Shown here: positions 1-64,000 of the stretch, piece after piece
Position numbering within the stretch: position 1 is the first letter of the stretch
Layout: the number at the start of each line of letters is the position of its first letter
DNA from: Podarcis bocagei
Lineage: Eukaryota
Strand: one strand, 5' to 3'
Length of the DNA: 64,000 nt
NCBI GenBank assembly: GCA_964188305.1
Contig: OZ076893.1
The notes under the pieces: model-generated
What the model saw: only the letters and a program-made list of their open reading frames with translations
What the model was told of the DNA's origin: nothing
Databases searched by the model: none
Program-made: the position numbers and the translations under genes

Positions 1-3000
1 TTTAGCCCTATGCTTTCCTCAGATGAATTTCTGACAGATTGTTCTCCCCTGCTGTGGAATCCTTAATCACGTCAACTGAAGCAGCTTGGGGGCAGAACAA
101 GAAGCTTTGCTTTCTGCACTGTTGCACAGTGAGATCTTGTGGTGGGACTTTCCTATAACACACACTATTTAGGATGCCTGAACTGGTGCGCTAGAAGTGA
201 AATGATACCATCCATGTAAGTAAACCTTAAATGAAAATGTTTAATCTCTATCCCGATGGTGAGGGATGGTGAGGGATATTGCCTTTGTTATCTGGTCGAC
301 TGCCGCCTCCTTCCCTTTTCCTTCCCTTATAACTGCCTCTGCTGGTTTCTTTTTTTGGATGTGGCATTTTTTTTCACTTGCATGTTGCTAGTGTAAAAAC
401 TTGACGTAAGCTCCTTTGGCTGCGCTTTAGATTCAGTCTACCCCAGACAGTTGCCCTGAGATAGTGGCCAATACCTGGCAGTGTTGATCAATATCTCAGA
501 GAAGAGCCCAAAACCCCTTTTAGGTTAAAAATAATAATTGGTGACCTGGCCCTGCATCTCATACACTGGACCTCTTTCTGCTGTAGCGTCTCTGGGCAAG
601 TCTTGGAGAGATCTAAAGCAGGGTCCTGTTGTAAAAGCAAGTCTTAAATTTCATGCTTGGTCAGCCTCTAATGGTTAACTTTTTTTTTAAATTAAGGAAA
701 CCGAGGGGAGTCAAAATGTTGGCGTGAAAAGCAGTTACTCCTATAGCCAGCTTGACCAAGTCAGGGGAATATGGCTTTTCATACAATCCTTTGGCTCTGT
801 TATTTTTGCCAGGCATTTTCCCCAGAGGCTGCTTTCCCTCATGGGAGGCGGAGGGAGAGATGGGACCCCAGGCTTCTGTCAAGGGAAAGGTGAATATGGG
901 GAAATCACCAAGGTGGTGATCGGGAGAGGGAGGGAGGCATTTAATTGAGATGAAATACTGTATAACTGTTTTTCATTCTAGCAGGATACAGTGGGAAAGG
1001 CCAAAAAAGAAAGCCTGCCTCTGTGGTGGAGATCCCCCCACAAAAAACGGAAGAAAAAGAGTAAAGCAAGAGCAGGAAGACCAGATTTTACTAGTATTCC
1101 AAGCAGGTGAAGAAACCTTGAAACTGACAAGAAAAAAGCCGGCTCTTGTCCATATAATAGTATTTAAATCAAATAGCACGAAATTAACAAAAAAAACACC
1201 TCATTAGGCTGTTCTGAAAAAAAGTATTTTGTAAAGTTAAATAAAGAAATAAGCCATTTTTAATGGAGGTCTTTATTTAGTAGCTTTCAAAGGCCCAGTG
1301 GATATGAACTTGTAATTAAAGTGAAACAAGTTAAAAGGCTTCAGGCAACGGTTCCAAGACTATCGGGAGAATTCTGTGTTCAGCATGAAAGCTGATACGG
1401 CTGATGGTAGACATCCAGAATATACACAAGTATTGTACCCTGTTGGTTTGTTCCCTGCTTCTCAAAAGGTTTTCTGATTATTTCTCAGTGTCATTTGAGA
1501 TTTGCTTTATCTTTTGTACCATGTTTACCTTTTGATGCTTAAGGTTTTACCATGTACTGTATTCATCTTGGAGGGCACATGTTGAATAAAATCACAACAG
1601 CAATCTCAATTGCTAGAAAGGCAGTAAACGTACCTTGGCACTACAAAGTATTAATAGCATTACACTTTGGATATAAATTTGAAGCCCACCTCGCCGTGGG
1701 ATATTGACAAGCCCCATTCATTTCCACAAATTCAGTTTTATTTTTAATGAGGTCATAGAACAAGAGAGATTCTGGTCTGTAATTAGAGCCAAACTATATT
1801 ATGATAATATTGTCCACAGTTAGTTAAATACTTGCAACTGGTGTCCGTTTGCCAGGATAACTTATCTATAAAGCTACTTGAAGATTCTTTCATACTTGGC
1901 TTTTGACTAATATATGTAGGTACGATATATGTAAAGTGTATCAGCATTCTCTGATCAATGTTGCTGGAAAAAGGGCTGCGCAATTTTTTTTTAGAATATG
2001 CCCCACTTGCTCAAAGCAACTCATGCTGAATATTACAGCATTTTGGGGTGTTGTTTGCTTAATCTCATCCATGCTTGCTAATGTTAATAATATTTCCGTC
2101 ATGTTCATTCTCCCTATTTCTTGCTTCAGTTTAACCATTCTAAAGTGGGAATATAAATGTAGAGTTTAGGATTAGAGTTCTAGAGCTAGAAGAAGCAGAA
2201 TCATAGGTCCATCTTTTTGCTGTTTATGCAAGATTTCCTAGATATCAGCCCTCTTTACATATTACCCAGCTAGTGCTGTGCGCTAACAGAGAACATGAAA
2301 GGCGCTTGCAGAGCAGAAGGCTCCAAATGATTCAAGCCACAGCTATGGGAGAAGGCAACAGTAATAACAAAATAGATAAAATTAATAACTAGTTTGAGCT
2401 GCAGAAAAACTTGCTTAATTTTAATTCTTTTCTGCATCAGTTGAATATGTGCCTCTGCTTCGCCATATAAGTTGAATCACATTATTTTGTAAGCTTGATA
2501 TCTCTTGATGTTAGTGAGGTAACAGTGAAGAAAATAAAGGGCTGGATTTAATTGCCCCTTCTGGTAGTGGAAGCCAGTGCAAGGACTCCCATTAGAGCAA
2601 CATGGCTGCTCCCCCGTGCCTTCCCTAAATCCTATCTGGAGGGTCTGGGGAACCCCCAGAACAGCACATGGCAGGAGGATAGTGTAGCTTGCCCAACAAA
2701 ACACATATAAATGCTTGTGCTGACAGAACATTCTTTTTGGTGCTAGAGTAAATTCCACCCAAAATATTGACTCTTCGCTCATGGACGCTAGCAGGGTTGC
2801 TTTGGACTAAGCTTTGAGAACTGCTATCTTGAATCCGAAAGCAGAGAAGGCTAATAAAAGCCCACAAGCTGCTTAAAAGTACTGCTTAACTTTATTTTGG
2901 AGGAGGTAATTGACCTCTTTCATGGATTTAATAGTATAGTAAATATTTTTCACTTGGGTGGTTTGGAAAGGTGGTTTGTGTTGGGGGAGCAGCCTCTCGG

Positions 3001-3248
3001 ACAGTTTGGTCTGAAGCAGAGTTTCAGAAAAGTGGTTTGAGGATTGTTGCTCAGACATGATCAAGATATTGCTTCTGTGCATGGTGCCCGTGAATGCACC
3101 ATGGACAAGGACAAACAAGTATTGGCTGGATCAATCCTAGGTAGGTATTTGAGTGGCATACACTCTGGAAAGTAACCTAGTGGATACAGGGCCCTGAGGC
3201 TTTTACTGCAAGACTACTAATTGTATTTTTTCTTTACATTTCTTACAG

Positions 3249-3425
3249 GCCAGAATTTCCAAGGCAAGAATTTGTTAGGCCAGAATTTACAAGGCCAGAA
3301 TTTGCAATATTTGTAGGAGAGTTAACTCCCGAGGTGGATGATTTCTTGCTCTATGACTACTTTTTCAAAAGGTATCCATCTTCTGTAGACTGCAAAGTGG
3401 CCACAGATCTGCTTGGATATTCCAG
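3249..3425 (+). CDS. TRNAU1AP-like (C6orf52-lineage) RRM protein, internal exon, start of RRM2
   Basis: TTACAG|G...TCCAG|GTAAC. Translates (R)PEFPRQEFVRPEFTRPEFAIFVGELTPEVDDFLLYDYFFKRYPSSVDCKVATDLLGYS(R), resembling TRNAU1AP PEYSLFVGDLTPDVDD...YPSC (RNP2 IFVGEL). Upstream exons were not identified in the window. Confidence 0.85.
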
Positions 3426-4016
3426 GTAACTTATTAGAGAACAAGAAGCATTGGTGGTAAGAAACAGTATACAACTGAGGAGCTCAAAAGCTTTTTCGTA
3501 GTGAGCTCTGCACATCCAGAAACAAACGTGCAATCTCCAATAAGAAGAGAGAAGATAGACTATTGGTGTTCAGTCTTCTCATGAACCTGGTATCTCAATG
3601 GAAAATTGAGCATGTTTGGGAGGGAAATTCAGAGCTGCAGTGCTTAGTGACCGCTTACACTTACATAGAGAGGTCTGCTGTAGTTTGAGAAACCTGATAG
3701 GATCTAGATTTAATACACCATAGTTCTATATGATCATGTAACAAACGAGAGTAGTTTCTTGAACTATTTATGAAGTTGCATATCTTAAGTGCACATGTTG
3801 CATTTAATAAGGAAAGGAAGATAACATTAATCAAAATCAAGTGTAAGGAGAATGGTAAGGTGTCTCCAGTTTACAGGGGGCAAAGAGAAGTAGTCTGCAG
3901 CTAACATTTTTTGAAATGGAATTTATTTGACTGACCATTGGAAATCTAGGAGTCCACCAATGATGCAGTAACCATTTTTTTGGGTGTCATTTCATGACCA
4001 GTGACTTACATAGATG

Positions 4017-4028
4017 ATGATGATGATG

Positions 4029-4063
<35 letters not shown>

Positions 4064-4150
4064 TAATAATAATAATAAATTTATTATTTATACCCCGCCC
4101 ATCTGGCTGGGCTTCCCCAGCCACTCTGGGCGGCTTCCAAAAAAAGATTA
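4017..4150 (-). mobile_element. Non-LTR retroelement 3' tail (L2-like) with (TAA)n microsatellite
   Basis: (GAT)n(AAT)n followed by TTTATTATTTATACCCCGCCCATCTGGCTGGG..CCCCAGCCACTCTGGGCGGCTT. Near-identical copies at ~14318-14450 and partially at ~34588-34628. Confidence 0.6.
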
Positions 4151-4497
4151 AAATACTTTACTACTAGATAATATTGAACTTAGTAAGCACGAAGATCCCA
4201 TGAAAAAACCTGATTGTTAGAGGCTAAGTAATTTCAGTTTATGCTGGTGTTAGGGTTTGATAAAATTTGAAATAAATAGTATTCTGATTTATTTCGTCAA
4301 ACCCTAACACCCTAACAAATCATTCTGAAAAAGATTCCTGGGGGATATCCCAGAAGTGTGGTGAGAACACCCAGGGAAAGAAATGGTAAACTTGATGAGT
4401 TGCAGCACTAAATTGCTGAATTGAATATTAATAGAATGTTTTCTGTTTCTTTGCAAGTGTCAGAACATGTACTAAAATGTGTATTAAAACTATTTAG

Positions 4498-4617
4498 GGG
4501 TTATGGCTTTGTCCGATTTTCTGAAGAAGGTGATATGATGAGAGCATTGCAAGATTGTCAGAATGCGCCAGGTCTAGGTGGAAAACGAATCCGATTGACT
4601 TTAGGCATTTCTAAAAG
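4498..4617 (+). CDS. TRNAU1AP-like exon, RRM2 RNP1 (RGYGFVRF)
   Basis: TTTAG|G...AAAAG|GTAAC, 120 nt, phase 2-2. GYGFVRFSEEGDMMRALQDCQNAPGLGGKRIRLTLGISK resembles TRNAU1AP GYGFVKFTDE...CQGAVGLGSKPVRLSVAIPK. Confidence 0.9.
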
Positions 4618-4785
4618 GTAACTCGTGAAATTTATTAATCTCTTACAAACACATCATTTGTATATGACTACTCTGGAGCCTAGGGTTATTTTTGTTTTGT
4701 TTTTGCATAATTGTCAACATCTTCGTGCTTTTCTTTCTAATAATCAGCATAATTATTACAACATAAACAGCCAGGCCATGATTCT

Positions 4786-4838
4786 TCATTCTTCTTCTTC
4801 TTCTTCTTCTTCTTCTTCTTCTTCTTCTTCTTCTTCTT
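4786..4838. repeat. (TTC)n microsatellite
   Basis: Perfect TTC trinucleotide run; it explains the poly-S/R/E ORFs here. Confidence 0.95.
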
Positions 4839-5184
4839 GAAGTATTTTCAGGGTTTCCGCTTGCACAATAGGACGTTTCCCCCCTTTTCTCCCTCTGTGT
4901 ACGCCATGCACCTTCCCCAAATCTGTTCCTGTAAGTTGGAGGAACCCCAGTACAAATTGGGGGCATGGGAAATTAGGAGGGGGAGAATGTTCCATTGCGC
5001 TAGGAAAAATCCTTGAACAGATGGAAGAAGAGACCTAGCACTATGATTCGACCCTGTATTCAGGTTAACTTTTTCTAGGGAATGTGGTTTTTGCTAGACT
5101 TTTTGCTAGACTTTCCATGGCATGATTGGTTTTATTTCATGCTTTAGATAACTTGTACTTTTTTTTTTTTGCCTTGTGTTTTAG

Positions 5185-5581
5185 ATTGAAAGCAGAATTT
5201 CAGCGGTACCAGCCCTATAGTTATAATGATTATTATCAAGACTATCAAAACTACTACCGCCAGTATAATTATGAGAGAAATGAACGCTTTGATCGCTACG
5301 AACGCCCTGACCGTTTTGAACGAGGTAACCGTTTTGGGGACCGTTTTCCTGAACGTTACCCTGAACAATTTGGGGACCGGTTTCCTGAACGTTATGCTGA
5401 GCGCTTTGGTTCCCGTTTTGCCGACCGCTACGGTGACTACCCTGAATATGGAGAATATAATGCTGAATATGGAGATTATAACGCTGAATACAATGACTAC
5501 AACTACAGCTATGCATCTTACGAAAGGATGCAACAGAGTGGAAATATGGGACAGCAAGCTATGAATCCAGCTGTATTTCAG
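5185..5581 (+). CDS. TRNAU1AP-like exon, Tyr-rich region with expanded tandem repeats
   Basis: Long polypyrimidine tract + TTAG|A...TTTCAG|GTATCC. LKAEFQRYQPYSYNDYYQDYQNYY resembles the TRNAU1AP Tyr-rich segment YSYNQYYQQYQNYY. In frame with flanking exons. Confidence 0.85.
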
Positions 5582-5686
5582 GTATCCACTTGAGCATACT
5601 TACATGCTTTTTACAAGGTCATTGGTAGAAATAATGGCTATATACCTTAAATATGGCTGTTGGGTGCTTTTTAACATCTGTCTATA

Positions 5687-5938
5687 CAGTGGTACCTCTG
5701 GATGCAAACGAGATCCGTTCCGGAGCCCCGTTCGCATCCTGAGCAGAACGCAACCTATGTCTGCGCATGCGTGGGTTGCAGTTCGCCGCTTCTGCACGTG
5801 CACGTGACGTCATTTTGAGCTTCTGTGCATGCGCAAGTGGTGAAACCCAGAAGTAACCCATTCCGTTACTTCCGGATCGCCACAGAACGCAACCTGAAAA
5901 CACTCAACCTGAAGCATATTTAATCCGAGGTTTGATTG
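5687..5938. mobile_element. Tc1/mariner-type MITE
   Basis: TA|CAGTGGTACCTC...GAGGTTTGATTG|TA: TA target duplication and degenerate TIRs. Confidence 0.75.
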
Positions 5939-6420
5939 TAATTGTAAACTTGTGCTGTTTTAAAACACACACAGTGAGAGGGCTGGCTGAACTAGGTCTA
6001 GGCTTTAAGAACTTTTGTAACCAATTGTATAGAGGTTTACTGTGAAGTACTGTCCAGTTCAGTGAGACTTGGTCCCAAGCCATATAGGATTATAGCTGTA
6101 CTGTATTCATGGATCATGTTTCTGCTTGATTCTTTTCTTTAACTGATTGTCCTTATTTAACATGAGTAATATTCAGACGAGACAAACCCTTGGAGTTTGT
6201 CCACCATTATACTGAAATGCAATAAACTCAAAATATAGCTCAGCTCAGTTGCATTAAATTACTAACTTTATGTGAGTTTAAGGTAAAAAGGAGGGTGGAG
6301 GAAGAAGCTGAGGATCAGGTTACAATGTTTATAGCAATTGTCGTTTAACGCTTCCTTTTTCAAAAATAGCAGATAGATGTTTTTTCTTTAGAGAAATGAT
6401 TCATGTTTTTCCTCCCCCAG

Positions 6421-6463
6421 GAGACCTCTGCTATGGTTATGAATGACGATCTAATAACAGAAG
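6421..6463 (+). CDS. TRNAU1AP-like small exon (ETSAMVMNDDLITE)
   Basis: TTTTTCCTCCCCCAG|GAG...GAAG|GTAATT, 43 nt, phase 0-1. It bridges the reading frame between 5581 and 8410. Confidence 0.75.
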
Positions 6464-6817
6464 GTAATTTTGATATTGTTAGTACAAGCAAGTGGACTTT
6501 GACGCTCATCTTAGTTAGGCAAGATCCAACAATGTGTCAGCAGTTGCAGTGAAATTCTTCTTCCTTATCTCCCTCTGCAGCCCCTGTACCCCAAGTCTGC
6601 TCCAAAGGGTCCCTCAACCCTCAAGCAGATTTCAGGGGTATGCAGGGGTGTGTGGAGGAAGGGTAAGTCTCACTGTAAGTGGAAATAACAATTGGATGTT
6701 GTCCGCCCCCCCTTTTTTTTCATTCTGCAAAATGTACTGCTCTCCAAAGAAAATATCTGAAATGTTGTTTTACAGCAGGGGTGGGAAACTCCTGTAAATC
6801 AAAGTGGTCCTTTAGGC

Positions 6818-7575
6818 CAGGGGTTGGCGAACTACGGTTCAGGGGCCAGATGTGGCCCCCCCGGCTCGTAAATCCAGCCCGCGGACCCTGCCGCCCACCC
6901 GGTCAGTCCTCACGCACTGCAGATGTCTTGCCGTGCGGGGACTGACTTCAGCAACGCTGGCATGGCTTCTGGGCGGGCGGCGACATGGGCATATCTTCAG
7001 ATTGGCTGCAGGAAGTTCCTGCAGCCAATCCGAAGCCTTGCCACCTGCGCACTGAGGTAAACCCGGCGTGGTCATGGACAGAGAGGCCAGCGGGTGGCAG
7101 GTCTGGGCTGCGCCATGGGCATCGTGACGGGCGTGTCATGGGGCTTCAGCTGGAGCTTGGCGCGCCTGCTGGCCCTGCACCTGGTGCCCGCTTGGCGCTG
7201 CTGTTGGTGGGGCACTTGGCAGCTGTGCTGGAGCAGCTGGAGGGCGAGCTGCATGCCGCCTGCCCGGCGCTCCGCATGCGTGGCCTGCCCACCGGCCTGG
7301 CCTCGGACGACGGGCCACAACGTGTGGTGCACACCGCCTGGGAGCCGCACAGGGACAGGCCGATGGAGCGGCTGCTGCTCGTCAACAATGCCGGTGAGCG
7401 GGCAGCACAGAGACGCGCTTCTGAGCGCGTGCAGAGCATGTTCCTCCTCTAAGTCCGGAGGCAGCTGTGGGACCGGCTTGCAGGGTATTTATATTTTTCA
7501 AAATACAGTCCGGCCCCCCACAAAGTTCGAGGGACAGTGGACCGGCCCCCTGATGAAAAAGTTTGCTGACCCCTG
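6818..7575. mobile_element. Non-autonomous hAT transposon carrying a captured gene fragment (Pack-hAT)
   Basis: Perfect 8-bp TSD CTTTAGGC (6810-6817 and 7576-7583). TIRs CAGGGGTTGGCGAACT / AGTTTGCTGACCCCTG match 13 of 16. Both ends are homologous to the MITE at 44496-44745. Confidence 0.9.
7074..7393 (+). pseudogene. SPR: Captured sepiapterin reductase (SPR) exon 1 fragment, frameshifted
   Basis: Two frames join as AGLGCAMGIVTGVSWGFSWSLARLLALHLVP / LALLLVGHLAAVLEQLEGELHAACPALRMRGLPTGLASDDGPQRVV...MERLLLVNNAG|GTGAG. This is collinear with SPR [39 protein letters not shown]...LRQLEAEL...LRVVRVPADL...LQRLLLINNAG, including SDR TGxxxGxG-like and NNAG motifs. Confidence 0.8.
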
Positions 7576-8405
7576 CTTTAGGCCCCTGTCCTTGAGTGTT
7601 TTTTGCCTGGTTGCAATGTGTCCTTGAACTGTGGTGATGTCTCTTGCTTATCTGGACACAGGATGGAGAGATGTGTGATGAGCATGGGAACCTCTGGCTT
7701 TTGCATAGCTGGAAAGTAGTGTACTGCAGTGTCATATTTGTTGCTCCATCGCCATTGTTTGCCTTTTGCCACACTAGCACTATTTAGTCCTAGGGAGGTT
7801 ATCCTTAAGGAAATGCAGCCCTCAGATTGAAACAGATTCCCCACTCCAGCATGATAAACACAATCCTTTGCATTCATGCTTTGAAATAAGTTTAACAGAG
7901 CTTGCTCCAGGTAAGTTTGTATAGCACTGCAGCCAAGCTTTGTTGGAAATTTACTGAATATGAGCATCATAAAAATAAGATTGCATGCAGTGTAGAATTT
8001 TTCTCCAGCAATGTAGCTACTGCAGGATACAAGATAATATGCAAATGTTGCATTCTTTATATAACTTTGTTTAAAAGTATTCTGGTGTACAGGTGGAAGC
8101 CCACTGCTATTTTAAAGATGACCTCTGAATTTTGTTCAGTGTCAAGAAAACCCTGTTTATCCCTTTTATGAGCTAACATAACACAAATTACACAAAAGTC
8201 ATTAATAACTAGAGAATCTGAAAATTAAACTCTTTTAAAATCATTTTATGGATCTTTTGATAAGAATGCATTCTGTACTTTAAGCTGTTCTGTAAAAAAT
8301 GAACAGAAGAAAATGAACAGAGAACACTGTTTTCCAAAGGCCCCCCCTCACTGTATAGTAGCTGTTCTAGTTTATTCCTTGCTCACTGATGTTTTGTTTG
8401 CTTAA

Positions 8406-8546
<141 letters not shown>

Positions 8547-8771
8547 AAGTGTCTTATGTTAACACCATAGCATGACTATTACGACCAAGGTGCTAAATTG
8601 ACATTTCTTCAACATTACTTTGGATCCTAAGTTTTTAAGCACGGTGTTGGATTTTGTTTTGCTATGCTTTGATGGCCTTCGTCATTTTGTTCATCACTCG
8701 GTATCTTGAAATCATGTAAATATTCTGGAAATGTAAAGAGTTAGTCTAAAGATAGACTTGCTTATGTAAAT

Positions 8772-8777
8772 AATAAA
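8772..8777 (+). terminator. Polyadenylation signal of the TRNAU1AP-like gene
   Basis: AATAAA about 225 nt after the stop codon, preceded by TGTA elements. Confidence 0.6.
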
Positions 8778-9466
8778 ACTTTGTTTCTGCAAACATGTCA
8801 GTTGGAACCTGTCATTACCTTACTAAGTATGTGATCTAGTTTCCAAAGTGTAGGGTTGGGGCTTTGTGGGTGTGGTCCTTTTACCTGGCTGGTCAAGACT
8901 GGTGACAGTGCTGAACTAGATGGACCTTAGGTCTTTGATTAATTTTGTTGCTGTTGTGTAGTTTGCATAAGCTTTCCTAATGATGTAAGCAAATGCATTA
9001 TTAATTGAGTAAGAGCAAAGGGCAGTGTAGTCCCATACTGTCTCCGGGGTGGCTGGCCAGATTCTAGGGCAAAATTTACAAACAGGTCCCGAAGGAGATA
9101 ACTGTTGCCCCTTAGTCCACATACTAACCAGAGTTGGGCTGCCTTTTCAACATGAAAATCCCATTGGCTAGTTGATACAGCTTTAAATGAACCTTCGTGA
9201 TTTCACCATTCATTCAAGAGTAAGCAGTTGTGTTTTTGTGGAAGCGAATCTGCCAGTAAAGATCAAAAGCAAGGGGTGAAAAAAATATTCACATTACAGA
9301 CCTATACCCACCTTAGGAGTAAGACTACTTTATTCTTATTGTGAAAATGTGATATTTGAGTGGAGCAGTTTTCCTTGTTCCTCTGCAAAAATACAAAGTG
9401 ACACTGTTCCTGAGGCCATACTGATCAACTTGTTTTGGAGATTGTGCTCATTATACGAAGCACGTT

Positions 9467-9497
<31 letters not shown>

Positions 9498-10459
9498 GTG
9501 CAAATGCCACATATCGAAGCAGGCTGGAATTTATTTTTTCTTTTTAAGTGTTTCAGAGGGATAATGAATACTTTATAATAAGGATTGAGGAAGATGTGGC
9601 CCTGGCCAGAATAGCTGGTGAGTCCAACAGCTGGAGGAACATAGGTTCCCCATTCAAGATCTAATTTATTCTTGGCTTCATACAACTCTTACCACACCTC
9701 CGACTTTTGCGATGTGAGGGAGATGATTGAATTTAATTAACTGGTAGGCATTTATGCTAATAGGTGTCCGGAGTGTTACTTGCCCGTGTGTAATGTTAAA
9801 TGTGTAGTTGACTTAGAAAAATCTGCATTGCTGCATATCCTTAGTTAAGGTGTATAATGAGAGTTCTTTCTGCTCCCATGTTATGGTTGGAACTCTGCTT
9901 ACAGTGGAAATTGACAAGCCATAAACATGCAGAGGATTGGGCTACATACACATTTCAGTGCAGTCCTATGCATCTCATGTTCCCTTATGGTTTTACTTCC
10001 AGCAGCTATCAATAACCAATCCTAACTCGTTAGTTTTGTCACAAGTTTCCCTTAATAGTAAACACAGAGTTCTCTTAATCCTTTTCCAGTGGGACAGCTC
10101 TTCTATGGAGCACAGCTCTGCAGTGACATGGATTTAAAGGACTGAATCTATTCAAAATCATTACTTGAGAACATTTCAGGTACTAAATGGTAAACCAGCC
10201 TCCCTGTTACAAGTTGAAGCTAATTTGTCAAAGCTGAACTCTTTAACAAGATACTAGTTTATTGGATCCAGTTGTCCTATGGAGAGAGAGACTTTCCAAA
10301 TTACCACTGTTAAGTATTTCAGATAGTGGCTGGGTTAAATCAGCCCATAATTTGATAGCTGCAATAGATTCTCCTCTGAATTTTTGCTAACGCAGGAGAA
10401 AAGAGCTTTAGATTGGGTGAGGCAATGTATTTTGGTTTAGATTTCCATGAACATGTAAT

Positions 10460-11900
10460 CTCCGGCCCTGTAAGGGTTAAAAAAGGCGCCTTGGAAATCA
10501 TGTTCATTCCAGAATAGCGAGTTTCCGGCCTTCGCTGCGGCATATATCGCGAGATTCTGTGGCGCATCAATGCGTCAGATCGGCAACCACCCCGCGAGAG
10601 GGCGGAGTGTGTCCATATGCTCTCTGCGCAGCCTCGGATTTCCAGAACTACATTTCCCGTGGGCGCTCATGGGCCGTCGGCGGGCGACTGGAATGAGGCA
10701 GGATGGCGGGTCGCGCGGTTTGGTGACGCCAAGCTGTCCGGGCGGGTGTCCTCTGGTTGGTCGGGAGGAAAGGAAGGAGGGGGAGAATCTCGGGCGGGCT
10801 AGACGGTGACGGTGTTGGTGGAGGTGGGGGGGGGGAGAGAAAGGGTAGGAAAGGGAGGGGGAAGTGGAGCGGCTAGGGACGGCCTCGGCGCGCGCGCGCG
10901 CGCTAGCCAAGGAGCGAGAGGGAGGCAGGCATCCTGTGAGGGCGCGAGGCAGGCCGCGCGGCGCGGGGCATCGCCATAGAGACAGTGACAGCACAGAACG
11001 GGATTGGGGCCAGGGGTGGGGGCCGAGAGGAGCGTGAGGGAGGGAAAGAAGCGTGAGGGGGGAGAGAAAGCGCGCGCGCGGGCGCGCGCACAGGGGGTGG
11101 CCGGGCTAGGCCGGGCCTCTCTGTTTGCGCCGTGCGTGCGTGCGTGCGGGTTGCGGGTGGGTGGGAGGGAGGCCGGCAAGGCTCGGGAGAGGTCCCAATA
11201 TGGATTCGGGGGAAAGCGGCGGAGCTCCGGGAGGAGGAGGAGGAGGTGGTGGAAGCGGCGGCGGCAGCGGCGGCTACGAAACCGGCGGCGGGAAGATCCG
11301 GACGCGGCGATACCACCTGGCAGCGGCCTCCTCGAAGCCTTACCCGAGAAACAAGCAGGTGAGGGAGGCCGAGCGGGGGAGCATGTGGTGTGCGAGACCG
11401 GCGGCTGGACACATAATATATCTGTATGAAGGAAGCGGCGCCGCCAGCCCCGGAATTGGCCGGCGAGGCTCCGGCTCTGCCCTCACGGGCCCCCTGGGAG
11501 CCGCCGTTGTCGGCCTGAGAAATGGCCAGGCCATATTCTGGGTGGGTGAACTACCTGGTACCTCGAGGAGGAAGAGAAAGCATTTTCTGCCCCCCTTTTT
11601 TTTCTTCTTCTGAGGGGGAGAGAAGGGGAAGTGTGTGGGGTCTATGTGAGGCGGGGGAGGCGTTGATTTCCGAGGGCGATCCCAGCGATATGAATGATTC
11701 AAGTGCAGGGTGGGGGGAATGTTTAGAGGGGTGGGATTCCCCTTCTCCCGTTTTGAGGCACGCGCTTGGGTTCTGTGAGATTTCTCCCCTTCCTGGATTT
11801 CTGTTACGGCGGGAAGAAAAGGAAGGAAGGGGAGGGCAGGCAAAGGGGAAAACGTGCCTCCTGCGAATCAAGGCGCCGATTCGCTGTTGTGCGATGTCTC
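10460..11900. promoter_or_regulatory. CpG island / NUP153 promoter, 5'UTR and exon 1
   Basis: Sharp GC/CpG enrichment around the ATG at 11200. Motifs: TATCGCGAGA (BANP/CGCG type, 10545-10554), ACTACATTTCCC (ZNF143/THAP11 type, 10647-10658), TTCCGG ETS core (~10523), GC boxes and a (CG)n tract. Confidence 0.85.
11200..11358 (+). CDS. NUP153: Nuclear pore complex protein Nup153, exon 1
   Basis: AATATGG Kozak context. MDSGESGG...GGGKIRTRRYH...KPYPRNKQ|GTGAG; GGGKIRTRR is the NUP153 N-terminal motif. Confidence 0.92.
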
Positions 11901-14814
11901 AATCAAGTGTTTTTAGCGGGATCCCCTTGCTTTAAAGGTAACGCCGAAAAGGGTTTTAACCATTGCACAAATTGCACACCCCCTTTCCAGGCTTTAGGCT
12001 GCAGCCTTAGCCCCCACTTAACCTGGAAGTATTGAATTCAGTAGGAGTTATTTCTGGGTAGAAATGGTGAGGATTGGAATATTGGGGTTATACTTAATGA
12101 GTCTGCACAGTGTCCACTGATATTTCAAAACCTGTCTTTTGACTTAATTGGTAGTACATTTTTTTAAAGCAAATCTGGTTATGTTAGTGCTTTTATGAAA
12201 ATGCATGCAAAATACGAATTGCGTATTCAGGTGCTATTTGAATGCTAGCACAGGGACCAAATCAGCCATTAATATATTTTAGAAAAAGCTTAAGTGTTAG
12301 TAATTTATGAGTGACACATGAATTTGTTTTGTTTAACAATTTATAAGTGACAGCTTTTAAAAATTGCTGCTCATGCAGATATGTAAGATTTGGAATATTG
12401 GGTATTCAGTGAAGTTTATTCAGAGCAGACCTACTGAAATTTAGAAACTTAATTTAGTCATGTCCATTAATGTCAGTGGGCCAGCTCCAAGTAGAATTAA
12501 AATGGGATAAAACTCATTGTGTTCTAAATTTTTATTTTGATAAATTTAAAATATGTGAAAATGGTTGACTGGACTTACAAAAAAAAATATTATGGAAGGG
12601 GTTAAATTATATTGCAGATACACATTAATGATCCTGTGCATTTTGGCTGCAGTTCTAACCATGTCTACTGAGAAGTAAGTGGGGCTCCCTCTCAGGTAAG
12701 CATGGTTTCTGTTGCAGCCATAATAATCAGATTTGTAGCATGGATTTTTCCCCATGGTGGGACAAAGGTGAGATACTAATGAAACAAATAGGTGAAACAG
12801 AATATGCTGATTCAATGTTATTTTTAGGTCACAACCAAAAACAATATAGCTGTTGTGAGAAATGCCTGAAGTTGTAGGTAAAATGTGAAAGAATATAAAA
12901 TTTGATCAAAAACAATTCATGCTGTGTTCAGAAACACTGCTTTTGAAGCTAACTAGAAATATAAATAAAATTACACTGTGAAAAGTGGCTTCCTTTATTG
13001 TATTTGTCAGATTAGAATAGCTGTTGGGTAACAGCTACTAGTGTGAAGAGAAAGTTGGACAAACACCTATACCTTTTAATCATTGTGTAGAAGAAGTTAT
13101 TTCAGATAATTGAAGCTAGTTATGTAGGGGTGAGAAACCATGACTACCAAAATTCCATCTTTTAACTAATTATTAAAGATCACTGTTGTCATTTGCCTGA
13201 TCTCACCCTGGTATCTGTACTTTTGACATATTTAGTTGTTAGAATGTAATTGTTTATATATTTATAGCAAGGAGTTGTATTGATTAAGTTCTATTCTGGA
13301 GTATGCCTATTTGAAATTAACCTACGCCATGTCCATTAATGTCAGTGAGTCTGCTCTGGGTATTACTAAAGTTGGATATAGTCCATACAGTTTACCACCA
13401 TTACACTATTTGGATTAAACAGGTGATCAGTTATGGGCATGATCTTTGTCATCTTCTCTTTGACTGTACATAAAGCCCAACAGTGTTGTTATTTCTCCAT
13501 ACATCTTTTGTAATTGTTTCAGTTGTTCTATTTTATAATAAGGTTCAGCTTTGGAAATGAAGTTTTAAAAAAATCCACTTATATGGGGAATTGATTTCTT
13601 GAGATTCCTGCCTCTGTGGTGATGAAGACCAATTCAGCAGTTCATTTGTCTTCAACACAGTTCTGTTCTACCCTAATATTTATGCAACTGTCATCTAAAG
13701 CCAATTAGTTAGTTTTGGCCTTTGTTAATGGAATGTCTAAATCTTGGAAGCCTAAATCCTCATAAACCTTGTTTTAAGATTAAATTTAGTATCTTTAATC
13801 CTGTTGGGAATTTTACAAATTATGTTTGTGAGAGGATTTTAATAGTGCTGTATTTCTGAACACACAAAAAAGCAATACACAAAGATTTGTATGTTTGTAA
13901 ACCCTATTAATTTTCTGGATTTCCACTTTGTAAACCCTATGAAATGTAAGGGAATTGACAACCACTAGGAATTTCCTTGCTTGCTTTTTTCTGGACTTTT
14001 CTACAAGCAGATTCTGCCGGTTTTAATGAAACATTTTCCTTTGCTTTAAGCACATTCTTGCATGTTTGCCAGCAAAGTGGTCCAATAAAAATTATCCTAA
14101 TGTAAGCTGCTTCTTTTTATGGAACCACCACCAAAGCATCATTTCAGGGTAACTTATAGAGGTCATATATTATTCAAGTTGAGAAACCGCTTGGAGTAAG
14201 TTATTTCTGATCAGTAGTGGATTAAGATATCTTTGTACCTTGAGCACAGTCTCATTCAATACTTTGATTTTGAGATTCTTTTGGAGCAGAAATTAGCCTG
14301 ACCAATTTAAAGCATGTAATAATAACAATAATTTATTATTTATACCCTGCCCATCTGACTGGGTTTCCCCAGCCACTCTGGGCAACTCCCAACAGAATAT
14401 TAAAAACATGATAAAACATTAAACTTTAAAAACCTCCCTAAACACTGCTGCCTTTGGATGTAGGTTGGATCCAGATTAACAGCAATCCAACACCCGAACC
14501 ACATTATGCTGAGCTGTTAGGAGGGTTGGATTGTGTGAAGGTGTTTTTTCTGCTCAGCTCTATTTTGTCAGGTCTGACCTTCCTTGTTTGCCTGCTGAAT
14601 GTGCAGATTAGGAAGGAGAGCAATAGGTGTTTGATATAAGCACACTGAATTTGGATCCCATTGAAATATATGGGACAAGTTAATCTTGACTAACTTGTCC
14701 CTTATATTTCAGTGAGATTCAGGTTCAACAAATTTATTCTGGTTCTAATCATGTATTTATAACATTGTTGCTGTTTGTAGCTGATTATATATTACAGTTC
14801 TATCAGCTGGATAT

Positions 14815-15471
14815 TAGGGCTGAGCGATGTCTGGTTCTTAATATCATGATATATTGCTAGATAAACATTGCAATATACAGATATATCACAATGTCTGAAA
14901 TAAGGATGGAACTATGTAGAGGCGAATGGGGTAATGTCCTGGCAACTGCTACTACTTAGGGGTCTAAATCGGATACATTTTTTACTTATCTTTATCGTTA
15001 CAACTGTTATTTTAAAGTACAGAGCAACAGGGGCTGCAGGAATCATGAGAAAAGCAATGACTGGCTACATTCATGATCCCTTCCAACTCTACAATTCTAT
15101 GATTCTTTATCCACATCACAATTTTTTTACATAGCACATGTGCACATCACAATTCAAATTATATCACCATGTTGTATACAGTTGTATCTTGGTTGTCTCG
15201 GACGTTTTGGCTCCCAAACGCCGCAAACCCAGATTGATTGTTCCGGTTTGCAAACGTTCTTTTGGAACCCGAACATCTGACAGGACTTCCGCAGCTTCTG
15301 ATTGCAGCCAATTAGAAGTTGTGATTTGGTTTCTGAACGTTTTGGAAGTCAGAAGGACTTCTGGAACGGATTCCATTCGACTTCCAAGGTACGATTATAT
15401 TATGAAACTGTTACCATAATGTGGACTTCAAACTGATTTTGGATGATGTATTGATACATCGCCCAGCCCTA
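14815..15471. mobile_element. Non-autonomous hAT-like element with nested inserts
   Basis: TIRs TAGGGCTGAGCGATGT / ACATCGCCCAGCCCTA; flanks CTGGATAT / TTAGATAT (6 of 8 match, degenerate TSD). Confidence 0.7.
15179..15397. mobile_element. Mariner-type MITE nested in the hAT element
   Basis: TA|CAGTTGTATCTTGG...CCAAGGTACGATT; homologous to 16015-16256. Confidence 0.7.
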
Positions 15472-16014
15472 TTAGATATGGGTATTTGACAGAAATCTGC
15501 TAATTGGACACTCCTGTGGGCAGAAGGTGATTTTCAGCATTTCTTTCCCATCAGCTGCCTGGGTACCTGCTTGATGGGGGACACCTAGAAAAATGTAAGA
15601 GGTGGCATGGCAGTCTGCAGTGAGAAGTAGGGGTGTTGTCACAAAAAATCCTTCCTTTGGGAGCATGCGCTGAATTGTGCATTCCCATTCACAAACGGAA
15701 GAAGCCCTTCCGTTCAACTAAATACATTTTAAGTGATGTCAGAGGTGTAGAGGTACCTTTTTCTACTCAGACTTCTCAAAACTGTTCTATTAACAATCAT
15801 CTCTTTATTTTTGGAATTGTATAGAATTTCACTAATGCGAAAACATGTAGAGCCACAAGACAAAAGGGAAATCTACATCTGCCTACTGTCCAATTCCCAT
15901 CCACAGTATTCAAGGCTCTCAGTACTATTATGCACTATTTTATATTGCCTTACATAAGAAAGGAAATCCCTTATAATTAGTATATGGTCTGTTCTGTATA
16001 TGCAATTTCATATA

Positions 16015-16256
16015 CAGTCGTACCTTGGATCTTGAATGACTTGCAAGACAAACGTTTTGGGTCCTGAATGCTGCAAACTTGGAAGTGATTGTTCAGGTTT
16101 GCAAATGTTCTTTGGAACCCGAACATGCGTCGCTGCTTCCGATTGGCTGCAGGAGCTTTCTGCAGCCAATTGGAAGCTGTGCCTTGGTTTCCGAATCAAG
16201 TTGGAAGTCAAACGGACTTCCGGAACAGATTCCGTTCAACTTCCAAGGTACCACTG
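16015..16256. mobile_element. Mariner-type MITE
   Basis: TA|CAGTCGTACCTTGGA...TCCAAGGTACCACTG|TA. Confidence 0.85.
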
Positions 16257-19200
16257 TATAATGCCTAAGTAGATTTAACATATTAAATTGGTAGCTATCA
16301 TTCCTCCATAAAAATTAGCAAGTCTCTTAGGTTCTTTCTGTTATTGAGTGTAACTCCACCCCACTCTAAATAGCATCTTTCAAATATAATTAACTTTCCA
16401 AAGCTTTATTAGACCATATCCCTAGATTCAGAGACACGTGGTGGAGCTTGCACCAGTTTTTCCAGCCTGTTGCATTCGGCCATACTGCACAATCCATCTG
16501 TTCTTTTCTGGAGGCCTTGCTGCTAAGATTAGTGAGATTAAATTGAGAAAGTATATCAAAAATAGTTTCTAACTTTTTTTTTCTTTTGGTCTCTTAAGAG
16601 AGAAGGATACAGAGAGACCTGTTATGGTACAGAAGGAGCTATGGAAATTGGAGAAGAAGGAAGTGCAGGCAGTCATACCTGAGGGATGTGGAAAAGGGGA
16701 TAGCGGAGAGATGGCAGTGTGGAGACCTATGGAGTGTAGGAAAAATGATTAGCAGAGGAATGGGCATATAGAAGGATATATGGAATGGGAAAACAAAAGA
16801 AGATGAAAGAAAGAGGTTCAAAGAAGAATGGCTGTTACCAGGTTGCAGCTGAGGGAGAGGAAGATTTAAAGTTGCTTGTGTATTTGTTTTTTAAGATGTT
16901 TCTTGATACCATGCATACAAACATATGTCTGAAGTGTATGCCTAAGCAGAGTGGAGAAGCCTAGGAAGTACTGAGTGTTACTGATATAAAATTGTAACTT
17001 CTGATATGGCAAAGGTGTGCCTAAAGTTGTTCTAAGAAGGCCACAGAAAAAACTGCAAAAAATTATTCTGGTTGTGTTTAAGCTTTGGTTTAAGGGTGTA
17101 TGCTTGAATGGATTTAGGTTCAATCCTTATCATTTTTGTGAGTAAATCCCCTTGAATTATTGGAATTTGAGCAAACGTGTTTAGGCCAAATTGTCAGAGT
17201 AGCATTCTTTTGGAAACATTTTGTTTGCTCTTTCTGCTATGCTCTCAATTTCTGAAAGTTGTGTCAGTGCTTTTTGTTAAACTCTGAATCACTTCAAAGA
17301 CGTTGCATTGATTCTGAAAAACTTGGAATATGCCACAGTGAATGCGCATTTTAAAGGTAGTATGTCATAAGGGCTACATTGCCACAGCATAATTTGTTCA
17401 GGCCCCTGTGGACTCTGCTTCATTTGATTTCAAAAGAAGTTTGAATGGTGATAGTCATATGTTAGATACCCCAGTCAGCAGTAGGGGACATTTTGGATGG
17501 CTACTGCTTATAGAAAGGGTGGGGAACCTCTCCCTATGTCAAAGGCTGCACCCACTCATGGGAAATATATCTGTGGTGCACACCAGGCATTGACATAGCC
17601 AGAACTGGTGGTGAGCAGGGCTGATACCAAAAAGGGCCAGGGCCAGAATTAACAGTAGGCCACCCGTTTTCTTTCTACCAGCCCTCTCTCTGGCACTGTC
17701 TGTCTCTCTCACACACACACCTCTTCCCCCATCCCCATTACTTCCCCGCTGAAAAGTCCTTTGTCCTGCAACGAAACATAAGATAGAGAAAAGTCCCAGT
17801 CATGTGTATAGTACCTTTTTTGTTAGCTTGATTGCTGGAAGGAGGGACGGCTGTGGACCAGATCCCAAGGTGCCAAAAGTCATATGAACATTCATGAAGA
17901 ACTGCAATAGTTCCTACGTTTTGCAACTCCCTTCCATTGCATATCAGACAGGTACCTTTTCTATTGCCTTTTTGGCATCTGCTAAAGATGTTCCTCTTTC
18001 AACAAACCTCCTAAAATCTGCATCCAGGTTGGTATCTGTTTTGGATTGGAACTGATCTTTTGTATTTGCTGTCATTTTAAACTCTTTCATATTTCTATTT
18101 TTTTAAATAAAAAAAAACTATGTGCAGTTGTTTTCAGTTTTTATTTATGTAGTGTTTTATATATTCTGTTGTAAATTGCTTCAGGATGCCTCAAAGGAAG
18201 TGACTCATAAATGAAATAATAGAAATAGGACTATAGTTTATTTACTAGAAAATAAATACTACCCTATTTAACAACACTTAAGAGCATTCTTAAATATAAT
18301 CATTTTAGTAATGCACAAATAATTGAGAGTTTGAAAATAATAGTTTTGATTCAAAATAAAAGTATTTTGTACAGGGCTAGTATGATGCTTTGTTTAAAAT
18401 GCTTTTTATGCTATGCTTTCATGATGGGAGAATCCTCCTGCAGGTCACTTTGGTGTCAAAATATTATGTGGTGAGATGACAATATGCGTTAGTATTGCTG
18501 ATGCTGTCAGTGATCTAGATAAAACTTACTCCCGAGAAGGATTCAGACTTTGAATCCCAGGGTTGTAGCCATTGGTAGTTCTTTTTGGAGTAGATCCATT
18601 GGAATTAATGGTCCTGACCAACTTAATTCTATTAATTTCAGTGTGTCTACTCTGAGTCTGGTGGAGTTTGATACAACACCTAAACATGGCAGTTACCATG
18701 AAAATGTAATCTTACTGATATTATCAAAAATGTACTAAATTATAAAGTGTGCCACACTCAAGCATTATTTATCTATCTATGGTTTGCTTTGCATGATACA
18801 TCCCAAACTAAATAAAAATAAAAATATCAACAATAAAAACATGTAACAACAACTTCAGATCCAATTTGGATGTGGAACGTTTTAATAATGTTCTATTATA
18901 CTTAGTAATAAGCTCTTTTCTGAAACAGATAACCTTGCATTCTGTATATTTGAGTATTTATCTTTTGGATGTATCTGCGGTGTGTTAGTATCCCTGAAGA
19001 AAAACAAGAATGAAAGTTTTTGTCTGGATCCTGCAAATATTTCTGCACCAAAATAGCATGTACATAGCATTGTACAGTGGTTGCTGTACAGTGGTAGGCC
19101 TGTAAATTGTAGGTGTATGAGGAATCTACTAATAACTCTTAATGACTGTAACAAATTACACATCCCAGGATCCTTTGGTGGAAACCATGATTCTTAAAGT

Positions 19201-21922
19201 GCTTTAAATGTATGGTATGGATCTGATCATTGATGAAAGAATAGTTAGCCCCCATTGTGAAATGTTACCCTAAAAATGAGCACCCTCCTCCTGTTTTGGG
19301 CAGTGATTATTAGCTATCTTTAACCCTAGTTTCTGTTAACTGAGGCCCCCTTATTCTGTACTCATTATAGATAGTATATAGGCATTTCTGCTATCATTTA
19401 AAAAAAAATAAAACTCACAATTGATAACCCCTGAGTGAGATACTGATGCATGGGGAGTGATCCTGCTTAGCACTGGGCTCTCCTGTGCACCCAAGCCACC
19501 CACGAAGCAATACCACCACTCTCCCTTCACATTGCTTGATGTGAAGGGAGAGTGATCCTGCTTTAGTGTTAAATCCTCACTTCATGCGGTGCTTCATAGG
19601 CTCCCAGTAACCAGTTGGTTGTCTGGTTCTTTGGCAGCTGCACAAAGCAGAGATTGAACAAGTCCCACCCTTTCAGTCAAGTCCCAACCACAATGCCCTC
19701 AAGGGCCAAACGAGGAAGCCTGGTAGGGCAAGATTGGCATGTGAGCCAGGCATTCCCCACCTCTGCTATATGCAACAAAGGGAGGTTGTTCTCACAAAGT
19801 ACCATCTCAATAGGAGAATAATTATTAGAAGAGCTAATAGTTACATGTCAGTTATTGATCCAATGGACTACATTTTTTAAAAGTCTGTCCCCTAAGAATG
19901 TGTCTAAAGATATAGTGGATCTGAACTAAAACATTCTCAATTTGACTGTCTGATGATGATGGTTTTTAAAGCCATGCTTGCCTTGGAGTCACTATTCTTT
20001 ACTACTCAGTAATGAGATGCCTTGAGGCTTAGAACACTACTGCTTGCTTTCCTCTCTGTGATCATGACCTTGGATACATTTTAGTTGTCCCTTTCTGAAG
20101 TTTAAATGAATTTATTACTCACGAACACATTAACAGCAGGTTGTTCTGAAATGAATATTGTAATCCATGACTAGCCTGGAAGTGTAGTAAAAGCTGCACT
20201 ATATAGGAGGTAAAAACAGAGATGGTATTTTTAAAAGTATCTGTAATAGGTTAGCCTTGATAAAAAGCATAGCTTTATTTGTCTTAATTTTTAAGCTTTT
20301 AAAATTTGTAACACTCTGACTATATGTAGTTTAGATGGTCAAAATCATTATTGTTGCACATAATTTTATAATTTATCTGTAATTTGTGTCAATCTCAAAT
20401 TTGTCTTTAAACATATGCGCTGTTTTCCACACTTTGCTAATCAATTGGCAACTAAACTTTGCACTCTCAACATAAAGGGTCAAGTAGCTGAAAAAGCTGT
20501 ATTCCATTTAGGCCTAATGCATTTAAATATGGAAAATAGAATCAGGATTTACCATAAAGCTAGCCCAGTCAGAAGGCCACAAACTGCAGTACTTGATTGA
20601 GGTTCAGACTCATAACAGTAAAAAAAAAGTATTATAAAGAATACACTGTTCTCCAGTGATACTGATCAGGCTTAATGCCTCTGACAAAGCCAAGTGGTAG
20701 AAATGTGGAGAACCTGAACAACTGTGACCTACATTGGAATTGCAAAGTTGCCAATAAACTATGGGCAGAAGTCAGACAGTGAATCAACTTTACTCACAGA
20801 CTTATTTGTGAGTTACCTTTTGGTCTTTTAATGATTGGGCAAATTATAAATTACAAATTTTAATAGATTCCTGTTCAGCCTGAAGGCTCCCAGAAGGGCT
20901 TACACAATATAAAAACAAACAAACCCCCAATATACCACAACTACTAAAAGTTAGTAGAACAGAAACATCATAAAAATTGAGTTACACTGACACACATGTC
21001 TTAATTCTGTCAGTTGGATTGTGGACATGTGCTCTACAGGGAGCTGTTTTTAAAAACTTTTCAGAAACTTCTGCTTTTCCAGAATGCAGCAACTAAAGGT
21101 TTGACCAGAGCCAGTTTTTGAAGGAATGCATGTGATAGCCCCCTTGCCTTGTGCAACAGTTCACTGACTTCAGGCCCATTTCAAAGTGTTGACTAGCTTT
21201 TAAAGTCCTGGACAGTTAATACTTAAAGAACTGTATTCTCTCTTTCCTGGCCTTCACTCCTTCAATATGAACCGGCCCACTCATTGTTTGAAGTTATAAG
21301 TGTTAGCATCCACATTTACTATTACATCTGTGATATTTTATATGTAATGATTCAGATATGCCATAACACATGTGTTCTGATAATTTGAAGTTCTTACTCC
21401 TAGATGGTGCCAACGTCTGTTATGGAGCCTATCTATTTGTGGGGGTGTCAGTTTGTGTGGAACAATATACTTCGGGTTTCAAGACTGTTGTGTTATATAA
21501 TTACTCCTTCACTGAAGGTAGAACAGAAATTGTTTGAAATTACCTTGTTTCCTTTGGCTCAGTAGTTTTTAATGCTTGGATTATTGCTGAATGTATGCTA
21601 CTCTTAATATCCCGACTATTTACATTGAATTAGATTGGATTGCCGGGGGGGGGGGAGTATGCCTTTTAAGTAAAATTTCAGTGCTTCAAAAGTGTACGTT
21701 AAAGGTGATTGTGTTCATTTCAGGAAACAAACTAAAAGTAAAATGTGTGGATGATTTTCTCAAAGTGAAAGAGACGACTCCTTCATAGGTTGAACAATCT
21801 TGCAGTTCTGAATACTTTTGGGAAGTGAAATCTTGCTTTTGTTTTCCCTGTATGTCTTGACATCACTTAGGAGCTGGGTTCTCTTGTTCACTTCAAAAGG
21901 ATTCATTAGCAAGGCTCTACAA

Positions 21923-22159
21923 AAGGGGTTAGCAACCTTTTTCAGCCGTGGGCCAGTCCACCGTCCCTCAGACCATGTGGTGGGCCGGACTATTTTTTTT
22001 GGGGGGGGGGGAATTAACAAATTCCTATGCCCCACAAATAACTCAGAGATGCATTTTAAATAAAAGGACACCTTCTACTCATGTAGATCTGTCTGCAGGC
22101 CGGATTTAGAAGGCAATTGGGCCGCATCCGGCCCCTGGGCCTTAGGTTGCCTACCCCTG
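21923..22159. mobile_element. hAT MITE (empty relative of 6818-7575)
   Basis: 8-bp TSD CTCTACAA on both sides; ends AAGGGGTTAGCAACC / GGTTGCCTACCCCTG; homologous to 44496-44745. Confidence 0.85.
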
Positions 22160-22751
22160 CTCTACAAATTGTGCCTGGCCTTGGGACCAACCAAAAACGT
22201 GTAGTTTCCAGGACCTTGCTCCTCCCCTAAAGTATAGAAATATAATTTCTGGCCTCATGCCATGCCTTTGAGACTGAACTTTTATTTTGGCACTGTGTTA
22301 CTGATGCACTCGAAGCACCTTGGAGGCAGGGCACCAAAATGAACAAATCGAAAAGGGGTTGTCTCTTTCATTGCACTGTGTTTTGAACACTCTGAGAAAG
22401 ATGATTCCTGTTGCCTGTTCCACCACCAAGCTTGGGTGGAAGCTGGGGATTGGTCATGTGCATCATAGAGTAGTAGAACTGAGGTGACTGCTGCACATTG
22501 GGGATGTTTCTGTGCTAGATGACTACACTGAGGAATCATGGGTTAAAGCGTAAATTGTAGAATGCAAGCACCTGTTTGGAACATGAATATAATTGGAACA
22601 GAAGTTATAACAGATTTGCTATTTCAGGCAGCTTCACAGCATTGTAAACAACTACCAACAGCCTGTTGGTAGGTTCTAGTAGTAACTTTGTCAGCTGGGC
22701 CTTTGTTAGTCTAGATATAATTTAAAAACATTCTTTCTTTCTTATAAACAG

Positions 22752-22965
22752 GGAATTGTAAATATCGTTAAGGAATCTGTGAAGAGTATTGTTCCAGCTT
22801 GGCTTCAGAGATATTTCAGGCAAAGCGAAGAGGAATCCCCAAGTGAACAAAGGAGCTTAGAGGAGAATGTAAACTATCATCCTGCCTTTGAAGATGATGA
22901 TGCTGACAATACCCTTGAGATTGATGGACGAATTACTCCCGAGCCAACAAGAATTACTTTAGATG
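22752..22965 (+). CDS. NUP153: NUP153 exon 2
   Basis: ACAG|GGA...GATG|GTAGG; GIVNIVKESVKSIVPAWLQRYF...DGRITPEP. Confidence 0.92.
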
Positions 22966-23144
22966 GTAGGCTAAAGATCTTCTCCAACCTCACAGCTAGC
23001 TTCTAACAATTTGTTCTAGAGGTCTACTTACAAATATCAAAACATTTTAATGGTTTTCTTAACTGCAAACTGAGGGATGCTATTTTATATATGTCAAATA
23101 TTCTGTTAAAAGAGAGTAATTACAGACCCCTTGATATTCTGGTG

Positions 23145-24114
23145 CAGGGGTAGGGAACCTCAACCTACTGGCCAACCTTAGCTTGCCAGGGGTTCAAATT
23201 TTCTTCCAAAAGGCCATTTTTAAAACCACACCCATCTCCTAATCTGATGGGCAGATGACGTCAGCAGATGAGCAGGAGATGGGTTTTAGTTTTGCAAGTT
23301 CCTGTTCCCTGTGAGGAACAACACATGCATGCATGCATGCATGCATGCTCGATCTTTGCAGAAAGCAGGATATGTTTCCCTGTCCCCATCAGCTGATGAG
23401 CAGGTCTTTCAGTCCTGCCTGGTTAAATCCAACTCTATAATTACGCATCCTCCACAGGCCATCTTTGACAGGTGGTTGAGACCTGATGTCAATATATGAT
23501 CAGAAATAATGGCATTCCCAAGGGTATAAGGAAAGTTTTCTTGTACGCAACCGCGGCCGTGAGGGTGCGTATTGCAACATACTGGAAAAAGAACAAACTC
23601 CCTACTAGAGCTGAACGGTTACTCAAATTGACAGAGTATGCGGATTTACCATCTCTTTTGGAAAGAATCAGAGACAAGCCCAAACAGGAGTTCATTCTAG
23701 AATGGGATAATTTCAAGAATTATTTGAAAAGCAGCTGTAACTTAAGCATGGTTACAGCCTTTGAATTATTTCTGTAAATAGTACATACGAAGGAAAACTA
23801 TATCGAAATAGAAAAGAGAATTTCCCCAAAACAATAATGATAAGCTAAAGCAAGATGCTTAATATAAAAGAAAATATGGAGAGGATGGGAAGTCATAGGT
23901 TCGTGTAGAAAATACATAGTTGAAATTGTATTTATCTTTTGTGAACATTGTTATCTTTATTAGCCTGTTTGAAATGAAGATGACTACATGTTGTATATAT
24001 ATGGAAAATGAATAATAAAGCATTTTTAAAAGTTTTTTTTTTAAAAAAATCAGAAATAATGGGAGAAATAAAAATCTTCTTTGCCCTCCCCTGCCAAAAA
24101 TCTTGCCCACCCTG
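23145..24114. mobile_element. Older hAT-like element interrupted by an L1 insertion
   Basis: CAGGGGTAGGGAAC...TTGCCCACCCTG with flanks TTCTGGTG / CTCTGGTG (7 of 8 match). Confidence 0.65.
23513..24048 (+). mobile_element. 5'-truncated L1-clade LINE 3' end
   Basis: 14-bp TSD ATCAGAAATAATGG (23499-23512, 24049-24062). ORF2 C-terminus-like peptide (FLYATAAVRVRIATYWK...EWDNFKNYL), similar to the copy at 41924-42106. AATAAA plus an A/T tail. Confidence 0.75.
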
Positions 24115-25379
24115 CTCTGGTGTGTGTTACTTCAGCATTATTGTGAAATGTTGGACACAATGTTTTGGTCAACACCATTTTACCTACCAGCTTTACCATG
24201 CACTGTTTTTTGAGACCAACATTCTAAGCATTGCACTAGTATTCAATTATAATTCTGGGGTTTTAAAACATTTTTTAGTATACCTAGTATGGCAAGAGAT
24301 GAACAAACTCGATCCCTGTCTTGTGTGTTAAATTCAGTGCGATATATATGATCCTGCTGTGTGATAAGGAGATGTGCATCTCTAATTGCCTTACCACTCC
24401 CCCCTCCCACCAAAAAGTTGACGTAGATGTTCAGTAACTTCTGCACAGTAGGGTCTTGGCATCCAAACCTAAGCTGAGAGATTTTTAAGTGCTATTCTTT
24501 CATGTTCTCATCCATTCTCCTAGTCTGAAATGTTGCTGTGAAATAAAAATTTAATCACCAACAATTAAGTGATAAGGTTACCATTGATCACTACTAATAT
24601 ATATATATTTTCCAAATGGAACCAAAGCTTTGAACTGGTAACTCTTTGCATTGGATGGGTAGCCTCTTTTTATATTATTATTATTTTATTTATTTATTTC
24701 AATTTATATACCACCCTTTATCTAAAGATTCCAGGGTGTTTAAAAACACATTGCAGAACATCAGTAATAAAAACCTCATTAAAAACAGTGACAGACAGCC
24801 TAATAGCCTACCATTAGGATTATTGGAAAGAGAAAATGTTAGTCATGCAGTTCCCTTTCCCAGAGATAGGTGAGTAAATGCAGTTTATAATCTAGAGAGC
24901 TGATACAATTGAACTTGTAGCAAAATATTTTTATAATTATTTACACATGGATAGATAAACAATTGTTTTGTGGCTTTCAAATTACTCAGGGTGGTATTCC
25001 TTGCATTTCAGATTTAACTTGTCAGGTTAAAATATTCTGCTATTATTAGGAATCTATTTAAGCACTAGAGTATAGATTGGCATACCCAGGATCATCTTTT
25101 GTTTTGTTTTTAACGTCGCAACTAATGTTTCACTGTCAGTGCCATCATTTATATTGTGTTGTAGTAATGTAGTACTTGGAAGAAATGTAGTAGCTATTCT
25201 CAGATGGATAGATGAAACCATACATGTATGTGGCACAAGTTAAATTTAGCTTATCGTCTATTTTTTACACTTGAAGCTTAGCAATACAAGTAGTGTTGAT
25301 AGTAAATAGCTTTTGACTGTTCCATATGCATACCTGCAACTTAAGATAATTCTGATTGTGCTGCTTTGTTCCTCTTTAG

Positions 25380-25628
25380 AGCCCTCAACAAGTAGATCTG
25401 GTTTAAGCTTCACAGATATTTTAACAAGACCCTCTCTCCACCGGAGTCATCTTAATTTCAACATCTTGGATTCCCCACCTCCACTTTGTCAACCCTCCAC
25501 ATCATCTGCATTTCCAATTAGTAATTCTGGACTTTCACTTGGAAAAGAAATGAAAGATTCTACCTCTCAGCATGATGATGACAACATCTCAACTACAAGT
25601 GGCTTTTCTTCGAGGGCATCTGATAAAG
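25380..25628 (+). CDS. NUP153: NUP153 exon 3
   Basis: TTTAG|AG...AAAG|GTAAC; EPSTSRS...LTRPSLHRSHLNF...HDDDNISTTSGFSSRASDK. Confidence 0.93.
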
Positions 25629-26476
25629 GTAACAAAGTTCACCAGAATCATTAGGATCTTTTTGTATGATTATTCCATAACGTGACTAGGTTTTCTTATA
25701 CTGACATCTCTTTAGAAGAGATGGTGCGCAAATGGCAGATATTAACTGTACATTTTAAGACTCTGATGTTATTAATGCAATGTTATTTTGGGGGAGTGGG
25801 GAGAGGCAGCAGAGTATGAGGGAAGGAAGTTATCCCATGGTCCTTTGATGCAGAGAGCCAAATAGGTGTGTTAATATATCTATGCTATTTTTCACCCAAA
25901 GGACCCCCCAAAGCAGTTTGCAAACAACATGAAACACAATTAAGAATAGGAACAGATTAGAGCAGCAACTAATAAAACACAGCAGTATATTTTTAAAAGA
26001 ACACAGTAACAACAGGAGTCAGCCATCACAAACTAGTCTTGGAGAAAGAAATTAGTTGCTTTTAAAAGCCCATTGGAATGGTATACACCATTAAGGGCCA
26101 GTGTTGTTGTTCTTGCCAGGGTGTGTGTGGAAAACCTACTAGATCAGAACTGTTAAGACCCATGTATCATGAATTCCCACTTGTTAAATTATATATGTTT
26201 TCCTTTTGGGAAAGAAAGAGGGGAGAAAACCTCCATAGATCTCAGTTTCTTCCTCCTTTCACTCCATTCCTCACTTCTTTCCCTCCATCCTTCCCTTCTT
26301 TCCATGAGCTAGATAAAGAAAAGTAGTGTAGTTTCTTTCAAAGAATTTCTGGACTGCAAAATGGGAAATGTAGAGGGACAAAACTTTAATATTGTTGTTA
26401 TCGTAGTATTAATCATCACTATTTTATAATATAAATAAGGCATTGATGCAGTTGTGTACGCATATTGTCTTTTTAG

Positions 26477-26616
26477 ATATAACAGTTTCAAAAGTTGCTT
26501 CAGTACCACCTCTTTGGTCCTCGGAGAGTGAAAGACTTGTCTCCCTTTCTCAGCATTCAGCCACCAGCTCTAAAAAGCCTGGCTTTAATCTGTCTGCTTT
26601 TGGAGCACTTTCCCCT
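26477..26616 (+). CDS. NUP153: NUP153 exon 4
   Basis: TTTTAG|AT...CCT|GTAAGT; DITVSK...PPLWS...SKKPGFNLSAFGALSP. Confidence 0.92.
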
Positions 26617-26696
26617 GTAAGTACTGCACAACGTTTGCTTTAACTATGTTACTTCTGTATCCATTTTGCTAATTAGATATCAATGTGTGTTTGCAG

Positions 26697-26825
26697 TCAC
26701 TTGGTAACGCATCAGCTTTTAAGACAAGCCAGCTTGGGAATTCTCCATTTTATCCTGGAAAAACCATGTATGGTGGTGCAGCTGCAGCAGCAAGGCAGTC
26801 TAAAGCACGGATTACTCCTTACCAG
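26697..26825 (+). CDS. NUP153: NUP153 exon 5
   Basis: TGCAG|TCA...CAG|GTAAC; SLGNAS...QLGNSPFYPGKTMYGGAAAA...TPYQ. Confidence 0.93.
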
Positions 26826-27766
26826 GTAACAGAAATGCTGGTGATCTATGGAGGATGTGAAAGAAGAAGCTACTTATATTAATAATTCTGATAGAGCTTT
26901 TCACTTTGTACTTTCCATAGTATATGCATACAAGTATTTCATTGTTTTGGTAACAATAACTTTAGTGATGCAGCTCTGGAATACAAACGAATCTCAGCCT
27001 GTTCTGGTTCATACGTAACGTTAAATTATGGCTACTTAAAAAACAGAAATGAGTGCTTGTCAAGCCAGAAACTCTGTGTTGTCACCACCCACCTTTACAC
27101 TGGCTTCCTTGTAGCCAAGCAGGAGGAGAAGAGGGAAGGATGGAGTTTGTGAGCCTGAAACTTTGCTCATTCTAGCTCATGCACATAATCTTAAACTGGG
27201 TTTAGTGCAGGCTTCCTCAACATAGGCCCTCCAGACGTTTATTTAGCCTACAACTCCCATGATCCCTAGGTAGCAAGACCAGTGGTCAGGGATGATGGGA
27301 ATTGTAGTCTCAAAACATCTGAACCAGATGTGAACATGTGAACCAGAGCAGTGGTAAAATGTGGCTTAGCATGACTTGCAAATGTCCAAACAGGTTAGTT
27401 GCTGAATTTGGATGTGACAATAAAGCATTGCAAGAATGTGTCATGGTGAAACTTGAGTTTGCATTGTGTGAGGGCATAACAACTATAAGTTGTAAACTCT
27501 TTGTGGGCAGGGACCTGTCATCTGTTCCCTCTGAAACACCTGAAGTCCATGTTCACTGATAATGTATATATGACGGATATTAGTATGTATGAGGTCTACA
27601 GAAAATACTCTCATTAAGCTACCTGGGCCACGTTGAGTATATTTGAGTCCTTTCTCTCCAAATCCCTTCTAGACCTTTGGAGATCAACATGATAACTGAC
27701 TGTAATAGTGTGTAGACCCAAAGCTTCAAATCACACAATTTAACATCCATAATCTTGTTTTTTAAG

Positions 27767-27883
27767 ACACCAGTAAGAAGGCAGATGAAAGCCAAGCAAG
27801 TGAATGCACAATCTTACGGAGTGACAAGTTCTACTGCACGGCGCATACTGCAGTCTCTGGAGAAGATGTCAAGCCCAATAGCG
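27767..27883 (+). CDS. NUP153: NUP153 exon 6
   Basis: TTTAAG|ACA...GCG|GTAATT; TPVRRQMKAKQVNAQSYGVTSSTARRILQSLEKMSSPIA. Confidence 0.93.
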
Positions 27884-28017
27884 GTAATTTTCTCTCTTTG
27901 AAATGTTATTTATTCAGTACATAACATGAAGCTTTCTAATCCTGTATTGCATTAGGCAAACTCTTTCTTTGAATACATATGGTTTAACTTACTTCAGTGC
28001 TGTTGTTTTTCCAACAG

Positions 28018-28053
28018 GATGCTAAAAGAATCCCATCTTCTTCATTTTCATCT
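28018..28053 (+). CDS. NUP153: NUP153 exon 7
   Basis: CAACAG|GAT...TCT|GTAAGT; DAKRIPSSSFSS (36 nt). Confidence 0.88.
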
Positions 28054-28134
28054 GTAAGTTAGTCTTCAAACTTTTTTAATGCATGGAGTTGTTGTTTTAA
28101 TCACGCTTGTTAATTTGGGTGTTTTGTTTTCCAG

Positions 28135-28188
28135 CCTGCGGAAAGAAGTATGCAGAATATCACTGACTTCCATTCACCAAGGAAAGGG
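28135..28188 (+). CDS. NUP153: NUP153 exon 8
   Basis: TTTTCCAG|CCT...GGG|GTAAGT; PAERSMQNITDFHSPRKG (54 nt, phase 0-0). Confidence 0.82.
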
Positions 28189-29420
28189 GTAAGTTAACTT
28201 CCATGTCTTAGTTGCTTCTAAGTGATGTAGAACTGTTTTATATTTTAAGTTTGATATGCAGCAGGCATGAAATTGCCTATGGATTCTACTATAGATAGCT
28301 GCTGGTATTTGCCTACTTATGTTTTTTTAAAAATCCATTTACTTGGTTTTGAAATTTGGAACCTAGAGCAAATGTTAGTGGAATGCTAAATTAAGCTTTT
28401 ATAAAACTAGTGTTGTAGTTGATGAATAAATTCATAACTTGCACTGCATCTGTATCTTCTGTCTTTAATATACCTATCAGATCTGTTTGTGTCATCCAGA
28501 CTAAAATGTGCAACAAGGAGAAAACAAGAGGCTTATGTTTACATGCTAGAGGTGCCATATGTAAGATTAAAGTTAGGCAAAACTTTCACATGGTTTGCTA
28601 GATCTTCTGTCTTCAATGAGAGTTGTTGAAGATACCATTGTGGGGAAAATACCATTTTGGAGGCCCTACTCCTAAGTGTAACAGACTTTAGGAAACGGTA
28701 TCCCTTTGTGAATAGTGGGTAGAACCTAATGAAGTCAGTTTTTTAAAAAATCATTTATTTGCAGGATTGGCCAGGTATAAGCAAGCACTATTTCAGCTTA
28801 AATTTGCAGGTTGTTGACTCACACTTGTGCAGAAAACATGGAACACTAGCTAACAGGCAACAGAAACTAGAGATGTCAGAAAGAAAACTCTGTACCCAGC
28901 TGTCATTAAATAAAAAAAGAGGAATTGTCTATTCATACTGTAGTAAATGGTTGGCAGCAGTAATTCTTGGCCAAGAAAGGTTTGCTGGTGATTTGCCACC
29001 GAAGTGAGTGGGCTGTCAACAGTCCACTTAATTTCTTGAGTAAAACAGTTACAGATGTCTGTACAGTTGGTATTCTAAAGACCTGTGTCTTCAGTCTGGA
29101 ACTTATCTACATTAATCAGATAATTATAACTTATTTTTAATGCCTTGAATTGTTCAAACAGTGATACTGAGTTTTTATAGTGAACATCATTTGGAAGTTG
29201 CACATTACTTTCAGGGCCTACTTCCATCAAAATAGCCTTTCCAAGTTCAAAATTTTTGTCACTATTTCTGAACAAATGCAAACCAGTTTTATTGTAGAGG
29301 GCAGAGGGAGAGACCATTACTACTTGTAAAGATAAGCAAAAAATTGGACTCGTTTTGCCATTTCCTGAATACAGCACTACAATGTTGGATTAATACTAGA
29401 TATTAGTCATTTGTCTAGTT

Positions 29421-29737
29421 CAATGGTTCTCAAACTTTTTTTCACTGGGCCACACTTTCAGAATAAAAATTTCCTCAAGCCATACTGATATATATATGAG
29501 AAATACATTGGAAACACAACAAGGATTGTCCTCAGTATCACTTGGTGCTCTTGCTCTCATCTTGAAAATAAATCTATCTTGTCTATTCTGCAAAGTAAAA
29601 AAATATATTTTGATACTATCCTATACTACACTGAAATGTCGTAAGTGTTTCCTTGATTGTCCTTGAATCTTCCCTCCACGCTTGCCGTCCTCTCCCGCCC
29701 CACCAGTATGGTGTGCCACACCCTTTAAGAATCACAG
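29421..29737. mobile_element. Old hAT-Charlie-like non-autonomous element
   Basis: Degenerate TIRs CAATGGTTCTCAAAC / CTTTAAGAATCACAG; TSD poorly preserved. Confidence 0.45.
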
Positions 29738-30449
29738 GCTTGGTTTATAAATATGGTGATGGGATGTGCTAGAAAAATCACAAAAGGGTCTTGGATTTTC
29801 CTTCCTCCTGAGCCGTCAGCTTCTCAGGAGGGTTGGTGGGACCTTGCAAAACGGTGTTGGAAATGCCGCTGACATTAGCAGAGGGGAAAGTAGCACTGGA
29901 GGGAATTTTCCCCTTCCATTAGTAGAACAGCTGGTCCAAGGCACTTCAATCTATGAAAAGGGACCTTTGCATCCAGCCTGGTGTCTGCATACAACTCCCT
30001 TTCACACCTGCACACTCCCATTAGGCTCTATTTCATGTGGAAAGTCCATAGAATTGCAAAAGTTGACCATGATGATGTTAGTTTGTCAGCACCTGATATC
30101 AGATTTTCCTATAGACCTAACCTAATTGGTGCACATGACCCACTCCTTACACCAATCAAAATGTGCAGAAGAGATATTAGTAGAATGCCAGGATTTTAAA
30201 AACTTTCTTAAAATGTTTTCTAAAACCAGTACATCTGAAAGCAGTGTGTTGGACTTGTGATGACATCCATCTCCTGTAGAAAAGGAACTTACTTACCTTT
30301 GAAAAGATAGTTCCGCCCACTCACTCCCAACAGACAGGGCTATGCAAATCAGATGTTTAACTGCCATCCTGTGTAGAAGAGAGCTTTCTCCAGCCAGACG
30401 CAGCAAGCAGGGAATAACTCCAGAGATGCTTGAACGCTCCAGGATAATA

Positions 30450-30667
30450 CAGTGGTACCTCGGGTTACATACGCTTCAGGTTACAGACTCCGCTAACCCA
30501 GAAATAGTACCTTGGGTTAAGAACTTTGCTTCAGGATGAGAACAGAAATTGTGCTGCGGCAGCAGCGGGAGGCCCCATTAGCTAAAGTGGTGCTTCAGGT
30601 TAAGAATAGTTTCAGGTTAAGTACGGATCTCCGGAATGAATTAAGTACATAACCAGTGGTGCCACTG
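30450..30667. mobile_element. Mariner-type MITE
   Basis: TA|CAGTGGTACCTCGGGTTA...TAACCAGTGGTGCCACTG|TA; homologous to 48187-48387. Confidence 0.85.
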
Positions 30668-30903
30668 TAAAGGGACAGCAGCCATTGACAACAAAGACGC
30701 AAGATCAAACATGGGTATCCTCATGCCCAATTAGGACTGACTGAGACCCTTACAGCAGGGATGCATTTGTATTTGTTCAAGACCATTGAAACATGTGCAT
30801 AACCAGCTTTCATGTACAGACATGGGGGGTGTACATACATACATAGCATTACCCAGCTTTATTCAGATTGGTTTTGATTAATTCAACACTGTTTCATTTA
30901 AAG

Positions 30904-31050
30904 GCTGAATCCCATTATCCTCCAGTCCAGAAGCTTGTGACTCCAAAGACCGTTCCACTGTCAATGAGTCGTTCACAATATTTTAAACCATCTCTACCAT
31001 CTGCTACCGAATCAGGCAAGATTCGACAGAGAATAGAGATGAACCATAAG
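30904..31050 (+). CDS. NUP153: NUP153 exon 9
   Basis: TAAAG|GCT...AAG|GTATGT; AESHYPPVQKLVTPK...YFKPSL. Confidence 0.88.
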
Positions 31051-32808
31051 GTATGTATACTTCAAAGCTGCTGACTCTACACCATCTTTAACCACAAGCT
31101 CCCTCTTCCCCAATACCATCACACCCAGATCTGATGGGGCACCCCAGTGGCTGCTTTACAGTTTAAACGCTCACACACTTCCTTTTGACAGTATCAGTCT
31201 GATAACTGGGATTCCAGTGGATCCCTTTAAAAGTTTTAGCTGGATATAAAGTCAACAATTGATTTCACAATTAATCTAGTTCAACACCGGGGGACGGGAC
31301 GGACATTTTACTGGTATCTCATTCCAAACACACAGTCTAACACAGAAGCTTCTAGGGCACAATGTTATCTTGAAATTACTCATTTGACTATCAGGAAGCC
31401 CTAGAGGAGAAAGTGGGAGAGATGAATAGGTGAAATACTATCCTCAAAACTAAATATTCACAGTAGTCCAAAGAACCCCAGTAGCCTGTTGTTGTTGTTG
31501 TTGCTGTTGTTGTTGTTGTTGTTATACTTTATTTTACTTTACTTACAAACTAGAATCCAGTGTTTCAGCTTTGCACTATGCAAGCAGACTCCTGCATCAA
31601 GATAAATTCAACTTGCAGAATTAATGGAGCAGAATTAACCTCCAGGATAAAATTTACACCTGGGGTTGAACAGTTCTTAGTAATAGGGTTTGGTTTGTGG
31701 GGGGTATACACAGAAATGTTCAGAATTATTTTATGGAAACTGAAAACGTATAAGCCAGTGCTCTTTAAGTGATATAACTACAAAAAATGAAAATTATGAT
31801 GCAGAGAAAATGCGAGGTTATTTTGAGAACTTGCTGAGGACAGAAAGGGCTTAGGCGTTTTGCAGCTTTACCTTTCCATTTATTTCAGTGTGGTAGATTG
31901 GACTCCTGATGGGATTAGGGTTAAATGTATTTTTTTAAAAAAAAAAATGAAAAGGAGGGAGGAGGAAGAAACCTAGAACAAAAGACCCCATAATTGTTGA
32001 GTAGTTCATGGAGTATGACATGGGTAAGATTTACTAAAGATGTTGTACAAATATTTCAAGTTGCAAAAACCACATTAGCTTGCTTTTAAGTTGGCAGAAG
32101 TTTTTGAAAGGGAAATTCTTTTCACGTTTTCTGCATTTTGTATCTCAGAATGTATCTGAGAAATTAAGTTCATTCTCCTATAGTGAATCATAGGGACTTA
32201 ATTTCCTATTGAAAATAAATGAACTTGCTTATTTACTGAGGGTTGTATCTAATGGCAGCTTTGCATTAGTGGAAGCTCTTCTGCTTGTGAAAGGCAGGGG
32301 AACCTGCCACCCCCCCTTACCAATTGCAGCCCATTGCACCATTACCCATACAGTTCTGGAGGGTCTCCCAACCCTGACCAGAAATTTGGGGGAAACAGGG
32401 CTGCACTGGGTAGGAGGGAATTGGTGAAAATCAAGTGTCCTACCTTGCAGAAGTGCTTCCACTACTGCAGAGCCGCTACTGGATCTAGCCCTATCTCTGT
32501 GATCCTGCAGGATGTTTTGTGGAGTAGGTAATTGCTGTAGACAGGCATTGTCACATGAACCTTGCTCATAAGAAATACAGCTTGTGGTGGAAGAGATTTA
32601 TTTGGATAACTTCAGGCAGCAGGGGGCAGTAAAGCAGTACTTCTGCAAAAAGCCATATAAAGCTTAAGTGTACATGAGAAAGGCATTTGCGTAAACAAGG
32701 ATCAGTTGCTTCCTGTTACATGCTCCAACGTTTAGTCTCTCTTTTTTTTAGGAATAGCGAATCAGAAAAAAAGAATTAAAACCTAAAGTATCTTTTTATC
32801 CTTTACAG

Positions 32809-32861
32809 GGAGTACAAGAGAAAAATCTGGCAGCAGAGCAGAAGATAGAATCACCAGAAAG
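32809..32861 (+). CDS. NUP153: NUP153 exon 10
   Basis: TTTACAG|GGA...GAAAG|GTATGT; GVQEKNLAAEQKIESPE; phase 0-2 fits exon 11. Confidence 0.75.
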
Positions 32862-33572
32862 GTATGTGATGTATAGCCTAAATCTAAAAGACATATTATA
32901 ATTGCTCTTATGGGTTTTTCATTAGTACCCTGTTCATTTGTCCCTTATGCAAAGGAGACAATTAAATAATAGGCATAATAACAGAGATATGTTTATGTAA
33001 AAAGTTTCCAGAGGGGTAGCTGTGTTAGTTTTGTGTTGCGAAAACAGTAAAGAGTCTTGTGGCACCTTGAAGACTACAGTGCTAGTATGGCATGGATTAG
33101 AATCCTCTTCATTCGCAATACAATTCTTCAAGTTTATATACACACTAGGGCATGGATTTGAAGGCTCTGAGGTCAGAGGAAAAGGAAATGCAAGAAGGGC
33201 AGTCAGTGTTTCAAGTGCCGCAAGACTCTTCTCTGTTTTTACTTAGGAAACAGAAGTTCACATTTAACGCTGTGCCAAACCATGGGTTAATGTGAATGTG
33301 CTAGCTGCTGATATCGCATCTGCTTTCTTCCTCCCTGGTCCTTTAAGCTCAGCTCAGCAAGTCAGCTGTAATCCCCCCCCCCCCCGTTTTTTGCTTTCGT
33401 TTTCCCTGCTTGCTACCTTTTGCCACTTTGCCATTTTGGGCAGCGTCGCTTATCCCCTCCCCCCAATATATATTGATATATCACTATTATCAGTTTGCAT
33501 ATACGTAATTTGTTGCTGCTTTGTTTGTAGGACCCCGAAAAGCTATATAACATATATTTAATTCTCTTTCAG

Positions 33573-33699
33573 CAGCGTCACAAACCCCAGGTTCAGTTCC
33601 TCTGCAACCAATGGACTTCCTCCTTCAGTAGGAGCTGGTGGCGGCAAAATGAGAAGGGAAAGAGGTGTCCACTATGTATCAAAACCTGCACAAGAGGAG
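33573..33699 (+). CDS. NUP153: NUP153 exon 11
   Basis: TTTCAG|CAG...GAG|GTAAG; ...NGLPPSVGAGGGKMRRERG... (GGGKMRRER motif). Confidence 0.88.
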
Positions 33700-33721
33700 G
33701 TAAGATTATTTGTTCAACTAC

Positions 33722-33723
<2 letters not shown>

Positions 33724-33798
<75 letters not shown>
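33724..33798. repeat. Compound (TG)n(AG)n microsatellite
   Basis: Directly visible about 25 nt downstream of the NUP153 exon 11 donor. Confidence 0.95.
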
Positions 33799-33800
<2 letters not shown>

Positions 33801-33827
33801 AATGTATGCATGAATGAAATTGAAGTA

Positions 33828-34080
33828 CAGTGGTGCCTTGCAAGACGAAAAGAATTCGTTCCGCGAGTCTTTTCGTCTTGCGATGTTTTTCGTCTTGCGA
33901 AGCACGGTCCGTCGCAACTGCGCCTCTTCAAGCGGCTTTTAAAAAAAAGCGCAAGACGTTTTCGTCTTGCGAAGCAAGCCCATAGGGAAATTCGTCTAGC
34001 GAAGCAACGCAAAAACGGAAAACCCTTTCGTCTAGCGAGTTTTTCGTCTTGCGAGGCATTCGTCTAGCGGGGCACCACTG
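33828..34080. mobile_element. Mariner-type MITE with TTCGTCTTGCGA subrepeats
   Basis: TA|CAGTGGTGCC...GGCACCACTG|TA; homologous to 39861-40138. Confidence 0.88.
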
Positions 34081-34966
34081 TACTCGTTTATGGAGTAGTT
34101 TGGAGTTTCAAAGCTGTTTATTCACAGCCTGATTGAATGGACAAACTTAGTATTTTAGTCATTGGATGGAATCCAACATAGGGCAAATGTTCAGCAGCCC
34201 AAGGATTTTTCTATGTGCAATGGAACACCTTCCTCCTGTGCACCCCTAAAGCTATTCCACGACTTCTCCCAACCTTCTGGAGCAGATTTGTGGAGGATGA
34301 GGAGGGGTGAAAGTTCTATTGTGCAAGTGGGAATTCTTGTACTGACAGGACTCGCTAGTAGAATACTGTCCATTAGATTTAGACAGCTTTCCAAGCCTAT
34401 GCTCTGCTTTGTAGCAGAGTATAGGATTTATATGCAGGGTTAATACTCCAATTTAGGAATGGAAGAGGAGGGGAAATATTCTAATGATAAAGGCACGCTC
34501 TGCAAGGTGGCTGGGTGTGGCTGTGTATAGCACTAATCAGCACCAAATTACAGCAGCAGAAAGTTGTAGCTCACTAGGTTTTTATAAATAATAATAATAA
34601 TTATCATCCATCTGGCCGGGTTTCCCATGTTTTGAGACATAGGTACAATTCATGATATATTGCTTTAGCTATTACTGAGGAAGGCTCTGTCTGCAGGTAT
34701 AGGAGGGCACACGAGCTATAAAACAGTCAAATCCTGTATCACCCCAAATTTCATTTATTGTGGTGCTTTTATTTACGCTGTATGTACTTTTGGTGTGGTG
34801 TTGTTTTTGTTTTTTTTAGTTCTTTAGGATTTCATTGATAAGGTCAACAACAGTTTCATTACTTGTTGGGTTGCTTTCATTTTTTCCTGCCGAAATAAGC
34901 TGAGAAGAACTAAAATGTAGGTTTCAGTGGAACTTGGAAAATAATTGCATCATTGTTCCATTCTAG

Positions 34967-35107
34967 GAAATTGATATGCCAGTGCTACCAGAAATATCTT
35001 TGCCCATCAGTACGTCATCTTTGCCAAACTTCAGCTTTGGCCTGCTTGCTAGCAGTACTACTGTCTCATCTACGCCTGTCAGTTCTGCACAATCAGTGGC
35101 TAAAAAG
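34967..35107 (+). CDS. NUP153: NUP153 exon 12
   Basis: TCTAG|GAA...AAG|GTAAAT; EIDMPVLPEISLPISTSSLPNFSF. Confidence 0.9.
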
Positions 35108-36231
35108 GTAAATTGTGCATGAATCAAGGTTTTGCTTGCATATTCTACCTGTTCTCTCCCGTAGATTCACCCAAACTCTTTGTCTATTCACCTGACTTTA
35201 ATTTTCAGCCATGTGCTATTTGAGAATCCTTTAAAGGACAGCCCCACCCTTCACTGGCCCTTTCTTTGCCCACCCTGAGTGTGTCTGTCTGTCTGGAATG
35301 TATCCTTGAACTGTGAGAATGCCGCTTGCCTGGATGGAGAGAGTTGTGCCTCTGGCTTCTGCATGGCTAGGATGTAAGAGTTGCATTGGTTGCTTCACCC
35401 ACTTTTGTTTCTGGTCCCAGCCCTTCACTGGCGTGCGATCTGTAAAAAAAATTGTCCCAAGGCAGTTCGTGCTTTGGGCTTTGTAGCACCCCTGCGGTAA
35501 TGGTTCATGATAAGTGATTGTTGATAGTAACATGGTTGCCATATTGGTGATATCAAGGCAAATGTTTTTTCTTTTTCTTTTTAAAAAACTGGCTTTTTAT
35601 GCTTGTGTCAGCTACTCTGAGCTGCTGCATAGCAAGCTCTTTATGGGGGTGGTCTTGTTCAGTGCAACAGTTTGTCAAAAGTTTACGCAGCAAGCTTTAT
35701 GGAGATAAGGCTTCAGTTCTCTTTGTAGGTTTTTCCCCTTTGGCAGTTACAAGAGCTAAGAAGTTAGGAGCTCAGAAACAGAATGGGTATTGTCAACAAC
35801 AGCCATGTCCCCAACATAATCCGAGAAACTGTTGTTTGTTAAGGGTTTCCTACCAGTTCCCGGCAATCTTTGAAAACTGCAGTTCCCAGGATTTATTGGG
35901 GGAAGCCATGACCCTTAAAGCAGTGTAAGAAAGAGTGCTTTCAGGGTGTGCTGTGGATGTGGCCCTACTGCTATAAACATTAGCACAATTGCTGTGTCTT
36001 ATTACAAACTGCTTTTGAAACTCTTCTTAGTCTTCTAAACATCTTGTCATATGTTGTATAGTGTATAGGCACAGAAAAGGACAGCTGCTGTTTGAGAAAC
36101 GGAATGGATTGCTTTGGATCCATGCCAAAAGTCACCTTCTAATTTGAGCACATTTGTTTTTGCATTATTAACCAGTGACTTATAATTCACTTCATTCAAG
36201 CTATTAAAATGCAATTCTTTTAAATAATTAG

Positions 36232-36324
36232 GTGCAACCAGCCAGTAATGCTAGCAGTCCTGTGTACAGATTTTCATCTCCAATTGTAAAATCGACAGAA
36301 GCAGAAGTGCTGCCATCAGTGTCT
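36232..36324 (+). CDS. NUP153: NUP153 exon 13
   Basis: ATTAG|GTG...TCT|GTAAGT; VQPASNASSPVYRFSSPIVKSTEAEVLPSVS. Confidence 0.9.
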
Positions 36325-36510
36325 GTAAGTAAAAAATGTATAAGTAATACTTGTGGCAGAAGAAAGACAGGAATGATAGAGATAAAAATCTGTTTAATAC
36401 TCACCTTGGAAATTCAATGTTAGGAACCAGAAATCTGCAGTTCACATTTATGAGCCTATGTAAACTAGGCTGTTGTTTTCTTTTGACTTTTAAATTTTAT
36501 CTCCTGCCAG

Positions 36511-36601
36511 GCTGGTGCATTCAAATTTAGTGTTCCTGTTGCAAAATCATCTGATCCTTCAAGACCCAAGGATACCGCAGTATTGCCTCAGAGTAATGCA
36601 G
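36511..36601 (+). CDS. NUP153: NUP153 exon 14
   Basis: GCCAG|GCT...GCAG|GTAATT; AGAFKFSVPVAKS... Confidence 0.85.
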
Positions 36602-36982
36602 GTAATTAAGTTGGCATTTAATGCAAACATTTTCTCCAGGTGGGGAATTAAGATTGAATTTTGGTTAGGCTTTTAAAACTTTCCATTCCGTGTGACATCA
36701 GAAGCAAATGTATTCCCGGCCTCCATTCTGAGTACAATCCAGTTTAAATAGACCCTTATCCAAGCATATGTGTCTGACTTCCAATGAAATATATCATTTA
36801 GCTTCTATGGACAGCAAGAAGTTTGTGCTTCATCCAGTAAGCTACCTTATGGAAATTTTTAAGATGGGTTGTGTGTAGACAGGTGTGTGTTTGTGTGTAT
36901 GTGTTGGTGGATCCTCATAAGTACACACAGCAGGGTCCGAGCCATGAACCTTGTAAAACTATTATTTTCTTCACACCTGCAG

Positions 36983-37087
36983 CGGTCAATAGCATCAGCA
37001 GTAAGAGAGATCATGAGTATGATGGTCCCTTTAAGCCTGCAAAAGTCCTGAAAGAAGGAAGTGTGCTGGATATTTTAAAGAGTCCTG
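36983..37087 (+). CDS. NUP153: NUP153 exon 15
   Basis: CTGCAG|CG...CCTG|GTGAGT; ...YDGPFKPAKVLKEGSVLDILKSPG. The acceptor position was chosen by phase. Confidence 0.85.
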
Positions 37088-37149
37088 GTGAGTCGGTTGA
37101 TGAGGTTTCATTTAGTGTTAAATGATAATTGACAATGAGACCCGTAATC

Positions 37150-37244
37150 TCAGGGCCTTGGTTTTGAGTCTTGACATTGCAGAGAGTTGGACTAGATAAC
37201 TCTCAGGGTCACTTCCAACTCTACATTTCTATGATTCTATGATT
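37150..37244 (+). mobile_element. CR1 LINE 3' tail
   Basis: GGACTAGATAA...TTCCAACTCTAC followed by the CR1-type (ATTCTATG)n tail. Confidence 0.6.
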
Positions 37245-38028
37245 AATATGGCACTTTAAAGAAAACAGTTGTAGGGATGTTGCACTGTAATAAGCGTTCT
37301 ATCAGTGCCAGCATTTCTGCTTGCCCAAAGGAATGATTTCCCCTCTCCTTCCTCTGGTGGGGGGGGGGCAGGTTCTCAGAGCCAAATGGGCGGGAGGGGG
37401 AGAGGAGGCAGAAAGCCTCATTGCTTTGATGGAAGTAGTTGTATGGGCTTCTGCTAGCAGGATCAGGCAGTTAAATCTGGCCCTCTATATATTTTCTTAA
37501 TCCAGTCTCATATATAATACCAATAATGCCAGTTTTTGAAAAAAGGAATAGCCACATTGAGAGAGAGTATTGTCTCCAACTTTCAAATATATTGCCAGTT
37601 TTCTTTAGGAATAGGGAATTTCAAATCAATTTCCATTGTTACCTACATTTCTCATTGCTAGACTCAAGATAAATCTGGATAACATAAATTTTAGAATGTG
37701 GACCTTTCATTGGTTTGGTATGAATTACAAAGGTTTCAAACTCAGTTGTCTGTATAAATTTCTGATTTGTTCAATAACTTGGTTGGAACAGAGACTGCAA
37801 GTGCCAACAATATGTATACATATTTGTGTAAGGGTTTCATGTTATATGCAGTGATTTTTACCATACTATGATAGTCATTCTTCTTACCCAGCTATTTCTG
37901 TGCCTGCATAACCATTTGCGCAGTATGGTTCATCAATGAATCTTCTGTTTTAAAATCGTTTGCTTGGCTTTCCTGTAAAAGTAGAGTCTTTGTTAGGAAC
38001 TCAGACTATTTCCTTTTCTCTTTCTTAG

Positions 38029-38649
38029 GCTTTGCATCTTCAACCACATACTCATCCGCAGCCGCGCCACCTGTTACAGCAAGCACAGTAGTTTATACAA
38101 GGCCTGCAATAAGTACTTTCTCCGGAACCGTTTCAGGACTTGGAGATGCTTTGAAACAAGGGTCAGCCCATTGGCAGTGCGATACGTGTCTTGTGCAAAA
38201 CAAGCTGGCAGATAACAAATGTGTAGCCTGCCAAGCCGCTAAAGTGCCGATGTCAGATGGTACTAAGCAGACTGGTACTCAGTTTAACTCAGCCTTGAAA
38301 GCAGCTCATTCTACAAAGGGGACACAGGGCTTTGGAGACAAGTTTAAGGCAGCAGCTGGAACTTGGGACTGTGATACTTGCTTGGTCCAGAACAAACCGG
38401 AGGCTACAAAATGTGTGGCATGTGAGACACCAAAACCTGGGACAGGAGTAAAACCAGCCTTTGTGTTTCCTGCAGTCACAGACAATGTAACAACAGTGAC
38501 TTCCTCTTCTGGCTCTACTGATCTCACGGTCAGTTTTGGATTTGGAGACAAATTCAAGAAGCCAAAAGATGCTTGGGAATGTTCTGTGTGCTTAGTGTCA
38601 AATAAGGCAGAGGATAGCAAATGTGTTGCCTGTCAGTCGGACAAACCAG
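38029..38649 (+). CDS. NUP153: NUP153 exon 16 (RanBP2-type zinc fingers 1-3)
   Basis: CTTAG|GC...CCAG|GTGAGT; three W-x-C-x2-C-x3-N-x6-C-x2-C fingers (WQCDTCLVQN, WDCDTCLVQN, WECSVCLVSN). Confidence 0.96.
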
Positions 38650-38986
38650 GTGAGTTTGCCATATTTGGTCATTGATTAGGGTGGGACATATCCATCTATA
38701 ATCCTAAACATCTTTATTATGGCATGGAACTTAGTTTTGAGGAAACAGGCATTGTGCTGTGTGAAGAACCCTATCTTGAAAAGAAAACAATAGAGGGCAC
38801 CACTGAATATTTACTGGAGTTTTAATATGTAAGAACATATGGGAAGTACAGACTAACATTTCATGCATGGGTTCCGTTTCTGGCCCCTGCGCTCATCAGC
38901 AGAGCATGCCCCACCTTCATTTTGGATCCAAAAGGACCTGCGTGTCTGTGCACACCATTTGGATGCGCCTAAAATGGTCACCCTGA

Positions 38987-39351
38987 GGGACGCGGGTGGC
39001 GCTGTGGGTAAAACCTCAGCACCTAGGACTTGCCGATCGTATGGTTGGCGGTTCGAATCCCCGCAGCGGGGTGAGCTCCCGTCGTTCGGTCCCAGCTCCT
39101 GCCCACCTAGCAGTTCAAAAGCACCTTTAAAAAGTGCAAGTAGATAAATAGGTACCGCTTTATAGTGGGAAGGTAAATGGCGTTTCCGTGTGCTGCGCTG
39201 GTGCCGGCTCGCCAGAGCAGCTTCGTCACACTGGCCACGTGACCCGGAAGTGTCTTCGGACAGCGCCGGCTCCCGGCCTCTAGAGTTGGATGAGCGCACA
39301 ACCCTAGAGTCTGCCAAGACTGGCCCGTACGGGCAGGGGTACCTTTACCCT
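38987..39351 (+). mobile_element. Sauria SINE
   Basis: GGGACGCGGGTGGCGCTGTGG head, box B GGTTCGAATCC, ACCTTT-type tail; flanking direct repeat TAAAATGGTCACC (38970-38982, 39352-39364). Confidence 0.9.
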
Positions 39352-39860
39352 TAAAATGGTCACCACCTGTATTTGAGTTATATCCAGTGCTAGTCCCACT
39401 TGCAGTAGATCCATTGAAGTTAGGGGGCATGACTAACTTAGGTTAATTAATTTCAGTGGGTGGGATTCACCTAATGCACCCTGTCAGCAGAAGCCCTGCA
39501 CAACGACCTCAGCTTTCACAACAGGGCCCCTCGCCTCATGTCCATGAAATTGGCTCAGGGGTTGGTGTTTCAGGAGGACCCCCGCCCCCCACCAGGACAG
39601 CATGGCGAGGGTAGTTATTCCATTTGGCAAGCTGCAACACTTGCACAAACAGAACATTTGTAATAGTGCATTGCTCAGTTCCACCTACTGGGTCTACACT
39701 GAGTAGAACTTAGTTGGATATTACCCCCATATTACCTATTTATAGTTAAAGTTCCTGTTCTCAACCCTTATTTCTGTCCCTATGTGGTATGGTAACCAAG
39801 CTAGCATGGTGGTCAGCAGTTATAAATAGGGTCTCAGCCTATTGACACCTTTGGACAATA

Positions 39861-40138
39861 CAGTGGTGCCTCGCAAGATGAAATTAATCCGTTCCGCGAG
39901 TCTCTTCGTCTTGCGTTTTTTTCGTCTTGCGAAGCACGGCTACTAGCGGCTATTAGCGGGTTAACGGCTATTAGCGGCTTTAAGAAAAAGGAAACAAACT
40001 CGCAAGAACTCGCAAGACGTTTCGTCTTGCGAAGCAAGCCCATAGGGAAATTCGTCTAGCGAAGCAACGCAAAACCGAAAAACCCTTTCGTCTAGCGAGT
40101 TTCTCGTCTTGCGAGGCATTCGTCTTGCGGGGCACCAC
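39861..40138. mobile_element. Mariner-type MITE (same family as 33828-34080)
   Basis: TA|CAGTGGTGCCTCGCAAGA...TCTTGCGGGGCACCAC; the right terminus is slightly damaged. Confidence 0.85.
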
Positions 40139-40768
40139 ATAATAACAGTAATTTTCTCCCAGTTATTCATGAAATAAATGGAATTTTATAGCTTTCTGAA
40201 ACTATTTTGCATGTTACCCTGAACAGTTAAAGTTCATGAGGTTGTCACTGGTATATTAATTACTATAGTACTGAATTTAAGAAGATAATTTCCCTTGTCA
40301 AAATTACGGTTCTGGTGATTTCAAAATACTCTAGTTGGTTTACAAATATTTTTCCCTTTCATTCTCACCTGAGATCTCTTATGAAGACGTTGAAGAAAAT
40401 ATCACCTATTTCCCTATAAAAATATAGACATAGAAAAGGTCATAAACTGGAATACCTAACAATTAAAAAGTATGGGCAACTTTAATTGTTGCTTCAGATG
40501 AAGAATACACAAATAGCACTTGCTAGGACAGAGCAGAAAAAATTGCTAAATTCTAGGAGTATAAATCATTTTAATTTAGATGGTTTAGATTGCTTTAACA
40601 TAGCAAGTTTTCCTAAGTTTCCCTTCGTCAAAGGGCAATTATTGCAGTTTGGATAATTCAATTTCTAAGTTTCTCTTGCAAGTTTCAAATAGGTATTTTC
40701 AGCTTTGTTTTTGGTCTACATGGGCAGAACTGCTAATGGTTTACTTTATGCTATGTTTCATTATCTAG

Positions 40769-40963
40769 GAAGTTCAGTGCCTGTGGTGAGTAGCAGTGCT
40801 TCCTCTTTACCTGCTTTTTCTGGAGGATTTCTAGGCTTAGACAAATTCAAGAAGCCGGAGGGAAGCTGGGACTGCGAAACATGCTTAGTACAAAACAAAG
40901 CAGATGCCACAAAGTGTGTTGCTTGTGAGAGTTCAAAACCAGGCAGCAAGACTGAACTCAAAG
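40769..40963 (+). CDS. NUP153: NUP153 exon 17 (zinc finger 4)
   Basis: TCTAG|GA...AAAG|GTAGG; DKFKKPEGSWDCETCLVQNKADATKCVACESSKPG. Confidence 0.95.
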
Positions 40964-41544
40964 GTAGGTAAAGAGTATAAATGCTCTCTCAAAAAAATCA
41001 TGTGTGCGTATTCTGCTCCTTAATTTTCTCCTCCTTTTTAATTTGCCCCTCTACCCACGACTCAGGCTTTCACCTCTAAATAAGGAGAGCCATGCCCAGA
41101 AGCAGTTTTCTGCAGTTGTGTCACTTGTTGGATCCAAAACTGCTCGGCTAAGTCAGATAAAAGTACCTGAAAAGTACATCTCAATGTGGATGAGAGATGT
41201 ATATTCAAATCTATGCTAAGTGCACATTCAATGAAAACAAAGGAGTGAATATAGATCACATCTGCAATGGATACACCTCCAATTTATCCCCATATCCTTT
41301 AAACTCTGAAAGGTCCCCTCACCCTATCAAGTTAAGGAACCTTTGGGTCTAATTGCCCCCCCAACCCTTTCTCCTCCAGGCAGCCAAAAGGCATTGTCTG
41401 ATTTCAGGAATGCAGTGCATCTGACAAAATCACTCAAGGGTTCAAGGCAGGGCCAGAAAGGGGTATGTTGCCTGGGGAAGTCCCAAGGACTAGGTAGAGA
41501 GGTCTAGAGAGTAGCATTTGTCCTGGGCCTAAGCTTAGCCGTTC

Positions 41545-42340
41545 CTTTTTATTAATCAGTTTTTATTGGTTTTCATAAATATATCATACATTATTCAACT
41601 TAACCAAGCAATCGTTTTATAAATTCCCTCCTCCCACTTGGCTTCCCTCCATTTCCATTTCCGTTTCTGGTTTGTTAAACCACTTGTTGCATTTTGCTTC
41701 TTATATATACTGTAGTAATATACTATCACATTGTTGTCTTTCTTGTTCTCTCTGATTACATTATGTATGTTTATTTAAAACCTGCCAAAGAGTCCATACT
41801 TTTACATTGTTTCTGCAGATATGTTACAAAAGGTTCCCATTCTTTTCCAAAGTCACTATTATCTTTTTCACACAGTTTATCTGTCAATTTTGCTAATTCT
41901 GCATATCCCATCAACTTTTCATGCTATTGTTCTTTGGATGGTATTTCTCCCATCTTCCAGTTTTGTGCTATTAGAATTCTTGCTGCTGTTGTCGTATATA
42001 TAAATAGTGTCCTCATTTCTTTCTTCACATCTTGTCCTAAAATACCCAACAGAAAAGCTTCTGGTTTTTTTACAAATGTTACTTTAAACATTTTTTCCCA
42101 ATTCATTATAAATCATTTCCCAATAATTTTTTACAATCTTACATTCCCACCACATATGGTGAAACATCCCTTCCTTTTCTTTACATCTCCAGAAAATCTT
42201 TTGTTCTGTTTTGTACATCTTTGCTAATTTAACTGGGGTGATATACCACCTATACATCATTTTCATGTAATTCTCTTTTATTAAAGTACAATCCGTAAAC
42301 TTAAGATTTATCTTCCAGAGCCTTGTCCAATCCTCAAATC
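41545..42340 (-). mobile_element. L1-clade LINE 3' fragment
   Basis: Minus-strand ORF2 C-terminal remnants (MMYRWYITPVKLAKM...WRCKEKEGMFHHMWWEC, a decayed CCHC knuckle; FLLG...TAARILIAQNWK). T-rich tail at the left end. Confidence 0.8.
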
Positions 42341-43374
42341 AGCAATTCCTGAATCAGGAGCACATACCTCCTGTAACTTCACTTTCCCATCTCTGCAGCC
42401 CTTTAAATGGCAGTTTCCCCCTCTTACCGGGGGGGGGGGGGAGGAGGAGAGAAACTGGGCTTGGTGCAGTTGAGCGCTTTATGGGGATAGGTCCCAGACT
42501 GAATGAAAGCAAGCTCTTCTCAATTTCCTTTTACTGAACCTTCCAATTCCAGGTGATGAGGGCTCATGCCTGCATGCTGCTCTCTGCTGCCAGCAAGTCT
42601 TGGCAGCCTGAGAGCGGTGTACATGTTTATTAACCCATTTGTAGCAATTGTGCTGCTGCTGCTCCCCCCCCCGCCCCCCCCCCACTTTCAAAGTAAGATT
42701 TTCCTGCATTCCTCAGGGATAGTCCTCTCCTGTCTACACTGGCTCCCTCTCCTCTCCTTTCCCCATCCCTCAGCATTCAGGGCATGCACTTTACAAGCAG
42801 GGGGACTGATTTCATTCCAGTGAAATTTGCTAACTTGCTAAATTTGCTTTTAAAAAGGCAAGTGGCCTTTGAAAAAACATACTTTTATAGAATATCCTAG
42901 TCTTCAAATAGAATTCATTAAATCTCCCCAGAATGTGGCCATGTGTAGTCACACTTGTCAGGTCACACCCTGTGTATAATTACATTACCTTAATAGAATA
43001 TTTTTAATTCTTTCAGTAACATTTTACGTACACCTCTATTCACTTTATGTGAATGGTGAGGCCCTCTTCAAATTTACTGAGGAAAATACATTTATCCTCT
43101 TTCCAAATTACTCTGTGCTTCTTATTTCCTAACCTGAACTCATCAGTAATCCGTGAGCTAGAATGAGTTATTATAACACCAGTTATGGTGGTGAAGAGAA
43201 GTCACAGTATTGGGAAGTGAGAATGATTATTTTTCTAACAAAAAACTTTTTTTACATAAAAATGTTGCTATGATTGATTTACAAAACAATTAAGACTTGA
43301 CCCTGCAGCATTTCTCTGTATAAAAAAGGTTATGTTGGGTTTGTAACACATTTGGTGTTTTATGTTATTTTCAG

Positions 43375-44238
43375 GTTTTGGAACTGCTGCTGTTTCTACA
43401 GTCCCATCTACTACTTCCTTCAAATTTGGTATTCAGTCATCACCGTCAGAGCTGCCTCAGACGCTGGGAAATGCAGAAAAAAGTTTCAAATTTGGAGAGC
43501 AAACAGGATTCAAATTTGGTATTACATCAGAGCTGGGATCATCAACAAACACAATGACTGGAGGATTTAAATTCTCGAAAACAGAAGGGTCCAAACTGGG
43601 AAGCTTTCCTTTGGAATCTGAATCGGAGGACAGTGTGAAAGATGGCAAGAGCAATAGTAGTTTCAACTTTGGACTTCCCTCTGGGGCTAAAAGTACGCCT
43701 TCTACATCATTTCAGTTTGGAATAGCTAACCTTGGACAGCAAGAGAAGAAAGAAGGACTTAGCAAGCCTGCTGGAGGAGGCTTTACTTTCGGCACAGGTT
43801 CCACAGCCTCTGCAGCTGCACCTGAGAGTAAAACTGGAATAAGCGGTTTCAAATTTGGTAATACAGAGGAAAAGGAAACTTCAGTCACTCCCTTCTCCTT
43901 TAAGAAAGTGGAGGAGAAAAAAGATGAAAACCCTTCAACAAAAGGTGGCTTTACTTTTGGTAATGTAGAATCCGTGCCCACCCCGCAGCTTGTTTTGGGA
44001 AGGACAGATGAAAAACCGGACACTGTTGCCCCTTCCTATCCATCAGTATTTGGAAAGAAAGCAGAAAATGAAGAATCAAAGGCACAACCCATGTTTCCAT
44101 TTGCGAAGGCAGAGCAAACCAAAGATGACAGCACAGCAAAATCTGGATTTAGTTTCAGCCTAGCAAAACCAGCAGAGAAAGAAACTGAACAACAAGCAAA
44201 GCCTGCTTTTATGTTTGGAGCACAAGCAAGCACTGCAG
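43375..44238 (+). CDS. NUP153: NUP153 exon 18 (FxFG repeats)
   Basis: TTCAG|GT...GCAG|GTAGG; 864-nt open exon rich in FKFG/FNFG/FTFG. Confidence 0.96.
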
Positions 44239-44495
44239 GTAGGTACAAAAATTCCTTATAATTTATCCCATCATGTTGTGAAACGGATTTTTTTTGACAG
44301 GTGATTTAAGAAACTGAACTATGAAGAGACCTTGAGATCAATGATAGAGGCTTGTAATATTATCTCTGTTGTTGTCCTTTTGCTTCTGAAATAATCTGTT
44401 AATGAACACCACTTTTTGAAAGCCTACAGAAGTGTTTTATTTTGAAATGGGCAGTGTTCTTGGAAAAGGCAAATACCCCCTGGATAGCTTAAGGC

Positions 44496-44745
44496 CAGGG
44501 GTCAGCAAACTTTTTCAGCAGGGGGCCGGTCCACTGTTCCTTAGACCTTGTGGGGGACCGGACTATATTTTGAAAAAAAATAATGAACGAATTCCTATGC
44601 CCCACAAATAACCCAGAGATGCATTTTAAATAAAATGACACATTCTACTCATGTAAAAACACACTGATTCCCAGACCGTCCATGGGCTGGATTTAGAAGG
44701 TGATTGGGCCGGATCCGGCCCCTGGCCTTAGTTTGCCTACCCATG
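44496..44745. mobile_element. hAT MITE (empty relative of 6818-7575)
   Basis: CAGGGGTCAGCAAACT...AGTTTGCCTACCCATG, flanked on both sides by GCTTAAGGC. Confidence 0.9.
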
Positions 44746-47700
44746 GCTTAAGGCCTACAGTGGGAAACTAGCCATACAAATAAGGTACGCAGTTCCTGTA
44801 GGCCTGTAATCTCTCGATAAAGCTCAGCGCAAGCTCAGGCAACCTGCCTGTAAGCAGGGTGCAAATGTGATGCTTTGTAACAACTCATTTGATCTTCTAA
44901 ATTGGAGTCTTACAAACATTTTATTTAAGAATTCTGATAGCAAACCTAATTAAGACAAACTGAGTTTATTTTAGAAGAGTTGGTAGTGGGAACTATTATT
45001 TACACTTAAATATTTTAAGTGAATATTGTAGATGTTCTTTTGCTATGGAATAGCAGCCATTTCTGATTATAAATCCTTAGGATTGTGCATAGGTCATTTA
45101 ATTGCCAGCTTTTGGAAACTGCTGTCACCATTAGATTTGGGATGCTGTTCAGTTGAATGACTTATTACCAGGCTGTAGGTCTTTACAGTGGCTGATCATA
45201 AAACATTAAACGAAAATGTATTTGTGGGCACTTCAGTTTCCAGGGTGAATATCAAATAAACCATGACAAATTTTGTGGGCTGCCTTAGGGGTCCCAAATA
45301 ACTAAGAAGAACTCTTCAATCTTTTGAACATATTTGGCACATTTAATGTGCATAACATAGTTGGCTATAAATAACTGTTTTCAATACTTAATGATTTAAT
45401 TTTCATCAGTTATTTAAATTTTGTCCTTGGCATCAGTATCTCTTATAGCTTTTCTAAATTAATGCTTTAAATGCTTGACTATCAAGTTCACTGATTTGGG
45501 GGGGTTTTTACTGGTCAAATAGCCAATACTAAACAACAGCTCTTAAAGAAAGCAATGGTTTCAGAGTAGGAAATTGGAACAGGAATCATACTTTGAAAAA
45601 ATGAATACATTAATTGAACGAGAATTGTATGTAACAGTCTTTGCACATGGATAATTATGAATGAATTATTTCATAGGAGCTGGGGGGAAATTACAATCAG
45701 GGAAATAACCACAGAACATCAGGGTCTTATAATTACTGTTTTATTATTTATTACAAGGGGAGAGAGATAGCATGGAGCAAGAGAACGAAGACACAAAGTT
45801 CAGTAACAACTTATGATAGATGCAAGATGGAAAAGGAAGCCAATATTAGAAATTGGACATGGGAATTATATGGTCAAAGCAGTGTGCATAACATCAAATG
45901 AACAGAAGAATTGAGAACAGATTTTTAAGATGGAGGAGGAATATAAAACATTACAATGATTGAGTCTGCAAAAAGGGAATGTAAAAGTGTCCCCATTATA
46001 GAAAGAGACTAATGATCTTAGAGTTAAGAAGAAAAACTGGATTGAAGACAAGGGAATTATGTGAGAAAATAATCCAAGTAAATGTAAGGAAAGGGAAAAA
46101 TAATTTCGTGAACGAAGAATTGAGAAAGAACAGGCATGAGGCAAAACCAATGTGTTTGGTTTTAGATGAAATAGGAGCTTAGTGAGAAGACACTTGGTGA
46201 GGCATCTAGAACTATTGAGATAAGAGGCAAGATCGTGAGCAGAGAAATGGAGATGTAAGTCAATAGGTTAAAAACAGTTTAAGATAAAGACATGGATAAT
46301 GGAAGCAAAAGGAAGATTATATAGGACACCTGTAACAGAACATTGTAGATCCTAGGAATCGGTCTCTCTTACTAAAGAGTTTTACTACAGTTTTACTAAA
46401 TTAAAACAAAATATAAAGGAGAGGGAGAAAAGTAAAGACTGTTGAGGAAAATAATGACATTAGTTTAAAAAAATGCTATTCATGCTTTTTTAAGATCAGA
46501 CAAAACAATGGAAACAGAAAAAATAGAATATTGGAAGGAGGTGGAGGAGATCCTGGGATTTAAAAATAAGATACTGTACTTCACATTTATGTAGCTGCCA
46601 CTGACTATTCAACGCATTTTGCATACATAATTAGAAATTTGAGTGTTCCCCTCCAGTAAAAATAATGAAAATGGAATAAGCAAGTCAAAAGCAGTACTAG
46701 TAAAGGAAAGAGAGAGAATGCAAGCACCGCCCACTGAATAATTTTGGAAACATTCTGAAGGAGAAAAATAGAATGATATAGGAAATGGGAGAGTTGAAAG
46801 GAAGGTTTTTTGGAAGTAATGAGAGTATGTCCAAGAGAACAGTATGTGAAGATGAAGAGAAGATCAACATAGGAGCTAAACACAGAGGAGCTATAGGAGA
46901 AGCATAAAGAAGGAATAGAGTGAAGAGTGAAAAGAGGCTGGTTGGAAAAATGTTTACCAACATAGGCCAGGGTTTATTCAAGGTGAAAAGGAGAAGGAAT
47001 ATCAGACCAAGAATACAAATTTGACACCCTCTGCTGTTCTGCCACTGTTGCATTGTCATTTGCATGTGGTTGGTAGAGCAACTGCAAGGTTCAATCAAGG
47101 CCTTGCTATTTAGACCACGTTCTGGCACACAAACACATCTATGTCAACCCTGTTTTCATGTCACCTGACATCAGGATATCTTATTGCAAAGTGGGTGGCA
47201 ATTGATCAACCTGGTGTAGCAGTCCTATGCCTTGGTGCAAGCATAGTGCTGACCCATTTCAGGCAACATTGGTTTAAATTATCTATGGTTTATCAGAAGG
47301 AGCATTGTGCCTGCACATCTCATCCTCTTTATGGGGTGTTAAAACAATAATTTCTTGTAACATCTGAACTGAGAAATTGTGACCTCATCTCCCAACTGCA
47401 AACCAGGTTTTGAAAATTCAAGTTTGATATTCTGCTTTTTATTTAACTTTATTTAACATTTATTTTTAATTAATTAAATCATACTTTCCTGGTGCAAATA
47501 TAATGGGCAACTGTTTGTGATTTAGTTTTGGGTTATGGCTCATTAGAGAAGAAACCACGTTGAGCATAGTGCTTGTCCCAAGTTCAGTAAATCATGATTT
47601 ATTAGACAGCAGTTGTCATACCTGAAATGACTGGCCGTTGTGTCTCATAACTGTGATGCCATTTGTGCAAAACATGGTATAGCTTTCGTAGGATTCTTAG

Positions 47701-47849
47701 GTGAATTTTCTCATGGACATTTCCACATGCAATTCCTGAAATCCTTTATGGCATCTAAAATCTAGCTTTCTACTTCTCAGCCAGTGAATAGAAGTGGAAG
47801 TTGTCCAGTTAAGATCCACAGTTAGTTTTACAACAGTTGAGGAAGGGAT

Positions 47850-48665
47850 AAAAGACAGGATTCAAGATGACGATGAACTGAGCCAAAGCTAACAAAATGA
47901 ATTTGAAAGATAAATGTAGAGATCTGTGTTTATCTAGACTTCTAGATAGTAAGCCTGAGGTCAGAGACTGCTGTCATTTTGGTAACACTCACCTGATCTG
48001 CTATGTACAGTTCTGGGCACCACAGTGCTCTGCATTCTACTGAAATTTGAGTTAGTCCAGAGGAGGGCAACAAAGATGGTGAGGGGCTTGGGAACCAGGT
48101 CCTATGAGGAAAGGTTGAAGGAGATGTTTGTGTTTACCTAGGGGAAGATATGGTTAAGAGGTGATATTGATAGCCATCTTCAAATACAGTGGTACCGTGG
48201 GTTACAAACACTTCAGGTTACAGTCTCCGCTAACCCGGAAGTAGTACCTCGAGTTAAGAACTTTGCCCCAGAATGAGAACAGAAATCGCACGGTGGCACC
48301 AGCAGGAGGCCCCATTAGCTGAAGTGGTATCTCAGGTTAAGAACGGACCTCTGGAACAAATTAAGTTTGTAACCAGAGGTACCACTGTATTTGATATCTG
48401 TCACACAGATGATGGAGCAAATTTGTTTTCTGTTACTCCATGGGGTAGACCCTAATCCAACAAAGTGCAAATTACAAAAACCTAAATTTCAGCTAAACAT
48501 TTCTGACAATATAAGCTGTTTGACAGTGAAACAAACTGCTATTGGACTTTCCTTCATCAGAGATGTTTAAAAAGAGGCTGGGTGGTTACCTATCAGAGAT
48601 GTCATAGTAGTGGGTTTCCTGCACTGGATCTTTGATATACAAGCCAACACAGATTCTGTGATCTA
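47850..48665 (+). mobile_element. Decayed CR1 LINE 3' region
   Basis: CR1 ORF2 3' signatures (CAGTTCTGGGCACCACA; GTCCAGAGGAGGGCAACAAAGATGGTGAGGGG; TATGAGGAAAGGTTGAAGGAG), ending ATTCTGTGAT. Confidence 0.75.
48187..48387. mobile_element. Mariner-type MITE nested in CR1
   Basis: TA|CAGTGGTACC...GGTACCACTG|TA; the CR1 sequence resumes after it. Confidence 0.88.
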
Positions 48666-48723
48666 GCTTTACTCTGCATCTTCATTTCTTTCTAAAAATA
48701 ATGTTAATCCCTTTCACTTTCAG

Positions 48724-49107
48724 ATCCAGGATCAGCAAAGTCTACATTTGGCTTCCTGAGCTCTAGTTCCTCCAACACTGCTGTGCAAAGTGTTGCTGCT
48801 GCTGGTGGTGCTGGTGGCGGCGGCGGCAGTGGCGTGTTCAGCAGCACCACCTCTTCCTCAAATCCTGCCCCACCAAGCTTTTTGTTTGGACAGGCCAGCA
48901 ACACTGTGAGCAGCTCTGCTTTTGGTAATCCCTCTGACTCCAGTACAACCCAGTCCTTTGGGTTCTCCCAAGAGAGCAAGCCACCAACAACCACTTCCAA
49001 TACAAGTGCTCCTGCTCCATTTCTTTTCGGTACAGCAGCCACCACTAACAGTGCAGCCAACACTGGCTTCAGTTTTGCAGCAGCCACCACAACAGCAGGT
49101 CCTGCAG
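48724..49107 (+). CDS. NUP153: NUP153 exon 19 (FG region)
   Basis: TTTCAG|AT...GCAG|GTATG; DPGSAKSTFGFLSSSSS...FLFGQ...FLFGT. Confidence 0.92.
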
Positions 49108-50049
49108 GTATGCTCAGAACTTGAAGAGATTTGGTTTGTGGCTGTCTATTGAGGGATTTGTTTTCCAGAAACTTGGCTGTAGAACAACATACAGAGGGCT
49201 TTGAAAAAGGTTGACTTGGCAAACTTATCAGTGCTATGACAGTTACGTTCCATAACAAATTCAACTGGTTCAAATTGAATGATACTTATATAATGTTCTT
49301 CCTAAGTGGGGGGGGGGGGGGGAGAGAGAGAGAGAGACCAGCTTTTCTAAAGCTACCCAGTGTGGTGTTGGCTGAGCTGACATTGAACAGGGATTGCACA
49401 GTTCATAATCGTAACTGGCAGTGCTACACCAGCTACATACATTCCATTGATGGGCTCTGTGCGCCAAATACTGCTGTAATGTTTTACTGTAGCAATGTGA
49501 ATGTTCAAAACAACGCTTTCCTCTGCACTCACTGGAAGTCTTCTTCCTACTGCTACTTTGCCTTCAGCCAGCTGTCTCTTGATGCCTTCTGTTTTCCCTT
49601 TGTCAATGTGCCTACCTTCCCTTCAATTGTTTCCTGTTGCAAAAATGGAGTGCAGTGTTACAGTGGCAACATGTATGTGCATTAGTTTTAGGCACTTGAT
49701 GTTCAGTAGAGGACTGCTTTCATCCCTAGCAGTGGACTGACCTGGTGATAAGGTTCATATGTACCCATTTTTAACTGGGTAGGAGTTTTCTCTGAGGCAT
49801 GGTCACATGCACTTTTGTAGGGACCCTCTCAGTTAACATACAGGAATTAGCAATGCAAATCCACTTGTAGTCAGAGATAAAAGAGCAGGTAGAGTTACTG
49901 AACATTTCAGACAGTTTAACATTAAAGATCAGCTGAAATAAACTGTTAAATAAGCAAAAGCCTATATACCCCAGGGTAGAATCTAAATAGTTAAATTCTT
50001 AACCATCGAGAGCAGTTCTCAAGTTTATTCTGCTCACTTGTTTTTCTAG

Positions 50050-50325
50050 GTTCATCCTCTTCATTTGTGTTTGGTTCTGGGTCTTCAGCTCCTCCAACTG
50101 GTCCTGCATTTGGTGCCAGCCAAACACCAACATTTGGTCAAAGTCAAGGCTCCAGCCAGCCCCCTGCTCCAACCTTTGGATCACTCTCCTCCTCATTATT
50201 TTCTACTGGTGCTCAGCCTGCGCCTCCAGCTTTTGGCTCTGTGTCAAGCAGTACACAGCCTCCTGTCTTTGGACAACAAGCTACCCAACCACCTAGTTTT
50301 GGCTCTAGTACAGCTCCTAATTCTG
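50050..50325 (+). CDS. NUP153: NUP153 exon 20 (PxFG repeats)
   Basis: TTCTAG|GT...TCTG|GTAAG; PAFGASQTPTFGQSQG...PPVFGQQ. Confidence 0.93.
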
Positions 50326-50859
50326 GTAAGTAAAACCTCTAGAGGTCTTGGTTGTAGGCTGGTGGTGTTGCTAAGGCAGAGCTATGTTTAAGTGGTTCCA
50401 TCCTAATTTTTCAATCTTCTTTGCATGCTAACCTGTGCTAGCATCATGAGTGCCACTTTAAAATACTTCTTGAATCAAATTCTGTTTGCAAATTAACTAT
50501 TGATTTGAAAAGTTGAGTAGTATTGATGTAATACTAGAAACAGAAAATGATCTAGATATGCTTCAAGTGGTATGTGCTTACCTCCATATAGTGTGCATGC
50601 AAGGTCAAGTCAAAACATCTGTAGACGGAGCACAAGTGATTTCTTGGTTTGAGAATCCCTTATACACACACATTCTTTGTGCAAATGGCATAGAATTTAT
50701 AAATGATAAGTTCCTCTTAACTCTGTGCTCAGAATTTTTTGTTTTGTATTGATAAAATTACAGCTCAGTGGGATACTGAACATAGGAGTGTAAAATGTTT
50801 ACGTGGAGACAGATAAACGTCATTGTCAAAACACACAATGTATTTTGAAAGATCTAGTT

Positions 50860-50972
50860 CAGGGGTCAGCAACCTTTTTCAGCTGTGGGATGGTCCACCG
50901 TCCCTCAGACCATGTGGTGGGCCGGACTATATTTTGATGAAAAACAACGAATTCCTATGCCCCACAAATAAC
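50860..50972. mobile_element. Truncated hAT MITE (one end only)
   Basis: CAGGGGTCAGCAACC...GAATTCCTATGCCCCACAAATAAC, homologous to the left halves of 21923 and 44496. Confidence 0.75.
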
Positions 50973-51358
50973 AAAAAACTACATTAGCTGTGCCAATGGA
51001 TTTGGACATGGCGAAATGGATTTTTTTCTTTTTTGTATTAGAAACTGCTTTTGAAGGTTGCATTGGTTTCAGAAGAGTTTTGCCATGTAGCATCGGAAGG
51101 TCTTGTTAAATAAATGTGTGTGCTCTTGAACATGCAATTTTATTTTATTTTTAGATCTAGCTCTGTGGAATCCAGAATATCTTATTGGTGCACTCCAACA
51201 ATGCAGTAATTGCTTTGTGAACTACTATACTTGCATTCTCCTCCTTTGTAATCACCTATTTAGTGCTTCTTAAGAAATTAAAGTTCCCCATAGACAAATA
51301 ATTGCGAAACAATGCTTTTCATCCAAGAGGCTAAGTCTCTGTTATCTCGCTCTCTTAG

Positions 51359-51512
51359 GCCCGGTGTTCCAGTTTGGAAGTAGTACTAATTTCAACTTTA
51401 CAGGCAACAGCCCAGGAGTATTTACCTTTGGTGCAGCTTCTGGTGCTCCAGCACAGCCTGCAGGTGGCTCTTCGGGATTTCCATTCACCCAGCCTTCATC
51501 ATTTAACCCAGG
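51359..51512 (+). CDS. NUP153: NUP153 exon 21
   Basis: CTTAG|GC...CCAGG|GTAAG; PVFQFGSSTNFNFTGNSPGVFTFGA. Confidence 0.92.
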
Positions 51513-52025
51513 GTAAGAAGGGCTTAAGACTTGGCATGATAGTGTGGCGGGGTCTATATATATTGAAGGTGCAATCTCCTAGTGCTTCCATGCACATGTT
51601 GTAATGTAAGGGAATCATTTTCAGGTACATCTATGGGAATTCCACACTATTGAATAGCAGTGCTGGGGTGGGGGGCAGGATGAACTTGCATTAATTGAAT
51701 CTACAAATTTGGTGTAAATTTAAATATCAATCTAGCTGTGGCTATTGGAAATGAATATTTAAAGCTGATGGCATTAAGCCTTTCAGATCAATTATACGCC
51801 TGCAGCTATCCTTGAAACAAAAGTTTAGATTACAACTCCTTAACTGAGTGACATAATCTCTAAAAAAATGATGTATTTAGTAAATGATCTATGGGATACT
51901 CACTCAAGTGCCTGGTTTTTTTACAGTGGATTTAAAATTTTTGTTCCACAATATTAGAAGCTTTAATACATACGACTTATCACTTTTAAGTTCCTCATGT
52001 TTAATTCTTTTCCTCCCTAAAGCAG

Positions 52026-52110
52026 GAATAATGGGAAAAATATATTCTCCACATCTGGATCTTCACAGCCTGTTCGGAAGATAAAGACAGCTGTTAGACG
52101 TAGAAAATAA
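52026..52110 (+). CDS. NUP153: NUP153 exon 22, terminal coding part
   Basis: AAGCAG|G; NNGKNIFSTSGSSQPVRKIKTAVRRRK*, with the characteristic NUP153 C-terminus RKIKTAVRRRK. Confidence 0.95.
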
Positions 52111-53090
52111 AATATTAATGATTGTTACAGACAGCAGTTTTCTTACCCACAGCTGGTTGCCCTGCATTGTTCAATTACTGAATTGTACCTCATGCTGGGT
52201 TTAGCTGAAGCCAGGTCTGCCTAAACTCTGCTCGCTTTCCCCCCTCCCCATTTAGGTTTTTTTAATAATTAAGAGTTGGTGGCAGGGAGGATCTTAAGCA
52301 AAACTATTTTAGAATCCAAGAGTTTTCACTGACTTGGCATGGTCTGGCTATAGATATAAATATAGCCTGCACAGCGAATGGCTTCGTATAATACCTCTGT
52401 TTGCACCACTTTGTGCGCTCATCTGCGTTTACTGACACCTCGAAATTGTAATTATATCAGAGGGGAGTCTGTATAGAGTAGAGAATGTGGATAATGAGTG
52501 GTTTCTATGCGGAGTTTGTGCTGATGTATGTGTGAAGTGAGCGAGTTGCGTGTATTGTGCACTAAAATTTTCTGATAGAGGAAGAATGATTAAAGAATGG
52601 TCCATGCTAAGGACTAGTTAGATCAGTAGTACTTCATTCAATAATTAGATGCTCTTTCTATTTTCATTCTTACTCCTTATCACCTGTCTCGCTTTTTCAA
52701 TATTTTATTATGAAACAAATGTGTAAATACAATTCAGTTTCTCAATGTACTTTGACATAACAGATCTGTGAACTTGAAATTTTAATTTTGTGTGTTACAG
52801 CAAATTTTTGTTTAGTATTGTCTCAGATTTTATTATGTAAATCTCATTATTCAAAGTTGCCTAAATCCATTAAAGACCTTTAAAATTGGGAATTCTTAAA
52901 GTGAGTTTATTGGCTTTTCTGATCCATTTTTGTTTGGACCAAAAACCAGTATTGTACAAAGTGTTAAGTATATATTTTTATATTTACGGAAATGGACTCT
53001 GGTGACTTTGGATAATAAGGAAAAGTTTAATATTAAAGCCATGTTTATTACAGTATAATTAACATGTTAAACCATGGGATAAATGCCATC

Positions 53091-53096
53091 AATAAA
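53091..53096 (+). terminator. NUP153 polyadenylation signal
   Basis: AATAAA about 1 kb after the stop, followed by a GT-rich downstream element (TGTTTGTGGTG). Confidence 0.7.
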
Positions 53097-53354
53097 AATT
53101 ATGGAAATATGTTTGTGGTGAATTTTAATATAAGCACGTGGTCTTACAAGAATCTACAAATTCTCTGTTAGTAGGATATACGTCTTATATTTACAGTGAA
53201 CAAATGCTGATCAGTGTAAATTAAATGCATCTGTTATTGTGCTAATAACAGGGTGCCTGAACTTCAAAACCCAGAGGGCTAAACCCAGTTGTCTGGAGCA
53301 TTTGAATACACTTTACCTTGCAGCCATACGTAATAAACCAGGGACAATAATGTC

Positions 53355-53360
53355 TTTATT
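53355..53360 (-). terminator. Candidate FAM8A1 distal polyadenylation signal
   Basis: TTTATT on + (AATAAA on -), about 3.6 kb downstream of the FAM8A1 stop. I recognised no repeat elements in the intervening region. Confidence 0.45.
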
Positions 53361-56300
53361 AAAATAGTTACTGCCTAGTTACTGCCAAGTAACTGGCAGC
53401 AAGTGAAAGATAAACGATCACAGGTACCTTGATTAACAGTCTCAGCTTGGTTTATAAGAGGTTCTTCTTCTTTGCGGTCTGCAGTCCCATATGCAGGTCC
53501 TCATCTTCACAGAACCCTTCAAGAGTTCCAGTCAGGAGGTTTGTGCTCATTTCTCCCCTTTCCTGCTATCTTAAGGCTAGTAGGTCTTTAGGTTTATATA
53601 CATGCCTCAAAAAAAAACTGGATAAGGACCTTTCAACTATGTTTTTCCAACAGCTTGCATTATCACCATCTAGCAAACCATTCTCCATTGTTTTCTCTTG
53701 CCCTAATCCTCTGCTGCAGAGGCCAAAGTCCTCAAGACACACAAAGAACATTTTGTCCCACGTATTTTGCTTTTATCCTAGCAGTCCTCAGGGATGGGTT
53801 TCTAGCATATTTGATAGCCTAAAGAAAAATAACATAAGTGGCTGAACACATTTACTCCTTTTTCGAAAGGGATGTGGGAGGCAAGAAGTCAAGGAGCAGT
53901 TGCCAGTTGTGGGCATTTTACTTTGTGATGTAGAACCTGCTTTTGCAATATGCACAACTCCATGTCTGGCTGGCTTTTTTGTATATGCTTGGGGGCAGGT
54001 AAAAAAAAACTCGTAACCTTTCCATTCTGCTGTTCCTGAGACCTTTTGAAGCATGGTGGCTCAAGAGTAATGCAACTAAACTATTAGTTGATGAGCCAAA
54101 GGTCTAGAAACAAAGATGAATTTATGAAGCACCTTTTAAAATAACATATTACCATAACAAATTTATCAGCCCCAGCAGCCAGGAATTAGCAGCTTTCACT
54201 GAAAAATGTGGGTTTTAAAGCCTAAAATATGTAATACTCAACTATGAGCAACAAAGCAACAACTTGATAAATGCAACATAAAGACACATACCCAAAGTAT
54301 AAAAAAGCAATCATGTATGCAGTTTAAATGCTGGCTTAATTAATCTTTATAATATCTAATAACACAAGTACTGCAGTATTCATTACTAAAATAGTTGATC
54401 AAAGCAGTTTGTGTCCTTTGTGCTCTACAACTGATAATACCGCTGCTGCTACGACTACTGTGTCTCTCTCAGCTTAACTAAAAGTGTAGAAATGTACCCT
54501 TCAATTGATGGAACTGTGTGCAAAAAACACCTTACAAGTTAAATGCAACACAGAAGGGTAGTGCAAACATAGTCAAAATCCACAATCCTTGAACTGGTGA
54601 CAACCTTTTTCACATCCAGATGGACTGACTTCCACTAGTCAGAGCTCCACTCCATGATTTTCCACATGGTTCACTGTTCTGGGCCTGACTACTCTGCAGG
54701 TAGTCAATTCTGCTATCCCTTGCTGTTGGAAGTAACTGAATGATCTTATCACACCAGAAGCAGAGATGCTATCCCCAATTGATATCAGCTTTAATTAAAC
54801 TAGGATAAACTAGTAGCACATAATTCAGCAATGCTGTGTGGAGCTACCTCTTACTACTCGATTCATAGAGCTTATTTGATTTGTCAGCCCAGCTGTTCTC
54901 TCAGAGGGACTGAATTAGTGCTAAGTTATAATTAATGAAGACAGGCACCTAAAGCTAAACCAAACCATGAATAAACCCTGGTTACATCTTGTCTGAATGA
55001 CAAGATGTATTAGCATTAGCAGGGTGTGGGAGAAGCAGAGAAGTGCAGTGGCCAAGATCTCTTCAAGAAACCCATGCTAAACTAGTTCAGCTTAGCATTG
55101 CCTGCCAATTGGCTCATAGGTTCTTTAGTTCTAAGGAATAGGATATTTGCCATAAGACAAGTGGGTGTGGTAAATCTCCCAATCCATCAGTGCTCTCCTG
55201 TAAGAAGGCCTTCCTCAACATGCATTTATGTTCAGTGCTGCAAACCGTAGCAGCAAGACTACTTGCAGATTTTTCAGCCCTAAAATTAATTCATTCAGAA
55301 AGATGGAAAGAGACGAGTTAAGGAAGCAGCCTTGGCACAAACTTTTAATCCTTCCAGAAATGTATTTTAGGCGAAATGTTAAGTACTTACTCCTGTATGA
55401 TCTCCCCTCCAAGAGGCTCTCGCACAGTCATCTTTATTTGAACACAGGACTTCTCAAAATTCCTGTGAGGCGAGAAATAATATTTCTTTGCTGCTCCCTA
55501 TTGAACAGCAGCCCTTCCCTCTTAACTGTTTGTCTAATTAGAAGAATATTTCTGATACTCTGTTACATTTGGAAAGTCACCACTGTAGCCATATGATCTG
55601 TCAAGTTTGAGATCCCTGCTTATGTACATGGACAAGAATCTGAATCTCACGACACCATTCCAGTTCCAAAACTAAACCAATGGCTCAGTTGTGAACTTCC
55701 TTAAACTGAGATACTGCAATAACTTGAAAACACCAGTGTATGTTATAATAGTTACATTTTTAAAAGACGTGTTGTTTTTTAAAAAAATCAGCAATATCCC
55801 ATTACAATAAGTTAGTTCCTTATCAAGTGACCAGAAACTAATAGAAACATTGTGTTCTGGTTACATAGTATTTGATCTTAAGGGAACAGAAGATTAAGGG
55901 AGAATGGTAATACTTTTTAAAGTTTGCCAAGCCATAAAAACTTGATACCAATGTGCTATTCAGCTAATATTCTATTTGTAAAAATAAATCATGCAAAATA
56001 TGCTTTGTTCAATAAGGATAATTTAAATTATCTAGGCACACAACCAGATAAAGTGAAAGTGCACCTATTTATATTTGCTTTTTCAAAGATCACACAGATT
56101 CTCTATTGCTTTAGCAATAGTGTTACTGGCTATTTTTAAAAAAATTATTTTGTTATAAAATGGTGCAAAAGGCTATGCATAAACTTCCTTTTGCTCGTAT
56201 CTCAAACATACTGTGGTTCTCATTAAACAAATCTGAAGTTTGTTTTTCTCCTTTTTGCACTAGTTTAAGTTTTCTGTGCTCTTACAAAGGGGGAGGGGGA

Positions 56301-56950
56301 CGAGAGAGAAATCAAACTTTTCCTTATCCTAAGCAGTGATTAACATGTAATTTGCATCAATTCCCTATAGTAATACTGTCAGAACTCCAATATATACCAG
56401 TTTACCAATACCAGAATTATCTGTCTTCCATGATATAGCACATATTCAGTTACTGGATTTGTGTTCAAGATCTCTTCATCATGCAAGACACACAAGATGT
56501 TTAAAAGAAAACTTTTGAGTATTAAAATACAATGTTTGCATGAGAAATTCATGATAAGGCTTTATAAAGTGGCAACTCAAGTCTGCCACCATAGCATTAT
56601 ATAACTTCTAGCAATTTGCCGCAAACACTATAATCCCTTTGGTTATCTCCTGTAATAGTTTTGAGTGTTCATGAAAAATAAGTCTCTCTTTTACTGTAGA
56701 ACTAGCATTTCTCATACACTAGAAGACACTCTGACCATAGGCTGCCAATAGCTTTTGAAGATAACATTCTCTTGATCAGTTCAAATACTCTCAAATTATA
56801 TCAATGCCATTTTCTCCAATGTTTATGGCACTGCTGGAATTTTAAAAAAAGTTCAGTGTCATCATTGGCACTGTTCTGGAGTGACAGATTCAGAAATCCA
56901 CCAGATGTCATCAGCACATTTGAACAGTAGAATCCTGGCTTCCTTGTGTA

Positions 56951-57095
56951 TCATCTGACACCGTTTCGTTTTACCACAATTGTTCCTGCTACAATATCAT
57001 AGGCTGTTCGGTTATGCTGAAAAAACAGCAGGGTAATGAATGCAGGAAAAAAGGAAGCAATAGAAAAATTCTTGATCAAAGCTCGTATTGTAGAT
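56951..57095 (-). CDS. FAM8A1: FAM8A1 terminal coding exon (RDD domain)
   Basis: Minus strand CTTTCCAG|A; STIRALIKNFSIASFFPAFITLLFFQHNRTAYDIVAGTIVVKRNGVR*. Confidence 0.95.
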
Positions 57096-58013
57096 CTGGA
57101 AAGAAAAGAGATTATATGTCATCTCTGCAGTTCTGTAAACGAGTTATTTTGACGAGTTATACAACTGCTAAAAAAAACACAAAAACACAAAAACCAACCC
57201 CCCTCTCAGAATAATTTCCATTTCTGAGAACCAATACACATCAGCTTTCATTAAGACAAATTTTCTATTGTTACTTTCAGAATCAAGGATATTAGTCCTA
57301 GTTTGAAGAATCCACTCTTAACAAAGCCACACCAAAGCCATGTTCCCCCTTCACAGCTGGTGTACTGCTGCACACCTTGTATTTTGTGTTTTACTAACAC
57401 ACTTCTTCCATTCATTAAATATTCAAACACCGTTTCTCCAGGAAAAGCAACCAGAGATCATTAGTAAAGGATTCAATATTATAATGCCTTTATACAAAGA
57501 CAAGCATTGTCGCACCATAGAATACCCTGTATGGTTCTGATTGTTATACCTCATAAGGATAAATATCAGAACAGTAATTCAGGGAGTTATAAATAACCAA
57601 GCTTTCTTCCTCATAAATTGTTAGATGACAATGAAGGGAACAATCCTACACACAAGAAGCTGGCATAAAGAAAGCCAGTGTAAGTAAAGCTGATGCAAAG
57701 TTACACTGGATTCAAACCCTGTTCAGCCGCAGGGATACTGCTGTTCTGCCAAAGCCTGGTAAATGTCTTTATAGTGCTTGTTTTCAATCCCAGCTGTCAC
57801 TATTGTTGGCTTATTTTGTTAAAAAAATCTTACTGTATAAAGTTTAATTAGGCTGTAAGCCACCTTGAAATTGAAGTGGAGGTGGGCAAAAGACCTTATC
57901 GCAAGGCTCTATTCAATGAAGGAAAAAATAACTATTTATTCAATGTAACTAGAAAAAACTGATGAACCACTACTTGTACCAACATAATAGTGATACAAAA
58001 AAAGTTAACTTAC

Positions 58014-58153
58014 GTTGTCATGCTCACATTAGAAGATGGAATCACTAACACGCGACTTGGTGCAATAAGTACAGATGTGTCGCATGTCACAACTCGAAGC
58101 CCAAGCAGAAATTTCCCTGGGGTTGCTCCACCTGCTCCCCAAATGCAAATAAT
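58014..58153 (-). CDS. FAM8A1: FAM8A1 internal exon
   Basis: TTTTCAG|ATT...AC|GTAAGT; IICIWGAGGATPGKFLLGLRVVTCDTSVLIAPSRVLVIPSSNVSMT (RDD TPGK..LGLRVV motif). Confidence 0.95.
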
Positions 58154-58534
58154 CTGAAAATAAATGCCATTTCAAATTTTGTCGCCAGGAAACAATATTT
58201 TACCTTGCACAACCTTCCAAATGCAAATACATTAAAAATGAAGCTAACTTGATGAAACCAGAAGAACTTCAAAACATGTTTTGTAATTGGGGATATAACT
58301 GGAGAGGGAGGGATAACCTGCTCCCTGTCATGGGCAACTCATAACCCTAGAGACTATGTAGAGAGTGGCTTCTGCTTCTTGGTCACACTAGAATGTAACA
58401 TAAAATAGGAATTCATTTTGTATATCGGTGACTTTTCCAAAAGTTCTCATTATCTGTGTCAGTTTAAGCTCACTAAGGATTAAGACATATGTTCTCACTA
58501 TTCACTACTGAACGTGTAGTTAAGGCTTAGATAC

Positions 58535-58658
58535 CTCATAGAAGCAGACTAGCAATCTGTAGACAAGGGCCACTATCATCATTTTCTGTAAATCTTCCAT
58601 GGAAGTGTCTTCATCTATTTCCTCTATGATGTAATGCATGGCAAACTTGGATATATCC
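58535..58658 (-). CDS. FAM8A1: FAM8A1 internal exon
   Basis: TGCAG|G...GAG|GTATCT; DISKFAMHYIIEEIDEDTSMEDLQKMMIVALVYRLLVCFYE. Confidence 0.95.
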
Positions 58659-58832
58659 CTGCACCAAAAAAAAAAAAAAAATCATTTTAGTAATCAATAA
58701 CACTAACATACAATATCGCACTACAGTATAGATGCTTCTATTCAATCGCCACTTTCCTGTCAAATGTTTTCACCTGATGGGAATTTTAAGTGCATAGAAT
58801 TGAGTAGTGACTAAGGAATCAGAATTAAGTTG

Positions 58833-58944
58833 CATGGGTGTAGCCAAGGGGGGCAGCTGCCCCTCCATCAAGAAAAATCCATAAAAAATACTTAAATAAC
58901 TGAGGTTCTGCTCCCCCACAACAAAAATCCTGGCTATACCCATG
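58833..58944. mobile_element. Short hAT-like MITE
   Basis: 14-bp TIRs CATGGGTGTAGCCA / TGGCTATACCCATG (1 mismatch); TSD not clear. Confidence 0.6.
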
Positions 58945-60058
58945 ACAAATTGTGTCTATATTTCAGCCAGTTCCAACTGTATTTAGATTACACAAGCTGG
59001 ATGCTACTCGCTCTTGGCAACAGTTTCAATTCATGCAGAAAATATGCTTATTTCGCATCTAAAAGCACAATTCCACATCTACAAAAGCGTGAGAGCTAGT
59101 ATATGGTAGGAAGTCCCCAGGACTAATCTTGCCTATGTCATGAACTTCACAGTGTAACCTTAGGCAAGCCAAACTCTCAGTCTCAAAATTCATGGATAAA
59201 AATACTCTATCTTCTCCTCCAAACTTCCTCCAACACGGGGAAGTTGTACAGTCTAAAATATGGTAGTGTATGTGAACTGTTACAAATACTTCAAAGTGTA
59301 CAAAAATGCTGGATTATGTTAATTATTTTGAGGTAAGCAAACCCCATCTGAAAAACCTAAATATTTTATATCGACCAATGCCAACTTATCAACTTTTATC
59401 AAGCTATACAATTATTTTTTAAATGCCACGTTAAAAAACATTAGGTGAGATGCAAACAAGTATTCTATAATTTTTAAAAAGATGAACATAATTTTCCAAT
59501 ATACTTCTCTATAAGGAAACAATATTCATTAAGTCAAAAGTCACCTACACCCAAGGACTATAGCACTCATTTTGCAAGTGCTGTATTTACTAAATCTTGA
59601 AGTATGACTTAAGTTTTGCTGCAACTCCAAAGCTTGAGAAATAGGGTACAGCTAAATTTAAGCTTATACAAAGTATTATTATCATATTAGTTTGTTGTTT
59701 AATAAAGAAACATTTTTTTGGCTCAAAGCAACTAACATTTTTTTAAACCACAGCACCAAATTAAAATGTATCAAAATATTTGAAAAAACTCATTCATGAG
59801 TGTTCCTACATGGAAAAATAGTTCTACAGCTAGAAATCTAGTATGGCAGGGAGGAAACTTGGCTAGATCCTTTAACATATATGTTTTCTATGTTCAGGGA
59901 TTTATTTTGGTATGAAGAACATTCAGTCATTCAGCCTCCACCTGCAATTTGAAATGGACTAGTTCTGTTATATGTTTTTCTAATTCAATGAAAAGAAGAG
60001 CACAGTTAAGAAGAGGAGAAATTATAACATTTTCTATATTATGTATTATAAAACTTAC

Positions 60059-60179
60059 TTTATTCCACTGAGGTGCATAATACTCAAAACTATGGTTGCT
60101 TTAATAAAGAAAAGAATGAAGAAGTCCACCATCTCTGCTATAAACCTGTGAGCCAACGATGGGATAATATATTCACGAC
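60059..60179 (-). CDS. FAM8A1: FAM8A1 internal exon (probably exon 2; the first exon was not found in the window)
   Basis: AAACAG|GT...AA|GTAAGT; REYIIPSLAHRFIAEMVDFFILFFIKATIVLSIMHLSGI. Confidence 0.93.
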
Positions 60180-60287
60180 CTGTTTTTTAAAAACAAGAGT
60201 ATTCAATAGTATAGTATTAATACAAAATAAACAGCTTGAAAAAAGGTGCAATGTGCAGATAGGCTTATTATATTTCACTTTACATAA

Positions 60288-60654
60288 AAGGTAAAGGTAA
60301 AGGACCCCTGACAGTTAAGTCTAGTCGCGAACGACTCTGGGGTTGTGGCGCTTATCACGCTTTACTGGCCGAGGGAGCCGACGTTTGTCCAGAGACAGTT
60401 TTTCTGGGTCATGTGGCCAGCATGACTAAGCTGCTTCTGGCGAACCAGAGCAGCACATGGAAACGACGTTTACCTTCCCGCTGGAGCGGTACCTATTTAT
60501 CTACTTGCACTTTGATGTGCTTTCGAACTGCTAGGTTGGCAGGAGCTGGGACCGAGCAACGGGGGCTCACCCCATTGCAGGGATTCGAACCGCTGACCTT
60601 CCGATTGGCAAGCCCTAGGCTCTGTGGTTTAGACCACAGCGCCACCCACGTCCC
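60288..60654 (-). mobile_element. Sauria SINE
   Basis: (AAAGGT)n tail at the left and reverse-complement head at the right; 14-bp TSD TTCACTTTACATAA (60274-60287, 60655-60668). Confidence 0.92.
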
Positions 60655-62859
60655 TTCACTTTACATAACCAATTGCAAATGATGCAATATTATAGTTGTA
60701 TGTATAATGCACGAAAACACATAGACACAACTGGAAACCACACCAGCTTAATGGAAATTTACCACCATATGATCATTACTATGTGAACCAATGTTCTCAA
60801 GTGAAAACAAAGTGCTGAGAAGCAACAAAAAAGACTGCCTGATAGTCTTCTCCCATGCCATGCTATCCTGGCACGAGGTCTGCTGCAATAATACTTGAGC
60901 TATTCACAGAGAACTGAGGCCTTGCCATGAACCATCTAGCGTTGGGATGGAGGGAAAGTAGCTTTGGATCTATTCGTAGATATCTGGCTGATTTGTAGGG
61001 ATCAAGGGATTCGAATTACATGTGTGGAAACTAATGTGCTAATAAAGAAATTGTGTTTAGTTTAATTGACAATTACAGTGTTAAATGGTTATTTTAAAAA
61101 TGATCTTTCTATTTATATTCAATTCTATTTCTTCTCTTAATGAACTTTACTATTTCTACTATTTACATATTTTAAAATGAGATGTAATTGTATGCTGATC
61201 TAATCAATACACTTTATATACTTTTTCCAAGTTAAGTTAATGAGAATTAGTTAATGTAATCTAATTCTCAACAGAAAGTAAATCTGCAATCAAAAATAAT
61301 TCTCTGCCATGGCTGGTCTTGTACTAATCACTTATCTCTCATACTGAAGTTTTTCTCACCTGTAAGATACACTTATTAAATGGTTGCTTTTAACGAGGTC
61401 TTACTGCAGCTTTGCTAGCTAGTTTGAAAGCTGTATGATCAATCCTTATGCCACTATTTTGCAACTAGTCCTGATGCTTCCTTGTGCTTTAAAAGGGAGG
61501 CAGTAAGGAAGAACATACATTTTACACTTGATTTGGAAAGCACCCTTTTTCCTACTCTAAATTTCATATTTCCCTTTTGAAAATACACATGAGAATCAAT
61601 GCTTGAAAATGGAATTTCAAGATTTGGGCTTCTGCATTTATTTTTAGGGAACGACTTGACATTCTGCATTAGATGCACTTGGTGTTTCTGCAGAAATGAC
61701 AAATATTTCAATGCAATGGTATCATACCACAAACTGCACTTCTGAGTGACATTGTAGGTTTTCCAGAGGCATCTCACTAACAATTGTAGGAAACCGGCTG
61801 CTGGCCAAGAAATAGCTTAATTACCTCTAGGAAGGCTCTTATGCACTTATCTAAAGGGCCCCACCCAAGCCCTTCCATACTTATCTTTACCAAAAGTTTC
61901 TAGAAGGGTAGACATGTTGAATTCCAACCTATACCTATTTCCTGAAAGCAAGCCCCACTCATCTCAATGGAACTTAGAATGCAGCAAAATCAACAAAGAC
62001 TCGTACAGCCCCTTAAAAACACGAACAAATTTATTAGGCTTTTTATCAGGCTCAGCTGGTCTGAGGCCAGGGTGGAGGTCCTGTTAGAATAAAGTTGTAA
62101 ACTCAAACAAAAAATCAGCCAGTCTGGTTACATAAGATAGCAGGGCCTCTTGGCCGACTTACGGTAGCTCTCCAAGGGCCACGACAAGTGTACCCAGCTG
62201 CTCACGCCTATAGACAGGCTTGCTTTCATTCCAAGCTCCCCCTCTACTCTGTCCTCAGTGAACTGCTCAGCAGAGTTTTTATGAGTAGTAAAATAATTGG
62301 TGAGGCACAGCCTTGGAGAAAAAATGGCCAACCACTTGAAAATTGACCATTCTCGCATCGAAAGTCAATGTCTGCTCCAAACTTGATACCACAGTTGATT
62401 AGGCCTTTAGAGGTACTTAGAGCATTGCCATTTTTTTCAGTTATTGTTGCCTGAGGATACAGCAGAACATTAGATGTCAGGCTCACCACATGCTCTCTTG
62501 ACCCTTGCCCATTTTGACTTTTAAGATCTAGCAAGGAGGAACTTGATTAGGTGGATCAAGGGAATGGATTATGTCTCACTTAGAAGTCGTAGTGCATTCC
62601 TTCCTGAACCATCCAGTCACATATCCCATTCCTGGGCAAGATAGCAGAGTGTGACAGCTCGCCAACGACAAACATTCCAGGATAAAATTAATTATTCAAC
62701 CTAATTTCAGTTTGCCTTCAGATCTGGGTATGGCACTGAAACAATCTCGGTCATCCTTAAAGGACTGCTCCCATACAGTAGTATTGGGGGACATCTACAC
62801 AGCTTCATGGCATTCATATTGTCCCCCATTCACTTTAATGGAAACCAGCAGCCATGTGT

Positions 62860-63720
62860 GGACCAAGACAGCCTGGTGGCAATGACCAGCAACACACACT
62901 CTACCATCTCTCAGTTGAATTACTGCAACACACTCTACATAGAGCTGCCTTTTAGTATAGTTCAGAAGATGCAGTTAGTGAAGAATTCCACTGCCATGTT
63001 TTTACATGGGGTAGCAAGAAGAACTCTGCACAAGGCCCAGTTCAAGAGTATGGACATATAACGCCCTGTACAGTCTGGGGCACTAGTACTTTTATTTTTT
63101 TATTTATTAAATATTTTCTTGATTTACAAAGGTCTGTGCAATGTCTCTCTCTCGTATCCCCCATGTAATATTTTTTACAAATCAGTTTCATTTGTTAAGA
63201 CATCAGGAAGAAAAGGGGGAAAGAGGTGGAGGGGGGAAAAGATGGGTGGGGATGTTTCTATTTTACTTAATATATGTAGGGTTTGGTGTCTGGCACTAGT
63301 ACTTTTAGAACACCTCCCCAGATGCTGCTGCCCAGGACTGACCTGCTGGGGGCCTGAAGGGCCTGAAGGGCCCTGCCCTGCCTCTCTCCACCTGGTTTGG
63401 GGCGGGGCCTGACAGGCTCCATAAAGGCCTGCTGCTGCTCGACAGAGAGGGCTCCTTTTTAAATTTGTTTTTATTTTTTATCTATGTCATTTTAAATTGT
63501 AATTGATATTAATGTTGTATTTTTTAGTTTTAGATTTTATTTATGTGGAAATTGTTTTCCATTTGGTTGTGTACCTTTTGATGTGTTTTATTTATTGTTT
63601 ATGATTTTTGTTATGTTATGTTGGTAATTATGTAAATCTTCTCATGCTGTAAGCTGCCTTGAGCATTGTTTTAACTATGGAAATGCGGCATAGAAATAAA
63701 ATGGTGGTGGTGGTGGTGAT
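62860..63720 (+). mobile_element. Decayed L2 LINE 3' region
   Basis: ISQLNYCNTLYIELPFSIVQKMQLVKN resembles the L2 ORF2 motif SRLDYCN.L..GLP...LQLVQN. Ends GTAAGCTGCCTTGAG...GCGGCATAGAAATAAA. Confidence 0.65.
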
Positions 63721-64000
63721 AATATCCAACCTATGCTTGGGAGAACTTGTCCATGATGCCACTGGTAGGCAAAGACCAAGGAGTAGGGGCATAAGGCAGG
63801 GACTTCTCGGTGGTGCCCACCCCCAACATTATGGCATTTCCTCCTGACTGAGATTCAGTTGTCCCTGTCCCTCCACATTGCCAACAACCAGGTGTAAAGT
63901 TAAAACACTTTGCCACCCTGGGTTGCCACCCGGAGGTGAGGGGTAGGTATTTAATGAATAAAACAGGTGTCAACCTAGCAGTTCGAAAGCACATCAAAGT

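Follow-up and report, generated by a model that had tools for sequence, protein, structure and literature searches.

A sepiapterin reductase exon 1 carried by a Pack-hAT-type element in Podarcis bocagei, probably one copy of a mobilised lacertid family

The window analysed here, a stretch of 64,000 nucleotides of Podarcis bocagei (contig OZ076893.1), contains at 6818-7575 a transposon of 758 bp with a hAT-type shell and, inside that shell, a decayed copy of the first exon of the sepiapterin reductase gene (SPR), which acts in the pigment pathway, together with the beginning of its first intron. The shared junctions and differing target-site duplications of loaded copies at other sites, together with the depth of the cargo, make it highly probable that the window element belongs to a Pack-hAT family of lacertids that has been mobilised and exists in many copies.

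Anatomy of the shell and its cargo

The transposon is flanked by a perfect 8-bp target-site duplication, CTTTAGGC, read directly at 6810-6817 on the left and in identical letters at 7576-7583 on the right (both unstranded). The left arm of the MITE shell (6818-6886, plus strand) was recognised from an inverted-repeat pair and from its match to a MITE, and it begins with the inverted end CAGGGGTTGGCGAACT at 6818-6833. The right arm (7483-7575, plus strand) was recognised from MITE matches of 81-90% and terminates in the corresponding inverted end at 7560-7575. These two 16-nt ends are 81% complementary and each opens with CAGGGG. Among the MITEs of the window, those at 44496, 50860 and 21924 match 7494-7575 of the right arm with 90%, 83% and 81% identity respectively, and 6816-6886 on the left is 75% identical to the opposite end of the MITE at 44496-44747. 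As the arms match opposite ends of the 44496 MITE, the element is reversed relative to it. Plain MITEs also carry 8-bp duplications of their own, CTCTACAA in the case of 21924-22159 and another 8-bp sequence at 44496. Cargo-free relatives of the shell are thus represented by the three MITEs of the window at 44496, 21924 and 50860 and by one in P. lilfordi (43602-43922 of locus L002). The left-arm variant is matched at 80% or more by about 13-20 contigs per genome in Podarcis genomes, and the right arm reaches a depth of about 15,000 times single copy in Podarcis contigs at a likeness of at least 80%.

Short inverted ends that open with CAG or TAG are typical of hAT elements. Such ends are present here as CAGGGG at both termini, and the 8-bp duplication, a further hAT feature, is found in the three loaded copies as well as in the plain MITEs. 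From the duplication and the CAG-type ends, the shell can be assigned putatively to the hAT superfamily. A transposase gene is absent from the 758 bp; the open reading frames are read-throughs of the cargo only, and Pfam gave no match for the two SPR-frame pieces described below, which are short and decayed.

The initial annotation had proposed a 758-bp element with a perfect 8-bp duplication, CAGGGG-type ends, and arms resembling the MITEs at 21923, 44496 and 50860. All of this was read directly or recovered by alignment, with 75-90% identity depending on the arm. It had also proposed that about 590 bp of GC-rich, SPR-derived DNA replace the AT-rich MITE core, and this claim held in part. When the element was aligned with plain MITEs and two loaded copies, homology to the plain MITEs ended after 6886 and resumed at about 7483. 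The AT-rich core of the plain MITE is absent, and GC-rich DNA (GC 0.62-0.72, against 0.33-0.45 in the surrounding intron) stands in its place. The replacement is therefore upheld, and the SPR origin applies only to the part from about 7062 or 7070 to 7482. The cargo is a mosaic: SPR accounts for only about 415 bp out of some 590 bp of core, and 6887-7061 is not derived from it.

The transition into SPR sequence lies in 7048-7073 (plus strand), a linker followed by the final ~4-12 bp of the SPR 5′ leader; gene homology begins at about 7062-7070, and the blastn matches begin at 7070. At this 5′ edge, a CCCGGC...GTGGTC stretch is possibly homologous to the SPR leader with a 6-bp gap, in a weak alignment. 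The decayed exon 1 occupies 7074-7393 (plus strand), from the ATG to the first base of a split codon, and was delimited by translations, PDB matches and DNA alignment to the SPR genes of four lacertids (P. muralis, L003; P. lilfordi, L004; Zootoca vivipara, L005; Lacerta agilis, L006). The ATG at 7074 and the exon/intron boundary G/GTGAGC at 7393/7394 were read directly. The segment 7394-7482 (plus strand), with the donor GTGAGC first, corresponds to the opening ~87-89 bp of SPR intron 1 when aligned to the introns of P. muralis, P. lilfordi and L. agilis; the SPR match passes the donor and continues for about 87 bp to GGCTTG(CA), after which the MITE arm follows.

The frame-3 piece (7097-7192) has sepiapterin reductases as its best PDB matches and is collinear with their residues 3-32 (E 0.03); those of the frame-2 piece (7183-7395) are again sepiapterin reductases, over residues 44-104 (E 7e-5) and ending at NNAG. 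In a search of 5.8 billion proteins, the P. muralis SPR protein was 73% identical over a frame-2 piece of 71 residues (67-137 of the query ORF 6985-7449), and several short lacertid proteins labelled 'hypothetical' or 'SPR-like' were found as well. At the DNA level, the cargo from ~7062/7070 to 7482 is 81-85% identical to the SPR genes of the four lacertids, the values for 7070-7480 being 83.4% with the P. muralis locus (L003, 3997-4411) and 80.8% with the P. lilfordi locus (L004). In all four lacertid genes exon 1 consists of 108 codons plus one nucleotide, followed by GTGAGC (phase 1). Only this exon, out of the three SPR exons, is in the cargo. The ATG, the two overlapping SPR-like frames and the donor of the initial annotation are accordingly all present; its identification of SPR, the phase-1 first intron that it named, and the match that it expected at the SPR locus and into intron 1 proved right.

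A coding sequence within a repeat might also be a processed retrocopy of SPR or an independent insertion that landed in a MITE, and nothing more than this position speaks for either. The match enters intron 1 for about 87 bp and not exon 2, the cargo has neither a poly-A nor a target-site duplication of its own, and the MITE core is replaced by the cargo and not interrupted by it. Since intron 1 sequence is retained, the capture was from unspliced DNA and a retrocopy is excluded, as had been argued in the annotation; the probability left to a retrocopy or an independent insertion, taken together, is negligible. At the level of sequence the cargo is shown to be a genomic copy of SPR that comprises the leader tail, the complete exon 1, the donor and ~87 bp of intron 1.

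The non-SPR part of the mosaic begins with GC-rich filler at 6887-6981 (plus strand), which contains a hairpin and a GGGCGGG box. This filler is common to all three loaded copies aligned (the window copy and the P. lilfordi copies L001 and L002), and no match to it was found in the SPR loci, in the 4 kb upstream of SPR or in the rest of the window. It is followed by a palindromic segment (6982-7047, unstranded), an inverted repeat with 27-nt arms and inverted ATTGG/CCAAT boxes. The core of the palindrome, 6995-7037 (43 bp), is the centre of a separate palindromic MITE and is 84-86% identical to the MITE at 16020-16252; a further copy of this CCAAT-palindrome MITE lies at 15202-15392. The depth of the core in Podarcis contigs is some 5000 times that of single-copy sequence, and loose ends fall precisely on 6995 and 7037. 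The palindromic segment is missing in the L002 copy and doubled in the L001 copy.

The CCAAT palindrome was considered as an SPR promoter element and rejected, as it is a high-copy MITE core that is missing from one loaded copy. Capture of the SPR promoter was also ruled out: the gene match starts 4-12 bp before the ATG, and the 4 kb upstream of SPR contain no match to 6887-7061.

Loaded copies at other sites and the mode of capture

Three loaded copies were inspected as DNA with their duplications, namely the window copy and the two P. lilfordi copies. L001 and L002, both located by way of annotated ORFs, agree with the window element in left arm, filler, SPR fragment, right arm and junctions. 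The perfect 8-bp duplications differ among them, being CTTTAGGC in the window, AGCTGGAG at L001 and GTCTGGGG at L002; loaded copies with different duplications had been anticipated by the initial annotation. The same junctions combined with different 8-bp duplications indicate that the element transposed after loading.

Contigs of three Podarcis genomes were placed on 5000-9000 at 80% likeness or more. Over 7144-7411, the depth was 473-499 in run X2, 474-499 in run X7 and 1172-1286 in run X11, with single-copy depths of about 13, about 8-12 and about 24-30 respectively. Variable sites in the SPR part were covered by 19-32 distinct contigs. These values suggest ~30-50 loaded copies per genome at identities of at least 80%, a figure that is a summed contig depth and no true copy count, for which 'dozens' is the safer wording. 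Deletion derivatives are present among the Podarcis contigs, with joints 6891>7052 and 7067>7364.

Protein models derived from the SPR exon were retrieved by a profile search, eight from P. lilfordi on seven chromosomes and two from P. muralis. Six models extend into the captured intron (P0001, P0005, P0012, P0013, P0014 and P0042), and one of these, P0012 of P. muralis, goes further into the MITE arm. Two Zootoca models, P0003 and P0006, look alike; on protein models, the SPR-loaded element is thus probable outside Podarcis, in Zootoca. An 'SPR-like' model of Rhineura was tried as a member of the family and ruled out, as it is without hAT arms.

Existing annotations list the exon-1 look-alikes under the names 'sepiapterin reductase-like', hypothetical protein and chimeric RPL27-like protein. 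A possible example of a chimeric transcript is the Zootoca model, in which the SPR exon is fused to an RPL27-like body.

The initial annotation had left open whether the loaded element had transposed or the capture had taken place in situ. For an in-place capture, a plain MITE at this site would have had its core replaced by SPR sequence during gap repair, independently of transposition. Such an event would agree with the intact duplication and the presence of both ends, and most animal Pack-TIRs are single-copy products of gap filling (Tan et al. 2021, PMC8277862). However, identical arm/cargo junctions are found at two other loci with different duplications and in the P. muralis model P0012, the cargo is present at about 30-50 times single-copy depth, and three Podarcis genomes showed neither a plain MITE nor an empty site here. 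In-place capture is very improbable for the window copy. From the other loaded copies and the ~30-50x depth of the cargo it follows that the window copy came in already loaded, and the question is settled in favour of transposition of the loaded element by the differing duplications and the depth. Gap filling may be a description of the founding event at another locus.

The founding capture would have happened once, in an ancestral lacertid; the junctions shared by three copies and one protein model point to a single event. In the proposed mechanism, the AT-rich core of a transposase-less hAT-type MITE would have been swapped for a mosaic of host DNA by template switching, either at a stalled fork or while a double-strand gap was being repaired, aided by short microhomology on the 3′ side. 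The 3′ junction of the cargo lies within a TTG...GG patch that is common to the plain MITE (TTTGTGGGGCAT) and the SPR intron (CTTGCACGG), where the microhomology amounts to only about 3 bp; template switching with at most ~3 bp of microhomology at this junction fits. Gap repair and template switching at a stalled fork are the two capture routes discussed in PMC8277862. The loaded element was then cut and pasted to many sites, with a new 8-bp duplication at each, a movement that would have depended on hAT transposase supplied in trans. After its insertion, the window copy has decayed like methylated junk, through CpG loss and two frame-shifting deletions.

Age, decay and setting in the host intron

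An empty site with a single CTTTAGGC in related lizards, expected by the initial annotation, did not appear in the three Podarcis genomes; the loaded insertion at this site is shared by the three species. Left flank, inverted end and cargo are joined in contigs of two further Podarcis organisms, E and G, the differences amounting to 1.4% and 2.5% respectively. The insertion is shown to predate the split of the three sampled Podarcis species.

The copies diverge by 17-19% from each other and by 15-20% from the SPR genes. When the window copy is compared with the gene majority, 34 of the 57 differences (60%) are CpG transitions, and the CpG count of the exon is 33 in the window copy vs 68-70 in three lacertid genes and 60 in Zootoca. 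A 4-bp deletion after 7088, also found in L001, and a 1-bp deletion after 7189 shift the reading frame, first from 1 to 3 and then to 2. Examined for an intact frame and the TGxxxGxG motif of a functional SDR, the window copy thus has two frame shifts and a changed cofactor motif, TGVSWGFS in place of the TGASRGFG of the SPR gene. The captured exon is decayed, and its letters give no sign of constraint. The loss of CpGs is the pattern that would be expected of an unmethylated CpG island turned into methylated transposon DNA.

In the tree, the split between copies and genes received values of 100/99, which drop to a weak 62/79 with CpG-prone columns masked; the topology is star-like. These data would fit a burst that followed shortly on one capture event. 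The non-CpG divergence of about 5%, under an assumed substitution rate, suggests tens of millions of years.

The element is intronic and lies in sense orientation in a TRNAU1AP-like gene. A host exon at ~3290-3426 matches the SECp43 RRM structure 2DHG (E 1.6e-9), and 5134-5669, 6340-6473 and 8350-8751 are covered by same-strand RNA from a congener. With the same orientation as the host gene and an intact donor at 7394, the captured exon might be in use by way of its ATG and GT donor, either within the TRNAU1AP-like gene (as an alternative or cassette exon) or as the start exon of chimeric transcripts. The sense depth of the congener RNA over 7144-7411 is 10-11; the intron on either side has 0-4 and the bins of host exons have 13-54. 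Gene models of P. lilfordi and Zootoca (P0002, P0003 and P0006) splice from this donor in other copies. However, every RNA read over the pseudo-exon has the letters of the true SPR gene at 7134, 7224, 7226 and 7295, and for 94% of the material aligned from the RNA run, the continuation does not resemble the window. Cross-mapping of true SPR mRNA is at least as likely an explanation of these reads. No joints to host exons were listed for the one congener RNA run, the frame is broken twice, and the supporting gene models are predictions. Use of the captured exon is on this evidence unlikely.

Reads over the pseudo-exon were also considered as expression of the window copy itself and set aside; they bear the letters of the true gene and are unassignable. 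The window copy is inferred to be without function today, though its ATG and intact GT donor remain within the host intron.

Relation to known Pack elements

The features by which a Pack-TIR is recognised are found together here, namely inverted ends with a duplication, cargo-free relatives of the arms, an extant host parent gene, and no transposase. In plants, the capture and amplification of gene fragments are common; plant Pack elements are far more numerous, and they carry GC-rich fragments that are often mosaics from more than one locus. Plant Pack-MULEs and Pack-TYPE elements (Pack-CACTA, Pack-hAT; Catoni et al. 2019, PMC6379663; Gisby and Catoni 2022, PMC8903248) are like the SPR family in that inverted-end shells amplify gene fragments. 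The plant elements differ from it in belonging to another kingdom and mostly to another superfamily.

In animals, 370 Pack-TIRs, mostly hAT, have been reported from 100 genomes, and four of them are multicopy (Tan et al. 2021, Nat Commun 12:4280; PMC8277862). The two multicopy families described there comprise three copies in a frog and, for the fly Ssk-FB4, three loci of which one is tandemly duplicated. The SPR family resembles Pack-hAT-N8_XT of Xenopus tropicalis (PMC8277862) in its non-autonomous hAT shell, its cargo of a host-gene 5′ fragment and the position of the parent gene elsewhere; in both, the copies have distinct target-site duplications, which shows transposition after capture. 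Unlike the cases of Tan et al. (PMC8277862), the SPR family has a lacertid host, its depth suggests dozens of copies vs three, its cargo is a coding first exon with the start of an intron and not UTR, and it is old and decayed, not young.

Neither elements of this type in lacertids nor copies of SPR were the subject of any paper found in a literature search. The results support the view that the SPR cargo belongs to one member of an amplified, old and decayed Pack-hAT family, which is of a known kind and has a copy number notable for a vertebrate.

Andrade et al. (2019) mapped the orange colour of P. muralis upstream of SPR, with no copy-number variants at the locus itself. The decayed SPR exon-1 copies are located at other genomic sites; they matter for annotation and leave that result untouched. 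Dispersed as they are, these look-alikes give rise to errors in the annotation of lacertid genomes and in read mapping.

As multicopy Pack-TIRs are rare in animals (4 of 370 in the one broad survey, PMC8277862), the lacertid family, with its dozens of copies, its clean junctions and a parent gene that is clear, is a good natural example. It is useful for studying the uptake of host DNA by hAT elements, and for following the fate of a CpG island within a transposon, where half of the CpGs have been lost. It is possible, though we hold it only tentatively, that a hAT lineage of lacertids prefers the CpG-island 5′ ends of genes, each consisting of a first exon with its ATG and donor, and amplifies every loaded shell to dozens of copies, the SPR element being one instance of this. 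Ready-made start exons with donors would then be distributed in introns throughout the genome and may give rise to chimeric transcripts. If such a CpG-island-capturing hAT lineage does exist, a Pack system of plant-like scale would be known for the first time in a vertebrate, namely in wall lizards.

Genes and a probable promoter region in the window

The TRNAU1AP-like (SECp43) gene, whose intron hosts the Pack element, lies on the plus strand with exons at 3181-3426, 5126-5590, ~6340-6473 and ~8350-8751. The RRM exon matches PDB 2DHG and a Tyr/Arg-rich exon is also present; the RNA from which the coverage blocks over this gene were obtained comes from a congener. At 6342-6343, the window reads CG whereas all three DNA runs, one of them from an individual of the same species, read GC. 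A mistake in the assembly is a likely source of the CG, or else a variant private to the animal sequenced for the reference.

A GC-rich, CpG-island-like stretch (10500-11900), probably a promoter region, separates the TRNAU1AP-like gene from the one that follows. A NUP153-like gene occupies 22710-51600 on the plus strand. Its exons encode RanBP2-type zinc fingers at 37875-38672 (Pfam PF00641, E 4e-35) and 40693-40968 (same family, E 8e-14), and FG repeats at 43347-44258, 48708-49121, 49995-50330 and 51274-51513.

Copies of the MITE shell and other repeats

Plain copies of the MITE shell, devoid of cargo, are found at 21924-22159, 44496-44747 and 50860-50972. The first is flanked by the duplication CTCTACAA and the first base of its inverted end is mutated; the third is cut off after ~113 bp. 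As estimated by depth, the right arm of the shell occurs ~15,000 times per genome.

A palindromic MITE with the ends GTACCTTGGA...TCCAAGGTAC is present in two copies, at 16020-16252 and 15202-15392. Its 43-bp centre, bearing inverted ATTGG/CCAAT boxes, recurs within the Pack cargo at 6995-7037, and this core is the only portion of the palindromic MITE found in the Pack element. Thousands of occurrences of the core per genome are indicated by depth. Another very high-copy repeat is located at 5685-5940, with ~5,000-9,000 times the single-copy depth in the three Podarcis genomes and loose ends that are sharp at 5684/5685.

SPR exon-1 look-alikes in other genomes

In Rhineura floridana, a 113-aa model annotated as 'sepiapterin reductase-like' (CM057606.1; locus L007, 2001-2342) resembles SPR exon 1, reads past its donor into the intron, and carries TGASWGLG where SPR has TGASRGFG. 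The hAT arms are absent at this model, which may be either the worm lizard's own SPR, possibly decaying, or a duplicate. Decayed SPR exon-1 peptides are also seen in two gene models, joined to an RPL27-like body in Zootoca vivipara (P0006, '60S ribosomal protein L27-like', 220 aa) and to an unrelated N-terminal part in P. lilfordi (P0018, 182 aa). Either both models reflect chimeric transcripts that further Pack-element copies have seeded, or they are annotation artefacts.
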